A DNA stretch of 64,000 bases, taken from assembly GCA_965240325.2 (NCBI GenBank), contig OZ251240.1, forward strand, positions 434,001 through 498,000, in the 5' to 3' direction. Positions 1 to 64,000 of the stretch are shown piece after piece; the first letter of the stretch is position 1; each line of letters starts with the position of its first letter. Both the position numbers and the translations under genes were made by a program. The stretch comes from Rebecca billardiae RCC1528 (lineage: Eukaryota > Protista > Haptophyta). Under the pieces are notes generated by a model. It was given only the letters and a program-made list of their open reading frames with translations, did no database searches and was not told the origin of the DNA.

Positions 1-2600
1 CGCGGTGCACGCGCCCTCGCCCGCGCCCGCCGCGGCCGGCTCCGCGCCGGGCGGCGGGCAGAGCACGGCCAGCACGCGCCGGTGCACGTACGCCGCCGTC
101 TTCTCAGAGAGCGCGAGCCTGCCGGCGAAGAGCTCGCAGAAGGCGAACTGGGCGGCGTGGGCGCGCGCGGCGGCGAGGGGCGGCGGCGCGAGCGCGTACG
201 CGGCGCAGCCCGCGCCGCCCTCGGCCGCGCCCGGCCGCACGGACGGCGCCTCCGCGCCCAGCGGCAACAGCAGCCTCTTAAAGATCCGGTTGAAGGCCCA
301 CTTCTTGCCGCCGCGGCAGCCGAGCAGCTGCAGCCCGAGCAGCGCGCACGAGCCGCGCGCCGAGAGCAGCGCGGACGGCGCTGCGCTGCGCGGCGCGGGG
401 CGCTCGGGCGCGCCGCCGGGTGGCGCGCACGCCGGGGCGGACTCGGCTGGCGGCTCGGCCGGCTCGGCCTCGGGCGCGGCAGCGCACGGCCGCCACACGT
501 CGGCGAGGAGCTCGGCGCAGAGCCGTGCTGCCGCGGCCTCGCGCGCCGCGTCCGCGCGCTCGCTCAGCGTGCTTGGCACCGCGCCCGTGCCGGCCGCGCC
601 CGCGCCGGCCGGCGGCGTCGGCGGCGGCGACGCGAGCGCCGCCACCGCGCTGCGCGCGTGCTGCGTGCCCGGCGCGCCCGTGCCGGCTGCAAGCGCCCAG
701 CCTGCGCACGCGCCCAGCAGCCCGAGGCCCACCGCCTCCGCGTCTGCGAGCTCGCGCGCGCGCGCGGCGCCCTCGCGCGCCGACGCGCAGGGGCCCGCGC
801 CGCCGCCGCCGCCGCCGCCGAGCTCGGCGGCCCGCGCCGCCCACACGGCCGCCTCCTCCACCGCCGCGCACGCGAGCGCGGGCGCGAAGAGAGGCGCTGC
901 GGCCGCGCGCATCGCCGCCGGGTAGCCGAGCGCGAGCGCGCCGAGCAGAAGCGCCTCGACGCGCGGCCGGTGCCTCGCGAGGTCGTATGCGAGCACGCGC
1001 ACGCGCTGCGCGCTGAGCAGCGCGGCGCGCGGCGGCGCGCCGCCGGGCTCGGCCGCGCCGGCCGCGTCCGCGCCGGCCGCGGCCGCGTCGGCGGCGTCGG
1101 CGGCGTCGGCGGCTGCGCCCACGCCCGCGCGGCAGAGGCGCGCGTACAGCAGGCAGCGCGCCGCGTCCGCGCCGGCCGTCGGCGCCGACGGCCGCTCGGC
1201 GGCGCCGTCGGCGTCGGCGTCGGCGTCCACGCCCCCGCCCGCGCCGCCGCCCGGCGCGTGCGCCGTCGGCGCCGCGTGCGCGCGCGAGCACAGACGCGCG
1301 TGCGCCACCGCCAGCCACGCGCCCACCGCGTCCGCGCCGAGACGCAGCGTGACGCGCTCCAGGGTGGCGAGGGAGCCGCTGCCGTCGGGCGCGCCCAGCA
1401 TGCGCGCGCACGCGACGCCGCTCGAGCGCCCGAGCGCGCTCGCGCACACCGCGCCGTCGATCTCCTCGGCGAGCGCGCGCGCGCTCGGCGCGCCCGCACC
1501 GTGCGCGCGCGGCAAGCGGATGCGGCCGAGCACGCGGCCGAGCGAGGGCGCTGCGCGGGCCGAGCCGCCGCGCGCAGGGCCCGCAGCGGCGCCGGGCGCC
1601 GGCTCCGTCTCCGCCGCGCGCGAGAGCGCCGCCACGGCCGCGCCGACGGTCAGAGGCGCGGGCGCCGCCGCTGCGCCCGGCTGCGCGCCCGGCGCACGGC
1701 GCGGCGGCGCGAGGGCGGCCGAGGCGCGGCCCGCAGCCGGCGCGGGCGCACGCGCCACGCCGAGAGCGGGGCGCGCGCCGGCCGGCCGCTCGGCCTCGGC
1801 CGCGCTCTCGGCCACGCCTGCGCCACCGGCCCAGCCGCCCGCCCCGCCGCCCTCCGTGCCGCCGCCGCACTCGTTCAGATCCCCCTCCTCCTCCCCCTCC
1901 TCCTCCTCGCCCCTCCCCTGCCACGCGCGCTGCTGCCGCGCGCCAGACGCGCGCTGCTGCCGCCGCCACCCGGCCGGGCCGGCTGCGGCGCCGCCGCCCT
2001 CGTGGACGATGGCCTCGCCGAGCGTCGAGGGGGGCTCGGTGACGGTCTCGTCGCTCGCGAGCTCGACACCCTCGCCCAGGTCCGCGCCGCCGATGCTGTC
2101 CCAACCGCCGTCCAGCTGCGCGCGCGCATCAGTGTCAGCGTGCGCGAGCGCGGCTCGCGCCGGGCACACGCCAGCGGCGATGCGAGCGCGCGTGTCGGCG
2201 TGTGCGTGCAGCGGCAGCGGCGCTTCGGAGGCACCCGCCGCGGCCGAGCCCGGCGCGGAGTCGTGCATCAGCCCGGCCTCGTCCCAGTCGTGCGCGTCGT
2301 CCGCAGCGCCGAACTCGGCGGCGTGCGCCACCGCGCGACGCTTGGACGGAGGCGTGCTGCCCGGCGGCGCGGCCGCGCGCGCTCGGTCGCGCTTGGCGGC
2401 GGCGGCGGCGGCGGCGTCCGACGGCCTCGCGCTCTGCGCCACGGGCGGGTGCGGGCGCTCGGCGCCGTGGGCGCCGGACGGCGAGGCGCGCGCGGCCGGC
2501 GCCCAGCGCGCGAGGGCCGCGTGGCCGTGCCCGCTCGGCGCGTCGCGCGCCTCATCCGCGCAGGCCGTGTCTGTGCCGCGCGGCGGCGGGACGGCGGCGA

Positions 2601-2634
<34 letters not shown>

Positions 2635-2931
2635 GCGCTCGATGGACGCGGACGTCGTCGGCGTGGTCGCGCGTGGCGCGACGTGCGCCGCTGCGGACAC
2701 GGCCACCTGCGGCCGGTGCGCGTCGAGCGCGGTGATTGACAGCGGCGCTGCGCCGCTGCGCGGCGGCGCGAGCCGGCTGAGCGCGGCCTTCAGGCTGGCG
2801 TTCTCCGTGCGCAGCTTCTTCTCGGACATGAACAGGTCGGCTAGCTCGTGCTTGACCTCCGAGAGCTCGCGCTGCAGCTCGGCGAGCCGCTGCTCCAGCG
2901 CGTCGCATCGCGCGTCCGCCTCAGCAGCCAT
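1..2931 (-). CDS. Large hypothetical protein: N-terminal coiled coil, long low-complexity middle, helical C-terminal region; runs off the window edge (3' partial)
   Basis: The minus frame from ATG at 2931 reads MAAEADARCDALEQRLAELQRELSEVKHELADLFMSEKKLRTENASLKAAL and appears open to the window start. The + ORFs 5..925 and 1349..3154 are its antisense shadows. Confidence 0.7.
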
Positions 2932-3964
2932 CCTGGCCCGACGCGCACGCAGCGACGTGTCTGCGCGGGAGAGACACGCCGGATGCAGCCTCGCTCACGC
3001 GCCGTCCGGCCGCCGGCGCTCAGTCCTGCTTCAAGTTTCAAGTTGCTGCATGGATGCCGACCGGCACCAGACCCAGCACAGTGACCAAGCAAGGGCGGTT
3101 GACACAGCCAGCCACCACACGGCAGGCTCACAGAGCTTGAAGGACCGTACATGATTCGAAAGTCTAAGCAGACTAATGTCTAATGGCCACGGGTCTTAGC
3201 AGTAAGTATCGGCTATAGAGTATACTGTTTAGACCTGCTGTCGCACCGAGCTCGCGACGGCGGACGTCCGACGTCGGCAATCGGGCGACTGAGCGGGCGG
3301 GCGGCCGCACTCGGACTCACTAGCTAGTCACTGACTACTGCGTGAGTCACTGACTCGGTCCCGAATGACTAAATACTGACTAATAGAGTACGCGGCGAGT
3401 ACCAGTTCATGCGCTGCTTGAGCTCAGCAGAGCTGCATGATGATCGCGCTGACTGGCGGCCATCACTCTACGGTACGACTGCTCAGTCTTAACTCTACCA
3501 TCTACGGCGCCAACACGGGTGAGTGACGGGACCTCCGGACGGCGGGACTCCGGACCTCACATCGTCAGTGTAGCCTCAGTGACGCGGATGCGATGGCGAC
3601 TGATGGCGACAGACTCAGCTGACACTGACTAACTTCCGGGACTAACTAGCATCACCATCAGTCTGGTATAACTGTCTACTCAGTCTAGACTAGTGAGCCG
3701 CGCCGCCGGCACTCGTGACGAGACGTCTCGTTCAGTCACTTCAGACCACTCCGTACTCGTCACGGTTCGTGACTTATTATTGATATAGTTGATGATGACG
3801 ACTAGCTACTACAGTCTCAGACGACCCTACTGGCATCACTCACGGACACACGACAGACGCCGTCTGGGCAGAATCACAGACTATGATCACGCCGCCATGA
3901 TGCCGGCGCAGGAGCGCCGCAGATACGCCCGCGCCGTGCGTGCCGACACAGGCTGTCGCGATGC

Positions 3965-5929
3965 TCATCGGCCGGCCGGCGCCTCCGCCGCGCCTGCGCC
4001 CGCGCCCTGCTGCTGCGCCTGCCGCGCGCGCCGCGACTCGAGCGCCCATCGCGCCACGTGCTCGGCGCGCAGCGCGCCGCGCTCGCGCGCGCACTCGTGC
4101 CGCACGGCCTCCGCCGCGTCGAGCACGCCGTGCTTGTACTCGGCGATCGTGCCGAACCGCTCGGCCATCTGCCGCCGCGCCAGCCGCCGCTGCCGCTCCG
4201 CGATCGCCTCCGCCTGCCGCCTGTTCGGGTGCTCGGTGCGCGCCTCGCCCGAGCCCAGGTGGAAGTAGTACGGCGCGCGCGTCTGCGGGTGGATCTGCGG
4301 GATCCAGTCGGAGGAGAGCGGGCGGTTGAGCACCGCCTTGCGCATCTTCGCCTCCCACTCGGCGAACGCGCGCTGCGGCGCGGCGCGCGCGCGCGGGCGG
4401 GGGCACATGAGCGCGCGCCGCGCGGCGCGGCGCTCGCGGCACGTCACGCGGCGGAGGTTGGAACCCAAGGGCGCGGCGCTCGCGGCACGTCATGCGGCGG
4501 AGGTTGGAACCCAAGGGCGCGGCGCTCGCGGCACGTCATGCGGCGGAGGTTGGGACCGAAGGGCGCGGGCGGCGATGCGGCGCGCCGCGCGCCGCACCTC
4601 GAAGCGCGAGCGCTCGCGGCGGAGCTCGGCGTCGATCGCGTCCGCCTCGACGCCCGCGTGCAGCCGCACGGCCAGTTCGCGCCTCGCCACCGCGTCCGCC
4701 TCCGCGTGCTCCGCGCACCACAGCGCCCAGCGCGCGCGCGCCGCCCTCGCCTCGCGATGCGAGCGCAGCCGGCTCAGGCTGCGGGCGCGCGCGCGCGCGG
4801 ACGCGCCTCGCGCGTACCGCTGCAGCGTGAGGACCTCGGGCCCGCCGCGGCGTGCGCGCACGCGGCGCCTCGCCGCGCGGCCGCGCGCGATCGCCTGCAC
4901 GAGCACCGCCGCGCGCCAGCGCAACAGCTCGAGCAGCGCCGCGGCGCTCGGCGGCGCCGCGTGCGCGCGCGCAACGACACGATGCCACGCGCGCGCGCGC
5001 TCGGCCGCGGCGCTCGCCGCGGTGCCGCGCGCGGCGCGCGCGCGCGCGAGGCGCTCGCGCGAGGCGGCGAGCACGCGCCAGCGCCAGCCGAGCGCGCGCG
5101 CGATACGTCGGCCCGCCCCTCGCTGCCGCAGCCGCTGCAGCTGCGCCTCGCGCCGCTGCGTGCGCGCGCGCGCGAGCGCGCGCCGCGCGAGCGCCGCGCG
5201 CGCGGCTCGCTGCAGCGTGCGCGCGGCCGCCTCGCGCCGCGCGTGCTCGCGCGCGCGCAGCCGCGAGCGGACGAAGGCGTCGAGGTCCTCCGCCGGCGCG
5301 GCGCGCGGCCCCGCGCCAGCCGCGACCCCCGACACGCCGCGGCTCGACGCCCGCACCGCGCCGCTCTCGCCGCCCTCGCCGCCCGCGCCGCCCTCGCCGA
5401 TGACGCGCGCCGTGGCCTCTAGCAGTGCAAGCCGGTGGCCGAGCGCGGCGCTCGGACCGTCGACGGCGGCGCGGAGCGCGCGGAGCGAGCCGCCCTCGCC
5501 CGCGCTCAGCCCAGTCGCGGGCGCGTGCGCCGCCGCGCGCACGCGCTGCGCGACGTCGGCGTGCTCGCGCGCCAGGGCCAGCTGCCACGGCTGCGCGCGC
5601 TTCGGCAGCGAGCCAGCGGCTAGCTTCGCATCCAGAGCCATCCGCTCGGCGCACGCGTCGAGCAGCGCGCGCACGGAGGACTCGCCGAGGCCGGCGGTGA
5701 CGCGCTCGACCCCCTCGAACACCGCCGCCGTGCGCATCGCGCGCCACTCGTCGCGCAGCGAGCACTCGACCGCGAGGCGGCGCACGAGCGGCGCGGCCTC
5801 GCGCCCGCGCGACTCGACCGCCTGCTGCACCTCGGCGAGGAGGCGCAGGTCCTCGGCGCGGGAGGTGCCGATGCGGGTGAGCTCCTCCAGCGTCGCCTTG
5901 CACGCGACGGCGAGCTGGTGGTCGGGCAT
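3965..5929 (-). CDS. IQ-motif and WW-domain protein; exons 5929-4598 and 4372-3965
   Basis: IQ-like motifs AARTLQRAARAAL, AVLVQAIARGRAARRR and VLTLQRYARG. WW-like segment DWIPQIHPQTRAPYYFHLGSGEARTEHP. A phase-0 GT..AG intron (4597-4373) joins ORFs 4490..5929 and 3965..4468 in frame. Confidence 0.75.
4426..4565. repeat. Intronic minisatellite, ~3 copies of a ~47-bp unit
   Basis: gcggcgctcgcggcacgtcaygcggcggaggttggaacccaagggc occurs three times inside the predicted intron. Confidence 0.85.
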
Positions 5930-6508
5930 CGCGCACCAGCTCGCAGGACACTCCCGGGACCAAGCGGGCTCAGTGCAGGCCGCAACGGTCCGAGTCCGCC
6001 ATGCTGCCTGTTTTTTTTTTCAAATGTGAATAAATGAAAGCGGGTGGTGTCGTTGACCGGACGACGACAACAACGACATCCGCCATGGGGACCAACATCA
6101 ACGCGCTCACACCACTGCAACTGCTGCAACTTGCAAGCTTCGACCAGTACCACTACAGACGAATCAGGAGAGCTGCGCCCTCGTGCCTGTGTCTTTAAAT
6201 CATAGAATTAGTCTTTCGTCGGCACGTCGTCTAGGTACGACGTAGTCGTTCGGCGACTCGGCGTTTTTAAGCCAGTGCAGCGGAGGCTCCACCGAGAACA
6301 TCTCCGAGATCTCCTCGAGATCTCCTATCACTCGATCACAACCAACAGCTCGAGATATCGCATCTCGCCGTCTACCTACAGACTATATCACCTTCTCAGC
6401 GAAGAACGGCACTCATCCTGACGAACCTACTTCTCTTCCACTGGAGTGGAGCTGGACCCACACGATCCACACAGCCTACAACGCCACACAGCCTGCAACG
6501 CCACACAC

Positions 6509-6841
6509 ATGGGCTCCGCGTGCAGTGGGAGAAGCTTGTCAGCAGTGGAGGCAGAGCCAAATGAGCACACGAAGACGTCCGCCGAACCCCCCTTGCCATA
6601 CGAGAAGGTTGGCCACGGGCTCCACATCTCGGGCGCGGCGCACGCGCCGACGTCGCACGGCGAGGAGCTGCCGCTCTGGACGACGGGCGCGCTCTCAGAC
6701 CCCATGCCCAAGAAGGCGTATGCCTGGAACGACGGCACCCGAACAGCCTCGACGTCGACCGACAGCTCGTTCGACTCCGCCCACCCAGCCAAGCTGCGGC
6801 AAGACGCGGGCAACGTGCCGCAAGGCCACTTGATTAGATGA
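6509..6841 (+). CDS. Small hypothetical protein (110 aa) with N-terminal MGxxCS acylation-like motif
   Basis: ORF starts MGSACSGRS, has coding-like GC3 and sits between AT-richer spacers. Confidence 0.5.
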   Translation: MGSACSGRSLSAVEAEPNEHTKTSAEPPLPYEKVGHGLHISGAAHAPTSHGEELPLWTTGALSDPMPKKAYAWNDGTRTASTSTDSSFDSAHPAKLRQDAGNVPQGHLIR

Positions 6842-7602
6842 CGCGACCGGATCTGTCGTCGATTCACTAAGTCTAAGGCGCGCCTGTCTGAGATGTGGCT
6901 ACCGGTCGGGTGGCCCTGAGGTGACTGTCAGAGCTGCGTTGGAACTCCACATGAGAGAGAGATATACATATGTACCTCCGAAGCTATATACATTGCATAT
7001 TCGGAATCAAATCCTGAGGCAGCATATTCAGGCGGATGGCGGATCACTTATCGTCGTCTCGGCCGACGCAGACGGCGTGACGCGTCGCCGTCAGTCAGCG
7101 GCGTCGGGCTTATGTCCGAACGGTGTCGTAACCGCCACTCGCCACCCGCGGCCTTCTTTTGAGGGCGCCGCGTGCCGCCGTCGTCGCGCGCAGCTCGGCT
7201 CGGGCACGGGCAGGGCAGTACGGGCACGGGTACGGGCACGGCTCGGGCCGCGCACGCCGCACGGACCGTGCCAGTCCGGTGACCGGTCGCGTCGCGGCCT
7301 GGCGCGGCCGCCGCGGCTGCGGAGTGCGGCGGCGTGGATGCGCGGCGCGGCACCCGAGCGCGGAGCGGGCGGGCTCGTGCGCGGGTCGCACCGTTTACAA
7401 CCACACCGTCGGGGCGGGAGGCTCCCGACTCCGACGAGCGGTGACGGCACAGCGAGCCAGTCCTGCGTTACGAGAATACGGAGTAGTCAGTAGGACTGGT
7501 CGGCTCCGATAGGTGCGCGGTCCGACTTGCGACTGGCGAGGCGCGACATTGCTGTGAAGCCAAGCCGCGTACGAGTAGTGCTGCTGCCCGTTCGGCTGGG
7601 GC

Positions 7603-8937
7603 TCAGGCGGGCAGCACGGCCAGCGCTCGGCCCGAGCCGCCCCAGAGCATCCCGCGCACGCGCCCCCACGCACGTGCGCAAGACCTCGCCAGCCGCCGAG
7701 CCGCGGCGAGCAGCGGGCGGCACAGCGCTCGGAGCGCGAGGCGCGCGCGCTCGGCGAGCGCAGCGGCCGGCGCGGCGGCGCTGGCTCTCTCGTCGCGCAG
7801 GGCGACGGCCGGCGTCGAGGGCACGTCCGCGGCGGCGGGCCCGCCGATCGGCGCGCCCGTGTCGCACAGCGGGTCGCTCGCGCGCTCGGGCGCGCACGCG
7901 CACGGCGGCTCGCGCGCGCGCGAGAGCGCGGGCTTGCACGGTCCGCGGCCGCGCACGCCGCACGCGGGCGCGCCGGCGTGCGGCGCCCACAGCGCCGCAT
8001 AGTGCCGGCCGGGGCGCGCGTCCCACGGCTTGGTCGGCCCGCTCCAGTGAAGGAGCTGCGCGGCCTCGAGCCGCGCGCGCGGCACGCGCCGCTTCACGCC
8101 GTCGAACGTGCCGCCCAGCCCGTCCACGTTCCACGCCGCCGGCAGCGCCGCCCAGCGGCCGGCGAGGACGAGGTGAAGTGGCGGCTGTGAGCCGAGCCGC
8201 CACAGCCCTGCGCGCGCGCTGCTGGCGGCGTGGCGCGCGAGCCACCACTCCGCCTCGGCGGTGAGGTTGGCGCGCGCCCACGCGCGCAGGTCGAGCAGCA
8301 GCACGCCGCCGTTGAAGTGCGCCGCGCGCACGTCGAACGACCGCCCGCCAGTCCGGAGCCGAAAGTCCGGGAGCAGCGCCGCGTACGCTTGGTACGTGTG
8401 CTCGGCGCGCCCGTCGGCCGCGCGCGGCACGGCCGCGGCGAGCTCGGGCGGGCGGAGGCGCGGCAGCGTGCGGCGGAGCAGCGCGCCGAGGTCGCCGAGC
8501 ACGACCACGTCCACGTCGACGTACGCCACCGCGCGCACGCCGCGCGGCAGCAGCTCGGGCAGGAAGAAGCGCGCGTAGTTGAGCGCGGAGGAGAGCGCCG
8601 CGCGCCGCGCGCGGTCGGCGACGCGGACGAGGCCGCGCACGCGCGACGCGTCGAAGCCGACGACGCGCACGCGTGACTCGCTCAGCGAGACGCCGCGGCA
8701 GCGCAGGAACGCGCGCGCCGCGCCCTCCTCGCCCGCGAGCACGATCACGTGGAAACGGAGCAGCCGCGGCGCTGCGCTGTGCGCGCGCGCAGAGTTGACG
8801 ACGGCGGCGAAGCCCGCGTACTGCCGGCGGTCCGCCGCGAGCGCGACGTGGACGGGCGCGAGGGCCGTCGGCGCGCGCGCGGCGGGCGCGCGCGCGGTGG
8901 CGGCGAGCGCGAGCGCGGCCGCCACGACGGGTCGCAT
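7603..8937 (-). CDS. Glycosyltransferase family 8 (GATL/GLT8D-like)
   Basis: Signal-like N-terminus MRPVVAAALALAATA. Motifs NYARFFLPELLP, YVDVDVVV (DxD), HFNGGVLLLDL, GSQPP and HWSGPTKPW. Confidence 0.9.
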   Translation of the reverse strand: MRPVVAAALALAATARAPAARAPTALAPVHVALAADRRQYAGFAAVVNSARAHSAAPRLLRFHVIVLAGEEGAARAFLRCRGVSLSESRVRVVGFDASRVRGLVRVADRARRAALSSALNYARFFLPELLPRGVRAVAYVDVDVVVLGDLGALLRRTLPRLRPPELAAAVPRAADGRAEHTYQAYAALLPDFRLRTGGRSFDVRAAHFNGGVLLLDLRAWARANLTAEAEWWLARHAASSARAGLWRLGSQPPLHLVLAGRWAALPAAWNVDGLGGTFDGVKRRVPRARLEAAQLLHWSGPTKPWDARPGRHYAALWAPHAGAPACGVRGRGPCKPALSRAREPPCACAPERASDPLCDTGAPIGGPAAADVPSTPAVALRDERASAAAPAAALAERARLALRALCRPLLAAARRLARSCARAWGRVRGMLWGGSGRALAVLPA

Positions 8938-9868
8938 GCTGTCCTGCTTGCGGTCGCCGGCTGCGCCATCGTGCGAATGCCGATGCACTGAAAACTTTGG
9001 CACTCCCAGTGCCACTGCCTCTTCAAAGTTCAAACGTCACGACAGCCTCGACACTGACAGTGAGCAGAGCTCGATAGTCGATGATGGATTTATGCCGCGC
9101 GGGCGGGCGACATCTTGCCTGAGCCGCGCGTCTTCCTCGCACCTCCCAAGCCGTCGCCCGTACGCGGCCTCCCGACGTGCGCCGCCGTCGGACCTGCGCC
9201 TGCTCGAGATCGTGTAAGCTACTGTACCAGACTAGAATACCGCCGCCGTCAGACACTGTTATTATAATGTATATTATTCTGTCGGAGGCGGCGTGTCTCC
9301 AGAGTCCAGTAGGCCGTAGCCGTAGGGATGACCGTCATGACCGTGCAGACCGTCGCGCTCCAAAGACCAAACTCTTCGTCCCTTGCTGATTGCCGAGGCC
9401 TTGTGGCTGTGCCCGTCGCGTCCGGGCGGGCGGACCGTTCGGCATCTGATCTCACTCGGTGGCTCTCTCTCAATCTCTCTCTCCGATCAGCGATCTCTCT
9501 TTCTCTCCGTCTCTCTCTCTATCATGGTATATACCGCCGCAGTCTGCTGTATGTCTGCACGTATGACTAATATTATATATATACACTTTAATATATATAA
9601 TGATTATAGACTAGCCGTACGAGTTCCGACATCAATAGAGTCGGCGGCAACGCCGGCGGCGCGCGTGCGCTGGCGCAGGCATCGCCGCACTATCGGGCCG
9701 CATCGGGCGCATGCGGCGGGCGACGGTCACGCCTGGTAGTGACTATAGTGCTGCTACTAGTACCGTAGCGTTGCTGGGGACCCGCCGGCTCACCCATCCA
9801 TCTCTCTGATGCGATGTGATGTGTGTGTGTCCGTGTGTGTGAGCGTCTGAGACGGCTGGCTGCTGAGA

Positions 9869-11035
9869 CTAGAAAGTGGGTGCCAAAAAGTTCACGCGGG
9901 CTGCCTCTTCTCCGAGCACGGCGACGCGAACGCGCACAACATTGCTCGAGAGCGTCGAGGACGGCACGCCTATGAACCGAGCCGCGCGCAGCATGAGCAG
10001 CATGTCGATGACAACGCTGTCGTCGCGCGTGCGGAAATCCGCATTCCACGTATGCAGGCCACTTTTTTTGCGTGCGAATTCATCAGCGATGCGTATGTCA
10101 AAGTCGTGTTTGAGGAGACCCACCCGCTTCGGCTGCTGGTTGTCGTGTGCCAGCACGATGGCGGACCCTTCGCGCGCTCCCATCATGGCGAGAGCGGCGC
10201 GGAGGTAGTCGGAGTACATGCTGCACACATCGCTTGCCAGCGTCCGTCGCCCATTCAGAAGGGTCCTCGGCAGGAGTCCGCGGGAGTACTGAGGCATTAT
10301 CATCGACACAGGACATTGGCCCTCAGACCACCGCATATGCACGCCGGTGTAGTTTCGCGCGGCCAGCCCTTGGGCTTCTTCGAACTCGTCGATGATGGCG
10401 CGGAAGCGCTCCGCCGGCCGCAGTAAGATGTGTGCCATCACTGTGGACTTGAAGGCTTGCGCGTCTGCCGCTGGTAGATTGTTCGCCGTGTGTAAACCGC
10501 GCCAGCCATAGAACGCTTTCATTTGGCTTGTCTGGCGAAGGACCAGCCGCTTCGCCTTGAACAACGCGTCGTCAGTGCTGTTTAGCACGCATAACCATCT
10601 GCTTGTTGCCGCGAGAATGTCCCAGTTGGCACCCACCTGCTGGTGCCAGACCTCAGGCAGGACAACCGCCGTGGGTTTGGTCCGTTGCACGACGTCGAGC
10701 AGCATGTTCACGACCTCAATCACCACGTTGTTCAGTCTCCCAAAGTTCCTGTTTTGCAGCGTGGTCGCGTCTGAGCCGCGTGGCAGATTGGCGCACGTGG
10801 CCTTCGTGATCGTCCACGGCAGGTCACCGTGGCCAGAGGCGTGGCGCGATGCCGCTGGGAGCCACCATCCTGACTCGAGCGCGGGCGGATCCCACTGCAT
10901 CTCAGCAAACGCTGCAGTGCCATCGCCATGCCCTGCGTCCGCTGAGGGCAGGGCCACAGACACAGCCACCACCACTGCTCCAAGGAGCAGTGCATGCTGC
11001 GTGAACTTGCCGACCGCGCGTGAAGCCCTCATCAT
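9869..11035 (-). CDS. O-fucosyltransferase-like glycosyltransferase (GT-B; O-FucT/GT23-like)
   Basis: N-terminal hydrophobic anchor. Motifs GRLNN, YTGVHMR and IDMLLMLRAARFIGVPSSTLS, typical of GDP-fucose-binding FucT motifs. Intronless. Confidence 0.75.
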   Translation of the reverse strand: MMRASRAVGKFTQHALLLGAVVVAVSVALPSADAGHGDGTAAFAEMQWDPPALESGWWLPAASRHASGHGDLPWTITKATCANLPRGSDATTLQNRNFGRLNNVVIEVVNMLLDVVQRTKPTAVVLPEVWHQQVGANWDILAATSRWLCVLNSTDDALFKAKRLVLRQTSQMKAFYGWRGLHTANNLPAADAQAFKSTVMAHILLRPAERFRAIIDEFEEAQGLAARNYTGVHMRWSEGQCPVSMIMPQYSRGLLPRTLLNGRRTLASDVCSMYSDYLRAALAMMGAREGSAIVLAHDNQQPKRVGLLKHDFDIRIADEFARKKSGLHTWNADFRTRDDSVVIDMLLMLRAARFIGVPSSTLSSNVVRVRVAVLGEEAARVNFLAPTF

Positions 11036-11676
11036 GGAGTCACGCGGCCGCTTTTCACGCGCACTCTGCGTGAGATTCCCAACCTGTGTCCTGTGCTGCC
11101 CTTGAGTATCTCGCCTTTGCTCGCCTACCTGAGCTGTGTGCGTCTCTGATAATAGTGCTTACCCCCATAGTAACGTAGATTGCGAGCAGCCGCAGACATC
11201 GACGTAACGTTTCAGACGATGATGATGATGATCTCGGCCCTTGGCTTGGATGATCCCGCGAGCCTGCAGAATCTCGGCGCGGATGACAATGGCGATACAG
11301 TAGCGATGCTGATCATGCGACGGAACGCTCACAGACGACACAATCATCAGCACCTGCTACAGGGCCGCCCCATTATAGCTGTCAGGTTTACCCAGAGCGC
11401 GCGGAGTTGAAGATTCATCGTTTTTGTCAAAACTGGGCGCAAGTCAGGTCTTCCTGCCGGCGGATCGCGTGATGGCAGAAGGAGCGCTGCAGCGGCGCCT
11501 TCTCCCCTGGGCGACCCGGCGCGGCGCGCGCGCGGCTGCGACTCTGCGCTCGCGATCGACCCGTACGACAGCCGCACCGGACTCGCTGCGCCCCTTGGCT
11601 CGCTTGCCCACAGAGCGCCGCGCGGACCTGGCATGCGGGCCGCGGGCCATGCCTGAGGTACCAATCATCATCAAGT

Positions 11677-11830
11677 TTGTGCGACATTCAGGGCGGCGAG
11701 GTCGGCACCGTCGACGAGTAGGATGTGTTCTTTGACATCCGCACGTCCCACGCGGATGTCCGAAAGATCGAGCGGCGTCGGAGCGGCCGGCGGGGACCGC
11801 GACCTCGACGACGCTGTGAATGTCGCACAA
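11677..11830. mobile_element. MITE-like inverted-repeat element (~155 bp)
   Basis: ttgtgcgacattca (11677-11690) is the exact reverse complement of tgaatgtcgcacaa (11817-11830). Inner hairpin gacatccgc/gcggatgtc at 11734-11760. Confidence 0.5.
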
Positions 11831-12176
11831 TAAATTCGCGCACGTGGGCCGTGGGCACGTCGGCACCGGTGATGGCGCTGCCTGCTGTCAGTTATAGTGG
11901 GTTGTTGACCCTAGCTTTATATTATTATTACGGCTACAGGCGCTACAGCCGCTACAGCATCACGGAGCACTCCGCGCAGCCGGGACCCGCGGCGCCGAGT
12001 GGCGAGTGGCGCCGTGGCCGAGTGCCAGGCGAGTGACCTCAAGCGACCGAGACATGCCGCGAGTCGACAGACAACACTCGCCACACTGACGACAGTCCCT
12101 GCTGCCTCCCGCCGCATGGCCCTAGCCACTCCTAGTCGAAGTGCTGCCCGCCCTCGTCACCCATGGGCATGAGTAG

Positions 12177-14673
12177 TCATGGTGCCGTCGCACGGGCGGC
12201 TGACGATTCGCTCGGCGCCGGCGGTGCCGTGCTGTCGTCCGCGCCGCCGCCCCGCGCGCCGCTGCCGCCCCCCGTGAGCGCGCGCCGCTCGCGCCTGCGC
12301 TCGAGCGCATCGCGCACCCCGGCGCGCGGCTCGCCCGGCGGAGGCGGCGGCTGCACGGGTGGCGCGCTCGGCGGTTCGCCCGCCGTTGGGGTCGGCGGCG
12401 GCGGCGGCGCGGGCCCGCCCGCGGCGCGCTCTGTCGCCGCCGCCGCCTGCGCGTGTCGCGCCGCCCGGCGCGCGCGCCGCGCGCGCCCGCCCTCGAGCCC
12501 GCGCGCATAGTCGGCGCCCGCCGTGCCGGCCTCGACCAGCCGGTGCGACGGCTCGTACCAGCGCAGGTCGGGCTCGCGCGGCGGCTGCTCCTCCTCCTCG
12601 CGCCCGCGCGCGCTCCCGTAGTCAACCGGCGCGCGCGCGCGCGCGCGCAGCAGCTCGTCGCTCGGCTCGAGCGCCAGCCCGTCCGCGCCGGCGCCGGCGC
12701 GCGCGGCCGCCTCGGGCGGCGGGCGCGCGCGCTGCAGCTCGAACGGCACGGGGCGGGGCGGCGAGTGCGCGGGGCGGTGTCCGGGCTGCGCGTGCAGCAC
12801 CTCGCCCTCAGGCAAGGGGTGCGCGCGCGCCTCCTCCGCCCCGCGCGCGCCGCCTCGGCCAAAGCCCACAGCAACGGCCGCCGGGCGCGTGAGCGCATCG
12901 CTCGGCTCCAGCGCCGGCCGCACCGCCCCCACCGGCCCGGCCGCGCCGCCGTCGCCGATTCCACCGCCCGCGCCGTCGTCGTCGGCGCGGCCGGGTGCGC
13001 GAGCCATGTCGACGGGCGCGGGCGCGCGCGGCCGCGTGGGGAGGTCGTCTGAGGCGGTGGGCAGCGCGCGGCCGTCGTCCGCGTGCGCGCCGCCGGCGCC
13101 GTCCGCGCGGCCGAGCTGCATCGCCATCGGCGGCGCGCCCCGCACCGCGCGCCGCGTCGCCGCGTCCGCGTCCGCGCGCGCGTGCGGCAGCAGCGCGCCC
13201 TCGCCGGGCGGCGGCGCCGCGGCCTCTGGTGGCAGCGGCTGGCGGCCCGTCTCGCCGCCGCCGCCGAAGCTCGGCGCGGCGTGCGCGCGCTCCACCTGCG
13301 CATGCGACACGTCGAGGTGCGCCAGCGCTCCCGCCTCGAGCAGCTCGGCCGCGCCGCCGCCCGGCGCGGCCCCGCGCGCGCGCCCCGCCTCGGTCGCGAA
13401 CGCGTGCGCCGGCGCGCGCGGCCGCGTGTGCGCGTGCGCAGCGGCAAGGTCGTAGTGCGCGTGCGCCGCCTCGTCCGCCTCGGCGAGGGTGGCGTCGGCC
13501 GCGTCGCGCCCGAGCTGCAGCTCGAAGGGTACGCCGCCGCCGCCGCCGCCCGCGCGCCGCCCCTCTCCGCCGCGCCCCAGCCAGAGCAGCTCGCCAGCGC
13601 CGACGAGCGGCGGCGGCGGCGGCGCGCCCGGCGCGGCGGGCGCGAGCGCGGCCGCGCCGCCGCCGCCGTCCGAGCGCCCGCTGTGCGCGCTGCCGAAGAC
13701 GACGTTGGGCGGCGCGGGGTGGAGCAGCGCGTGCTGCGGCTCGAGCACGAGGCGCACGCCCTCCACCGCCGCCGCGCCCTCCTCCGCCCCGCCGCCACGC
13801 CCCGTCTCCGCGCGCCCGAACGCGTGCGCCTCCGCGCGCGGACGCACCGCGCCCACCGCGTGCTCATACGTGCCTGGGCCGGGAGCGGCCGCGGCGGCCG
13901 CGTCGGCGTCGAGCTCGACGAAGCGCGGCGCGGCGTGGGCGAAGCGCGAGACGCCGCGCGCCGCGCGCAGCCGCGTCGGCCGCTCATCCGGCTCGAGCCA
14001 CAGCAGCTCCGCGCCCTCGCCCAGCGCGCGCAGCAGCGCCCACACCAGCGCGCCGTCCGCGCCGAGGCCGCGCGCGGCGCCGTTGTCCGCGGCGCGCGCC
14101 GCGTCGCGCGCGCGCGCAAAGGCGTGCGCGCGCGCGTGCGACTCGACGAGCGCCCAGCGCACGCTGTACGAGAGGTCTGCGGTGAGCGGGCGCGCCGCGC
14201 CGCGCGCCGCGCGCGCCGCCATCCTCGCCCACGGCAGCACGCCGCGCGCGCGCGCCCAAGCCGCGTCGGCCGCGCCGCGCGGCGGCGGCGGCGCGAGCGC
14301 CGACAGGGCGAGGGCGGTGGCGCGCGCGCGAGAGACGGCGGCGGCGCGCGCGCGCTCGGCCTCGGCGGAGGGCCCGACGAGGCGGAAGCCCGGCACGCTC
14401 GGCCGCACCGCGCGCACCGCCGCCGCCACCTGCAGCACGAGCACGGCGCCCGCCGACGCGGCCGCGCGCGCCGCGGCCGCGCGCCTGGCCAGCACCGCCG
14501 GCGGCGCGGCCGCGCCGAGCGCGCCCGCGCCGCGGCCGCGCGCGGCCGCGGTGAGTCTGCCAAAGGGGACGCCGAGCGCGCGCGCGCCGAAGACGAGCAC
14601 GCCGAGCGCCGACGCGCCCGGCTCGCCGGCGCCGCCAAAGTACGCCCCCGGGCCTGGCGTCGCCTCCTGCGCC

Positions 14674-14705
<32 letters not shown>

Positions 14706-17121
14706 TCGAAGCATGATGGCAGCGGGCGCGCGCGGCTTGCCGTATGCGTGGTTGGGCTCAAGCAGATTCACGCCGAGGTCGTAGAGGCCCGGCTTGCGCA
14801 GCGGCGGGTGCGCGGGCCCGAGCAGCGCCGCGCGCGTCGCCATCACCGCGCCGCCGCGCACGCGCGCGCGCACCGCGTCCGCGGGCGCCGCGCGCGCGAG
14901 AGCCGCCGACAGCAGTCGGCCCAGCGCCGCGCCGTAGCGCGCGCGCAGCCGCAGCTCCGCGGCGCTGAGCGGGCGCGCGCGCGGCGCGTGCGCGGGGGCG
15001 CGGGGCGCGATGTGCCCGCCGACGCGCGCCGAGCGCTCCACCAGCGCGTACGACGGCGTGCGCATCGGCGCGCCCTCGCCGCCCTCGCCGCCCTCGCCCG
15101 CGGGGCGGGCGGGCGACGCGGCGCGCGCGGCCGCGCGGCTGAGCACAGCGCCCAGCCCGGCCGTGCGCGCGCGCGCGGTGAAGGGGGGCTCGGGCGGCGG
15201 CGCGGGGGGCGGCGGGGGCGGCGGCTCGTCGGCGCGCGGCGCGCGGGCCTCCTCGCGCCCCGTGCGCGCCGCCCACGCCGGCGCGCGCGCCTCCGCACGC
15301 AGCGCCGCGTCGGACGGCGCGTACGTGGCGGGGCCGGGTGCGCGCGCGGCCGCGGCGGCGCGCGCGCGCGCGGCGAGCGCGCGGCCGCGCGGCGCCGGCG
15401 CGGCCGCGGCGTCGGCCGACGCGTGCGCGCGGCCAAAGGTGGGCGCGGGCACGTGCTTCTCCGCGGGCAGCGCCGGCGCGCCGTACGCGCCGGGCGCGCG
15501 CCGCGCCTCCTCGCGCGCCGCCGCCTCGCGCCGCGCGGCCGCTCGCGCGTCGAGCGCCGCCGGCGGCGCAATCCGAGCGGCGGGCGCGCGCGCTCGCGTC
15601 GAGAGGGCCGCGTCCGCCGGCGCGTCGAGGAGGGCGGTGGAGGCGTCGGAGGCGTCGGTCATCGCGGAGGGCGAGCGGAGCAGCGCCGCCTCCGCCGCCG
15701 CCGCCGCGCGCTCCAGCGCCAGCTCGCGCGCACGCGGCGCCACCTCGCGCTTCGCCTTGGGCCACGCGCCGCCGCGCGAGCGGAGCGCCGCGTCCTCGGC
15801 CGAGCCGGCGCTGCCCGCGCTGCGGCTGCTGCGCACGCTGCTGCCGCCGGCGGAGAGCGCGCTGGTGCTCGCGAGCGCGGGGGCGCGCGGCTCCGGCGCG
15901 AAGCGCGCCGCGCGCCCCATCGCGCCGCCGAGCACGCGGCGCTCCACCTGCGCAAACGACGCCGCCTCCTCCCCCTCCCCCTCAGATGCAGAGGACCGCA
16001 GCTCGGATGCGCCAGAGCCCGCTCCCGGCTCTGATGCCGCCGGCGAGGCGGAGCGCGAGCGGCGCGCGCTGCGAGGGCGCGGCGCGCCGATCGAGTACGC
16101 GGGCGCCACGCGGCGCACAAAGTGCAGCGGCGGCGGCGTGCCCGCCTCGGCCACGGCGTCAGGCGGGCGCGCGGGCGGCGCGCGGCCGCGCAGCGCGGGC
16201 GCGCGCGCAGCCGTCCTCAGAGCGTCCGCGGGCGCCGCCGGCCCGAGCCGCTCCGCCGCGTGCGCCGCGCCGAGGCCGCGCTTGTGCCGCGCGCTGCCGA
16301 GCCGCCGCCGCGCCGCCGCAGACGCCTCCGACTCCGACGGCGGGGCGATGCGCGCGGCGGCCGAGCGCGGGCGCACAGCCCCGTCCCGAGGCGCGCCGTA
16401 CTCGCCCGGGCCGGGCGCGCGCGCCGCCGCCGCCGCGCGCCGCAGCTCCGCCGAGCTCGGCGGCGCGGCCGGCGGCGCGATGCGCGCCGAGAGCACGCGC
16501 GGGCGCACCGCGTCCACGCGCGGCTCGAGCTCGCTCACCGGCTGCTCCTCCGCACCACGCCGCGGCTCGCCGAGGCGCGAGGTGTCGCGCACCTCTCGGC
16601 CAAAGTGAGCCGCTGGCCGGCTCGTGCGCACCGCCGCGTCCGCCTCGGCGACGCGGAGCGGCTCGCCGCCGCTCGCCGGCGGGAGGCGCGAGGGCGCGTC
16701 GTCGCGCTCCGCCCGGCCAAACGGCCCGCCCGCCGGCGCGCACCGACCGCCGAAGCCGTTCATCAACGCGAGCACGTCCGCGCCCGGGCCGAGGCCGGAG
16801 GCAGGCGGCTCGCGCGACGGCGCGTCGTCGCGCTCGGCGCGGCCGAAGGGGCCGCCGGCGGGCACGCGCCGGCTCGGACCGCTCATCAGGGCGCTCACGT
16901 CCACGCCAGGATCGCCCGTCGCCGCGGGATCGCGCGACGGCGCGTCGTCGCGCTCGGCACGCGCAAACGGGCCGCCCGGCGGCCGGCGGTCCGTGGGCGC
17001 GCACGCGCACGGCGCTGAGCGCGGCCCCCGCAGGCAGCAGCAGCAGCACGCCGTGGCAAAATCCGAGCCGAAGAGATCATCGATCGACGGCAGCGCCGCC
17101 GAGGCGAGCGTCTCCACGTGC
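12177..17121 (-). CDS. Large Ala/Arg/Pro-rich protein with SHIPPO/sperm-tail PG-rich repeats (ODF3/STPG-like, probably axonemal)
   Basis: Long ORF with repeated PGPGxY motifs (APGPGEY, APGPATY, TPGPGAY, APGPGTY), recurring FGR/GR motifs and three N-terminal GGPFxRAERDDAPSR repeats. Start codon and possible short introns are uncertain. Confidence 0.7.
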
Positions 17122-17395
17122 ATTGCCCTCCAGCGCCGCGCGTGGCCCGTTGGCGCCGCCCTCCAGCCGCCACAAGCCCAAATTCGAAGCTGGCTCGCGC
17201 GCGCAGCGCTCACCCAACTTTTTCAAGTGTGAACTTTCCCGTCCTCAAGGATTATTTTGGGAAACTCGGAAAATGAGACGAAAATCAAAATCCGCTGCTG
17301 GCGCCTGCTGCGTTCGCGTCCACAGCCATCCGCCGCGAGGCGCCGCCTGCTGCCGCGCCGCCGCGGTCGTAGACGTGCACGCGGTGATGGCACAC

Positions 17396-17454
17396 GCGGT
17401 CGGGCAGAGGCATGTCGCCATTCTCGCGGTCGGGCAGAGGCATGTCGCCATTCT
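17396..17454. repeat. Tandem duplication, 2 x 30 bp
   Basis: gcggtcgggcagaggcatgtcgccattct occurs twice in tandem. Confidence 0.85.
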
Positions 17455-18226
17455 GCGCCGCCTTGCGCCGCGCGACTCGCGTCTGACCATCCTCTCCGCG
17501 CCTTGAGCCCGCACGGACGTGTGCGCCGCCTCCGTCCGTCCGACTAACTCACTTCATGTCAGCCGCGCTCAGCGCTGCCAGGCGTCCCCGCCGCAAAGTA
17601 CTTCATTTAACGTCGTGGCATGCAACGGGCAGGCGTCAGAGTCAGCAAGCTGTAGCAGTAGATCGGGCAGCAGGGACAAACACCAGGATCAGCGCTCCTC
17701 GCCGTCGTCCCCCCCCCCTCGTAGTCGCCCATCACTCCAGTTCTCTGCGCGCTCAGCGCTGAGCAAGCGGTAGGGGGGTTATGATGCCCGATGTAGCACA
17801 CATGTCTGACATGACCCCCTCTGCCTCCATAGCTGCACGAGTGAAATACAGGCGCCTCGCTGCCAGGGCCAGTGGCCCAGACGGGCAGACCCCTGCCCAG
17901 CTACTGGGCTCGATGACAGTCCCCTCAGTTCCCTTCCCCGCGCAGGGATCGGCTAGTGGCTGGCCCTCTGCCCACACTGGGGCACCCTAGGGGGTGCCCC
18001 TTCTGCCGACTCGGCTGTCAAACTCGATGATCTTGAATTGCAAGGCCGTATTCACTGCTTGTACCTCGGGGACCACCCCACAGTGTTGGGCTCGTATGCT
18101 GTTGGCAATGGCATACCCCCGCCCCCTCTGGAGGCGGGCTGTCCACAGTGGAGTGGTGTCAAGACACTAGGTGTCTCGGTCAGTGGTTTGAGGTTGGGTG
18201 AGGGTGGTGGTTGGTTGGGGGCTGGC

Positions 18227-18418
18227 CAGGGTAGGGCTGGAGGCTTCGGCCGCCAGCCTGATCACCCGGAGCCCGTTATATATAAAGGGGAATTTAAAAA
18301 ACAACATCCGGCTCATGAGGCAACACTGTTAATATTATCAATCAGACCGCTCATCAGGCTACTTCATGGGTCTGAGTAGTTCGGCAGCCTGATAAATAAT
18401 AGGACGCTTACAAACTTG
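18227..18418. repeat. ~190-bp repeat unit, intact copy; the second copy (19571-32186) is interrupted by three insertions
   Basis: Its segments recur in order at 19571-19622, 20936-20949, 22272-22354 and 32137-32186. Confidence 0.9.
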
Positions 18419-18679
18419 ACAAAATGTCCAATGTACCCTTTTCCTCTGAAAGGGCCAAAACGAGCAGACTGCAGACGATAAATCGAATAAACGAATAACA
18501 AATTCCGCACCATCGCCGCGCGATGTGCCCTTGCGATCGAGTTGGGCCAAATGGGTCGGGAACAACGGACCGCGTGCGAGCCCCGGCCCGGACCGCCGTC
18601 CGCGCGCAAAAGCAATCCAAAGCGATCCACTGACCGATCCGGCGGCAAACGGCCCACACCCCTCGCCCATCCTCTGCCC

Positions 18680-19564
18680 ATGGCGTCGCACCTGCTGCTC
18701 GCGACGGTCGCCGCCGTGCCGGCGCACGCACCCATGACTCCGGAGCTCGCTCCGCGCCGCGTGCGCACCGATGGCCACGATGGCGACTCAGCTCGCGCCA
18801 TGCATCACGTCAGAGCGCTCGTGGACGCCGAGGCGGACTCAGATCGTGAGTGCATCGAGAACCTCCTGGTGCGCTGTGCCTTCACGCAGCACCTCCAACG
18901 CGACAGCATGTGCTGGGGCGTGGTGCCGGGAGCGGTGAGTGGCGCGCAGATCGTCATGCGCGACAAGACGCGCCGCTCGAGCCTCGCGCCATGCACCGTG
19001 CTGCGAGCAGTGGACAGCAACCGACAGCAGTCTCCCTCCGTTGCGTACGAGGTGCTCAAACCCGACGGCAGCACCGTCCTCGCCGAGTGCGGGCAGATCA
19101 CGCTGGCGAGCTCGCCGCTGCAGCTCTCTCGGCAGGGCCTCGTGCTGCCCGGGTGCACGGTGCGAATTCACGCCGGCGACGCCGATCACGAGATGCGCGG
19201 GGTGGTGACAGGAGCGCATCCGGCGGCGGTGGTCGGAGCACAGCAGCGCTCCCTCCCGTGGTACGAGGTGCGCGCGGACGACGGCACTGTGCACGAGTTG
19301 CACGCCGCGCAATTCGGCCGGCGAGCTGCGGGCGAGACACGCAATCAGAGCTTGGCGCGAGGCAAGAAGTGCGTGACGGCCATGCACTGCGCCGGACGCG
19401 CCTCCCCCCGACGGATATCACGTGGTCACAGCAGCCCGGGTGCGCGCCCCACGGCCGCCCTGCGGCCTGTGAAGGAGCTTTCTATGCCACCCGCATTGGG
19501 CCAAGAAGGCCAAGCGTGGGAGCTGCGAGGGCGCCCGGTAGTGAGCGAAGCGACCCGGCAGTGA
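18680..19564 (+). CDS. Hypothetical protein within mobile region, possible tandem SH3/Tudor-like beta domains
   Basis: Coding-like ORF with two similar motifs, AYEVLKPDGS and PWYEVRADDG. It lies between the two copies of the 190-bp repeat, and its 3' end runs into repeat-derived sequence. Confidence 0.4.
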   Translation: MASHLLLATVAAVPAHAPMTPELAPRRVRTDGHDGDSARAMHHVRALVDAEADSDRECIENLLVRCAFTQHLQRDSMCWGVVPGAVSGAQIVMRDKTRRSSLAPCTVLRAVDSNRQQSPSVAYEVLKPDGSTVLAECGQITLASSPLQLSRQGLVLPGCTVRIHAGDADHEMRGVVTGAHPAAVVGAQQRSLPWYEVRADDGTVHELHAAQFGRRAAGETRNQSLARGKKCVTAMHCAGRASPRRISRGHSSPGARPTAALRPVKELSMPPALGQEGQAWELRGRPVVSEATRQ

Positions 19565-19622
19565 GCGAGGCAGGGTAGGGCTGGAGGCTTCGGCCGCCAG
19601 CCTGATCACCCGGAGCCCGTTA

Positions 19623-20935
19623 TGGCGGGCCGTAGGTCCGCCCCTTGTAGTGCCCGGGAAAAAGATAAGAAAAAGATCAGAAAAAGAAAATCCTCGCCAA
19701 GAAAAGAAAATCGCCTCGCTCACTACCGGGCGCCCTCGCAGCTCCCACTGGGGACGCTCGGCCGAAAACCATCTGGCGCCTGGCGCGGAGCGCGTGGGCG
19801 GCGCGCGCCGAATCCAACGCCAGCGCGGACATCGTGAGAGGACTCCCGAACGGTGTTTTCGCCCGATTCGCGATTGCTGCCCTCGTCGTCTCGCGTGCAG
19901 GTCGAACGAGGGCCAAAGTCGACGCGTTTGGAGGTACGCTCGGCGCGTCGACACGATCGTGCGACCTGGGGCGGTCCTCGCCCGACTTGCACGTCGAGCG
20001 CTCGCATGAGCCATAGCATCAAGCGCTGCGCACGATGGCCGCCTCGCTCGATTCACCGTCGCGCGTCGGGCTCGGTGCGGAAAGGCCCTCATCACGAGGT
20101 GTCTCGCGGGCGGGAAGCGCCATCCCACGCGACGCAAGATTTGGCGCGGCCTTCTGAACACCATAACCGGAATCCACACACCGGACTATGTATCCAGGTG
20201 CCCCGGTTGGCAAGGTCGGGCGCATGCAAATCCGTTTGCTACGGTCGGTGGCGTTGTCCGGCCTGCATGGCGTCGACGGTGGCCAATGCGACGGAGGGGC
20301 AGCGCAAAGCGGCGTACGACGCGCACTGCACGCACCTGCTGGGTCTGCCGCCGTGGCAGGAATCGCGTCTTCGCGAGTCGGCGACTGAGGCGACAGCGCG
20401 CTATCACCGATCCCAGATGCGCACTGTCCGCGACGAGATGAAACGTCGCGCGTGCAGAATCGCCGCCCCATCCTCCACCATGGCACGGGCGCTGCGGGAC
20501 GAGGCCGACGTCGTGAAGCCGGTGACGCATGCGCTGCGCTTCCTGTGCCTGCTCGAGCAGCGCGTGCCCACCCTCGATCGCGAGTGGCACACGCTCTCGC
20601 ACTGCGCGCGCGCGCACCACCAACAGCTCCTGATACCGCCGAACGTGCGAGTGCCGGACCTGTCGCACGGAGCGGCGAGCGCCGACGAACGCTTGGACCT
20701 GGGCGCGCTGTTGCGCAGCGTGGCGGCCGTGCACGACGCCGACGCGACCTTCGCCGAACCTCGTGCCCGGAGCGGACATTGGCATCCTCGCGACACACGA
20801 TCTCAGCTGGCGGCAGGAGGAGATGCTCTTTCGTCATCCTGCCCGTAAACACGCTAAAAGGCGCGAACCCGCTGGGGAAATATTGCGACAGCACTGGCAC
20901 GGCCCGCCGACCCCCCCGCCCGCCAGGGCACAGTT
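19623..20935 (+). mobile_element. Non-autonomous ~1.3-kb element 'R', copy 1 (no TSD, terminal hairpin; rolling-circle/Helitron-like?)
   Basis: Near-identical to 20950-22271 and homologous to the inverted copy at 55992-57464. Terminal hairpin ggcgggcc-gta-ggtccgcc. Confidence 0.75.
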
Positions 20936-20949
20936 TTTATAAAGGGGAA

Positions 20950-22271
20950 TGGCGGGCCGTAGGTCCGCCCCTTGTAGTGCCCGGGAAAAAGATAAGAAAA
21001 GATAAGAAAAAGAAAATCGCCTCGCCAAGAAAAGAAAATCGCCTCGCTCACTACCGGGCGCCCTCGCAGCTCCCACTGGGGACGCTCGGCCGAAAACCAT
21101 CTGGCGCCTGGCGCGGAGCGCGTGGGCGGCGCGCGCCGAATCCAACGCCGGCGCGGACATCGTGAGAGGACTCCCGAACGGTGTTTTCGCCCGATTCGCG
21201 ATTGCTGCCCTCGTCGTCTCGCGTGCAGGTCGAACGAGGGCCAAAGTCGACGCGTTTGGAGGTACGCTCGGCGCGTCGACACGATCGTGCGACCTGGGGC
21301 GGTCCTCGCCCGACTTGCACGTCGAGCGCTCGCACGAGCCATAGCATCAAGCGCTGCGCACGATGGCCGCCTCGCTCGATTCACCGTCGCGCGTCGGGCT
21401 CGGTGCGGAAAGGCCCTCATCACGAGGTGTCTCGCGGGCGGGAAGCGCCATCCCACGCGACGCAAGATTTGGCGCGGCCTTCTGAACACCATAACCGGAA
21501 TCCACACACCGGACTATCGCGTGCCCCGGTTGGCAAGGTCGGGCGCATGCAAATCCGTTTGCTACGGTCGGTGGCGTTGTCCGGCCTGCATGGCGTCGAC
21601 GGTGGCCAATGCGACGGAGGGGCAGCGCAAAGCGGCGTACGACGCGCACTGCACGCACCTGCTGGGTCTGCCGCCGTGGCAGGAATCGCGTCTTCGCGAG
21701 TCGGCGACTGAGGCGACAGCGCGCTATCACCGATCCCAGATGCGCACTAACCCTAGCACTGTCCGCGACGAGATGAAACGTCGCGCGTGCAGAATCGCCG
21801 CCCCATCCTCCACCATGGCACGGGCGCTGCGGGACGAGGCCGACGTCGTGAAGCCGGTGACGCATGCGCTGCGCTTCCTGTGCCTGCTCGAGCAGCTCGT
21901 GCCCACCCTCGATCGCGAGTGGCACACGCTCTCGCACTGCGCGCGCGCGCACCACCAACAGCTCCTGATACTGCCGAACGTGCGAGTGCCAGACCTGTCG
22001 CACGGAGCGGCGAGCGCCGACGAACGCTTGGACCTGGACGCGCTGTTGCGCAGCGTGGCGGCCGTGCACGACGCCGACGCGACCTTCGCCGAACCTCGTG
22101 CCCGGAGCGGACATTGGCATCCTCGCGACACACGATCTCAGCTGGCGGCAGGAGGAGATGCTCTTTCGTCATCCTGCCCGTAAAAACGCTAAAAGGCGCG
22201 AACCCGCTGGGGAAATATTGCGACAGCACTGGCACGGCCCGCCGACCCCCCCCGCCCGCCAGGGCACAGTT
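20950..22271 (+). mobile_element. Element 'R', copy 2
   Basis: Near-identical to copy 1. Inserted at ggggaa|tttaaaaaac relative to the empty site at ~18287-18302, with no duplication. Confidence 0.75.
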
Positions 22272-24329
22272 TTTAAAAAACAACATCCGGCTCATGAGGC
22301 AACACTGTTAATATTATCAATCAGACCGCTCATCAGGCTACTTCATGGGTCTGACAATACGGTTTGGCGCTTTTCGGCCAACTCAACAGAAGGATGTTCT
22401 GTTGAGTTGGCCGATCGGCGAGGGGGGGGGGTGGGCTCGACAACAGGGCCCAGGCTCTGTTGAGTTGAGCTTGGAGGCCAGCTGGACTCGACAGAAGAAT
22501 GCTCTGTTGAGTCGGTCGGACGTTGGCGGCCTCTCGACAGAGCCCTGGTCTGTTGAGTTGATCGTTGGTGGACACCGGTGATGGGGGTGCCTTGGGGCGC
22601 ACCGACGGCGTAAAGGCGCTGCGGGCGCTGCGGTGCGCGCGACGGCGGCGCGCCCGGTGGCGCTGCTGTTGGAAGCTACTGCGCCCCTCTCCACCTCGCG
22701 CGCTTCGCTCGTCGTCGCCGTCTCCGCACCTGCTACCGGCATGCACGCGTGCGCAGCGCCTCGGACGCCCGTTGACGGCGCGCGCCCCGGCAACCGCCCA
22801 TCACCGGCGGCGGCGAGTGCTGTTGCGGTTGGATGGAATCGGATGGTCTGCTGATAGTTGGACCAACCAACCAACGCCCTCGGTGGGCTTGGGCTTTGGT
22901 GTACGGAGCGTTCGGTGGAACTTGAGCCTCGGCACATTTCCCAGCGAAGTGGCCCACCTCGACGTGGCTGGCACGCTCGTCACGCGCTCCCGAGCGCTCG
23001 TTTCGCGGTGCCGCAGGCCTTGGGCAGACCAGTCAGACATGGCGCGACCGCATTACCGGGCCATGTGCGCACCACATCCGCGCTACGTGGCCTGCGCTCT
23101 GGACGACTGGGAGTCAATGCCCGGACCCACTGCATTCCACTGCCCCGCATGCACCCCGAGTCACCGTCAGAAGGCGTCGACGAGCGCAGAGCGGGTGCGC
23201 GGGAGTTCAACCAACTCGTGTACCTTCTTGCAAGCACCAGTGGCGAGGTCGCACGCCCAATCGTGACCAGCCGTGGAACTTGAGCCGGTCGGCAGCAAAA
23301 CCACCGTGTGGCGGCCGAGATGAAGTAGCAGCGTGCAACTGCAAGGAGGAGGCGCGGTGCGTGTCCGCGGCTGGCGAGAGGCGTCCGGACCGTGATGTTC
23401 TCGGCCGCGTCCGCGCGCTTCCCGCCGCCGCAGGCCCCGTGTACGCCCGTCGTCGCCCTCGCCGCGTGGGGCGTGGGCGCCCACCGAGCTCAAGTTCCAT
23501 GGCAAGGAAGTACTGTACTGATCTACAGTTTACTATGATACAGTACGTAGTAAGATTTAACGTGCACACTTGGTTCAACAGTACGTAGTGATCTTGACAA
23601 TGTGGCCGTGCACGCGGCAACAGGGCTCAGGCGGCCCAGTTGTCGAGTGCAGGCGTGTGTGGCTTGCGATGGCAGCCAGCCGTCAGCCGGGGCGCCACGC
23701 CCACGGTTCGCTGGTGGGCTGGCCCGATGGCGTCGCAGAGCTCACGCGTACGGGGGAGGAGGGCATCGACGAGGAGACGACCAAGGGCGAGAAGCAGCCG
23801 GGGGCACGCAGCACGGGGCTCGGAGCATGCCGCCAGCACGCGTGCCTCCACACCGTCGCACGTCACCCTTGCTCGTAGCTGTGCGCTGTGCTGCACTCAT
23901 CTCACCATCGCCCATGCTACGGGCGCGGCCGGGTGGTGGACATCTACCTGTCGGCGCAGCACTGGCATCGGTGGTCGCCAGACACTTCTCGACTTGCTCT
24001 GCGCGTGACAGCAAGGAGACGGCAGCGCCACAGCTGTGTGAGCAGATGTCAGGTGCTGCTCTGCTCAGTGAGGCTGATAGACTGAGCACGCATGGCGGGC
24101 GCTGGCATTCCCCCGCATCCATGAGCCCAACAGGTGCATAGCCGTGCCCAGGAGCGCAGGACCAACCGCCCGGTGCTTCTTCAAACACCTGCGCCCCACG
24201 CTGCAGGCAGGATGAGGGGCGCTCGACTCTACGCCGCACGCGGCGGCAGCAGCTGGGCCGCTGGGATGGTCCTGCGCGGATGACGGCGGTCGCCGCGGCT
24301 GACAGCTTGGTGTCACTGGTTCGACGGGC

Positions 24330-26470
24330 CTGGACGACGGACGCGCCGAGCACGGTGACGCTGTTCGATGCGCCCACGGCACTGCCCAGCGCGCTGGAGG
24401 CGTCGCCATCTGGTGCTGCTGTGCCTGCGCCCAGCTTGGGCAGCAGCAGCTGCGCTCAACTCCCCGCCGCGGGCAGCGGCAGGGATGGTGCCACGGCGGG
24501 CGGCGGCGGTCGACGTAGCTGTCAGCTCGGCGGTGCACGCCCGAGGGGCGTGGGCGCTGGACGCACCGAGCGCGGTGACGCTGCTCGCCTCGACCATCGC
24601 GCTGGAGCCGCTGCCATCCGGTGCTGCTGCGCCCGCGCCCAGCCGGGGCATCAGCAGCTGCGCTCAACTCCGCGCCGTGTGCGGCAGCAGCAGCAGGGAT
24701 GGTGCCACGGCGGGCGGCGGCGGTCCACGGAGCTGTCAGCTCGGCGGTGCACGCCCGAGGGGCGTGGGCGGTGGGCGCATCGAGCGCCGTGACGCTGCTC
24801 GCCTCGCCCATCGCGCTGGAGCCGCTGCCATCCGGTGCTGCTGCGCCCGCGCGGGCAGCAGCAGCAGCGCTCGACTCCGCGCCGCGTGCGGCGGCAGCAG
24901 CAGGGATGGTGCCACGGCGGGCGGCGGCGGTCGACGGAGCTGTCAGCTCGGCGGTGCACGCCCGAGGGGCGTGGGCGGTGGGCGTACCGAGCGCCGTGGC
25001 GCTGCTCGCCTCGCCCATGGCGCTGGAGCCGCTGCCATCCGACGCTGCTGCGCCCGCGCCCAGCCGTGGCAGCAGCAGCAGCGCTCGACTCCGCGCCGCG
25101 TGCGGCGGCAGCAGCAGGGATGGTGCCACGGCGGGCGGCGGCGGTCGACGTAGCTGGAAGCTCGGCGGTGCACGCCCAAGGGGCGTGGGCGCTGGACGCA
25201 CCGAGCGCCGTGACGCTGCTCGCCTCGCCCATCGCGCTGGAGCCGCTGCCATCCGGTGCTGCTGCGCCCGCGCCCAGCCGTGGCAGCAGCAGCAGCGCTC
25301 GACTCCGCGCCGCGTGCGGCGGCAGCAGCAGGGATGGTGCCACGGCGGGCGGCGGCGGTCGACGCAGCTGTCAGCTCGGCGGTTCACGCCCGAGGGGCAT
25401 AGGCGCTGGACGCACCGAGCGCCGTGACGCTGCTCGCCTCGCCCATCGCGCTGGAGCCGCTGCCATCCGGTGCTGCTGCGCCCGCGCCCAGCTTGGGCAG
25501 CAGCAGCAGCGCTCGACTCCGCGCCGCGTGCGGCGGCAGCAGCAGGGATGGTGCCACGGCGGGCGGCGGCGGTCGTCGTAGCTGGAAGCTCGGCGGTTCA
25601 CGCCCGAGGGGCGTGGGCGCTGGACGCACCGAGCGCCGTGACGCTGCTCGCCTCGCCCATCGCGCTGGAGCCGCTACCATCCGGTGCTGCTGCGCCCGCG
25701 CCCAGCCGTGGCAGCAGCAGCAGCGCTCGACTCCGCGCCGCGTGCGGCGGCAGCAGCAGGGATGGTGCCACGGCGGGCGGCGGCGGTCGTCGTAGCTGGA
25801 AGCTCGGCGGTGCACGCCCGAGGGGCGTGGGCGCTGGACGCACCGAGCGCCGTGACGCTGCTCGCCTCGCCCATCGCGCTGGAGCCGCTACCATCCGGTG
25901 CTGCTGCGCCCGCGCCCAGCCGTGGCAGCAGCAGCAGCGCTCGACTCCGCGCCGCGTGCGGCAGCAGCAGCAGGGATGGTGCCACGGCGGGCGGCGGCGG
26001 TCGACGGAGCTGGAAGCTCGGCGGTGCACGCCCGAGGGGCGTGGGCGGTGGGCGCACCGAGCGCGGTGCCGCTGCTCGCCTCGCCCATGGCGCTCGAGCC
26101 GCTGCCATCCGACGCTGCTGCGCCCGCGCCCAGCTTGGGCAGCAGCGGCTGCGCTCGACTCCGCGCCGCGTGCGGCGGCAGCAGCAGGGATCGTGCTACG
26201 GTGGGCGACGGTGGTCTCTAGAGCTGAAAGCTCGGCGGTGTGCGCCTGAGGGCCCTGGGCGGCGGGCGCATTGAGCGCGCTGACGCCTCTCGCCTCGCCT
26301 GGCGCGCTGGAGACGCTCCCATCCGATGCTGCTGCGCCTGCGCCCTGGCGCGCTGCGTGCGGCTGCAGCATCAGGGATGGCGCCACGGCGGGCGGGCGGC
26401 GGTGGATGCAGCTATCAGCTCGGTGCTGCACGCGCGAGGGGCCTGGGCGGAAGGCGCGCGCAATGCAGTG
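24330..26470 (-). repeat. Tandem array of a 214-bp GC-rich unit (~10 copies), left arm
   Basis: Recurring cagggatggtgccacggcgggcggcggcggtc, inverted relative to the array at 27.3-29.9 kb. Confidence 0.9.
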
Positions 26471-27299
26471 ACGCTGATACACGCAAGCCCGGCGGCGCAG
26501 ACCCGAGTCGTAGCCCGGCAGGTAGGCGGCACAGTAGTAGCGTAGTTTTCGTCAGCATCGATGAGTCAATCGATCAGCATCGATCACGCGCATCATCACT
26601 GGCTACGACATCAGCGCATCCCGGCCTACACGGGACGGAGGCGGAGTGGCGTATATATATATATATCGCGTCGATCAGACTGACGCAGTCCGCGCGCAAC
26701 TGAGCATCAGCAGGCAGTCCGACCGGGCCGTCTCCCGATCCGCGGCCACCGTTCGTCCGACGAAGTCACATCACCACATGACCACACCGTCACAGCGCAG
26801 ATATATATATATCCGGAGCATACATATACGCAGTCGTGATGCCTGATGGCGCCACGGTTGTGCTGGCGGCTCACAGTCACACTCGATCAGTCGTCGCGTC
26901 CGGGTATAATAATAAGTGCGATGAAGCAGTACTTAGTATGAGTATAGTCTGCTGCGCTGATGGCTTAGCAGTCGTCGATCTGCTTATTACGACTACTGCT
27001 GTTCTTAGTCTTACGGGACTATACGGCTCAATAAACTCAATGATGTAGCAGCGCGCAGTAGTCGACATCACTCATCAGAGTAATAAGCTCAGTGACTAAG
27101 CTGACGACGATGATGAGGCGACTACGTGACGCGCGCGGTACTAGATCCGCGCCGACCGTCAGCTTATAGGCGTCATATTCATCCGGGCACCGTGCTACAC
27201 TCCGGCGCGACACGGTCAGCTGGTCAGCAGCTAGTAGAGTCGTAGTTTATAACGACCGGTCGTCGGCGTGCCAAGCAGTACTCAGCACCGCCCGACCAC

Positions 27300-29950
27300 C
27301 GCCGCCGGCCTGGCTGTGGCACCTCCCTGCTGCTACCACCGCATGCGGCGCGAAGCCTCCTGAGCGCAGCTGCTGCCAGCTGCAGCCGTGCAGCGGCGCC
27401 GTGGCGCGGGCGCAGCGGCATCGAATGGCAGAGGCTCGAGCGCGCTACGGAACGAGGCGAGCGGCGACACCACGCTCGGTGCGTCCAGCGCCCACGCCTC
27501 TCGGGTGGGCACTGCCAAGCTTTCAGCTGCTGCGGCCGCCCGCCGTGGCACCATCCCTGCTGCTGCCGCCGCACGCGGCGCGGAGTCGAGCGCTGCCGCT
27601 GCTGCCCAAGCTGGGCGCCGGCGCAGCAGCGTCGGATGGCAGCGGCTCCAGTGCCATGGGCGAGGCGAGCAGCGGCACCGCGTTCGGTGCGCCCACCGCC
27701 CACGCCCCTCGGGCGTGCACCGTCGAGCTGACAGCTGCGTCGACAGCCGCCGCCCGCCATGGCACCATCCCTGCTGCTGCTGCCGCACGCGGCGCGGAGT
27801 CGAGCGCTGCTACTGCTGCCACGGCTGGGCGCGGGCGCAGCAGCACCGGATGGCAGCGGCTCCAGCGCCATGGGCGAGGCGAGCAGCGTCACCGCGTTCG
27901 GTGCCTCCAGCGCCCACGCCCCTCGGGCGTGCACCGCCGAGCTGACAGCTGCGTCGACAGCCGCCGCCCGCCATGGCACCATCCCTGCTGCTGCCGCCGC
28001 ACGCGGCGCGGAGTCGAGCGCTGCCGCTGCTGCCCAAGCTGGGCGCCGGCACAGCAGCGTCGGATGGCAGCGGCTCCAGTGCCATGGGCGAGGCGAGCAG
28101 CGTCACCGCGTTCGGTGCCTCCAGCGCCCACGCCCCTCGGGCGTGCACCGCCGAGCTGACAGCTCCGTCGACCGCCGCCGCCCGCCGTGGCACCATCCCT
28201 GCTGCTGCCGCCGCACGCGGCGCGGGGTCGAGCGCTGCTGCTGCTGCCACGGCTGGGCGCGGGCGCAGTAGCACCGGATGGCAGCGGCTCCAGCGCGATG
28301 GTCGAGGCGAGCAGCGTCACCGCGTTCGGTGCCTCCAGCGCCCACGCCCCTCGGGCGTGCACCGCCGAGCTGACAGCTCCGTCGACCGCCGCCGCCCGCC
28401 ATGGCACCATCCCTGCTGCTGCTGCCGCACGCGGCGCGGAGTTGAGCGCTGCCGCTGCTGCCCTGGCTGGGCGCGGGCGCAGCAGCGTCGGATGGCAGCG
28501 GCTCCAGCGCCATGGGCGAGGCGAGCAGCGTCACGGCGCTCGGTGCGCCCACCGCCCACGCCCCTCGGGCGTGCACCGCCGAGCTTCCAGCTACGACGAC
28601 CGCCGCCGCCCGCCGTGGCACCATCCCTGCTGCTGCCGCCGCACGCGGCGCGGAGTCGAGCGCTGCTGCTGCTGCCACGGCTGGGCGCGGGCGCAGCAGC
28701 ACCGGATGGCAGCGGCTCCAGCGCCATGGGCGAGGCGAGCAGCGTCACGGCGCTCGGTGCGCCCACCGCCCACGCCCCTCGGGCGTGCACCGCCGAGCTT
28801 CCAGCTCCGTCGACCGCCGCCGCCCGCCGTGGCACCATCCCTGCTGCTGCCGCCGCACGCGGCGCGGAGTCGAGCGCTGCTGCTGCTGCCACGGCTGGGC
28901 GCGGGCGCAGCAGCGTCGGATGGCAGCGGCTCCAGCGCCATGGGCGAGGCGAGCAGCGTCACGGCGCTCGGTGCGCCCAGCGCCCACGCCCCTCGGGCGT
29001 GCACCGCCGAGCTTCCAGCTGCGTCGACCGCCGCCGCCCGCCGTGGCACCATCCCTGCTGCTGCCGCCGCACGCGGCGCGGAGTTGAGCGCTGCCGCTGC
29101 TGCCCTGGCCGGGCGCGGGCGCAGCAGCGTCGGATGGCAGCGGCTCCAGCGCGATGGGCGAGGCGAGCAGCGTCACGGCGCTCGGTGCGCCCAGCGCCCA
29201 AGCCTCTCGGGCGTGCACCGCCGAGCTTCCAGCTCCGTCGACCGCCGCCGCCCGCCGTGGCACCATCCCTGCTGCTGCTGCCGCACGCGGCGCGGAGTCG
29301 AGCGCTGCTGCTGCTGCCACGGCTGGGCGCGGGCGCAGCAGCACCGGATGGCAGCGGCTCCAGCGCGATGGGCGAGGCGAGCAGCGTCACGGCGCTCGGT
29401 GCGCCCAGCGCCCACGCCTCTCGGGCGTGCACCGCCGAGCTTCCAGCTGCGTTGACCGCCGCCGCCCGCCGTGGCACCATCCCTGCTTGTGCCGCCAATG
29501 CGGCGCGGAGTCGAGCGCTGCTGCAGCTGGGCCCCAGCTGGGCGCAGGCACAGCAGCACCAGATGGGAGCGGCTCCAGCGCGCTGGGCAGTGCCGTGGTC
29601 GCGTGGAGTGACGTCAACGCGCTCGACGCGTCCGTCGCCGTGGCCCCTCGAGCGAGCGACACCGAGCTGTCATCTGCGGCGAACGCCGTCATCCGCAGCG
29701 GGACCATCCCAGCAGCTGCTGCCGCATGCGGTGCAGATTCGCCGAGCGTGGCTGCTGCTGGTGTTGGCCCGGATGGGCGCGGGCGCAGCATCATCAGTTG
29801 CCAGCGACCCCATCGCGGTGGACGCGATGGGCTAGGTCGCTACTTTCGGCGCGCCATTGCCCAGGCCGTTCAAGCGAGCACCACCGAGCTGATAGCTGGA
29901 GCGACTGCCGCCGCCCGTCGTGGTACTGTACTGCTGCTTGCTGCTGCAGC
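27300..29950 (+). repeat. Tandem array of the 214-bp unit (~12 copies), right arm
   Basis: The 214-bp period is visible from equivalent ORF starts at 27759, 27973 and 28187. Edge copies are degenerate. Confidence 0.9.
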
Positions 29951-30781
29951 ATCAACAGCGCCGCTACTACTATTACCAGCAGCGCTGGGCGCGTGTATCC
30001 GAAGCAGCACCGTACTGTATTGATGGCCCTGCCGTCTGAGTAGGGGAACATGCCAGTAGCTCGCATGCACCAGGATTGCAGTCCATGCCAGTACTGCCTC
30101 GCCGAGTAGAGTAGTAGGACCTCATCTGCTCACACAGCTGTGGCGCTGCCGTCTCCTTGCTGTCACGCGCAGAGCAAGTCGAGAAGTGTCTGGCGACCAC
30201 CGATGCCAGTGCTGCGCCGACAGGTAGATGTCCACCACCCGGCCGCGCCCGTAGCATGGGCGATGGTGAGATGAGTGCAGCACAGCGCACAGCTACGAGC
30301 AAGGGTGACGTGCGACGGTGTGGAGGCACGCGTGCTGGCGGCATGCTCCGAGCCCCGTGCTGCGTGCCCCCGGCTGCTTCTCGCCCTTGGTCGTCTCCTC
30401 GTCGATGCCCTCCTCCCCCGTACGCGTGAGCTCTGCGACGCCATCGGGCCAGCCCACCAGCGAACCGTGGGCGTGGCGCCCCGGCTGACGGCTGGCTGCC
30501 ATCGCAAGCCACACACGCCTGCACTCGACAACTGGGCCGCCTGAGCCCTGTTGCCGCGTGCACGGCCACATTGTCAAGATCACTACGTACTGTTGAACCA
30601 AGTGTGCACGTTAAATCTTACTACGTACTGTATCATAGTAAACTGTAGATCAGTACAGTACTTCCTTGCCATGGAACTTGAGCTCGGTGGGCGCCCACGC
30701 CCCACGCGGCGAGGGCGACGACGGGCGTACACGGGGCCTGCGGCGGCGGGAAGCGCGCGGACGCGGCCGAGAACATCACGG

Positions 30782-31252
30782 TCCGGACGCCTCTCGCCAG
30801 CCGCGGACACGCACCGCGCCTCCTCCTTGCAGTTGCACGCTGCTACTTCATCTCGGCCGCCACACGGTGGTTTTGCTGCCGACCGGCTCAAGTTCCACGG
30901 CTGGTCACGATTGGGCGTGCGACCTCGCCACTGGTGCTTCCGGACGCCTCTCGCCAGCCGCGGACACGCACCGCGCCTCCTCCTTGCAGTTGCACGCTGC
31001 TACTTCATCTCGGCCGCCACACGGTGGTTTTGCTGCCGACCGGCTCAAGTTCCACGGCTGGTCACGATTGGGCGTGCGACCTCGCCACTGGTGCTTCCGG
31101 ACGCCTCTCGCCAGCCGCGGACACGCACCGCGCCTCCTCCTTGCAGTTGCACGCTGCTACTTCATCTCGGCCGCCACACGGTGGTTTTGCTGCCGACCGG
31201 CTCAAGTTCCACGGCTGGTCACGATTGGGCGTGCGACCTCGCCACTGGTGCT
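30782..31252. repeat. 3 x 157-bp tandem repeat in the right TIR only
   Basis: tccggacgcctctcgccagccg starts at 30782, 30939 and 31096; the left arm has one copy. Confidence 0.9.
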
Positions 31253-32290
31253 TGCAAGAAGGTACACGAGTTGGTTGAACTCCCGCGCACCCGCTCTGCG
31301 CTCGTCGACGCCTTCTGACGGTGACTCGGGGTGCATGCGGGGCAGTGGAATGCAGTGGGTCCGGGCATTGACTCCCAGTCGTCCAGAGCGCAGGCCACGT
31401 AGCGCGGATGTGGTGCGCACATGGCCCGGTAATGCGGTCGCGCCATGTCTGACTGGTCTGCCCAAGGCCTGCGGCACCGCGAAACGAGCGCTCGGGAGCG
31501 CGTGACGAGCGTGCCAGCCACGTCGAGGTGGGCCACTTCGCTGGGAAATGTGCCGAGGCTCAAGTTCCACCGAACGCTCCGTACACCAAAGCCCAAGCCC
31601 ACCGAGGGCGTTGGTTGGTTGGTCCAACTATCAGCAGACCATCCGATTCCATCCAACCGCAACAGCACTCGCCGCCGCCGGTGATGGGCGGTTGCCGGGG
31701 CGCGCGCCGTCAACGGGCGTCCGAGGCGCTGCGCATGCGTGCATGCCGGTAGCAGGTGCGGAGACGGCGACGACGAGCGAAGCGCGCGAGGTGGAGAGGG
31801 GCGCAGTAGCTTCCAACAGCAGCGCCACCGGGCGCGCCGCCGTCGCGCGCACCGCAGCGCCCGCAGCGCCTTTACGCCGTCGGTGCGCCCCAAGGCACCC
31901 CCTTCAGCCATCACCGGTGTCCACCAACGATCACTCAACAGACCAGGGCTCTGTCGAGAGGCCGCCAAGGTCCGACCGACTCAACAGAGCATTCTTCTGT
32001 CGAGTCCAGCTGGCCTCCAAGCTCAACTCAACAGAGCCTGGGCCCTGTTGTCGAGCCCACCCCCCCCCCTCGCCGATCGGCCAACTCAACAGAACATCCT
32101 TCTGTTGAGTTGGCCGAAAAGCGCCAAACCGGGTTGGGTCTGAGTAGTTCGGCAGCCTGATAAATAATATGACGCTTACAAACTTGGTTGATGAAATTAA
32201 TTTGTACATCATAGACCACCAAGCGGCAAGGCGGCAAGCTGTCTCCGGCTGGTGAGCGACCGCCCGTGCTGGCAGCAGGACCGATCACCG

Positions 32291-33841
32291 ATGCCGAAGA
32301 ACGTCTCCAGCGTCGCGCTCGTCGCGTTCGCGCTCCTCTCCGCCGCCGCGGTGCACGCTGCCAAGTCTGCGGCGGCCCCGTCGCCTCCGCTCTGCCCCGT
32401 CGCATCACCTCAGCCCCGTCGGCTCGGTGTGCGTGGCTGGTTCTCTGGGCCGCCGCCACCCGAGCCGCCACCGGCCGACCTTGCGCCGGCGCTCCTGATC
32501 CTCCCCGGCGTGCGCTCGATCGTCTCACTGATCGGCATCGCCACGATTATCGCAGCGGTGTGGTATACTGACCGCGCGTGGGACGAGCGCGGGAGCGCGG
32601 CATACAAACGCGCCAAGCCCGACGGCGTCAACGAGCGTGACGTTGTGATCCCGCGTGAGGAGCTCGACGCCGCCTTCCCCTACCCGTGGGCCTTCATCCT
32701 GGGCTGGGTCATATTCGGCGTTGCGTGCCTCTTCCCTCCCGGCGACGCCGTCGCGCCCGCTGCCGGGGCGTCCAACCTGGCAGCGCTCGCCTTCTCGCTC
32801 GCGCTCGGCTGGATCGCGTCAGTGCCCATGGGCGAGGCAGTGCGCACCCGCAACCACTCCTTCAAGCTGCACCTCGGCATGGCGTTTGTGCTCTGCTGGA
32901 TCGGCCTGTCCGTCTCGCTCGGGCTCGACGCGCAGCTCGCGCTGCGCAACCGCGGGCTCGCGCTTGGCCTGTGCCTCGTGGGCGCGTTCATGATCATCGC
33001 TTCGATGAAGATCCTGTGGAAGTTCCGCAAGATGGGTGACAGCTGGGAGCAGGAGGGTCGGCCCAATCCCAACCCGATGGTGTACAACATGGGCGGGCCG
33101 CTCTTCGTCTTCGGCTGGTTCCTCGTCTGGGTTGGTATGTGCGCCGCCGACGCGTGCGGCGACATGCTCTCGCGTGTCGACTGCTCGCAGGGCGGCTGCG
33201 GGCTTCCCGTCTACTTCAACCTGCGCTCGGCACTCGCCTTCTACGCGGGCGTGGGCATGGTCCCAGTCGTGATGATGCTCGACTACGCGCACGACGAGGG
33301 CGCCGAGTTCACCGGCTTCGGCACCGACGGCCGCTTCTTCGGGCGCTTCCTCGAGTCGCCTATTCCCTTCCTGATGATGTGGACGTTCCTCGGCCTCACC
33401 GGCTTCATTGCGGGCGACAACACCTTTGACGTGAGCCCGGGCCCGCGCGCGTACGTCATCCTGGTCAACTGCATTGCGCAGGGCGTTGACGCTGGCGTAC
33501 TCATCCAGACGGCCCTGTACGAGCACGACATGTCGCGCAAGAACAAGTGGAGCGTCCCCTTCCTGCTCATGTTTATCCACCTCGGCGTCACGCTTGGCTT
33601 GCGCGTCGACTACTCCGGGCTGAACTACGGCGGGCTGGCCCTCGCCCTCTCCCTCCCCGGCGCGATGCTCGTCGTCGCTGGGCAGATTACCATCTTTGGC
33701 GACCGCAAGCGCGGCGACTACTGGATGCAGCACAACGGCCAGGAGGTGAACCCCAACCCAGTCGTCTACTCACCCGGTGAGATCCTCTTCACGACTGGCT
33801 GGGTGCTCCTCAGCCTCGCCTTCTCCCTCTTCGAGCACTGA
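32291..33841 (+). CDS. Multi-pass membrane protein of unknown function with two-fold internal repeat
   Basis: Signal peptide MPKNVSSVALVAFALLSAAAVHA, more than 10 hydrophobic segments and strong codon bias. Repeated motif GDSWEQEGRPNPNPMVYNMGGPLFVFGW / GDYWMQHNGQEVNPNPVVYSPGEILFTTGW. Confidence 0.85.
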   Translation: MPKNVSSVALVAFALLSAAAVHAAKSAAAPSPPLCPVASPQPRRLGVRGWFSGPPPPEPPPADLAPALLILPGVRSIVSLIGIATIIAAVWYTDRAWDERGSAAYKRAKPDGVNERDVVIPREELDAAFPYPWAFILGWVIFGVACLFPPGDAVAPAAGASNLAALAFSLALGWIASVPMGEAVRTRNHSFKLHLGMAFVLCWIGLSVSLGLDAQLALRNRGLALGLCLVGAFMIIASMKILWKFRKMGDSWEQEGRPNPNPMVYNMGGPLFVFGWFLVWVGMCAADACGDMLSRVDCSQGGCGLPVYFNLRSALAFYAGVGMVPVVMMLDYAHDEGAEFTGFGTDGRFFGRFLESPIPFLMMWTFLGLTGFIAGDNTFDVSPGPRAYVILVNCIAQGVDAGVLIQTALYEHDMSRKNKWSVPFLLMFIHLGVTLGLRVDYSGLNYGGLALALSLPGAMLVVAGQITIFGDRKRGDYWMQHNGQEVNPNPVVYSPGEILFTTGWVLLSLAFSLFEH

Positions 33842-34118
33842 GGACGTGGACGTGCGGGCTGGATTCATCCTGGCGACCTGCATCCCAGCGATGCTGGCGC
33901 GATCTCACTGTGGAAGAGTGAATGCATTCGGAGACTATCGACGACGACGCGATCCACCCGTGGCGCGGAGCAGAGAGCGCAAGCTGATCACGTCGCGGGG
34001 CAGGTACTACGCGGTCGGTAGCCAGTGAGGAGTGACGGCGCGACCCGTCGCCTGCGACGCCGTGAGCGCGGCCATCATGCCGGCGGACCTGCTGCCGAGT
34101 GCTGGAGTGCTGCGATGC

Positions 34119-36626
34119 CCGATACAGCGTATCCGGCTCTTGGAAAAGGCGTAACGTCCGTATTTCATACGCAGGCCCCTGAGGGAGGGACCTGCGCAGG
34201 TTCCTGATACGGAAGGTCCCTAGTGTGACAGATTGTCGTCTGTCAGTGTCTGAGTGCACGACGCGGTCTGAGCGCGCGCGCGCGCGGCGCGCCGCGCGCG
34301 CAGCGCGCGCCGACGCAGTGTCTGGTGAGCTGAGTTGCGTTGCTGGTGGAGCGGCGCGCCGCGCGCGCCGCAGGCGCGCGCGGCGCGCAGAGCCGCGCGC
34401 TACACGCCAAAAAGACGCGCAAGGCCCTTACGATGCAAATGCTTCAATCCGCACCTCGATCCGAGTTGATGGTGAAGAGTTATGGCTGTTTTCGTGCGCG
34501 CTGGCCCGCAGGGGCGGCGGGCGCGGGGCTGCGTGATGTAGACCTCGATGCCGACATTGGCGCAAGCGACAAGCGCAGGGTGCTCACTGCGCAGGCGTGA
34601 GCACGGGGCAGGGGGATGTCAGCACACGCGCGCCGGCGCCGTGTTGGGCGGCGGGCGCGCCGCGCGCGTGCCACCGTGCACCTTCGAGATGTCAGCGGGC
34701 AGCTTGGACCCTCCGCGCCCGTGCTTCTGCACGACCTTGCTCTGCTCGGCGCGGTTCCGCGTGGCCGCGGAGGTGTGCGTGAAGTGCCACGCCCTGCCCT
34801 TGAAGTGGATCGACAGCGCGCGATCGAGGAAGGGGATGCACTCGGCGAGGTGCGGCTTGGGCGCGCGTTCCAGCAGACCACTGCTTCCTCGACGCCCGCC
34901 TTGAACGAGAGGTGGCGCCCCGGCGTCGCGCAGCGGTCCCACACGCCTCCCATGCCCTCGACGACCGCCTCAGACGCGCCCTTGAGCGCGCAGTGCTGGA
35001 AGAGGTAGAGGTAGCTGAGGCAGCACTCGTAGAACTTGGGAAGAGAGAAGACGTCCTGCGCGAGCACGGCCGAGCTGGTCGCCCCGAGCCACCGCGCGCG
35101 GTGCAGCTCACTCGCGTCGATCAGCAAGCGGCAGAGCGCGTTGAACTCGCCGACGACCACCTCGTCTCGCGGCAGCGTGATGCCGTGCCACCGGGAAGCA
35201 GAGTCGGGCGCGCCGACAAAGTCGGCGACGGTGCGCGCGCCGCGCGCGGAGCCGGAGGGCGTTCCGGCAGACGGGCGCGCCCAGCCGGCGAGGGTGCGCA
35301 GATGTCCAGCAGCATGAGCGCGGTACTGCTCGCCCTCGACGCTCAAGCTGGCCATCTTGCGCAGGTCGAGGCAGCCCGCCATCGCAGCGAGCAGATGCTC
35401 GGCGCTGCCCTGCTGCCGAAACCTGCGCAGCTCGTAGTTGTCGGCGATGCGCTTCGCCATCTCGGCGACGCCGTTCAGCGCGAACTTGATCGCGCGCCGC
35501 GCCTCCTCCGCTTTGGGCTTCGACTCGATCATCGGGAACTCGCGGCGGAAAGCTGCGCCGAGCCGCAGCTCCGAGGGCAGCGTCAGCGAGATCGCCTTGT
35601 GCTCGCGAATCAGCTGCGGCGTGCAGTTCTCGAGGTCGGCCATGTTGGCGCGCAGGAACTCGAGAGCGGGCACGCCAAGCTGCTGCGAGCCGGCCGGCGC
35701 GGGCATCACGCGCGACACGTCGCCTCGGCGCAGGTCGCCAGCGAGTTGACGCCTTGACGGAGGAGCTCGATAAAGGCGCGAGGGGCAGCATCGCACTCCC
35801 GCAGCAGTGAGTTCACCTCTTGCTCAGGGAGGGACGCGTCGACGGCTCATCTGCTCGCTGGTGCGCGCCATCTGCATGAGCAGCGACCCGTGGCTCGAGG
35901 GCGGCAGCAGTGCGTGTGACGCGTCATCACCGTTGCCGTCGCTGTCTGCTTGAGTCAAATCTAGTGCGTCGGCAGCAGCGCAGTCGTCGGCCGCGCTCGC
36001 CCGCGGCCCTGGCGGCGTCCAGCTGGGCTGTCTCGCCCGCGGCTCTGGCGGCGTCCAGCTGGCGGACTGGACGTCGCCGGATTCGTCGATGCGCCGGCGC
36101 CTCGGGTCCGCGCGCGCTGCGTCCGCAGCACCTGCATCGTCATCGTCAGAGTCCGCGTCCTCGATGGGGTCGGACGCGAGCTCAACCGCGCCGCGCTTGA
36201 AGCCGTGAAACGCAGCGAAAGCTTGCTGCTGCCTCGAGAGTAGCGCCTCGTAGGCTGCGCACAACCGCCTGTGCTTCGCCAGGTTCTTCCCGAACCCGAG
36301 CGCGGCCGGCCGCGGAAGTTCTGAAGTACCGTGTACGGTCCGTTGGTTCAGTAAGTAGTGTCTGACGACGTACGACTGTCTGTCAATCTGTTATCTATCA
36401 TTATCGATTGTCAATGTAGATCTCAATTAAGGCACAACCGCACAAGAGTTGAGAGTGTGTGACTTGTACGCTGCGAGTCTGCGACCGTGCGACACAGTTA
36501 CGGCATTACGCGCAACCCGTTGGCCGTTACGCCCGTTAGGCCGTTACGCTGGCAGGTCCCCTGAGGCTGAGCGCCCACAGTGTACGCAGGTCCCTCAGCA
36601 GATTCCAAGAGCCGGCAGCGTATCGG
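34119..36626 (-). mobile_element. Degenerate DNA transposon (hAT-like) with frameshifted transposase remnant
   Basis: Inverted terminal motifs ccgatac..ccggctcttggaa (34119-34145) and ttccaagagccgg..gtatcgg (36603-36626), plus shared gagggacctgcg subterminal motifs. Coding remnant ASEAVVEGMGGVW..R..WNA continues after a frameshift as PKPH..ALSIHF..WHF..SKV. Confidence 0.6.
34619..36264 (-). pseudogene. Transposase-like pseudogene (deleted/frameshifted)
   Basis: ORFs 35824..36264, 34480..35796 and 34619..34942 look like pieces of one reading frame, with a frameshift near 34865. Confidence 0.5.
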
Positions 36627-37345
36627 ATATGGTGCCTGGCAGTGCCCATCAGTCATCACGGTCTCGGACTCGGTGCAGTGACGAGTGAAAACATCGTAGT
36701 CAGTATACTGCTAGCTAGCTGCTATCTTCGAAAAGCTAGTATGTCGCGTAACAGTAGTCGTCATGTACGCTGACGGTACTACTAGAGTACTACCGTAACT
36801 ACGGACTACTCTACGTACTGCTCGGCTGACGACCGCGTCCGCGGGTCTAAGCCTAATATAGCGGCTCACAGTCATCAGCACTGCTCTGAAGTCGGAGCGA
36901 TGTGCACAGCGATTCATCATCGGCACTTTGCAGCGCGGCAGCGCCCGGGGGGCCCGCCGGAGCAGGCTTGACCTGCGCCAGTCCGGGCCGTCATGCATCG
37001 CTATCGGCGACACATCGTCAGACCTGTCCGGGATACTCGCACTATGATACTCGGATCCGGGCTGAGCCTGATGAGTCGTCATTGATTATTGAATCACTCC
37101 AAATATCGTCGATCATCAATATGATCGATCATCAGTCTGAGTCCTACACTCGGTACACTTGCCCGCCACTATATACTGATCAGTGATCTGTCGCGCCCCC
37201 GGCTCGGGCCGGCTCACGTGCCCATGCATGATACCGCGCATGGCATCAAGTGTCGCGGGCGTGCTAGACCGCAGGCAGTGCGGGGCACCGCGCCGCGCAA
37301 GCTGGCGCCCGGGCCAGCTCGTCGACACCGCGCGCTCCGGGCGCC

Positions 37346-38350
37346 CTACGCGCTGCTGCCCTCGCGCGGCGCCTCCGCGCTCGCCGCGACCATCGCGCGG
37401 CGCGATGCGATCACGCCCATCGCGCCGAGGATCATCCCGGCCGCAAAGAGGGAGGACGCGACCAGCAGCGCCGTCTGCCGCCAGGTGCGCGCGCGCGGCT
37501 CGGCGGCGTTGGCATCGCCGCCCGGCGCGTCCGACTCCACCGTCGCCGCCGCCTGCACAGACTTGCCCGCCGCGTCGCGCCCGGCGGCGTGGAACTGCTC
37601 GGAGAGCATCGCCGCGCACCGGCCGTGCACGATCCGAATCGTCGACACGGTCGCCGACAGCTTCTCGCCGTAGTAGTTGGTCACCTGGCGCGAGTGCCCG
37701 TCGAGGACGAGGACGAGCTCGTCCGAGGCTCGGCGCACCGTCCAGCCCCGCGCGTCAAGCGCGGCGACCACCACCTCGCAGTTGGACAGCTCGAGCTCGA
37801 GGCCCGGCAGGTGGCCGAACACGCCGTGGTGCGAGACGAGCGCGATGTGCGTCTCCGGCCGCGCGAGCAGCCACGCGCCCAGCCGCGCGAGCCGCTCGCG
37901 CAGCGCGGCGCACCCCTCGGGCTGCATCGTGAAGCGCGCCACGTCGAACGGCGCGGGCTTCTCGTACCACTTGGGCGAGCACAGCGAGAGCTCGAACGTG
38001 GCGGCAAAGCCCCGGCGCTCGAGCTCGGCACGCTCAGAGCCCGTGTCCGACGGGTGCGCGCCCGTCTCCTGCGCGTCGGGGTGCGCGATGAATTTGGGCG
38101 GCGGGCCAGACCTTCCGAGGAACCCGATCTCCGCGGTCTCCAGGCAGCGTGTCAGCGGCGACGCGACGACGAGCTCGACCTCGGCGCCGGCGAGCAGCGG
38201 CGAGACATCGAGCAGCCGCGCCTGCCGCCGGCCGAGCTCGGTGAGCCGGGGGTCGCGGAGGGTCAGGTCGCCCGAGACGTTGTGCTCCGCCTGCCCGTGC
38301 CGCACGAGATAGATCACCTTCTTGTGCCCGTCGCTCGGCGGCGCCGACAT
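37346..38350 (-). CDS. Histidine phosphatase / phosphoglycerate-mutase-like protein with C-terminal TM segment
   Basis: VIYLVRHGQAEHN (RHG motif), VVASPLTRCLET, QETG..SDTGS and ALVSHHG. Hydrophobic tail ALLVASSLFAAGMILGAMGVIA. Confidence 0.9.
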   Translation of the reverse strand: MSAPPSDGHKKVIYLVRHGQAEHNVSGDLTLRDPRLTELGRRQARLLDVSPLLAGAEVELVVASPLTRCLETAEIGFLGRSGPPPKFIAHPDAQETGAHPSDTGSERAELERRGFAATFELSLCSPKWYEKPAPFDVARFTMQPEGCAALRERLARLGAWLLARPETHIALVSHHGVFGHLPGLELELSNCEVVVAALDARGWTVRRASDELVLVLDGHSRQVTNYYGEKLSATVSTIRIVHGRCAAMLSEQFHAAGRDAAGKSVQAAATVESDAPGGDANAAEPRARTWRQTALLVASSLFAAGMILGAMGVIASRRAMVAASAEAPREGSSA

Positions 38351-38492
38351 TCTACTTTGGGTTAGTTGCCGCGCGGCCCCTGCCCCCTCGAGGTCTACAG
38401 CCCCGACCTTCGTCAGTTCCTCGAACCAGTGCAAATGAACCTTGGTTCGCCCGTGTAGGAGCTCCAAAGTAAAATACCCGCCGCGGTTGCAC

Positions 38493-39103
38493 GTATGGAG
38501 CGCTCGTTGGAACTTGGCGGGGCTTGGAACTTGACACCGCATTTCCCAGCGAAGTGCCCCATCTCGGCGGGGCTGGCACGGTCGGCACACGCTCCTGAGC
38601 GCTCGCTTTGCGGTGCGGCAGGCCTTGGGCAGCCCAGACAGACATGCCGCGACCGAATTACCGGGCCATGCGCGCACCACACCCGCGCTACATGGCCTAC
38701 GCGCTGGACGACTGAGAGGCAACGCCGAACCACTGCATTCCACTGCCCGGCATGCACCCCGAGTCACCTTCAGAGGGCGTCGACGAGCGCAGAGCGGGTG
38801 CGTGGGAGTTCGACCAACTCGTGTACCTTCTTGCAAGCACCAGCGGCGAGGTCGCAAGCCGAACCTTGACCAGCCGTGGAACTTGAGCTGGTCGGCAGCA
38901 AAACCACCGTTCAACCCGGATCAAGTTAGCAGCGTGCGAGGAGGAGGCGCGGTGCGCGTCCGCGGCTGGCGAGAGGCGTCCGGACCGTGCCGTTCTCGGC
39001 CGCGCCCGCGCGCTTCCCGCCGCCGCGGGCCCCGTGTACGCCCGTCGTCGCCCTCGCCGCGCGGGCGCCAAACCGGCGTCAAGTTCCAACGAGCGCTCCA
39101 TAC
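38493..39103. mobile_element. ~610-bp MITE with 24-bp TIRs; diverged relatives lie inside both foldback arms
   Basis: gtatggagcgctcgttggaacttg (38493-38516) / caagttccaacgagcgctccatac (39080-39103). Body is similar to ~22900-23500. Confidence 0.8.
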
Positions 39104-39275
39104 CCATACCGCTCCCGCCGACTAATTTTTTTCAATCAGTCGCGTCGCTGACCGCCTGAATGACCCTGAACAAAACTGTATATACGGGGATGGAATCAAA
39201 GTGGAGATTCGGAATCTTCGGAGTCAAGATCTTTTAAATAATATAATTCTTTATTTCCAGCCGACTTCCGCATCG

Positions 39276-40193
39276 ATGAAGCTCGTCAACGCGCTGCTGC
39301 TCCTGCTCCTCACCGTCCAGCGCGATGCAGCCGCCCAAACATGCAAGTTGCAGTATGGCATGTGGCCCAAAGCCGAATACGCCAAGTGCATGGACGACCC
39401 ATCGCGCTGCACGCAACGGACTTCCTTTCACAGGACATACCCGTGCTACTCAGAAGCCATCCGCCCACGCGAGACGCTGCATGTCATGCGCGTGCCGAAA
39501 ACAGGCTCGACCACGCTTGTGGGCCTGATCAGCCAGATTGGTTCGGCTGACATCGTCATTCACGATCACGCTGACGGCTGCGCGCACCCTGAGTGGTGCT
39601 TAGGTGCGCGACTGGGTGGGGTGCACACGCTAGCAGTGCTGCGCGAGCCTTGCGAGCGAGCATACTCCTTGTGGAAATACCTGATCCGAACCGGTCAGTG
39701 GCCAGTGGTGACAATGGACGAATTTGCGCAGAATATGAGCGACTTCCTGCGCCACGGCACCTTCGAGGCGTGCGTCGGTTCGCGTGCATCGCACGTGCTC
39801 CCGGCCAAATGGCGCAGCAATCGGGCCAAGTACGACTCTCAACACTTGTGCAGCAAGATTCTGCGCGTGCACTTCTTTCCGCAGGCGCACTGGTTCAGCT
39901 CGAACAGCACTGTCGTCTGCTTTCACTCCACCATGCTGTGCAAGCGGCTGCGCGCGGGCTTCGCAGCAGCCATGGCTTCAGCGCGCGTGCAGGTCGACCA
40001 AGAACGCCTGGCGAGCATCAGCTGCCCAAAAACAAACGTAGTGCCCGCATGGGACAAGCGATCCGCGGAAGAGGATGCGCCTGGCAAGCACCCAGACTGG
40101 TGCAAAGTGATACGCAGCGCATACGGAGAGGACGTGCTCGAGTGGCAGCGTCGGTGCGACTCTCGTGGGGCCCGTGAATTATTATTTATTTGA
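39276..40193 (+). CDS. Secreted/Golgi carbohydrate sulfotransferase (Sulfotransfer_2-like)
   Basis: Signal MKLVNALLLLLLTV. 5'-PSB RVPKTGSTT, 3'-PB VLREPCERAYSLW, and HFFPQ. Confidence 0.8.
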   Translation: MKLVNALLLLLLTVQRDAAAQTCKLQYGMWPKAEYAKCMDDPSRCTQRTSFHRTYPCYSEAIRPRETLHVMRVPKTGSTTLVGLISQIGSADIVIHDHADGCAHPEWCLGARLGGVHTLAVLREPCERAYSLWKYLIRTGQWPVVTMDEFAQNMSDFLRHGTFEACVGSRASHVLPAKWRSNRAKYDSQHLCSKILRVHFFPQAHWFSSNSTVVCFHSTMLCKRLRAGFAAAMASARVQVDQERLASISCPKTNVVPAWDKRSAEEDAPGKHPDWCKVIRSAYGEDVLEWQRRCDSRGARELLFI

Positions 40194-40924
40194 ACAATCT
40201 GCCTCGGTCGTCCGGATGGCGCGCGGTATTATTTCTATTTTTTCGGCCGGTACGGACTACGGTGCGGACTGCCGCCCGAGTCACTGCGGGACTCGCGCTC
40301 TGCCGCCGCGCCCGCTGCGGCCCGTGGCCGCGGGCCGCGGTTACAGACGGTACAACTAGTACCGGCGGCGGGTGGCCGCGGGCGCGGGCGGATACCGCGC
40401 CTCACGGCGCCCGCGGCCGCGGGACGTGCGGGCCGGTAGGCCGCCGGCGGCGGTCCGCGTGCATCACTGCATCAGCCATCACTCATCATCATCAGCTGTA
40501 GTTGAATCATTTATTAATTTATTTATATATATAATCATCAATTTATTATATTGTCTTGATAAATATATTATAATGATTCACAGTCCTTATCCGGGGTCGT
40601 CAGGCTCCGAGGCACGGTCACTGTCACGGCCGCTCGCAGGCTCACACGCGCGCTAGCGTGGCCCGCGCGCAACACCCGGCAACACCGCTGCGCCGTGGGA
40701 GGCGCCGGCCCGCGCCGGTTGATAATCATTGGAGAAAACGTGCTGCTCCTTCAAGCCCATGGCCATGACGCGCGACTTGGTGCTCGTCAGGCCGCCCGCT
40801 CGGAAGCGCCACGCGCCTCCCTGGCCTGACCTGCGCGTGCCTCGCAGCTCACTGCTGATCCTAGACGAGCCGTCCTCCGCGGCCCGCGCGCGTGCTCGCC
40901 GTGCGCGCAGCATTCGTGCGCACA

Positions 40925-42129
40925 TCACTGCAGCTTGATCTCGTGCAGGATCCCGTGCGTGTCGGGGGCGTCGCCCACCTGCAGCGCGCACACGTGCTCG
41001 TACAGCCGCTCGATCGTGGCGAAGCCGTCGAAGGAGACCACCTCGTTCCCGTAGGTGATCGAGCGCATCGGCGTGAGCACCACCGCGGTGCCGCACGCCG
41101 CCACCTCCTTGAGGTCGCGCACCTCCGTCCACGGCACCGGCCGCTCCTCGACGGCGATCCCCATGTCACGCGCCGCCTGCAGCACGACCTGCTTGGTGCA
41201 GGAGGGCAGCACGGAGGGCGAGCTGGGCGCGACGAGCGTGCCGTCCGCTGTCACGCCGAGGAAGTTGGACGTGGAGAACTCCTGCGCCCACCCGCGAACA
41301 CAAGCCAGCGGCGGCGCGCGCGCGCGCGCGCGGGCGTGAGCGCGGGACGCAGAGCGGCGCGCCCACGGCGGCGCGGCGCGGCGCGGCGCGGTGGCCGCGG
41401 CCGCACCTCGATGAAGGTGCGCGTCTGCGGGTCGAGGTAGAGGCAGACGGAGAAGCCGCGCTCCTTCGCCAGCTTCGACGGCAGCACGTCTGGCGCGTAG
41501 TTCCCCGCGCACTTCACGTGCCCCACGCCGAGCGGCGCGGCGCGGTCGTAGTCGCTCACGACGAGCGCGTCCACGCCCTCGAGCCCGCCCTTGTAGTACG
41601 CGCCCACGGGGCAGACGGCGAAGATGAGCGCGAACTCGGGGGCGGCGCCGAGGCCGAGCTGCGCGCCGTGGCCGAAGATGAGCGGGCGCACGTACAGCGA
41701 GCCGCCCGTGCCGCACGGCGGCACGAAATCGGCGTTTTTGCGCACGGCGGTCTCGATGCCCTCAAAGAAGAGCTCGCGCGGCACGTCGGGCATCAGGAGC
41801 CTCTTGCAGCTGTTCTGCAACCGCGTGTGGTTCGCGGCGGGGTTGAAGGCGCACACGGCGCCGCTCCGAGTCTGCAGCACCTTGAGCCCCTCGAACACCG
41901 CCTGGCCGTAGTTGAGCGCGTTCGAGAGCGCGTGGATCTTGATGTAGCCGTCGTCGGAGAAGGTCGGCCCCTGCCACGCGCCGTCCTTGTGGTTGTAGCA
42001 CACGTAGGTGTTCACGTCGCGAGCCGTGAAGCCGAGGTTCGACCAGTCCAGGTTCGCGCTGCCCGGCGCGCGCGTGCTGAGTGCGCGCGCGTGTGGCTGG
42101 AGCGCTAGCCGCCGCGCCGCCGAGAGCAT
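40925..42129 (-). CDS. BCAT: Branched-chain amino acid aminotransferase (class IV PLP), likely mitochondrial; exons 42129-41407 and 41281-40925
   Basis: LDWSNLGF, LNYGQAVFEGLK, GSLYVRP, KCAGNY, E|EFSTSNF and ACGTAVVLTP. Phase-0 GT..AG intron 41406-41282. Arg/Ser-rich transit-like N-terminus. Confidence 0.95.
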
Positions 42130-42689
42130 GGCCGAGCCGTGGAGGTCCCCGTGGCACCGATTGGATGCACCCACGATGGAGGGCCACGTCCCGCTCGCCC
42201 TCCCTGGTCCCCCACACCGCCAACTTATTCGTTTCAGGCTGAGTGACTATCATAGTAGTAGTAGCAGTAGTGAGTGATGGCGGCGAAGTGAGCACGAACG
42301 TCGCATTCCCCTGACAGCGCCGTCTGGGGTTGATGGCCATGTTGAGCACTTTCAACTTGGGCGATATGCCATCATTGACCAGGTCTGGCACCATGATGCA
42401 CACCTAGCGACAGAGTAGCGTGCTGACACATTCTGCAGCCGCTGGCCGGACAGCCCGGGCCGCCGCCGCTGCCGCCCGCGCGCAGTGCAGTTAGCCTGAT
42501 TCCCGTTCCCGCGCATCGTGCTCGGCCCGACTGCTCGGCGATGATGGCTTGATGCATCGGTGCGCGAGGCCATGCCCGATCCGACGGCAAGGGGCAGCCG
42601 GTCGAGCTCTCCGCGGCTCGAGCCCCACGCGGCAGCGGTGCATCTGCACAGTGCGTGCCCGACCACCAGCCGCTTCCTCCCTCCCGCCG

Positions 42690-43751
<1,062 letters not shown>

Positions 43752-43884
43752 CTACGCTGCTGGCCTTTGATGCCGACGGACCGAGACGGTCCGCATCGCA
43801 TGGAGACTTCGAGACTCAGAGTCAGACAGGAGTCAGAAGACTGAAGAGTGGCAACGATTCGGGCTGACTACGTGAGTGAGGGGT

Positions 43885-43923
<39 letters not shown>
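43885..43923 (+). repeat. Poly-G run (39 nt)
   Basis: Uninterrupted G homopolymer. Confidence 0.9.
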
Positions 43924-43925
<2 letters not shown>

Positions 43926-44854
43926 CCGGACACTCACTACTCAGACGACTGCTGCAGGACAGCTGCTGCAGGCAGTGATGAAGCCTCGCTCTCGGCCGAC
44001 GGGAGTCCAGAGTGCTGATCCTGGCGGGCCTGGCGGTTCGTTCGGAATTGTCTGGTTCGACTGGTTCGGCGTCCCGGCGCCACCGTCCGTGTGACAGACA
44101 ATTAGTGCGGCCCGTGGTCGTGCCGCTGTCCGTCGGTGACCGATGCCTCCGCTAGCACGATTCGTGCAGCTGACCGAGTGACGATGGTCTGAACGTCCGC
44201 AGCCCACTATACGTATGTCGTATGCGCGCGTGGTCCGGACTGACAGACGTGACTAGTAGTAGTGACTGCTGAAGAGTAGTGACGGTACGACGACGCGCTG
44301 ACTGCTGATGACGAGCCTGATGATGGGCTTATTACTACTCGCGGCGTGCGAGCTCCGAGACCGGGACTGTCTATGATACAGTGATGAGTGAGCAGTAGTG
44401 ACGCCTGACGTGACAACTCACTCAGACAAGTGCGGCTGCCGAGTCGCCGCTCCGCGGGCCCGCTGGCGCTAAATTCGGACACTACGGTGCGCATGATGCG
44501 CCACGACGTTATATTAAATTGACGAGCGCGTCCGGGACTTATAAATATCAGTCGTTGCCAGGTGACTATAGTACACAAGTAGTATACGCGCGTACCTTTC
44601 GAGCCGCCGTGTCGCAGCAGCGAGCTGTGTTCGGACCATCATCAGACTATGTCTATGTCGCCCCTCATGCAATTTCATCAGGAGTCCGCGCCGCCGCCGC
44701 ACTACGAGCAGTAACAAACCGCGCGTGAAGGCCGATGATGCGGTGACCCTGTTCACACGCGGGCCCATCGGCGGCGCAGGTAGCAGCACGCGGCCCGTGC
44801 CATATCGCACCCAGGAGGAGCGCCGCCACCGCTCCAGTGCCCGCCGCCGGCCGC

Positions 44855-46040
44855 TCAGTAGCTAAAGTTGAAGCCGACTGTGAGGTGCACCACGACCGAG
44901 CCTGCCGCCAGCAGCAGCAGCACATACAGCAGCGTCTTCCACAGGTCGGCGGAGCGCGCCTTCATCTCCTCGAGCGTCTCCTCGCGAGGCTCGCCGCCGC
45001 GCTCCTCGGGCGTCGGCGGCAAGCCCGGCGCGCGCGCCTTGCTCGGGCTGGCGAACTGGCAGCGTGCGCGCGCGCAGGGCGTGCACACGCAGCAGCATGG
45101 AGGTGGCGGGCGCGGGGGGGGAGCGGTGTGCGCGTGAGCGCCTGGCAGGGCGAGCCAACGCATGTGGGCACGCGCGCGCGCGCGCGCCCGCACGTCAGTA
45201 TCGACCGCGCGATCGCAGATGCTCTCCGCCTTCCTCTCGAGCGCCTCGCACGTGCGCTCGGCGTGCCTCTCCTGGCATTTGCACTCGCCCGTGAGCCACT
45301 CGATGAACGCGGTCTGCGAGCGGCCCATCGCGAGGTAGAGGCCGAGGAGCTGCACGGGCGTGGGCGTCTGCTTCGGTGTGGCCTCACCCATCTTCGCCTT
45401 CATGCGCCGCTGCACCCTGGGGATCGACGCCTCGCCGATGCCCGGCACCACACTGCGCACGCCGGGAACGGGGCGGGTGCGCACGCTCTCGTGAGCACGG
45501 CGGCAGCGGGGCGCGCAGAGGGACAGCGCGCTGTGACGCGCACCCGGGCGTGAGCTTGGTCATGGATAGCCGCATGCGCTCAAAGTTCTCGAAGACGGTG
45601 GTCGTGCTGCCGTCCGCTTTCTTCGCCGGGCTCGTGTCGTGCTTGGCGTCCGTGCAGTAATCGTGCGACTTCGCCTCGAGCGCGAGCGCGATCTTCTCGG
45701 CGTAGCTGCGCGCGGGGCGCGGCGGCGGTGGATATAAAAAGCGGCGAATGCGCGCGCACGCCTAAGCACCGCGTTCGTGCTGCGCGCGCCGCGCGTGCAT
45801 GCCCGCGCACCGCTTCTGCACGTCCGTCGCGACGAGGAAGGAAATGAATGCGTCGTTGTTACGGTTCAGCAGCAAGTAGTAGCCCATGAGCGCGACGGCC
45901 GAGGTGATCTCGCGCTTGATGAGCTTGTCGCATGTGATCTTGCCCGCCCCTGGCAAGATGCCCGGCGCGAGGAGCTCGGACGACAGTGGCGACCTCTGGA
46001 AGGTCTCGAATACGGCCGTCGGCAGCTCGGTCTGCGCCAT
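44855..46040 (-). CDS. Tandem BAF-like (barrier-to-autointegration factor) domain protein with C-terminal TM anchor, 283 aa; exons 46040-45811, 45705-45544, 45452-45194, 45055-44855
   Basis: Three GT..AG introns give a continuous 852-nt frame. Two mutually similar domains carry (L/V)PG(A/I)G(K/E), L(M/L)GxYL and AFI(S/E)(F/W)L motifs, resembling BAF LAGIGE..VLGQFLVL..FREWL. Terminal hydrophobic helix LLYVLLLLAAGSVVVHLTVGF. Confidence 0.8.
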
Positions 46041-46250
46041 GTTTTCGCGCGGTCCCAGCTTGCGCTGTCCACGCCCACCGGCACGCACGGTCGGCCGCCG
46101 CCTCCTTGGTCAGCCACTTTCACCGGACCTGGCTGTGAAGACCACTTGGTGGATGCACACCCGGACTTCGCCGGTTCGCGGCGGTTCGCCCATGCATTCC
46201 ACTCATCACGCATTCACGCATCCAGATCTTCCCCTCGTCCTTCCAGACGC

Positions 46251-47834
46251 ATGGTTGACGCCCGCCCCCTTCCCGCCAGGGGGAAACAGCTTGAGAAGCT
46301 GCTCTTCGACTGCCTCGACGTCGCACGCCTGCGCCACGAGCTGAGTTTTGCTCAGGTGCTTATCCCTAAAGGCGCCCGCAAGTGTGAGCTGGCTCATCTG
46401 CTCGCGTGCGCGCTCTCCGGTGCTGCGACGGATGCGGTGCCCAGCACGCCGAGCAGCGCGCACGGAAAGGCGCCCGCGAGGCAGCCGGCCCGCACGAGCA
46501 GGCCCAGAGCGTGTATCGTCGACAGCGGCAGCGATGATGACGCGGAGATGATCACACCTGCGGCCACTGCACTGGCGCGCCGGCGGCAGCGCAGGCGCCT
46601 GCGCAGTCGTCGTGCGTGTGATGACGCCACTCAGGAGGCGGAGGCGGAGGTGGCGGAGGAGGCGGAGGAGGTGGAGGAGCAGGAGGAGGCGGAGGCGCAG
46701 GAGGTTGGCGCCATCAGCCACAGACGGCGCACGCGCGGTCGCCGCATCGTGGACGACAGCAGCGACGATGACGACGGCGGCATCGACCCGCCTGCGCACG
46801 CCGCGGCGCGGCCCAGGCGCACGCGTGCAGACACCAACGGCGGTGGCTTGAAGCGTGACGCCATGCAGCCTGCCGGCCGGCGCCGTCTGCGCCGCCGCCT
46901 CTTTGAGGACAGCGAGAACGACGGCGACGCGAGCGCCCGCGCAAACGCAGCGCGCTCCAAGCGCGGCACTCGCGAGGCGCCCGCACGGAAGCGTCGTGCG
47001 ACGACTGCTGAGCCCGATCCGGCCGAGCCGGTGGGCGGCGGCGACTCGAGCAGCCCCGCGCGTGCCGACAGCGAGGGCGGCGCGGACACCGAGGGCAGCA
47101 CAGAGCCGGAGAGCAGCCATGCAGACTCGGATTACGTGTGCAGCGACTCCGAGGGCGCGGTGACGGCCACCGAGGACGAGGAGGAGGAGGAGGACGAGGA
47201 GGAGGAGGAGGACGAGGAGGCGGCGAGTGCCAGCTCTGAGCTCGGCTCCTGCGGCACCGACTCCGACTCCGACTCCGGGTCCGAACGGAGTGAACCGCAA
47301 GGCGGGAGGCTCTGGTGCTCCTGCTGCCTCCAGGCGTGCCCTGTCGACAACTTCTCGCGCGCGCAGCAGCGCGAGGAGGAGGACGCCGAGCGCTTCTGTC
47401 TGAAGCACACCTCCACCTCGGCCTTCAACGCGCGCGCGGTCACGCGCAACCCCTCCCTGTCCACGGACGGCAGCCAGGCGCACGAGGACCCGCCGCACCC
47501 GCTCTCCCCGGACGAAACCGACGACACGGGCTCCGACGGGCGGGGCGAGGAGGAGGACAGCGTGGGCGGCACGCCTGGCGATGCGAGCAAACACGGCGGA
47601 CCAGCTGCCGGGCCTCATGCCCCGCTGCCCGAGGACGAGGTGATCAACTTTGGCGAGTTCCGCGGCAAGGCGCGCTTCAGCGACATTGCCTCCGAACGGC
47701 GGCAGGGGCACCGACTGTCGCGGTACCGCCGTTACATTCTCGAGCAGAGACCGCCGTTCTTTGCGGCACAGCTTCCCCGGTTCCAAGCATACCTGAATGC
47801 CGTTGCCGCTGGCAGAGCAGTGAGCGGATCCTGA
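46251..47834 (+). CDS. Putative nuclear protein (527 aa): N-terminal HeH/LEM-like domain, basic and acidic disordered tracts, Stc1-like zinc finger, C-terminal FGxxRGK motif
   Basis: LDVARLRHELSFAQVLIPKGARKCELAHLL, NLS-like Arg/Lys clusters, poly-E/D tract, CSCCLQACPVDNFSRAQQ..FCLKH and INFGEFRGK. Confidence 0.7.
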   Translation: MVDARPLPARGKQLEKLLFDCLDVARLRHELSFAQVLIPKGARKCELAHLLACALSGAATDAVPSTPSSAHGKAPARQPARTSRPRACIVDSGSDDDAEMITPAATALARRRQRRRLRSRRACDDATQEAEAEVAEEAEEVEEQEEAEAQEVGAISHRRRTRGRRIVDDSSDDDDGGIDPPAHAAARPRRTRADTNGGGLKRDAMQPAGRRRLRRRLFEDSENDGDASARANAARSKRGTREAPARKRRATTAEPDPAEPVGGGDSSSPARADSEGGADTEGSTEPESSHADSDYVCSDSEGAVTATEDEEEEEDEEEEEDEEAASASSELGSCGTDSDSDSGSERSEPQGGRLWCSCCLQACPVDNFSRAQQREEEDAERFCLKHTSTSAFNARAVTRNPSLSTDGSQAHEDPPHPLSPDETDDTGSDGRGEEEDSVGGTPGDASKHGGPAAGPHAPLPEDEVINFGEFRGKARFSDIASERRQGHRLSRYRRYILEQRPPFFAAQLPRFQAYLNAVAAGRAVSGS

Positions 47835-48067
47835 CGGCGGAGCTGATCCCCGGCTCTCTTCACAGACCGAGCATGTGCCTGTGACCGCTGAACGTGCATA
47901 ACGTAGTACGTACTCACGCGTGCCCGTGGGCGGGCCGCTCGACCTTGCGCCCACCGTGTGTCGGTACATACTACAATGCCGTCCGGCCCTCCCGGACATC
48001 GGCGAACAGCGTCGGCCACGGCCCAAGACCGACTGAGCGAGCGCTGGTGTCAACCGCTTTGCTCAGC

Positions 48068-49319
48068 ATGGCGGACGCGTCGGCAGATGCTCGCGTGCCC
48101 GTGACAGTGCTCACGGGCTTCCTGGGGAGCGGCAAGACCACCGTGCGCGCGGCGACCCGTCGGCCTCGCGCGCGGTCCCGCCGCCTCGCGCGCGAACTTC
48201 CCCGCGCGCTGACGTGCGTGCAAGCGCCGGCGGCGTGTCGCGGCGCGCAGCTGCTCAACCACATCCTCACGGCGAACCATGGCAAGAAGCTCGCAGTGAT
48301 CGAGAACGAGTTTGGGGAGGTGGGCGTGGATGACGCGCTCGTGAAGAAGCGGTTCGACACGAAGGAGGAGATCTTCGAGATGAACAACGGCTGCATCTGC
48401 TGCACCGTGCGCGGCGACCTGATCCGCATCCTGAGCAAGCTGCTCAAGCGCAAGGAGAAGCTCGACGGCATCATCATCGAGACGACGGGGATGGCGGACC
48501 CGGCGCCCGTCGCGCAGACGTTCTTCATGGACGAGTCGATGAAGGAGTACGCGCGGCTCGACGGCATCATCACCCTCGTCGACGCCAAGCACCTCATCCA
48601 GCACCTCGACGAGGAGAAGCCGGAGGGCGCGGAGAACGAGGCGGTCGAGCAGATCGTCTTTGCCGACCGGCTGCTGCTGAACAAGATCGACCTGGTGGAC
48701 GGCGCGGAGCTCGAGCGCGTGGAGGCGCGGATGCGCCAGCTCAACAAGTACGCGCCGATCATCCGGTGCACCAACGCCTCGGTCGGCATGGACGCCGTGC
48801 TGGACGTGCACGCGTTCGACCTCGACCGCATCCTCGGTGCGGCACGCGCGCGCGGGGCGCGCGAGCGCGCGCGCGCGTGGGGCAGCGGGGGCGAGGGGAG
48901 GGCGTGGCAGGCTGACGCCGGCGTGCGCACTGCGCGCCTCTCGCCGCCGCCGCCGCGCAGGCATCGACCCGTCCTTCCTCGAGGACTCGGAGCACGAGCA
49001 CGACGCGACGATCACCTCGATCGGGTTTGAGCAGCCGGGCGACCTCGACATGGCGCGGCTCAACGCGTGGGTGTCCAAGCTGCTGCAGGAGAAGGGCGTG
49101 GACATCTTCCGGATGAAGGGCGTGCTGTCCATCGCCGGCTCGGAGGACAAGTACGTCTTCCAGGCCGTGCACATGCTCTTCACCGGCGAGACCCTCGAGC
49201 CGTGGGGCGACGACCCGCGCGTGAACAAGCTGATCGTGATCGGGCGCAATCTCCCGCGCGAGGAGATCACCAACTCCTTCAAGGCGTGCTTCGTCGACGC
49301 GGGGCCGCCCAAGGCCTGA
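48068..49319 (+). CDS. CobW/COG0523 G3E GTPase metallochaperone (ZNG1/CBWD-like); exons 48068-48142, 48251-48836, 48961-49319
   Basis: GFLGSGKTT, ENEFGE, GCICC, ETTGMADP, NKID and C-terminal FRMKG/QAVH. Two GT..AG introns restore the frame. Confidence 0.95.
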
Positions 49320-49792
49320 GCGGGACGCGCAGGCTGTACGCGCCTCGCTCGGCCGCCGACCACCCGCGATGCGACAGCACGGGCCGCCGTGCTGCCTGCT
49401 GATCATGCGCCATGCACTGCGCCATGCTGCACGGCCCGGCTGACGCGATATTTTTAAAAATGGTGGGGCGCCCGCTGCACGGCTCGTAATGGCGGCGTGG
49501 CCGGCGTGGTCGGCACCACGGCCGCGCATGGCCGTGGCCCGTGGCACCGCCAAGTGAGTGCCAGGCAGCCACCAGCCCACCAGTGGCCATTACCGGCCCA
49601 GCGGATGAATATGACATATATTATATAAATAATATGACTCTGGCACGGTCGTAATGACTCTGGAAGCTATATATATGATACGCCGACACCGTTAGGACCG
49701 TACTCATCACCGTATCATATGTCACAGTAGCCGGTACATCACTAGCTGTTCGTCGGTAGCATTTAACTTAAATTTTTAACTGCTACGCCGAG

Positions 49793-51118
49793 CTAGTATA
49801 TAGCGCTATACCGTATTCCGCGCGCTTCATCGCTCACCACCGGGCACCTAGTTGCAGCTCCCGAAGAGCTACTATGACCAAGACGAGATTCGGCCGTCAT
49901 CACGCGGGCCCGCACATCGGCGTAACTAGTCCACGTGACTGACGGCCGCCATGGCATAATGGCGAATAAAGTGTAAATAACCTTGGGCGCCCCGCGGCTG
50001 AGCCCTAAGGAATCCGCCAGCTCGTCCCTTGAGCTTGAAGGGGCGCTCATCTCCCGAAGCAGGACGTCGAGGCGCTCGTTGTGTGGAGCGAAGAAGCGCT
50101 CCAAGCGAGCGCGTGTTGCCGCATCCATGGTTTCCTTGTAGCCGCCTCGGTTGCCAGCTCCTCCGGTGATCGCTGTGTAGCCCACACCCTTCTGAACAGA
50201 GATCGGTTCAACGCCAATGAACTCGTAGACTCTGCGCATGGTTCTTGCCAAGGCATCCTCCTCCAGGTCGCGCATGTGCAGCACGAGGATCTGCTCACGG
50301 GGGAAGTACCGCAGGTATCGTTCGATGTTGGCAGCGTACATCCCACGGCGGAGGAGGGAGCAGGGATGAATGAGGGTCCCCATGTGCTGTGGCACGTCAT
50401 CATCAGCGCTCATCGCCTCGAGTGCCTCAAAGGCGCCTTGCTCCTCAGCCTGCTCAGAGAGGCCGATCATGTCCTCGAAGCGCCAGGGAACCGGCAGGGT
50501 GGATGAAAAGAGGGGACGGGCGAACGATTTGCTGAACCTCTTGTACATCTGGAACTGGCTGAACGCGCGGTCCGCGGGGTCTCGCACGAGGGCAATCAGC
50601 TTGGCATGCGGCGCCCACATCGCCAAACGTTTGGCGGCATACGGGGCGACGAGGGCATGCGGCGATGCATCGAAGACCACTTTGCTCCCCTTGGTCCACC
50701 GTAGCGGAAAGAAGAGACGGTAGCCTCGCTCATCCACACGTGATCCGAAAAGGGACATGAACCACTGCGTCTCCTTGCCGTTGTGGAACGGGAAGGGTTG
50801 GTGGCCTGTCGCCCAGACGAAGAAAGGCCCTGCCATCCGTGGGTGGCCTGCAAACTGGTCTGTGAGTACGGTGGTACCTGCCTTCTGTTCGCCCAAGACG
50901 AGAACGTCTGGGAGAGCGCGGAGACGCGCCGTGAGCAATCGCCAGAGGAACTCAGACTTGCTTGTCGATCGGAGCAGCGCGAGCCGCTGCACGAACGAGA
51001 AGGAGCTGTCGTAGGTGAGCTCAACCCGTCGAAGGATGAACGCGTGGACCCAAAGCAGGGCAGCGGCCACGCAAGACGCCGCGCAAGCCCCTGCGACGGC
51101 GGCGGCGGCGGGTGGCAT
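49793..51118 (-). CDS. Membrane-anchored sulfotransferase (heparan sulfate 3-O/N-sulfotransferase-like)
   Basis: N-terminal TM, PDVLVLGEQKAGTT, KETQWF, LVRDPADRAFS, GMYAANIERYLRYFPREQIL and FFAPHNERL. Confidence 0.9.
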   Translation of the reverse strand: MPPAAAAVAGACAASCVAAALLWVHAFILRRVELTYDSSFSFVQRLALLRSTSKSEFLWRLLTARLRALPDVLVLGEQKAGTTVLTDQFAGHPRMAGPFFVWATGHQPFPFHNGKETQWFMSLFGSRVDERGYRLFFPLRWTKGSKVVFDASPHALVAPYAAKRLAMWAPHAKLIALVRDPADRAFSQFQMYKRFSKSFARPLFSSTLPVPWRFEDMIGLSEQAEEQGAFEALEAMSADDDVPQHMGTLIHPCSLLRRGMYAANIERYLRYFPREQILVLHMRDLEEDALARTMRRVYEFIGVEPISVQKGVGYTAITGGAGNRGGYKETMDAATRARLERFFAPHNERLDVLLREMSAPSSSRDELADSLGLSRGAPKVIYTLFAIMPWRPSVTWTSYADVRARVMTAESRLGHSSSSGAATRCPVVSDEARGIRYSAIY

Positions 51119-51461
51119 AGGCGGGAGAGTCGCGCAACGGAGCGGCAAATTGGCGGCCGATGAAGCAAAGCAGTTCCCGCGATGTACTCAAACTAATAAT
51201 GCGGCCTGTCGCCTGACTGACTACCAGCTGCCCATCAGCCGCTACAATCAATTCAGCGACTCCCTCCCCTCGGCCGTACTTATATATACTTATATATATA
51301 TATATATATAATACTGTTACAATGACTCTGACGCCTGCCCGTTGCATACCACGTCGTTAATATACTGTTACAATCGATGTCGCCCGCCGCCGAGGGCTGC
51401 TCAGGAACCACGTGCTCCGCGGATTTTTGTCACAGCAGACCGTGCGCGGTCCTCGTCGCCA

Positions 51462-52937
51462 ATGAGCAGTCCGTCGGGCATCCGAGTTCGTGCGCGCGTT
51501 CACACCGCTGCGTTCGAAGGGCTCCGCGGTATCGCGGCGCTCCAGGTGAGTCTGAGTCACTTCTGCCAGTACATGCTCTACCAACCACTCGTGTACTTCA
51601 ATGGCACGGCGGCTGTACAGCTCTTTTACGTGCTGGCCGGATTCATGACGTGCCTCGCCAACAACGAGGCGCCCTCGTCGGAAGCGGGGGGCTGCGGTCC
51701 GTTCGCGCGCCGATTCTGGGCTCGCAGGGTCGCCCGTCTTGGCCCCGTCAATTGGCTTTCGATCGTAGTTGGCACGCCGATCGCCGCCCTCCTGCACCCT
51801 CGGCCCCCGTGGCTCGTGCCGCTTAACGTCCTCCTGGACGCACTCTTTGTGCAGGCGTGGGTACCCGTCTTTCGTTTGGTCAACGGGCCGCTCTACTTCA
51901 TGAATGGGCTTGCGCTGTTCTACGGCGTGTTTCCCGCCATCCAGCGCCGCACGCAACAGCCGCGCTCAGCGCAGCGTGTCGTTCAGCTATGCTGGCAGCT
52001 CTGGGTTGCATACGTGGTGCTCTTTGTGCTGATTGCGGCTGCTATCGAGTGCACCATCTCGCCTACCCCGGGCAGTTTGCCGTCGCAGACGCCGACCACC
52101 GCCGAGATCCTGCATCACGTGCGGCCGATGGCCCGCAAGCACCCGTTGAGCAAGCTCCCCTTGTGCTTGATTGGCGCAGTGGTCGGCAGCTATGCAATGG
52201 CCCTCGCTGCCGACACCGCTGCAGGTGCCGAGGGCAGCTCTATCGCTGCGACGAAACCCGCAGCGTCCTTGCGCTGGGGCGGTGTTGCGAATGGCTGCGC
52301 TTTGGCTTACGCACTCTTCACGCTCGCCTACCTCTGCGTGCCGCTGATCGCCTTCCAGACTTGTGGGTACGAATACGCCTGGATTGCTGAGGATGCCTTC
52401 GCATACACAGCTGATCTGCTGCCTGGGCCGGCGTTCGCGCTGTGGCTTTACGCCCTGACGCAGGCGCCCGGCTGCGCAGCGGAGCGCTTCTTATCGAATG
52501 CGCTCCTCCAGTGGATTGGCAAGATCTCCTACTCATGGTACTGCATACATTTTCCCCTTTTCTACATCTGCGCATGGCTGAGGGGGCTGGCGCGCGCACC
52601 TGATGACGGGATCGCTCCCCGCTATGCCGCCGGCTGGTCTGGATCCCCGCTGCTGCAATGGTGGGAGATTGTGCCCGTCATGGCTGTGGTGGCGATGGTG
52701 AGTGCTGCTGTCCATCGCTGGGTCGAAGAGCCCGCGCGGCGGATCATCTACCGTCTCGTCGACGGCACTCCTGCAACGGCCGCAACCCCCGACGATTCGA
52801 TGGCGACACGGCGTCCCTGGCGCGGCGATGATGGATCTGATGCTGGGACCGGTATCGAACGCCGGTCGCTGCAGACTATGCCTGGTAGTTCTCTGATGAC
52901 GTCGAATACGCCGAAGACGACGATGCCATTGGTCTGA
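51462..52937 (+). CDS. Acyltransferase family 3 (OafA/YrhL-like polysaccharide O-acyltransferase)
   Basis: FEGLRGIAA..SH, AVQLFYVLAGF, RRVARL, GKISYSWYCIHFP and RWVEEP, with multiple TM segments. Confidence 0.9.
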   Translation: MSSPSGIRVRARVHTAAFEGLRGIAALQVSLSHFCQYMLYQPLVYFNGTAAVQLFYVLAGFMTCLANNEAPSSEAGGCGPFARRFWARRVARLGPVNWLSIVVGTPIAALLHPRPPWLVPLNVLLDALFVQAWVPVFRLVNGPLYFMNGLALFYGVFPAIQRRTQQPRSAQRVVQLCWQLWVAYVVLFVLIAAAIECTISPTPGSLPSQTPTTAEILHHVRPMARKHPLSKLPLCLIGAVVGSYAMALAADTAAGAEGSSIAATKPAASLRWGGVANGCALAYALFTLAYLCVPLIAFQTCGYEYAWIAEDAFAYTADLLPGPAFALWLYALTQAPGCAAERFLSNALLQWIGKISYSWYCIHFPLFYICAWLRGLARAPDDGIAPRYAAGWSGSPLLQWWEIVPVMAVVAMVSAAVHRWVEEPARRIIYRLVDGTPATAATPDDSMATRRPWRGDDGSDAGTGIERRSLQTMPGSSLMTSNTPKTTMPLV

Positions 52938-52951
52938 CGACGCGACAATAA

Positions 52952-52954
<3 letters not shown>

Positions 52955-52984
<30 letters not shown>
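52955..52984. repeat. (CAT)10 microsatellite
   Basis: Seen directly. Confidence 0.9.
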
Positions 52985-53157
52985 GGCCCGCGGTGCTATC
53001 TATCTATCTAGTATCTATATATATTATAATTATAATTCATATCGAAGACAGTCCGTAGCTACGCCTACTCGTCGGCTACGGCGGCGGCATGATAGTCTTA
53101 GACAGCAGTGCCGCCGCCGGTACGCAGCCTACGGCCTTGCTCTAGAGCTGCTGTCCG

Positions 53158-55789
53158 CTAGACATGCAGCACGCGCGCGGGCACGGCCGCGTGCGTCACC
53201 GTCGGCGGTGCCTCGCCCAGCGGCATGGCGACGGCCTGCGCGCGCGCAGGCTGCCCGACCGGCGCGGCGTAGCCATATGCCGGCGGCGTCGCCGCGGGCG
53301 GCACGGCCGCCGTCGAGTGCGCGCCCGAGCGCGGCACGCCGACGAGCGAGCCCATGACGACGGGCAGGGAGGACGCCGCGTGCGCGGGTCCGGCGCTCGG
53401 CGTGTACGGCGGAGGCGGGTCGGCCGAGCTCGCGCCGGCGGCGGCAGCGCCGTTGGCCGGCGCGGGCGGCGCGGCCGACGGCGCTCCCGGCCTGCGGCAG
53501 CAGTTTTGCAGCTTGCCGCGCCGCCGCAGCTGCACGCACACGAGCGCACCCAGCACGCAGCACAGCAGCCCGCCCAGCACGATCAGCACGATCTCGACGC
53601 GCGAGAGCGTGGCGACGGGCTCCTCCGGCGGGCACTCGCGCGCCGAGCCACGGCTGGCGCCGCCGTTGGGCGGCGCGGGCGGCGGGCTGGGCGGCAGCCC
53701 GCCGGCGCGCTGGCTCGGCGGCGGCGCGGGCGGCAGCGTGCTACTGCCGCCGCCGCTCGGGGGCGGGGACGACGCGTCCGGCCCCTCCCTGCGGCACTTG
53801 TTGTCGCAGCCGTCGCCCTCGCGCTGGTTGCCGTCGTCGCACTCCTCGGGCGCCTCGGCGCGCCCGTTGCCGCACGCGCGCTCCCCCGTCTCCAGGCAGC
53901 TCCCGTGCTCGCGCAGGTAGCGGCACATGCTGAAGTCGTCCTCAAACCTCGGGTCCTGCTCGGAGGTGAGCGTGGCCGCCATGATGCCCTTGGCGGAGTG
54001 CGGCGCGCCCAGGTTGTGCCCGATCTCGTGGGCAAAGGTGCGCCAGAGCTTCTCGGTCGAGAGGAAGGTGGTGAGCCCGATGTGCCCCCCGTTGCACAGC
54101 TCGTCGCGCTTGCGGCACTCGCCCTCCGCGTCGTGCGGCGCGGCCGCGTGCCCGTTGGGCAGCCTGAAGTCACACTCGGCGCACCGCTCCTTGCCGTCCT
54201 CGCCCAGCGCGCACTGGCGGCACGGCTCGCCCGTGTCGCGCACGCCGAGCGGCGCGAAGGCGGGGCGGCAGGCGACGCCGATCGCCGCGACGCCGAGCGC
54301 CGCGCCGAACGCGCAGTCGGTGAGCAGGTGCCACACGGCGGGCGCGCCCTGCTCGACCGCGCTGCGGCCGCCCGCCACCTCTGAGCTGAGCCGTTCGCGC
54401 TCGGGCGCGTGCTGCTGCGCCCACACGCCCAGCTCGCTGAGCAGCACGCGGAGGCCGTCGACGCCGACGCGCGTGCGCGCGCCGCCGCTGTCCAGGTCCT
54501 TCGCCCACAGCTCCTGCCGCCCGGGCGAGGCGGGCTCGGCGCACCGGCCGAACGGGCTGTCGGGGCCGCTGAACTCGACGGGCGCGTAGTTGGGGCCCCC
54601 GGCCTCGAACGAGGCGGACTCATCCACGTTCAGCACGAGCGTGTGCGCGGAGATGTACACGCCGAGCTGCTCGGTGTACAGCGCGTTCGCGAGGGAGAGC
54701 ATGTGCGCGATCTCCGCCGTCGATGCGTCCGCGTCGCCGCCTGGGCGCGCGCGGCGAGCGGGCGGTAACCGAGCGCGCGCGTGGGCACGCGCGGACGCGA
54801 CTCGGCGCGCGCGCGCGGCGCACGCGCGCACCGGTGATGTTGACAAACCCTCGATCAGCGAGCAGCCCGATGGGCATGTGCCGCACGACGGGCTGCAGTG
54901 GGCAGTAGCATAGCCGGCCCTCGCGCCCAGGCACGCCCTCGTCGTCCTCCGCCTCCGCCTCCGCCTCCGCCTCCGCCTCCGCCTCCGCCTCCGCCTCCGC
55001 CTCCGCCTCGGCCTCCGCCGCGGCCTGCTCAGCCGGCGCGGGCGAGCGATCGCCGCCGCTGCTGGCGTCTGCCGCCGACAGCCGCCGCGCGTGCGCATCG
55101 GCATGCGAGGCGAGCCCTTCGCGGCGCGCGCGCGACCACCACCCGCCAGCCGCAGCGTGCTCGCCACGCGCCATTGCGCGCGGCGGGGCCCGCCTCGCGC
55201 GCCGTGCGGCCGCAGCGAACGGGTGTGTTGCGGGCACGGGCAGCGCGCCGCTGTGCAGCAGGTATGCCCCGGCCGGCGCCGAGGCGGCCGCGGCGCCGAG
55301 CTGGCGCGCGACGGAGCCGGCAGCAGGGCTGAGCATCATCAGCCGCGAGCCGCCCGTGCGCGCGTCGCGCTCGAGCACGGCGGCACGCACGCTGCCGTCC
55401 GGCGCAAGAGTAGCGCGCGCCCACCCGCCTCCGTCCAGGGTGGCTGCGTACGTGGGCACGATGGGAGCACGAGCGACGCGTGACTCGCCCGCCTCGTTCA
55501 CGACGATGGTCGCGCCCTCGTCGAACACGGCCTCGCGCGCGAGCTCGATGTTTAGGGCGTGCGAGCTGCCCGCCCAGCTGAGCGCAATGCGCGTCGCGCT
55601 CGCGAGTGGCGTGCTCGCGTACAGACTGCCGACTGGCTCGTACGGCGTGAGCGGGCCGACGGGCTGCACGCGCACGTGCTCGGGTAGAAGCACCTCCACC
55701 TCCGCGTCGGCGGCGTCGTCGCCAGCGAGGGCCGGCGCGAGGGCCACGAGCACGGCGAGGCCGGCGAGCGGGGTCTGCAGCGATCGCAT
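53158..55789 (-). CDS. ADAM/reprolysin-like (M12B) membrane metalloprotease with Myxococcus-type Cys-rich repeat; exons 55789-54832 and 54740-53158
   Basis: Signal peptide, HEIGHNLGAPH zinc motif with GIM Met-turn, CGNGRAEAPEECDDGNQREGDGCDNKC, TM helix, PPPPY tail and (EA)n tract. Phase-1 intron 54831-54741. Confidence 0.9.
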
Positions 55790-55991
55790 TGCCGCCCCAA
55801 CCCCCAAGACGTCCCCAGCGCAACGCACCCTCCTGGTCCACAAGACGTTGTCCCCGATGGCCCGATTGTCCCCAAGTTGTACACTTGATCCGTACTTGAT
55901 CGGCACTGTCTCGCCTGCCTGAGCTGTAAGCTACCAGCTGTGTGCACGTTAAATCAGAGTAAACTGTACTCTAGCTGTAGCTAGCTTATAA

Positions 55992-57464
55992 AACTCTGCC
56001 CTGGCGGGCGGGGGGGTCGGCGGGCCGTGCCAGTGCTGTCGCAATATTTCCCCAGCGGGTTCGCGCCTTTTATTTAGCGGTTTGACGGGCAGGATGACGA
56101 ATAACATTATTAACAAATAAACAATGCGACCGACACAGATGATGGTGAGCTACCTGACTCACTGACGAATAATAACGCGACAGATGACTCTGGTGATCTC
56201 ACCGACAGTGTGATTGCGCGTGTTATTTATTCGTGCACCCACTCGCCAACTGATTGGCGTGCGACGGCGGCTTGCTTGTGACGCCTGACGGTGACGGTTC
56301 AATGTCCTCGGAGCTAAACAGTGGTGGCGGAGTGTGATGTCATGTTTCATTTGTTTAGGTCGTCTGGAAGTGCGGTGCGCGCGCGCGCAGTGCGAGAGCG
56401 TGTGCCACTCGCGATCGAGGGTGGGCACGCGCTGCTCGAGCAGGGCACAGGAAGCGCAGCGCGTGTGCCACTGGCTTCACGACGTCGGCCTCGTCCCGCA
56501 GCGCTCGTGACATGGTGGAGGATGGGGCGACAATGTTGCACGCTCGGCGTTTCAGCTCGTCGCGGATGCGCCTCTGGGATCGGTCATAGCGCTGTGCGAC
56601 GAGGGCCGCCGACTCGCCAAGACGCGCGGTTCCTTCCACGGCTGCAAACCCGGGAGGTGCGTGCGGTGCGCGTCGTACGCCGCTTTGCGCTGCCCCTCCG
56701 TCGCATTGGTCACCGTCGGCGCCATGCACCGGGCCGGACGTGGGCCCTCGAGCGCCGAGCGATCTTTGGCCGCGAGCTCGCGAGCGCGAAAGATGATCGC
56801 CCGCTCTGGAACACCACCGATCGTAGCAAACGGATTTGCATGCGCCCGACCTTGCCAAGGACCGGGGCACGCGACAGTCCGGTGTGTGGATTCCGGTTAT
56901 GGTGTTCAGAAGGCCGCGCCAAATCTTGCGTCGCGTGCGATGGCGCTTCCCGCCCGCGAGACGCCTCGTGATGAGGGCCGTTCCGCACCGAGCCCGACGC
57001 GCGACGATGAATCGAGCGAGGCGGCCATCGTGCGCAGCGCTTGATGCTATGGCCGGTGCGAGCTTTCGACGTGCACGTCGGGCGAGGATCGCCCCAGGTC
57101 GCACGATCGTGTCGACGCGCCGAGCGTACCGCTCCAAACGCGTCGATTTAGCGCCCGTTCGACCTGCACGCGAGACGACGAGGGCAGCAATCGCGAATCG
57201 GGCGAAAACACCGTTCGGGAATCCCCGCGCGATGTCCGCGCCGGCGTTGGATTCGGCGCGCGCCGCCCACGCGCTCCGCGCCAGGCGCCACATGGTTTTC
57301 GGCCGAGCGTCCCCAGTGGGAGCTGCGAGGGCGCCCGGTAGTGAGCGAAGCGACCCGGCAGTGAGCGAGGCGATTTTCTTTTCTCTGCGAGGCGATTTTC
57401 TTTTTCTTTTTCTTTTTCTTATCTTTTTCCCGGGCACTACAAGGGGCGGACCTACGGCCCGCCA
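55992..57464 (-). mobile_element. Element 'R', diverged copy 3 (inverted)
   Basis: Both termini match copies 1 and 2 (aactctgccctggcggg.. and ..ggacctacggcccgcca). Internal ~56100-56375 is replaced and ~56710-56820 inserted. Confidence 0.8.
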
Positions 57465-58705
57465 TAATGTGTCTCTTATTATTCTTAGTTACAGAGGCGT
57501 CAATCTCGCCTGCCTGAGCTGTGTGCGTCTCTTATTCTTAGTAAACTGTAAGCAGCTAGGCAGCTGGACCTGGGGCTGGGTACGGTTGTGGACTACGTCG
57601 CTACATAGCTAGCTGCTACATAGCTGACTAGGCGCGCTGCCATCAGCGGCTGTCAGCCCGCGGCGCGGCGCTGCTGCCACGACTCTCATCAGGATTCAGG
57701 CTCGGCGCTGCCGCGGCACAGGCGGGCACTCGGACGGCTCGGACACGGTGCCACGCGGCAGAGTGGCGCGCGGTCGGCCCGGCCGGCCCCAGCCTTAGAG
57801 TCTAATGGAGGTGAGTGCCACCGGGTGCCCACTGACAGACGGGGTGTCGTCTGAGGTAACTGCGCTGATGTCGATGCCAACAAGCGGACACCGCGCGTGG
57901 CGCAGGTGACTGCTCGGGGCTTCGGCTCCGGTCCAACCCCCCCCCAGGCCCCACGGCTCCGTTACGTCTTGGCCCCGAGCCGAAGTCAACCAAGCGGACC
58001 ATGCACTGATGCAGCAGTATCTAGAGTCCCGCTTCCGACCCCCGATTGCCAGGATGACTTCCGACGATGCCGCGCATCAACAGGAAATGTCGCATCCGAC
58101 CACCAGTCCGCCCGCGAATAGGTTCGTCATCAAACTCGATCTACTATAGTACTATTTTTACTATGAAATTACCCGTCCCTTACTCAGGTTTCAGCACATT
58201 TCGGGAGCGTTCCGGACACCTGCATACATATGTGAAAATGTCACCCGGACTGATGGGTAGTATTTAATTCAGTTATAGAAAATAGTCAAGTAGCTTCAGA
58301 ACCTATCACTCATTTGGAGCAGGTGTGGCTGATGATCCCGCATCTGGCGGCGCCGCCGCAATATTTATATATATCGTCCAGGGGACCGCCTGGGGTGGTC
58401 TAGGAGAGTAGGAGCTAGATTGTAGATCGTCGATCATCATATCAGTTATTCAGAAATAAATATTCATCAGAGGCGGCCGCGATCCCGCCGCGCTTCGCCG
58501 ATTCGGCAGCCGTGTCAATCGTCAATTATTTGAGACGGACAACTGTGTCGACAACTCATCATCAGCCGACGATGGCCGCCGATGTATTTAGTTACAAAAT
58601 TGGCAGTCGACGACTGAAGACAGTCGACGACTGAAGAAATCCCGTGTCGCTCGCTGCGCTGTCGTAACTCACGCTGTGCCACGGCCAACGGCCAACCGTC
58701 CCGCC

Positions 58706-58828
58706 AAATCTGCTTTCTGTATCGGGTGGCATTCGGTGCGGGCCATTGCCAAGGGCTGCCGCCATGGATAGGCGCAGATCATCGCGGCCACGCGAGGTTT
58801 CCGAGGAGCCACCGTCATGTCGCAGACG
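58706..58828 (-). promoter_or_regulatory. Candidate SECIS element in the msrA 3' UTR
   Basis: AUGAC (from 58818) opposite CGAU (58724-58721). Helix GGUGGC/GCCACC plus UCGG/CCGA, then unpaired AAA (58800-58798). Basal helix GUCUGC/GCAGAU. Confidence 0.65.
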
Positions 58829-58877
58829 GGGTGGGCGGCAGTGCGCCGAGGGCGACCATGAGTGAGCCGGCGCCAGC

Positions 58878-59429
58878 CTACACGCGCGCTTGGCTGCCGA
58901 AGGCTGCGCTCTGCTTCTCGATGAAGCGCTGGTGGTAGTCCTCGGCGGCGTAGAAGGAGCCCGCGGCGATCAGCGCCGCGTGCTTTGACACGGACGGGCG
59001 CACAGCCGCGCGCACGCGCTCGGCGGCGAGGCGCTGCGCCTCGGTGTGATAAAAGACGGCAGAGCGGTACTGCGTGCCGGTGAAAGCGAGCGGCATCGGT
59101 GCGTGCTGCTCGAAGAAAGCCTCGAGGATCTCGTCGAACGAGAGGCGTTCAGGGTCGAATGTGATACGCAGGGCCTCGGAGTGGTCTCCGATCGACTGGT
59201 ATGTGGGCCACTCTGTCGAGCCGCCCGTGTAGCCAACCACAGTGTCCGTCACGCCAGGCATCGCGTCAAACGACGCCTGCGGGTGCCAGAATCAGCCCAT
59301 GGCCAGCGTGCAGGTCTGCGTCGATGCGCTCTGCATGGGCTCGGGGAGGCGAGGGCAGATCACCTTCGAGGGCGTGGCCATCCCCAGGGCCAACGACCCG
59401 ACGGCCAGCGCGATCGCGGGAGCGACCAT
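58878..59429 (-). CDS. msrA: Selenocysteine-containing peptide methionine sulfoxide reductase A (183 aa, UGA at 59294-59292)
   Basis: Frame reads MVAPAIALAVGSLALG..TCTLAMG-UGA-FWHPQ..VGYTGG..PTY..DHSEA..QYRSAVFY..FYAAEDYHQ. The UGA occupies the catalytic Cys position of GCFW. Confidence 0.9.
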
Positions 59430-59779
59430 CGCGGGCAAGGGTCACAAGATCGAGGAATCTCGCGCCCTCCACCCGGTCGGCACGGTCCTGGGGCGGGCCA
59501 AGCTCCGGACTATGTATCTACCGGGTGAGTTTTTTTACGGATCGAGATCCCTTGTGATCATTATTGTAAGTGTATGCAAGCGTTTTCGGCGGGAACGCTG
59601 TGCTGACGACGCCCTTGATGACTATTCAGTGCAAACTTCGCCGGACTCACGAAACCTGAGGAGCATCCGGACCGCTGCCGGTTGACCGATGATCGATCGC
59701 CGCCGCCCGCTCCGAACGGAAAGGTTATTGTAGTGGGTGGGCGGCCACAGGTTGGACGCGACGGCGGCCCGGCCGCGGC

Positions 59780-60259
59780 ATGATGGGCCATCGAACCGAG
59801 GAGATCGCGCCGCCCCTCGGAGGCGGGCTTTTCCGCTCCATCTGTGTCGCTCTCACCGCACCATTCCCCGAGTTCTCCTCCCCCTGGAGCCCGCCGGCGT
59901 ACGCACGACGCCACCCGCACGACGAAGTGCTTCCGTGTGGACTGACGCGCCACCAGATCCGCTGCCTCGAGGCTCGCGAGCTGACGCCCGAGGACCACGA
60001 GATCCTCCTTTCTCTCGACGCATCGCTTGACAAGAAGCGCGTGGTCGCGCACGACGAGCTCTCCTCCGCGCTGGCGGATGCGCCAGGCGCCAGGCGCCAG
60101 CAGTGCCCCATTTGCCTCGAGAAGATCGAGTCTCGCTTCTCCGCGTCGAAGCTGCGCAAATGCGGCCACGCTTTCCACAAAAAGTGCATCACACACTGGC
60201 TGACTACAGGGCGAGACGTGTGCCCGCTCTGCTTCGTCGTCGTCCGTGATGCCAAGTAG
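59780..60259 (+). CDS. RING-H2 finger protein (putative E3 ligase)
   Basis: RELTPEDHEILLSLD and CPICLE..CGHAFHKKCITHWL..CPLC. Confidence 0.9.
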   Translation: MMGHRTEEIAPPLGGGLFRSICVALTAPFPEFSSPWSPPAYARRHPHDEVLPCGLTRHQIRCLEARELTPEDHEILLSLDASLDKKRVVAHDELSSALADAPGARRQQCPICLEKIESRFSASKLRKCGHAFHKKCITHWLTTGRDVCPLCFVVVRDAK

Positions 60260-61148
60260 CGAGCGGGCTGCGAGCGATGTGCACGAGGTGCTGCTCGAGC
60301 TCCGAGTGCGGCAGCTGCCCTGCGAACGACTCCGGAAGTCGAGGACTCGGAGCTCGCAGGGCATGCACGCGGCGGGAGGGCTTACACGAATGACTCAGGA
60401 GGATGCGCACCTGCGCATGCCAGTGAGCGTGGCAGCATCATCGCGACCATCGACACCATCACCATAATTGGCCTCGGCCATACTACTGCAGTGGCGCTGC
60501 GCAGCACTCTTCCGCCGAACGGTTTCCGGGCAACCGCCGACGAGTTGATAGTCACTAGTCAGTCACAGGCTCTGTCACGGATGATCCGGGTCTCCGGGCC
60601 GAGAGTCCGAGTTCGCCGCTGCTGAGACTTGATGATTGAGAGCTTGTGACTGATTGTGTAAGACTGCGCGGTGTGACGGTGAGACGCCGGGTGACGCGCG
60701 GGGCGCCGGGCCCGGCGTGTCCCGGAGACGATCGACGATGATGGCCGCCAGTATATAGGCAGTAACTAGTAAGTGACCGGTGTAAGTCCCCGGGTCCGCG
60801 CCGGGCCCCGCGAGTGCCGCCGGTGTGCCCCGACCGTGAGTAGTCCAGCCGCCGAGCCGGCAGCAGATCTAGCGCGGCGCGCCGGCGCGGCGGCGGCGCG
60901 GCCTGGGCCGGCGCAGGCCCCGTGCCCGCACGGGCCGCCCGCGCAGGCGAGGGCTCGTCGGCCTGACTGCTCACATCGGACAGTGCCCTGCCGGCCCGCG
61001 CGATCCGGGCGGCATCGGCAGTCATGCTGACTCACGATAGCAGATGATTGGGACTCATCGGAGTACCTAATGGTCCTGACGGTCGTTCAGCCACTACTGG
61101 CCGAGACTGAACCGTCTCATAGTCTAATACTAGCTCTGAGTATATATA

Positions 61149-62501
61149 TATATGGGTGGAATTCCCATTTTCTGGCGCACTTCCGCACTGGGGAGGCGGA
61201 CGAAAAGCGGCATTTAATACGCGCGAATAAGGAATAAAATAATCATGGGAATAAAGCGCACGCAGTGCGCGCGAAGAAATTTTTTCGGGTAGTAGTATCA
61301 GCGCGTAGTTATTATGCGAAGCACCAAGTGCTGCGAGGCGGCCTGCTTGCGCACGCGGCGTCCCGAGCACCCTCGGGGCTCAGCTGCGGCTCGGCCTGCG
61401 CACGCTCAGCAAGCTCGCGTGCGGCCTGCACCTTGCCCGCCGCCTCGACTCTCGAGCAAGAGGATCGACGTATGAGTGAGCGTGTGCCGCCGAGCTGCTG
61501 TCCGGCAGCTACCCGCGACTGCAGCCGCTGGCCGCGGTGCCTGGCCTCGGCGCGGCCCCACAGGCTCAGCGCTGGGAGCTCATCCTCCTCCTGCGCTCCT
61601 CCTCCAGGCGTTTGAGCCGCCGCCGCCTTGGCCGCCTCGTCCTCGTCGATCAGCTGAACGGCGGGAGTGATGTCTCTGCTCAGCTGAGTGTGACGTGACA
61701 AGCGAGGCGACGAGCGACAGCAGCCCGATGACCAAGCCGACGAGCTCATCGTACGAGCCGTCACGCGTGCGCTCGTGCCGTGTCTGAGCTGGCTCGCGCT
61801 CGTACGCCGACCAGGCTTTGCTCGGACTGAACGCGTGTGCTCAGGCGTCCTTGCGTGTGCGCTTGGACGGCCGCGGGCCGTCATCTGGTCCGACCGCGCG
61901 CAGCTCGATCTCGGAAGCGTTGAGCTGCTCCGCGGTTGACTTACCCTCTGCCTCAGGCTCGACCACGGCAGCAGGCCCCGCAGCAGCCGCCAGGTAGCAT
62001 CGGCAGGAGCCCCTGCGCCACCCGACGCCGTCCGCACATCGGCCAGCTTGCCGCACACGCGCTGGACCACGGCCTCGCCGCGCTTGACGCGGATGTGGTG
62101 CCAGGTCGTCGTGCCAATCGTTTGGCTATCGACAACGGGCACGGGCACCTCGATCACGACAACGCCTGTCGCGTAGGCTGTGTAGCGATGTCCGTCCACG
62201 ACTCCGTCGTGGGTGGACGGCGCACGCCATCGCGGCCGTGGGCGCAAGTGTCTCGTGAATTGTTTTTTTTAATTCACTAATTCGCCCAGCCGCTACATCG
62301 AACTCGACAACGGTTGCTTTTACACCCGCGGTCTTTTGACTGTGCAAATGGGGCGCCGCCCCATCCTCAAATCCGAAGAGAACGAAGATGTAAAAGTGTC
62401 TGGTCCCTAGATACTGTGCTGTCCGGGTCCCGGTCCGGTCAGATCTGAGCAGCCGGATTTTCCGCCCGGACAGGCCAGAAAATGGGATTTTCACCCATAT
62501 G
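61149..62501. mobile_element. ~1.35-kb non-autonomous TIR element (possibly TA-targeting)
   Basis: atatgggtggaattcccattttctggc (to 61176) versus gccagaaaatgggattttcacccatat (62474-62500). TA at both flanks. Contains a degraded minus-strand ORF. Confidence 0.65.
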
Positions 62502-63770
62502 TACTCCGGATCCGTGTCCGTGATCAGACAAGAGGGCCTAGAGCCAGTAGAGGGGTCAGTCAGAGCCCCACTGTGGGGTGTGTGGCCCAAAATCCAACTG
62601 CTTTCTGTCGTCTTGAGATGAGGAGCCCTCTTACAAACTTCGGGATGTCAATCATTCGCCTGAAATGACCTATGGGGTCACGCTGACAAGTTTTTTCGAT
62701 AACATGTCGTCATACATACTGGAGATATAACTACGACCCGCTCAATCTCGACGCGATCTCGGCAGCATCACTTAGGGGAGATACACGACGATATTATTGA
62801 TCTCCAAGGTGATCTCGTTATTTGCGCATCAGAATCGCACCGGCTAGACCACATCATTTTGGCAGTCTGAAATTGGCACAGGCGGATGATTATTATTATA
62901 TAATATTCTACACCCTGCTACTACTGGAATTGAGCCTAAACGAACTTATAATAACTGAACGTCAGACTCAGTCTCAAACAGCAGTTATTACTAAACTGTG
63001 GAGATATTTCAGTTTTCGAGACGATTTATTCATCGTCGGCGGGAGATTGATCATCGATGATATATACGTACTACGACTATCAGTATCATGATCCGATCCG
63101 GGAGTGTAACCGGGCCCGCGGGCCCGAGCTCGCCCCCGACAGCTCATATGCGTCTCCGGGCGCCCGCTCGGCACGGGACGCCGGACGGCCCCCCGGCGGA
63201 CTCTGCCGGGCCTGGCCCTGGCCCGCGCGCCCGCGCCGGCGGCCCGGGTCGGCCGGCGCAACAACTAACAAGACTCAAGAGGCGCCCTGACCGACAGTTT
63301 AGTTTGAATAGTACTTTAGTCGTTAGTCGTACTCGGCCGCGCGTAACTACTTAGTAGCAGTGTCATAAGACCGCGTGCAGCAGCGCGGTGCAGGGCGCCG
63401 CAGGCTGCCGACCTTGACGGTCCGCGATCAGAACGGCCGGGCAAGACCGGCGCCGTAACGGCGTCGGTCGGTCGGCGCGCCAGCGCCGGTCGGTCGCGGG
63501 GAGATGGGGAATCGTCGTCAATCGACATGATCGGCACGTCGCGGCCGCGTGCCGGCGTGCCGGCAGGAGTGCGGGGGAGTCAGTCTGTGTGCTCGGAGTC
63601 TCTGATGAGAGGAGCCTGCTGGCGAGCTGCTGCTCGTCGGTCGGCAGCTGGCACGGGGCAGGCGGGATGCGGATCACGAAGCTGCCGACGCTGTGGTCGG
63701 ATTGGCAGTGGACACGCCGAGGGCAGTCACGGTCACGGCGCAAAGGCGAGTGCAGCTGGGCGGCGCCCGA

Positions 63771-64000
63771 TCATTCCTCGTCCATCGGCGACGACGGCCG
63801 GGGGAAGGACGCCACCGGGACGGGCGGCTCGACGACGCCTAGGCGGTGGTCATCGGCGATGAAGTCGAGATCGTAGCCAGAGACGGGAGGCAGTCGCGCA
63901 AAGGACTGATACGCGCTCGCCTCTTCGGGAGGCGGCCGCGCGTAGGAATGCATCGCGCTCGGATCACCGGCGGTCGGCGGTGCGCACACGTCCATGCGTG
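63771..64000 (-). CDS. Probable 3' end of a gene entering from beyond the window
   Basis: The frame ending ..GYDLDFIADDHRLGVVEPPVPVASFPRPSSPMDEE* is open to the window edge. No family recognised. Confidence 0.4.
   Translation of the reverse strand, partial: RMDVCAPPTAGDPSAMHSYARPPPEEASAYQSFARLPPVSGYDLDFIADDHRLGVVEPPVPVASFPRPSSPMDEE

Follow-up and report, generated by a model that had tools for sequence, protein, structure and literature searches.

The Divergent Gene Pair and the Structure of Gene A

Two divergent genes, referred to here as gene A and gene B, lie head to head in the window (the whole stretch of DNA that was analysed, 64,000 nucleotides in length). Gene A is encoded on the minus strand and runs from an ATG at 46040 to a stop codon at 44855, and the open reading frame (ORF) of gene B, on the plus strand, runs from its first in-frame ATG at 46251 to a stop codon at 47834. 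The DNA here is 69% GC, and the third-position GC content (GC3) reaches 0.85–0.97 exactly in the proposed frames of both genes, so that positions and coding frames alike agree with the preliminary description of a head-to-head pair with 210 bp between the start codons. The spacer presumably comprises a bidirectional promoter together with both 5′ leaders; bacterial-type signals were looked for within it and none were seen, as expected for a eukaryote. No RNA family was detected by an Rfam scan of the whole window, and a PHROGs scan of genes A and B returned no match. Identical DNA was encountered solely in the Logan assemblies of runs ERR14847148 and ERR14847152.

Gene A is composed of four exons and encodes a protein of 283 aa, for which the splice model requires three GT..AG introns. 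The spacer and the exons are as follows:

46041..46250, no strand: spacer separating both start codons, 210 bp
45811..46040, minus strand: gene A exon 1, residues 1–76 plus 2 bases (splice model, GC3 frame, Pfam, PDB)
45544..45705, minus strand: gene A exon 2 (splice model; ends align with the matching parts of the other repeat and of the orthologues)
45194..45452, minus strand: gene A exon 3 (Pfam SAM_BAF, repeat alignment, orthologue alignment)
44855..45055, minus strand: gene A exon 4 and stop codon (splice model, hydropathy, orthologue alignment)

Most of BAF domain 1, with the PGAG of its helix-hairpin-helix, lies in exon 1, and exon 2 supplies the last helix of that domain, a linker of ~15 aa, and the STTT motif and first helix of BAF domain 2. 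The remainder of domain 2, consisting of the PGIG hairpin, a basic 11-aa insert, and the C-terminal helices, is encoded by exon 3, and exon 4 encodes a low-complexity tail with a conserved LPPTPE motif, followed by the tail-anchor TM segment. Intron 3 (45056–45193, 138 nt) contains no stop codon, and the TM segment would still be in frame if this intron were retained.

Gene A Encodes Two BAF Domains

Four lines of evidence (an internal repeat, Pfam matches, PDB profiles, and the fold) agree and firmly confirm the two BAF-like domains originally proposed for gene A, followed by a C-terminal tail anchor. The two halves of the protein are 34% identical across 99 aa (E 2e-19), and each half matches Pfam SAM_BAF and no other family. 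The match of exon 1 (E 4.3e-4) covers profile positions 23–65 and that of exon 3 (E 8.6e-5) positions 43–83, and the top matches of exon 1 in the PDB are all BAF (E 0.05). Because introns split the BAF domains, the single exons in the window are subthreshold for SAM_BAF (21.1 and 23.4 bits, the cut-off being 25); domain 1 of the gene A orthologue scores 35.5 bits, over the cut-off, and SAM_BAF is matched by 14 of the 20 family domains, with a best E-value of 8.3e-15. A profile built from these 20 domains, those of gene A included, retrieves only BAF from the PDB (E 4.5e-10) and aligns over its full length to residues 4–88 of human BAF. A single-sequence phmmer search of the PDB with BAF domain 2 of gene A returned chance ribosomal matches only; the similarity is visible at the profile level only.

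The fold evidence comes from the Diacronema lutheri orthologue P0004, which is 36–40% identical to gene A and stands in for the spliced gene A protein. The AF2 model of P0004 has a pLDDT of 84, and most blocks of 10 residues in either domain exceed 90; the best eight matches of a Foldseek search against the PDB are human BAF, with a target-normalised TM-score of 0.88 and an rmsd of 1.5 Å. The pTM of 0.72, obtained for a chain of 283 aa whose single domains comprise merely ~95 aa, suggests that the two BAF domains pack together confidently. The two domains of one chain may accordingly be arranged as an intramolecular pseudo-dimer, a geometry that is taken from the pTM alone. As regards the binding of dsDNA and LEM domains, two properties of BAF, the family alignment shows an invariant PGxG hairpin and an invariant glycine aligned to human Gly47.

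The Membrane Anchor and the BAF-BAF-TM Family

The C-terminus of the gene A protein carries a hydrophobic segment at residues 259–277 of 283 (44876–44932), which ends 6 residues from the end of the chain. The 19-residue hydropathy maximum of the protein, 2.36, falls on this segment, and there is no second hydrophobic segment; TM segments were called from the hydropathy scale alone (Kyte–Doolittle, 19-residue window). The TM segment ends 6 aa from the C-terminus in gene A, P0004, P0005, and P0006, and 16–23 aa from it in P0009, P0014, and P0016. Gene A and six homologues thus show what marks a tail anchor, namely one TM segment lying no more than ~30 residues from the C-terminus in a chain that lacks an N-terminal signal sequence, and the claim that the anchor resides on the BAF protein itself stands, with an architecture conserved across all seven proteins.

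Twelve real homologues of gene A were found; P0011, a repeat protein of 759 aa returned by the search of representatives, was excluded from the set as a false positive. The closest named relative is that of the haptophyte D. lutheri, at about 36–40% identity, which makes a pavlovophyte-like haptophyte a tentative guess for the host; D. lutheri KAG8458476.1 is collinear with gene A, with a length of 283 aa and identical positions of the TM segment, the STT, and the TPE. Beyond D. lutheri, other algae or environmental assemblies supply five more BAF-BAF proteins with the TM segment at the C-terminal end. In a tree of the family domains, first domains cluster with first domains and second domains with second domains, which indicates that the duplication is old. 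In the same tree, the forms with a C-terminal anchor and the tandem forms with an N-terminal TM segment seem to have duplicated independently, which would give the architecture more than one origin. A word-indexed homology search with the exon 3 ORF returned only the self-match, and no relative was found in a scan of viral contigs with BAF exon 1 or in a scan of metagenomes with the BAF alignment. Gene A belongs to a conserved BAF-BAF-TM family that has apparently been undescribed so far. The tandem-BAF and tail-anchor architecture and the existence of the family, considered by themselves, can be held with high confidence, and it is this family, not a two-gene system, that is the interesting result.

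Gene B

The features of the divergent neighbour are as follows:

46251..47834, plus strand: gene B, a single ORF of 527 aa, with the GC3 frame strongest at 47040–47500
46287..46415, plus strand: gene B helical segment, residues ~13–55 (low-confidence AF2 helices)
47301..47411, plus strand: possible C2-CH zinc knuckle of gene B, residues ~351–387 (WCSCC...FS..Q...C..H), like the second half of the Stc1 domain

The gene B protein is rich in Ala, Arg, Glu, Ser, and Asp, with both acidic and basic residues, and its arginine runs resemble nuclear localisation signals. It has no TM segment, as initially reported, and its maximum 19-residue Kyte–Doolittle window is 1.22. The AF2 model, computed from the single sequence with no alignment, has a pLDDT of 48 and is mostly predicted to be disordered. 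A word-indexed homology search with the whole protein gave a low-complexity match only, the same type of search with the C-terminal region gave no match at E ≤ 10, and a metagenome scan with the C-terminus gave no match. Gene B is an orphan in all of the collections searched, and the fast evolution of a disordered protein, instead of the lack of a partner, could explain why no homologues were detected.

The HeH/LEM-like motif assigned to the N-terminus of gene B in the preliminary description finds no counterpart in either type of search. No LEM (PF03020), HeH (PF12949), or SAP (PF02037) family of Pfam is matched at E ≤ 10 by the whole protein, by residues 1–80, or by residues 10–60, and no LEM, HeH, or SAP protein is among the matches of the N-terminus to PDB sequences. 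The single-sequence AF2 model of this segment (pLDDT 41–59) is uninformative, and HeH/SAP motifs of ~35 aa can evade searches and models of this kind; a short LEM-like or HeH-like pair of helices is likewise difficult for profiles to pick up. Inspected by eye, the N-terminal motif is missing the LEM signature, and the spacing of its helices is SAP-like; this is a visual reading and not evidence.

The Stc1-like finger of gene B finds weak confirmation. When isolated, the finger has Stc1 (PF12898) as its sole Pfam match, and the sole echo in the PDB is Schizosaccharomyces pombe Stc1 (2LUY, E 0.95). However, the Pfam match (E 0.017, 16.1 bits, the cut-off being 24.8) is subthreshold and spans only profile positions 49–78 of 84, which is the second half of the domain; gene B has a single C-x2-C ... 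C-x2-H set and lacks the module upstream of it, where Stc1 has a tandem LIM-like zinc finger of two C4 modules. A subthreshold half-finger of this kind provides no basis for inferring a connection to RNAi or H3K9 methylation. Gene B is probably a separate, lineage-specific protein, largely disordered and nuclear, with a possible zinc knuckle.

Linkage across Genomes and Alternative Explanations

The neighbours of the BAF-BAF-TM gene differ at all four of the other loci compared, namely that of D. lutheri and those on three other contigs. The divergent neighbour of the D. lutheri orthologue, ~110 bp away, is an unrelated Ctf8-like gene; the neighbours at locus L004 are a kinesin and a flavokinase, and a Sec63/Brr2-type helicase lies upstream of the BAF gene at loci L005 and L006. 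In tblastn searches with gene B, no relative was found within 10 kb at L003 and L004. The closest genome in this synteny comparison is that of D. lutheri, at about 40% identity. Among the findings that the preliminary description, which suggested that genes A and B could be a co-regulated module, had named as speaking against it are the lack of a profile or structure match to BAF or HeH, which applies to the HeH half and not to BAF, where the match holds, and unconserved linkage, which is what the four loci display. As to its caveat that the adjacency could be due to chance, head-to-head pairs with short spacers are not unusual, and a tight and unrelated divergent neighbour also occurs in D. 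lutheri. The pairing most likely reflects nothing more than a bidirectional promoter, as is ordinary in compact genomes. A two-gene system is not supported, gene B being tied to gene A by adjacency alone; a soluble, lineage-specific partner of the BAF pair, of which gene B might be an example, is conceivable but has no support.

The module as proposed, in which a soluble HeH/LEM-like gene B protein docks on the anchored BAF pair and uses its Stc1-like finger to recruit DNA that is silenced or foreign, is highly improbable. The head-to-head layout is genuine, the ATGs lying 210 bp apart, the arginine runs and lack of a TM segment give gene B a nuclear appearance, the finger does yield Stc1 as its sole, subthreshold echo in Pfam and the PDB, and the N-terminal helices look SAP-like in their spacing, which is no test. 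Against these points, LEM, HeH, and SAP profiles are unmatched even at E ≤ 10, the Stc1 match is half a domain under the cut-off, gene B homologues were found nowhere in the collections searched, the linkage is missing in D. lutheri and on the three other contigs, and the divergent neighbour in D. lutheri is equally tight yet unrelated; in published surveys, moreover, the BAF-binding LEM domain is specific to Holozoa (PMC5630835). It is also very unlikely, if slightly less so, that gene B is a chance or mis-modelled open frame in 69% GC DNA and that no gene pair exists. In DNA this rich in GC, long ORFs arise in several of the frames, as illustrated by one of 615 aa on the other strand (46206–48053), and the missing homologues, the mostly disordered AF2 model, and a weak frame signal across 46320–46900 would all suit a spurious ORF. 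However, the opposite-strand ORF has the wrong GC3 phase, whereas GC3 reaches 0.90–0.97 in precisely the gene B frame at 47040–47500, with the same frame along the ORF; a codon-usage log-odds segment at 46293–47684 scores as the neighbouring real genes do, and the Cys/His spacing yields a specific echo of Stc1.

Animal BAF is active against cytoplasmic viral DNA, and this activity would suit a reading in which the gene A product, exposed to the cytosol at the ER or outer nuclear membrane, is a barrier to, or sensor of, foreign cytoplasmic DNA rather than chiefly a chromatin tether. With a tail anchor, the BAF domains would face the cytosol or the nucleoplasm, their DNA-binding hairpin is conserved, and the known haptophyte viruses are, according to one account, all giant DNA viruses (PMC11953307), which would make such a function relevant to algae under attack by these viruses. 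This reading is nonetheless considered unlikely: the localisation is a prediction from the architecture, no defence genes lie nearby at any of the five loci, the scan of viral contigs with exon 1 found no relative, and the housekeeping-type neighbours suit a constitutive role at the nuclear envelope at least equally well.

Proposed Mechanism and Significance

For the gene A product, we infer a pseudo-dimer that binds DNA and tethers it at the nuclear envelope. The two BAF domains of the chain would pack as the intramolecular equivalent of the BAF homodimer, with each domain retaining a helix-hairpin-helix predicted to bind the dsDNA backbone, and a disordered linker of ~45 residues would connect the pair to the C-terminal membrane anchor. 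The protein would enter the ER or the nuclear envelope post-translationally, oriented towards the nucleoplasm or the cytosol, and at the membrane it could directly hold DNA or bridge it. One polypeptide would thereby do the work of both the soluble BAF and a tail-anchored LEM protein, such as emerin, of animals, making a LEM-type adaptor unnecessary. Genes A and B would share their short divergent intergenic region owing to the compactness of the genome and not to membership of one system. This explanation as a whole, with gene A as a one-piece, tail-anchored tandem-BAF DNA tether and gene B as a separate protein belonging to no system, is favoured with a confidence slightly better than even. 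The broader proposal that algae widely use tail-anchored single-chain BAF dimers to fasten DNA directly to the nuclear envelope or ER is more tentative and falls somewhat short of an even chance.

In reviews and surveys on the evolution of the nuclear envelope, BAF and BAF–LEM chromatin tethering are confined to animals or Holozoa (PMC3198171, PMC5630835, PMC11816917), and a conserved algal BAF-BAF-TM family extends BAF homologues far beyond animals. If the broader proposal of a widespread algal tether is true, BAF-based tethering of chromatin to membranes would not be a metazoan invention, and the animal layout of a soluble BAF with a LEM adaptor would be one among at least two solutions. The family would represent a natural “adaptor-free” tether, which tests the need for a BAF dimer with two DNA-binding faces at the membrane. 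Haptophytes possess lamin homologues (PMC5630835), and BAF-BAF-TM proteins are a concrete candidate for the attachment of haptophyte chromatin to the nuclear envelope, or for the rebuilding of the latter.

Comparison with Known Systems

S. pombe Stc1 (PF12898; 2LUY) shares with gene B the motif of its second module, W-C-x2-C ... F-S-x2-Q ... C, at residues ~351–387. Gene B contains only half of the tandem finger, below the Pfam cut-off, and the rest of the protein is unrelated.

The nearest functional non-animal analogues of a direct membrane–DNA tether are the Src1/Heh1/Heh2/Lem2/Man1 proteins. These proteins, of the HeH/LEM-like-MSC type, are common in the nuclear envelope outside Metazoa and make direct contact with DNA (PMC5630835). 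They combine an MSC domain with two TM segments and bind DNA through a bihelical HeH motif, whereas gene A has none of these, and gene B likewise has no TM segment, no MSC domain, and no detectable HeH motif.

The layout of gene A resembles that of emerin and LAP2beta, in which a chromatin-directed module at the N-terminus is joined through a long disordered stretch to a tail anchor at the C-terminus, and the presumed job of these two proteins, the holding of chromatin at the nuclear envelope, is like that presumed for gene A. In contrast to these proteins, whose sequences are unrelated to it, the module of gene A is BAF itself and not a BAF-recruiting LEM domain, and no LEM domain was detected by Pfam in gene A or gene B.

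Among the systems closest to gene A is BAF/BANF1 (PF02961 SAM_BAF; PDB 1CI4, 2BZF, 2ODG), with which the gene A family has both the fold and homologous sequence in common. The helix-hairpin-helix with its PGxG and the glycine aligned to human Gly47 are invariant in the gene A family, and a Thr-Thr motif directly ahead of helix 1, present in domain 2 of gene A and in the single-domain relative P0013, recalls the MTTSQ of human BAF. Animal BAF is a soluble protein of ~89 aa that forms a non-covalent homodimer and is present at membranes through LEM proteins, whereas gene A, from an algal host and only ~22% identical to human BAF, has two diverged copies (34% identical) fused in one chain with a tail anchor of their own. 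Gene A is thus a different architecture inside the same homologous BAF family.

Organization of the locus

The DNA of the window is eukaryotic nuclear in character, being GC-rich (60-85%), with short GT..AG introns and a very high GC content at third codon positions. The divergent gene pair of the preliminary description is present at the coordinates it gave, with 210 bp between the two start codons.

44855-46040, minus strand: gene A (ATG 46040, stop 44855)
46040-45811, 45705-45544, 45452-45194 and 45055-44855, minus strand: exons of gene A in the splice model
45582-45608 (approximate), minus strand: Thr-Thr motif region of gene A, residues 110-118
45000-45023 (approximate), minus strand: L-x-P/S-T-P-E motif of gene A, residues 229-236
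46251-47834, plus strand: gene B open reading frame (first in-frame ATG 46251, stop 47834)

GC3 periodicity reaches 0.85-0.97 in the proposed frame for all gene A exons and follows the gene B frame over the full length of the ORF, being strongest at 47040-47500, and a crude codon-usage scan recovers the same coding segments. A long opposite-strand ORF (46206-48053) was rejected, as its phase is wrong by GC3 periodicity. Gene A closes a series of genes on the minus strand, and a plus-strand series starts with gene B. The neighbours are of ordinary housekeeping type, among them a DUF5522/diphthamide-synthase-like gene, a CobW GTPase, an aminotransferase, a histidine phosphatase, a glycosyltransferase, and a reprolysin-like protease. 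Downstream of gene A, the gene at 42693-43751 (minus) joins a DUF5522 cysteine motif (E 5.5e-21) to a diphthamide-synthase-type (Dph6-like) ATP-binding domain, and the reprolysin-like (M12B) metalloprotease ORF (53161-55335, minus) carries a DUF4215 cysteine-rich repeat.

Elsewhere in the window, 7-2922 and 12177-17213 (minus) are 82-85% GC and are not tandem repeats at a TRF minimum score of 200; the open frames in them are very long (one runs to 1678 aa) and have a coding-like codon bias but no Pfam match. These stretches may represent low-complexity protein genes or a compositional artefact. A tandem repeat with a 46-bp unit (3.2 copies, 96% matching) lies at 4424-4568 in very GC-rich surroundings.

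Gene A encodes two BAF domains and a C-terminal anchor

Gene A is interrupted by three introns, with GTGCG at the donor and CAG at the acceptor sites, and encodes a 283-aa protein with an internal repeat (residues 8-94 versus 111-210; 34% identity, E 2e-19). The repeat validates the splice model internally, since the pieces of exon 2 land exactly where the other repeat requires them. The third intron, of 138 nt, is in frame and free of stops, so that the C-terminal segment is in frame whether this intron is spliced or retained. The sole Pfam match for each repeat is SAM_BAF/PF02961 (E 4.3e-4 and 8.6e-5), slightly below the cut-off because the domains are split by introns, and a PDB search with exon 1 alone returned only BAF chains (E 0.05). 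A hydrophobic stretch at residues 259-277 (19-residue Kyte-Doolittle maximum 2.36) is followed by six residues and then the stop, and hydropathy reveals no second such segment in the protein, a layout characteristic, on sequence grounds, of tail-anchored proteins. Internal repeat, Pfam, PDB, and hydropathy thus agree on two BAF domains followed by a transmembrane (TM) segment, and the domain identity and architecture originally claimed for gene A are almost certainly correct.

The BAF-BAF family

An exhaustive HMMER search with gene A exon 1 (E<=0.001) yielded 14 proteins, two of which were set aside, one being the window's own ORF and the other a repeat-protein false positive. The 12 real homologues are as follows.

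Homologues of gene A (P numbers are search handles)
P0004 (283 aa), P0005 (291), P0006 (285), P0009 (331), P0014 (341), P0016 (292): two BAF domains and a C-terminal TM segment
P0008: two BAF domains and an N-terminal hydrophobic segment
P0010, P0015: tandem BAF without TM segment, maybe incomplete
P0013 (95 aa): single BAF-like protein
P0007: 74-aa fragment
P0012: 273 aa, without TM segment

The orthologue P0004 (KAG8458476.1), annotated as hypothetical in the haptophyte Diacronema lutheri, is collinear with gene A, with equal length, a TM segment at 259-277, STT at residue 110, and TPE near residue 232. SAM_BAF is matched by 14 of the 20 family domains (best E 8.3e-15), and a profile built from all 20 finds BAF alone in the PDB, aligning from end to end (E 4.5e-10); the family shows no variation in the PGxG hairpin or in the Gly that aligns with human Gly47. 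An AF2 model of P0004 built from the family alignment (mean pLDDT 84, pTM 0.72) shows both BAF domains with confidence, most 10-residue blocks exceeding 90, a disordered region from 216 to 243 and, over 246-279, a terminal helix modelled with confidence. Human BAF accounts for each of the best eight Foldseek matches to this model (target-normalised TM-score 0.88, rmsd 1.5 A); those beyond are noise.

In the domain tree, the C-terminally anchored proteins have their first domains in one cluster and their second domains in another (support 82/89, 81/83), which places the duplication before these lineages diverged. Both P0008 domains are mutual closest relatives (99/97), which indicates, as far as tree placement tells, a duplication independent of that in the C-terminally anchored family. 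P0008, a 239-aa protein from JGI/IMG contigs, has an N-terminal segment that is a signal peptide or signal anchor; its topology, and hence its compartment, might differ from that of the C-terminally anchored family. On the D. lutheri contig JAGTXO010000051.1 (L003), an un-annotated second BAF-BAF copy lies at 15500-16300, ~5 kb downstream of the first, and a 317-aa gene beside the BAF gene is present in three copies (11387-12340, 16758-17711, and 20453-21300); the extra copies are a local segmental duplication.

Domain 1 of P0004 exceeds the Pfam cut-off, so this protein will already be tagged BAF-like in domain databases. What appears to be new in gene A is its architecture and phyletic range, BAF itself being known. 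No paper naming BAF together with Emiliania, Phytophthora, Guillardia, Naegleria, or Bigelowiella appeared among the top-ranked full-text results of a search whose scope left subscription journals mostly outside. The co-evolution of BAF and LEM has been restated by a 2025 review (PMC11816917).

Gene B and its relation to gene A

The product of gene B (527 aa; 14% Ala, 12% Arg, 11% Glu, 10% Ser, 9% Asp) contains runs of arginine similar to nuclear localisation signals and, as claimed, has no TM segment. The HeH/LEM-like motif ascribed to its N-terminus finds no support: Pfam gave no match even at E<=10 for the whole protein, residues 1-80, or residues 10-60, and the one PDB sequence matched by the N-terminus, an epimerase, is a chance match. 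On visual inspection, the spacing of the motif is SAP-like and the LEM signature is missing. A single-sequence AF2 model was unusable (pLDDT 48 overall, 41-59 at the N-terminus). The Stc1-like finger survives as an echo at residues ~351-387. When this cysteine motif is isolated, Stc1 is its only Pfam match (E 0.017; profile positions 49-78 of 84), scoring 16.1 bits where the cut-off is 24.8, and S. pombe Stc1 (2LUY) its only PDB match (E 0.95). With a score below the cut-off it is not an Stc1 domain and is plausibly a single zinc knuckle of Stc1 type, a match too slight to carry the link to RNAi and heterochromatin once drawn from it.

Three times in gene B, an arginine run leads into a hydrophobic pair and then a tract of acidic residues and serine (CIVDSGSDDD, RIVDDSSDDDD, RLFEDSENDGD), which we take to resemble phospho-regulated SUMO-interaction motifs.

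46509-46550, plus strand: gene B repeat, residues ~87-100
46740-46784, plus strand: gene B repeat, residues 164-178
46893-46931, plus strand: gene B repeat, residues 215-227

Word-indexed searches and a metagenome scan turned up no homologue of gene B, and tblastn revealed no relative in the sequence flanking the related BAF genes on L003 and a second contig, L004. At the D. lutheri orthologue, the divergent neighbour, ~110 bp away, is a 162-aa Ctf8-like gene, and the other flanking proteins bear no resemblance to gene B. The BAF gene on L004 is neighboured by a kinesin and a flavokinase, and on L005 and L006 it has a Sec63/Brr2-type helicase gene upstream on the same strand. As the neighbours differ at all four loci, the pairing is not conserved, and tight head-to-head spacing is a generic feature of these genomes. 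The proposal of a two-gene tether, with gene B as the soluble partner, is thus left unsupported, and a functional coupling of the two genes is very improbable.

Proposed function of gene A and comparison with animal BAF

The working form of animal BAF is a dimer whose two faces bind DNA, and tail-anchored LEM proteins bring it to the inner nuclear membrane (PMC3198171, PMC7285967). In gene A, two BAF domains are fused into one chain, and the high pTM of the P0004 model suggests mutual packing; the protein could then bind or bridge DNA at the nuclear envelope or ER with no adaptor. We slightly favour such an adaptor-free tether, and a reasonable alternative is that the protein faces the cytosol and acts against foreign DNA.

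Thr-Thr(-Thr) directly precedes helix 1 of the second BAF domain in most family members, and helix 1 of the single-domain P0013, whose residues 1-9 (MTTLVFENF) recall the human BAF N-terminus MTTSQKHRDF. Phosphorylation of N-terminal sites in animal BAF mediates its mitotic release from DNA (PMC13443024), and, speculatively, the Thr-Thr motif may be comparable to these sites. The L-x-P/S-T-P-E motif, conserved in an otherwise variable linker ~25 residues ahead of the tail anchor in gene A, P0004, P0005, and P0006, is a possible proline-directed kinase site. The disordered linker and tail anchor of gene A are themselves of the same kind as those in emerin.

What the first reader, a model, noticed from the sequence alone, without database searches (positions are those of the whole stretch)
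44855..46040. Single-chain pseudo-dimeric BAF with a tail anchor, hidden by three introns
Seen: the spliced 283-aa product has repeat 1 TAVFETFQRSPL..ILPGAGK..LMGYYLLLNRNNDAFISFL..YAEKIALALEAKSHDYC and repeat 2 TTVFENFERMRL..VVPGIGE..LLGLYLAMGRSQTAFIEWL..C..HAERTCEALERKAESIC, then a ~20-residue hydrophobic C-terminus. The ORF track never shows the whole protein. Established: BAF is an ~89-aa soluble homodimer best known from animals, with roles in nuclear assembly and defence against viral or foreign DNA. I know of no characterised tandem membrane-anchored form (unverified).
Basis: partly seen in the sequence, partly recalled or inferred. Interest (0 to 1): 0.8.

Follow-up and report, generated by a model that had tools for sequence, protein, structure and literature searches.

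The report
Membrane-anchored double BAF protein in an alga
A real four-exon gene of a GC-rich, probably haptophyte, alga encodes two copies of the animal chromatin-bridging protein BAF joined in one chain and ending in a membrane anchor. It belongs to a conserved but unstudied protist family that may tie DNA directly to the nuclear envelope.

Summary
On the minus strand, four exons (46040-45811, 45705-45544, 45452-45194, 45055-44855) add up to 852 nt, which is 283 aa plus stop. All three introns begin GTGCG and end CAG. GC3 is 0.91-0.93 in every exon and flat in every intron.

The exon peptides tile colinearly onto full-length relatives, and intron positions are shared with two of them. One is Diacronema lutheri KAG8458476.1 (283 aa, "hypothetical protein"); another has an MMETSP transcript.

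Both repeats are BAF domains:
- Pfam SAM_BAF scores 21 and 23 bits on the split pieces and 46-54 bits on the three closest full-length relatives.
- A profile of the relatives hits human BAF at E 5e-9.
- An AF2 model of the D. lutheri module (pLDDT 89.7, pTM 0.87) matches human BAF at Z 15, rmsd 1.5 Å.

The hydrophobic tail is conserved in about 18 sequence clusters, which include four haptophyte genera. Other protists carry N-terminally anchored or soluble tandem BAFs, apparently from separate duplications.

So the architecture is real but not unique. I found no paper describing it. The pseudo-dimer geometry, DNA binding and nuclear-envelope location remain inferred.

The scan also noted this same stretch in a second note, and another BAF-like gene elsewhere in this genome.

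The parts
45811..46040 (-). Exon 1 (aa 1-76 plus 2 nt of codon 77): start codon and most of BAF repeat 1 (helix 1 to helix 4, HhH hairpin PGAGK)
   Evidence: Translation. GC3 0.91. Pfam SAM_BAF 21.1 bits, profile positions 23-65. All seven PDB sequence hits are BAF. 49% identity to exon 1 of the relative L005, E 1e-22.
45706..45810 (-). Intron 1, 105 nt, GTGCGC...CAG, phase 2 (splits codon R77)
   Evidence: Flat GC and an in-frame stop in the exon-1 reading frame. An intron sits at the same position in D. lutheri (after aa 75) and in L005.
45544..45705 (-). Exon 2 (aa 77-131 with split codons): last helix of repeat 1 (YAEKIALALEAKSHDYC), a 16-aa linker (45606-45653), and the TTT motif plus helix 1 of repeat 2
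   Evidence: Translation. GC3 0.93. Matches to the exon 1 N-terminus and the exon 3 C-terminus. Tiles onto the orthologues.
45453..45543 (-). Intron 2, 91 nt, GTGCGC...CAG, phase 2 (splits codon G131)
   Evidence: Not a multiple of 3 and flat GC. The spliced reading LTPG-VVPGIGE mirrors LAPG-ILPGAGK of repeat 1. L005 has an intron at the same position and phase, and the MMETSP transcript P0063 lacks it.
45194..45452 (-). Exon 3 (aa 131-217): rest of BAF repeat 2 (HhH hairpin PGIGE, an 11-aa basic insertion RRMKAKMGEAT, helices 3-5)
   Evidence: Translation. GC3 0.92. Pfam SAM_BAF 23.4 bits, profile positions 43-83. 54% identity to P0063, E 5e-32. Falls in the repeat-2 clade of the C-anchored proteins, support 95/81.
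45056..45193 (-). Intron 3, 138 nt, GTGCGG...CAG, phase 0, in frame and free of stops
   Evidence: No codon periodicity (GC 0.78-0.82 at all positions). The 46 codons are absent from every relative. Exon 3 ends at P0063 residue 167 and exon 4 starts at residue 168. D. lutheri has an intron at the same position.
44855..45055 (-). Exon 4 (aa 218-283 plus TGA): about 40 aa of Pro/Glu-rich spacer, then the membrane anchor and a 4-aa end
   Evidence: Translation. GC3 0.91. E 6e-10 to P0063 residues 168-237.
44870..44935 (-). Predicted transmembrane tail anchor TLLYVLLLLAAGSVVVHLTVGF (aa 258-279), followed by NFSY
   Evidence: Kyte-Doolittle 19-residue maximum 2.36. A C-terminal hydrophobic segment lies within 1-27 residues of the end in P0003, P0004, P0005, P0009, P0013, P0017-P0020, P0029, P0060, P0086, P0088-P0092 and P0096.

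Best explanation
The locus is a functional four-exon gene for a 283-aa tail-anchored protein. Its cytosolic/nucleoplasmic part is two BAF (barrier-to-autointegration factor) domains in one chain.

Shown: the gene model, the BAF identity of both repeats, the conserved C-terminal hydrophobic anchor, and membership of a conserved protist family (haptophytes and unnamed marine eukaryotes).

Inferred:
- The two domains pack against each other as a covalent equivalent of the obligate BAF homodimer. That would give one molecule two helix-hairpin-helix DNA-binding faces.
- The tail is inserted post-translationally into the ER membrane (GET-type route, as for emerin).
- The roughly 28-kDa exposed part can pass the pore membrane to the inner nuclear membrane and is retained there by binding DNA.
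- The protein would then tie chromatin directly to the nuclear envelope. One polypeptide would do what animals do with soluble BAF plus a tail-anchored LEM protein.
- A conserved Thr-Thr motif just before repeat 2 aligns with the human T3/S4 phosphosites. It could allow release from DNA at division.
For: Gene model.

Colinear tiling of the four exon peptides on D. lutheri KAG8458476.1 and two others.

Intron positions and phases are shared with D. lutheri (introns 1 and 3) and with L005 (introns 1 and 2). The MMETSP transcript P0063 lacks intron 2 and has no insertion at junction 3.

BAF identity:
- Pfam on the exon pieces; language-model neighbours, 16 of 20 SAM_BAF.
- Local profile of Pfam-verified single-domain BAFs: E 6e-18 and 3e-15.
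- Closest full-length relatives 46-54 bits against a cut-off of 25.
- Profile of the relatives against human BAF: E 5e-9, all 7 hits BAF.
- AF2 of P0003:1-222: pLDDT 89.7, pTM 0.87.
- Foldseek top 8 hits are human BAF, TM 0.86-0.89, rmsd 1.5 Å.
- VIA-align Z 14.3-15.0 over 85-88 residues, next fold Z 6.
- In the Atlas's own model, residues 2-92 and 109-212 each match BAF-like clusters, TM 0.85 and 0.71.

Rigid two-domain unit: pTM 0.87.

Residues: the equivalents of human G25/G27 (essential for DNA binding) and L46/G47 (buried at the dimer interface; PMC2173821) are kept in both repeats.

Recurrence: tandem BAFs arose several times, and membrane anchors occur at either end. That fits a functional unit made of a dimer on a membrane.

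Emerin precedent for a tail-anchored inner-nuclear-membrane protein: PMC3810338.

TT motif aligned to human T3/S4.
Against: - There is no expression or localisation data for this organism.
- The fold and pTM come from the D. lutheri orthologue (39-45% identical across the BAF exons), not from the window protein.
- I had no coordinates, so the packing of the two domains was not compared with the BAF homodimer.
- The equivalent of human K6 (essential for DNA binding) is Val in both repeats, and R75 is Glu in repeat 2. DNA affinity may therefore differ.
- A very hydrophobic tail with no basic end predicts the ER, not specifically the inner nuclear membrane.
- Repeat 2 carries an 11-aa insertion in the second HhH helix, with unknown effect.
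Confidence: 0.55

Rival explanations
1. Same protein, but it works on the cytosolic face of the ER or outer nuclear membrane as a barrier to foreign DNA. It would coat or cross-bridge the DNA of giant viruses that replicate in the cytoplasm, as soluble BAF does with vaccinia DNA in animal cells.
For: A tail anchor first places the BAF module on the cytosolic side. BAF restricts vaccinia replication (PMC12724269 abstract). Haptophytes are hosts of large DNA viruses (my own knowledge). D. lutheri has three neighbouring copies, a pattern often seen in defence genes. BAF-like Atlas clusters include viral members.
Against: No viral relative turned up in the viral-contig scan. The family keeps one conserved architecture and old, separate repeat-1 and repeat-2 lineages, not the rapid turnover typical of defence genes. 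Nothing here distinguishes the two faces of the envelope.
Confidence: 0.15
2. The BAF fold has been re-used as a membrane-bound protein-binding scaffold, for example for histones or a lamina-like protein, with little or no direct DNA binding.
For: The equivalent of K6 is Val in both repeats, and R75 is Glu in repeat 2. Human BAF also binds histones, lamins and LEM domains (PMC3198171). The 'valley' residue K53 is not kept, while K54 is Arg in both repeats.
Against: The Gly-x-Gly hairpin of the HhH motif, needed for DNA binding in human BAF, is conserved in both repeats and across most relatives. Repeat 2 adds a basic insertion.
Confidence: 0.12
3. The model is wrong: two separate short genes, a pseudogene, or a chance run of ORFs.
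For: No transcript evidence from this organism. Each exon piece alone is under the Pfam cut-off.
Against: Strong codon periodicity in all four exons only. Exact colinear tiling on 283-291-aa relatives. Conserved intron positions and phases. Each BAF domain is complete only after splicing.
Confidence: 0.03

Closest known systems
Animal BAF / BANF1 (Pfam PF02961 SAM_BAF; PDB 1CI4, 2BZF, 6GHD)
   Same: Same five-helix fold with an HhH hairpin (Z 15, rmsd 1.5 Å for repeat 1 of the orthologue). The Gly-x-Gly hairpin, the L46/G47 equivalents and W62/aromatic are kept. A Thr-Thr motif aligns with the T3/S4 phosphosites.
   Different: Two domains in one chain instead of an 89-aa homodimer. A C-terminal membrane anchor instead of a soluble protein. 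K6 is not kept. Repeat 2 has an 11-aa basic insertion. It occurs in algae, where the literature treats the BAF-LEM tether as restricted to animals (PMC5630835).
[quoted passage not shown]
   Same: [quoted passage not shown] Emerin has a 23-residue segment plus 11 residues (PMC3810338); this protein has 22 plus 4.
   Different: There is no LEM domain. The DNA-binding partner (BAF) itself is fused to the anchor, so no adaptor step is needed. There is no sequence relationship.
Diacronema lutheri KAG8458476.1 (A0A8J5X4Z0, hypothetical protein KFE25_004354) and relatives in Chrysochromulina tobinii (Ctob_012718), Emiliania huxleyi (EMIHUDRAFT_257739 fragment) and Tisochrysis lutea (EP00967 transcript)
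   Same: Same BAF-BAF-spacer-tail architecture and the same length (283 aa in D. lutheri). Two of three intron positions are shared.
   Different: Only 26-45% identity per exon to the D. lutheri protein. D. lutheri has three neighbouring copies, whereas the window has one. None has been studied.
N-terminally anchored and soluble tandem BAFs of unnamed marine protists (P0011, P0012, P0023, P0024, P0030, P0043; P0010, P0014, P0025, P0037, P0052, P0054, P0058)
   Same: Two BAF domains in one chain, often with one membrane segment.
   Different: The anchor is at the other end or absent. The domain tree places their two repeats together, which points to separate duplications.

Membership tests
BAF family (Pfam PF02961 SAM_BAF) | Sequence match to the family profile at or above the curated cut-off (25 bits) | tested here: inconclusive
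The window pieces score 21.1 bits (exon 1) and 23.4 bits (exon 3). Each is the only hit and each covers a partial domain. The three closest full-length relatives score 54, 46 and 49 bits. The window ORFs hit a profile of Pfam-verified single-domain BAFs at E 6e-18 and 3e-15.
BAF family (Pfam PF02961 SAM_BAF) | Five-helix BAF fold of about 89 residues | tested here: met
   Tested on the D. lutheri orthologue, not on the window protein. AF2 gives pLDDT 89.7. Repeat 1 matches human BAF at Z 14.3-15.0, rmsd 1.5-1.9 Å, 85-88 residues. Repeat 2 (109-212) matches a BAF-like Atlas cluster at TM 0.71. AF2 on window exon 1 alone was unusable (pLDDT 49).
BAF family (Pfam PF02961 SAM_BAF) | HhH hairpin with the two glycines (human G25, G27) needed for DNA binding | tested here: met
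   PGAGK in repeat 1 and PGIGE in repeat 2 align with human AGIGE. Their role in human BAF is described in PMC2173821.
BAF family (Pfam PF02961 SAM_BAF) | Dimeric functional unit with L46/G47 buried at the interface | tested here: inconclusive
   The equivalents M52/G53 (repeat 1) and L/G (repeat 2) are kept, and the Gly is invariant in alignment A4. pTM 0.87 indicates a fixed two-domain arrangement. That arrangement was not compared with the homodimer.
BAF family (Pfam PF02961 SAM_BAF) | Sequence-independent dsDNA binding and bridging; LEM-domain binding | not testable with these tools
   This needs biochemistry. The K6 equivalent is Val. K53 is not kept, and K54 is Arg.
Tail-anchored membrane proteins | No N-terminal signal sequence and a single hydrophobic segment within about 30-40 residues of the C-terminus | tested here: met
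   The N-terminus MAQTELPTAVFETFQRS is not hydrophobic. There is one segment at aa 258-279 with hydropathy 2.36 and 4 residues after it. It is conserved in relatives. Hydropathy only; no dedicated predictor was available.
Tail-anchored membrane proteins | Post-translational insertion (GET/TRC40) and the target membrane | not testable with these tools
   Inferred from the emerin precedent (PMC3810338).
LEM/HeH-BAF pair (as suggested for the neighbouring gene by another first-stage note) | A LEM or HeH domain in the divergent neighbour (46251-47834) | tested here: not met
   No Pfam family at E<=1. No LEM or HeH chain among the PDB sequence hits for the first 80 aa. It is not a neighbour of the D. 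lutheri orthologue. Sequence methods only, so a fold-level match is not excluded.

The most novel reading that the evidence does not exclude
Haptophytes and other marine protists attach chromatin to the nuclear envelope with a one-protein BAF tether, a covalent BAF dimer carrying its own membrane anchor. If so, BAF-based envelope-chromatin coupling is neither an animal invention nor dependent on LEM proteins. It would also have been reached several times through separate tandem duplications and anchors at either end.
Probability: 0.35. Interest if true: 0.75.

Novelty: new variant of a known kind. Interest (0 to 1): 0.6.

Why it matters
Reviews of nuclear-envelope evolution treat BAF, and the BAF-LEM link between chromatin and the inner nuclear membrane, as features of animals (PMC5630835, PMC3198171, PMC2173821).

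This gene and its roughly 18 related clusters show three things:
- BAF domains are common in algae and other protists.
- They are often fused head to tail.
- They are often bolted to a membrane.

That offers a simple, testable candidate for how organisms without LEM proteins hold chromatin at the envelope or rebuild the envelope after division. It also provides a natural single-chain BAF dimer for structural and DNA-bridging work. In addition, it exposes an annotation gap: Emiliania huxleyi's reference annotation holds only a 64-aa fragment of its family member.

Tried and rejected
Searches and tests that gave nothing useful:
- Word-index protein searches with the 209-aa ORF and with exon 1 found only the window's own ORFs.
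- Metagenome and viral contig scans with the two-repeat alignment found no relative.
- No RNA run could be listed for the locus.
- The Logan contigs holding the ORFs are colinear with the genome, introns included. They say nothing about splicing.
- AF2 on exon 1 with a two-row alignment gave pLDDT 49 and was not searched.
- The two-repeat profile against PDB sequences was weak (E 0.23). phmmer of P0003 alone against the PDB found nothing.
- The Atlas shape search with the two-domain model found no cluster above TM 0.37 by the model.
- Rfam found nothing in the window.
- There is no paralogue in the window, and no synteny with the D. lutheri locus beyond the gene itself.
- Paper searches for PF02961 and for 'tandem BAF' or 'BAF domains' gave nothing relevant.
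- PMC4333761 (Brachner and Foisner) is not held.

Rejected: intron 3 as a retained coding insert. It has no codon periodicity and is absent from all relatives.

Rejected on sequence evidence: the neighbouring gene as a LEM/HeH partner.

Full report
**1. Observation**

- The exons are 46040-45811, 45705-45544, 45452-45194 and 45055-44855. They total 852 nt, which is 283 codons plus TGA.
- The three introns are 105, 91 and 138 nt. They begin GTGCGC, GTGCGC and GTGCGG, and all end CAG.
- The ORF list shows only a 108-aa piece (exon 1 with read-through) and a 209-aa piece.
- The 209-aa piece is exon 3, intron 3 and exon 4 read in one frame. The hydrophobic end is therefore tied to repeat 2 whatever happens at intron 3.

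**2. Is the gene model real?**

Three independent lines of evidence say yes.

*Composition.* GC3 is 0.91-0.93 and GC2 0.42-0.50 in each exon in the model frame. Each intron is flat, at 0.71-0.86 at all positions. A frame-blind periodicity scan of 40-50 kb recovers the same four blocks.

*Repeat register.*
- Exon 1 matches exon 3 (E 2e-6).
- The end of exon 2 matches the start of exon 1 (E 2e-4).
- The start of exon 2 matches the end of exon 3 (E 0.005).
- Each repeat is therefore completed only by splicing.
- The split codon at junction 2 gives Gly. LTPG-VVPGIGE then mirrors LAPG-ILPGAGK of repeat 1.

*Relatives.*
- The four exon peptides tile colinearly, without overlap, on three full-length proteins of 283-291 aa.
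- The D. lutheri gene (L004:10001-11300) has introns at the positions of window introns 1 and 3.
- A closer relative (L005, 49-54% identical) has introns at the positions and phases of window introns 1 and 2, and none at 3.
- The MMETSP transcript P0063 of that relative lacks intron 2. It runs straight through the equivalent of junction 3: exon 3 ends at its residue 167 and exon 4 starts at 168.

No RNA run could be listed for this organism. The only public contigs holding the ORFs are unspliced DNA.

**3. What the repeats are**

Evidence from the window pieces:
- Exons 1 and 3 each hit only Pfam SAM_BAF (21.1 and 23.4 bits, E 4e-4 and 9e-5). They fall just under the 25-bit cut-off because each holds part of a domain.
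- All seven PDB sequence hits of exon 1 are BAF.
- Sixteen of its 20 language-model neighbours are SAM_BAF clusters.

Finding relatives:
- The word searches found nothing, and the claim rests on the absence of relatives. I therefore ran the exhaustive search, using an alignment of exons 1 and 3 as homologous repeats.
- It returned 61 proteins, many of 220-340 aa with two matched stretches.

Evidence from the relatives:
- The three closest full-length relatives score 46-54 bits on SAM_BAF; the D. lutheri one has two stretches. More distant C-anchored members score 22-38 bits.
- Nine of ten single-domain hits are Pfam BAFs. A profile built from these single-domain hits matches the window's two ORFs at E 6e-18 and 3e-15.
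- A profile of 29 relatives hits human BAF at E 5e-9 over nearly its full length. No other PDB family appears.

**4. Fold**

I folded the tandem module of the D. lutheri orthologue (P0003:1-222) with a 47-row family alignment instead.
- The model has mean pLDDT 89.7 and pTM 0.87.
- The Foldseek top eight hits are human BAF (TM by target 0.86-0.89, rmsd 1.5 Å). After them there is a drop to E>1.
- VIA-align gives Z 14.3-15.0 over 85-88 residues for model residues 4-92. The next fold scores Z 6.
- In the ESM Atlas's own model of the same protein, residues 2-92 match a BAF cluster (TM 0.85). Residues 109-212 match a BAF-like cluster (TM 0.71).

Both domains therefore have the BAF fold in the orthologue.

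A pTM of 0.87 for two domains joined by a low-confidence linker argues for a fixed mutual arrangement. I had no coordinates, so I could not test whether it copies the BAF homodimer.

**5. Residues**

Using the printed alignments and the mutational map of human BAF (PMC2173821):
- The hairpin glycines G25/G27, essential for DNA binding, are kept in both repeats.
- L46/G47, buried at the dimer interface, are M/G in repeat 1 and L/G in repeat 2. The Gly is invariant in the family.
- K54 is Arg in both repeats.
- K6 is Val, K53 is not kept, and R75 is Glu in repeat 2.
- The Thr-Thr just before repeat 2, conserved in the family consensus, aligns with human T3/S4. Ser4 is a site where VRK1 phosphorylation regulates chromatin association (PMC13443024).
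- Repeat 2 carries an 11-aa basic insertion in the second HhH helix. In the orthologue model this is a longer helix (138-152).

**6. The tail**

- Residues 258-279 (TLLYVLLLLAAGSVVVHLTVGF) have a hydropathy of 2.36 and are followed by four residues.
- The N-terminus is not signal-like.
- The same kind of C-terminal segment, 1-27 residues from the end, occurs in about 18 distinct clusters.

**7. The family**

Named members:
- Diacronema lutheri KAG8458476.1
- a Tisochrysis lutea transcript
- Chrysochromulina tobinii Ctob_012718
- an Emiliania huxleyi cluster whose reference annotation is a 64-aa fragment

All are 'hypothetical'.

Other points:
- One cluster sits on a compact algal contig beside Brr2 and a PAP-fibrillin gene.
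- Other protists have tandem BAFs with an N-terminal membrane segment, or with none.
- In a domain tree (short alignment, modest resolution), the repeat-2 domains of the C-anchored proteins, including window exon 3, form a supported clade (95/81) apart from their repeat-1 domains.
- In four other groups the two repeats cluster with each other. That implies several separate duplications, or concerted evolution.
- Repeated arrival at a covalent pair is what one expects if the working unit is a dimer.

**8. Mechanism**

The best reading (0.55) is a membrane-tethered covalent BAF dimer. It would be inserted as a tail-anchored protein and retained at the inner nuclear membrane by DNA binding. BAF and its LEM partner would thus be merged into one chain, with emerin as the precedent for the route (PMC3810338).

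Rivals:
- a cytosol-facing barrier to viral DNA (0.15)
- a protein-binding scaffold without DNA binding (0.12)
- a wrong gene model (0.03)

**9. Novelty**

The architecture is real and conserved, but not unique to this genome, and it is already present in databases as unnamed proteins. I found no paper on it. Reviews describe BAF tethering as restricted to animals. I file it as a new variant of a known kind.

**10. Context and limits**

- The divergent neighbour (46251-47834) has no Pfam or PDB-sequence support as a LEM/HeH protein. It is not conserved next to the D. lutheri orthologue.
- The organism is probably a haptophyte related to Pavlovales. This rests on the closest relatives and shared introns, and agrees with other agents' notes. 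It is not D. lutheri itself.
- The scan also holds another first-stage note on this same stretch, and one on a different BAF-like gene with a CaaX tail elsewhere in this genome. I could not read that DNA.

Noticed in passing
window 46251-47834 (+): The divergent neighbour, 210 bp from the BAF gene's start, was proposed elsewhere as HeH/LEM plus Stc1-like. It has no Pfam family at E<=1, and its first 80 aa give no LEM/HeH hit among PDB sequences. Codon periodicity is clear only at 47080-47560. It is not a neighbour of the D. lutheri orthologue.
   Followed up: partly
L004 10001-11300, about 15498-16600, about 20153-20289 (D. lutheri JAGTXO010000051.1): D. lutheri carries three neighbouring copies or part-copies of the gene (KFE25_004354, _004350, _004348). 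The window has a single copy.
   Followed up: partly
P0011, P0012, P0023, P0024, P0030, P0043 (metagenome and transcriptome proteins): These are tandem BAF proteins with the membrane segment at the N-terminus instead of the C-terminus. Their two repeats group together in the domain tree, which suggests a separate duplication.
   Followed up: partly
P0108 / P0091 cluster (Emiliania huxleyi EMIHUDRAFT_257739): The E. huxleyi CCMP1516 reference annotation holds only a 64-aa fragment of a 315-347-aa member of this family.
   Followed up: no
window 1-2000 and 12001-16000: These blocks have extreme GC (0.82-0.85) and very long ORFs on both strands. They remain unexplained.
   Followed up: no
L003 5334-6329 (ENA contig k119_47977): An intron-free 331-aa family member lies on a gene-dense algal contig, directly after a Brr2-type helicase gene and near a PAP-fibrillin gene. 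The lineage was not identified.
   Followed up: no
window, whole: Rfam finds nothing at gathering thresholds in the 64 kb. That includes the place where another note reports a SECIS-like element (58706-58828).
   Followed up: no
P0028 (582 aa), P0093 (C. tobinii, 342 aa): These are larger relatives. One has two BAF domains and a membrane segment at residue 430. The other has three BAF-like stretches.
   Followed up: no
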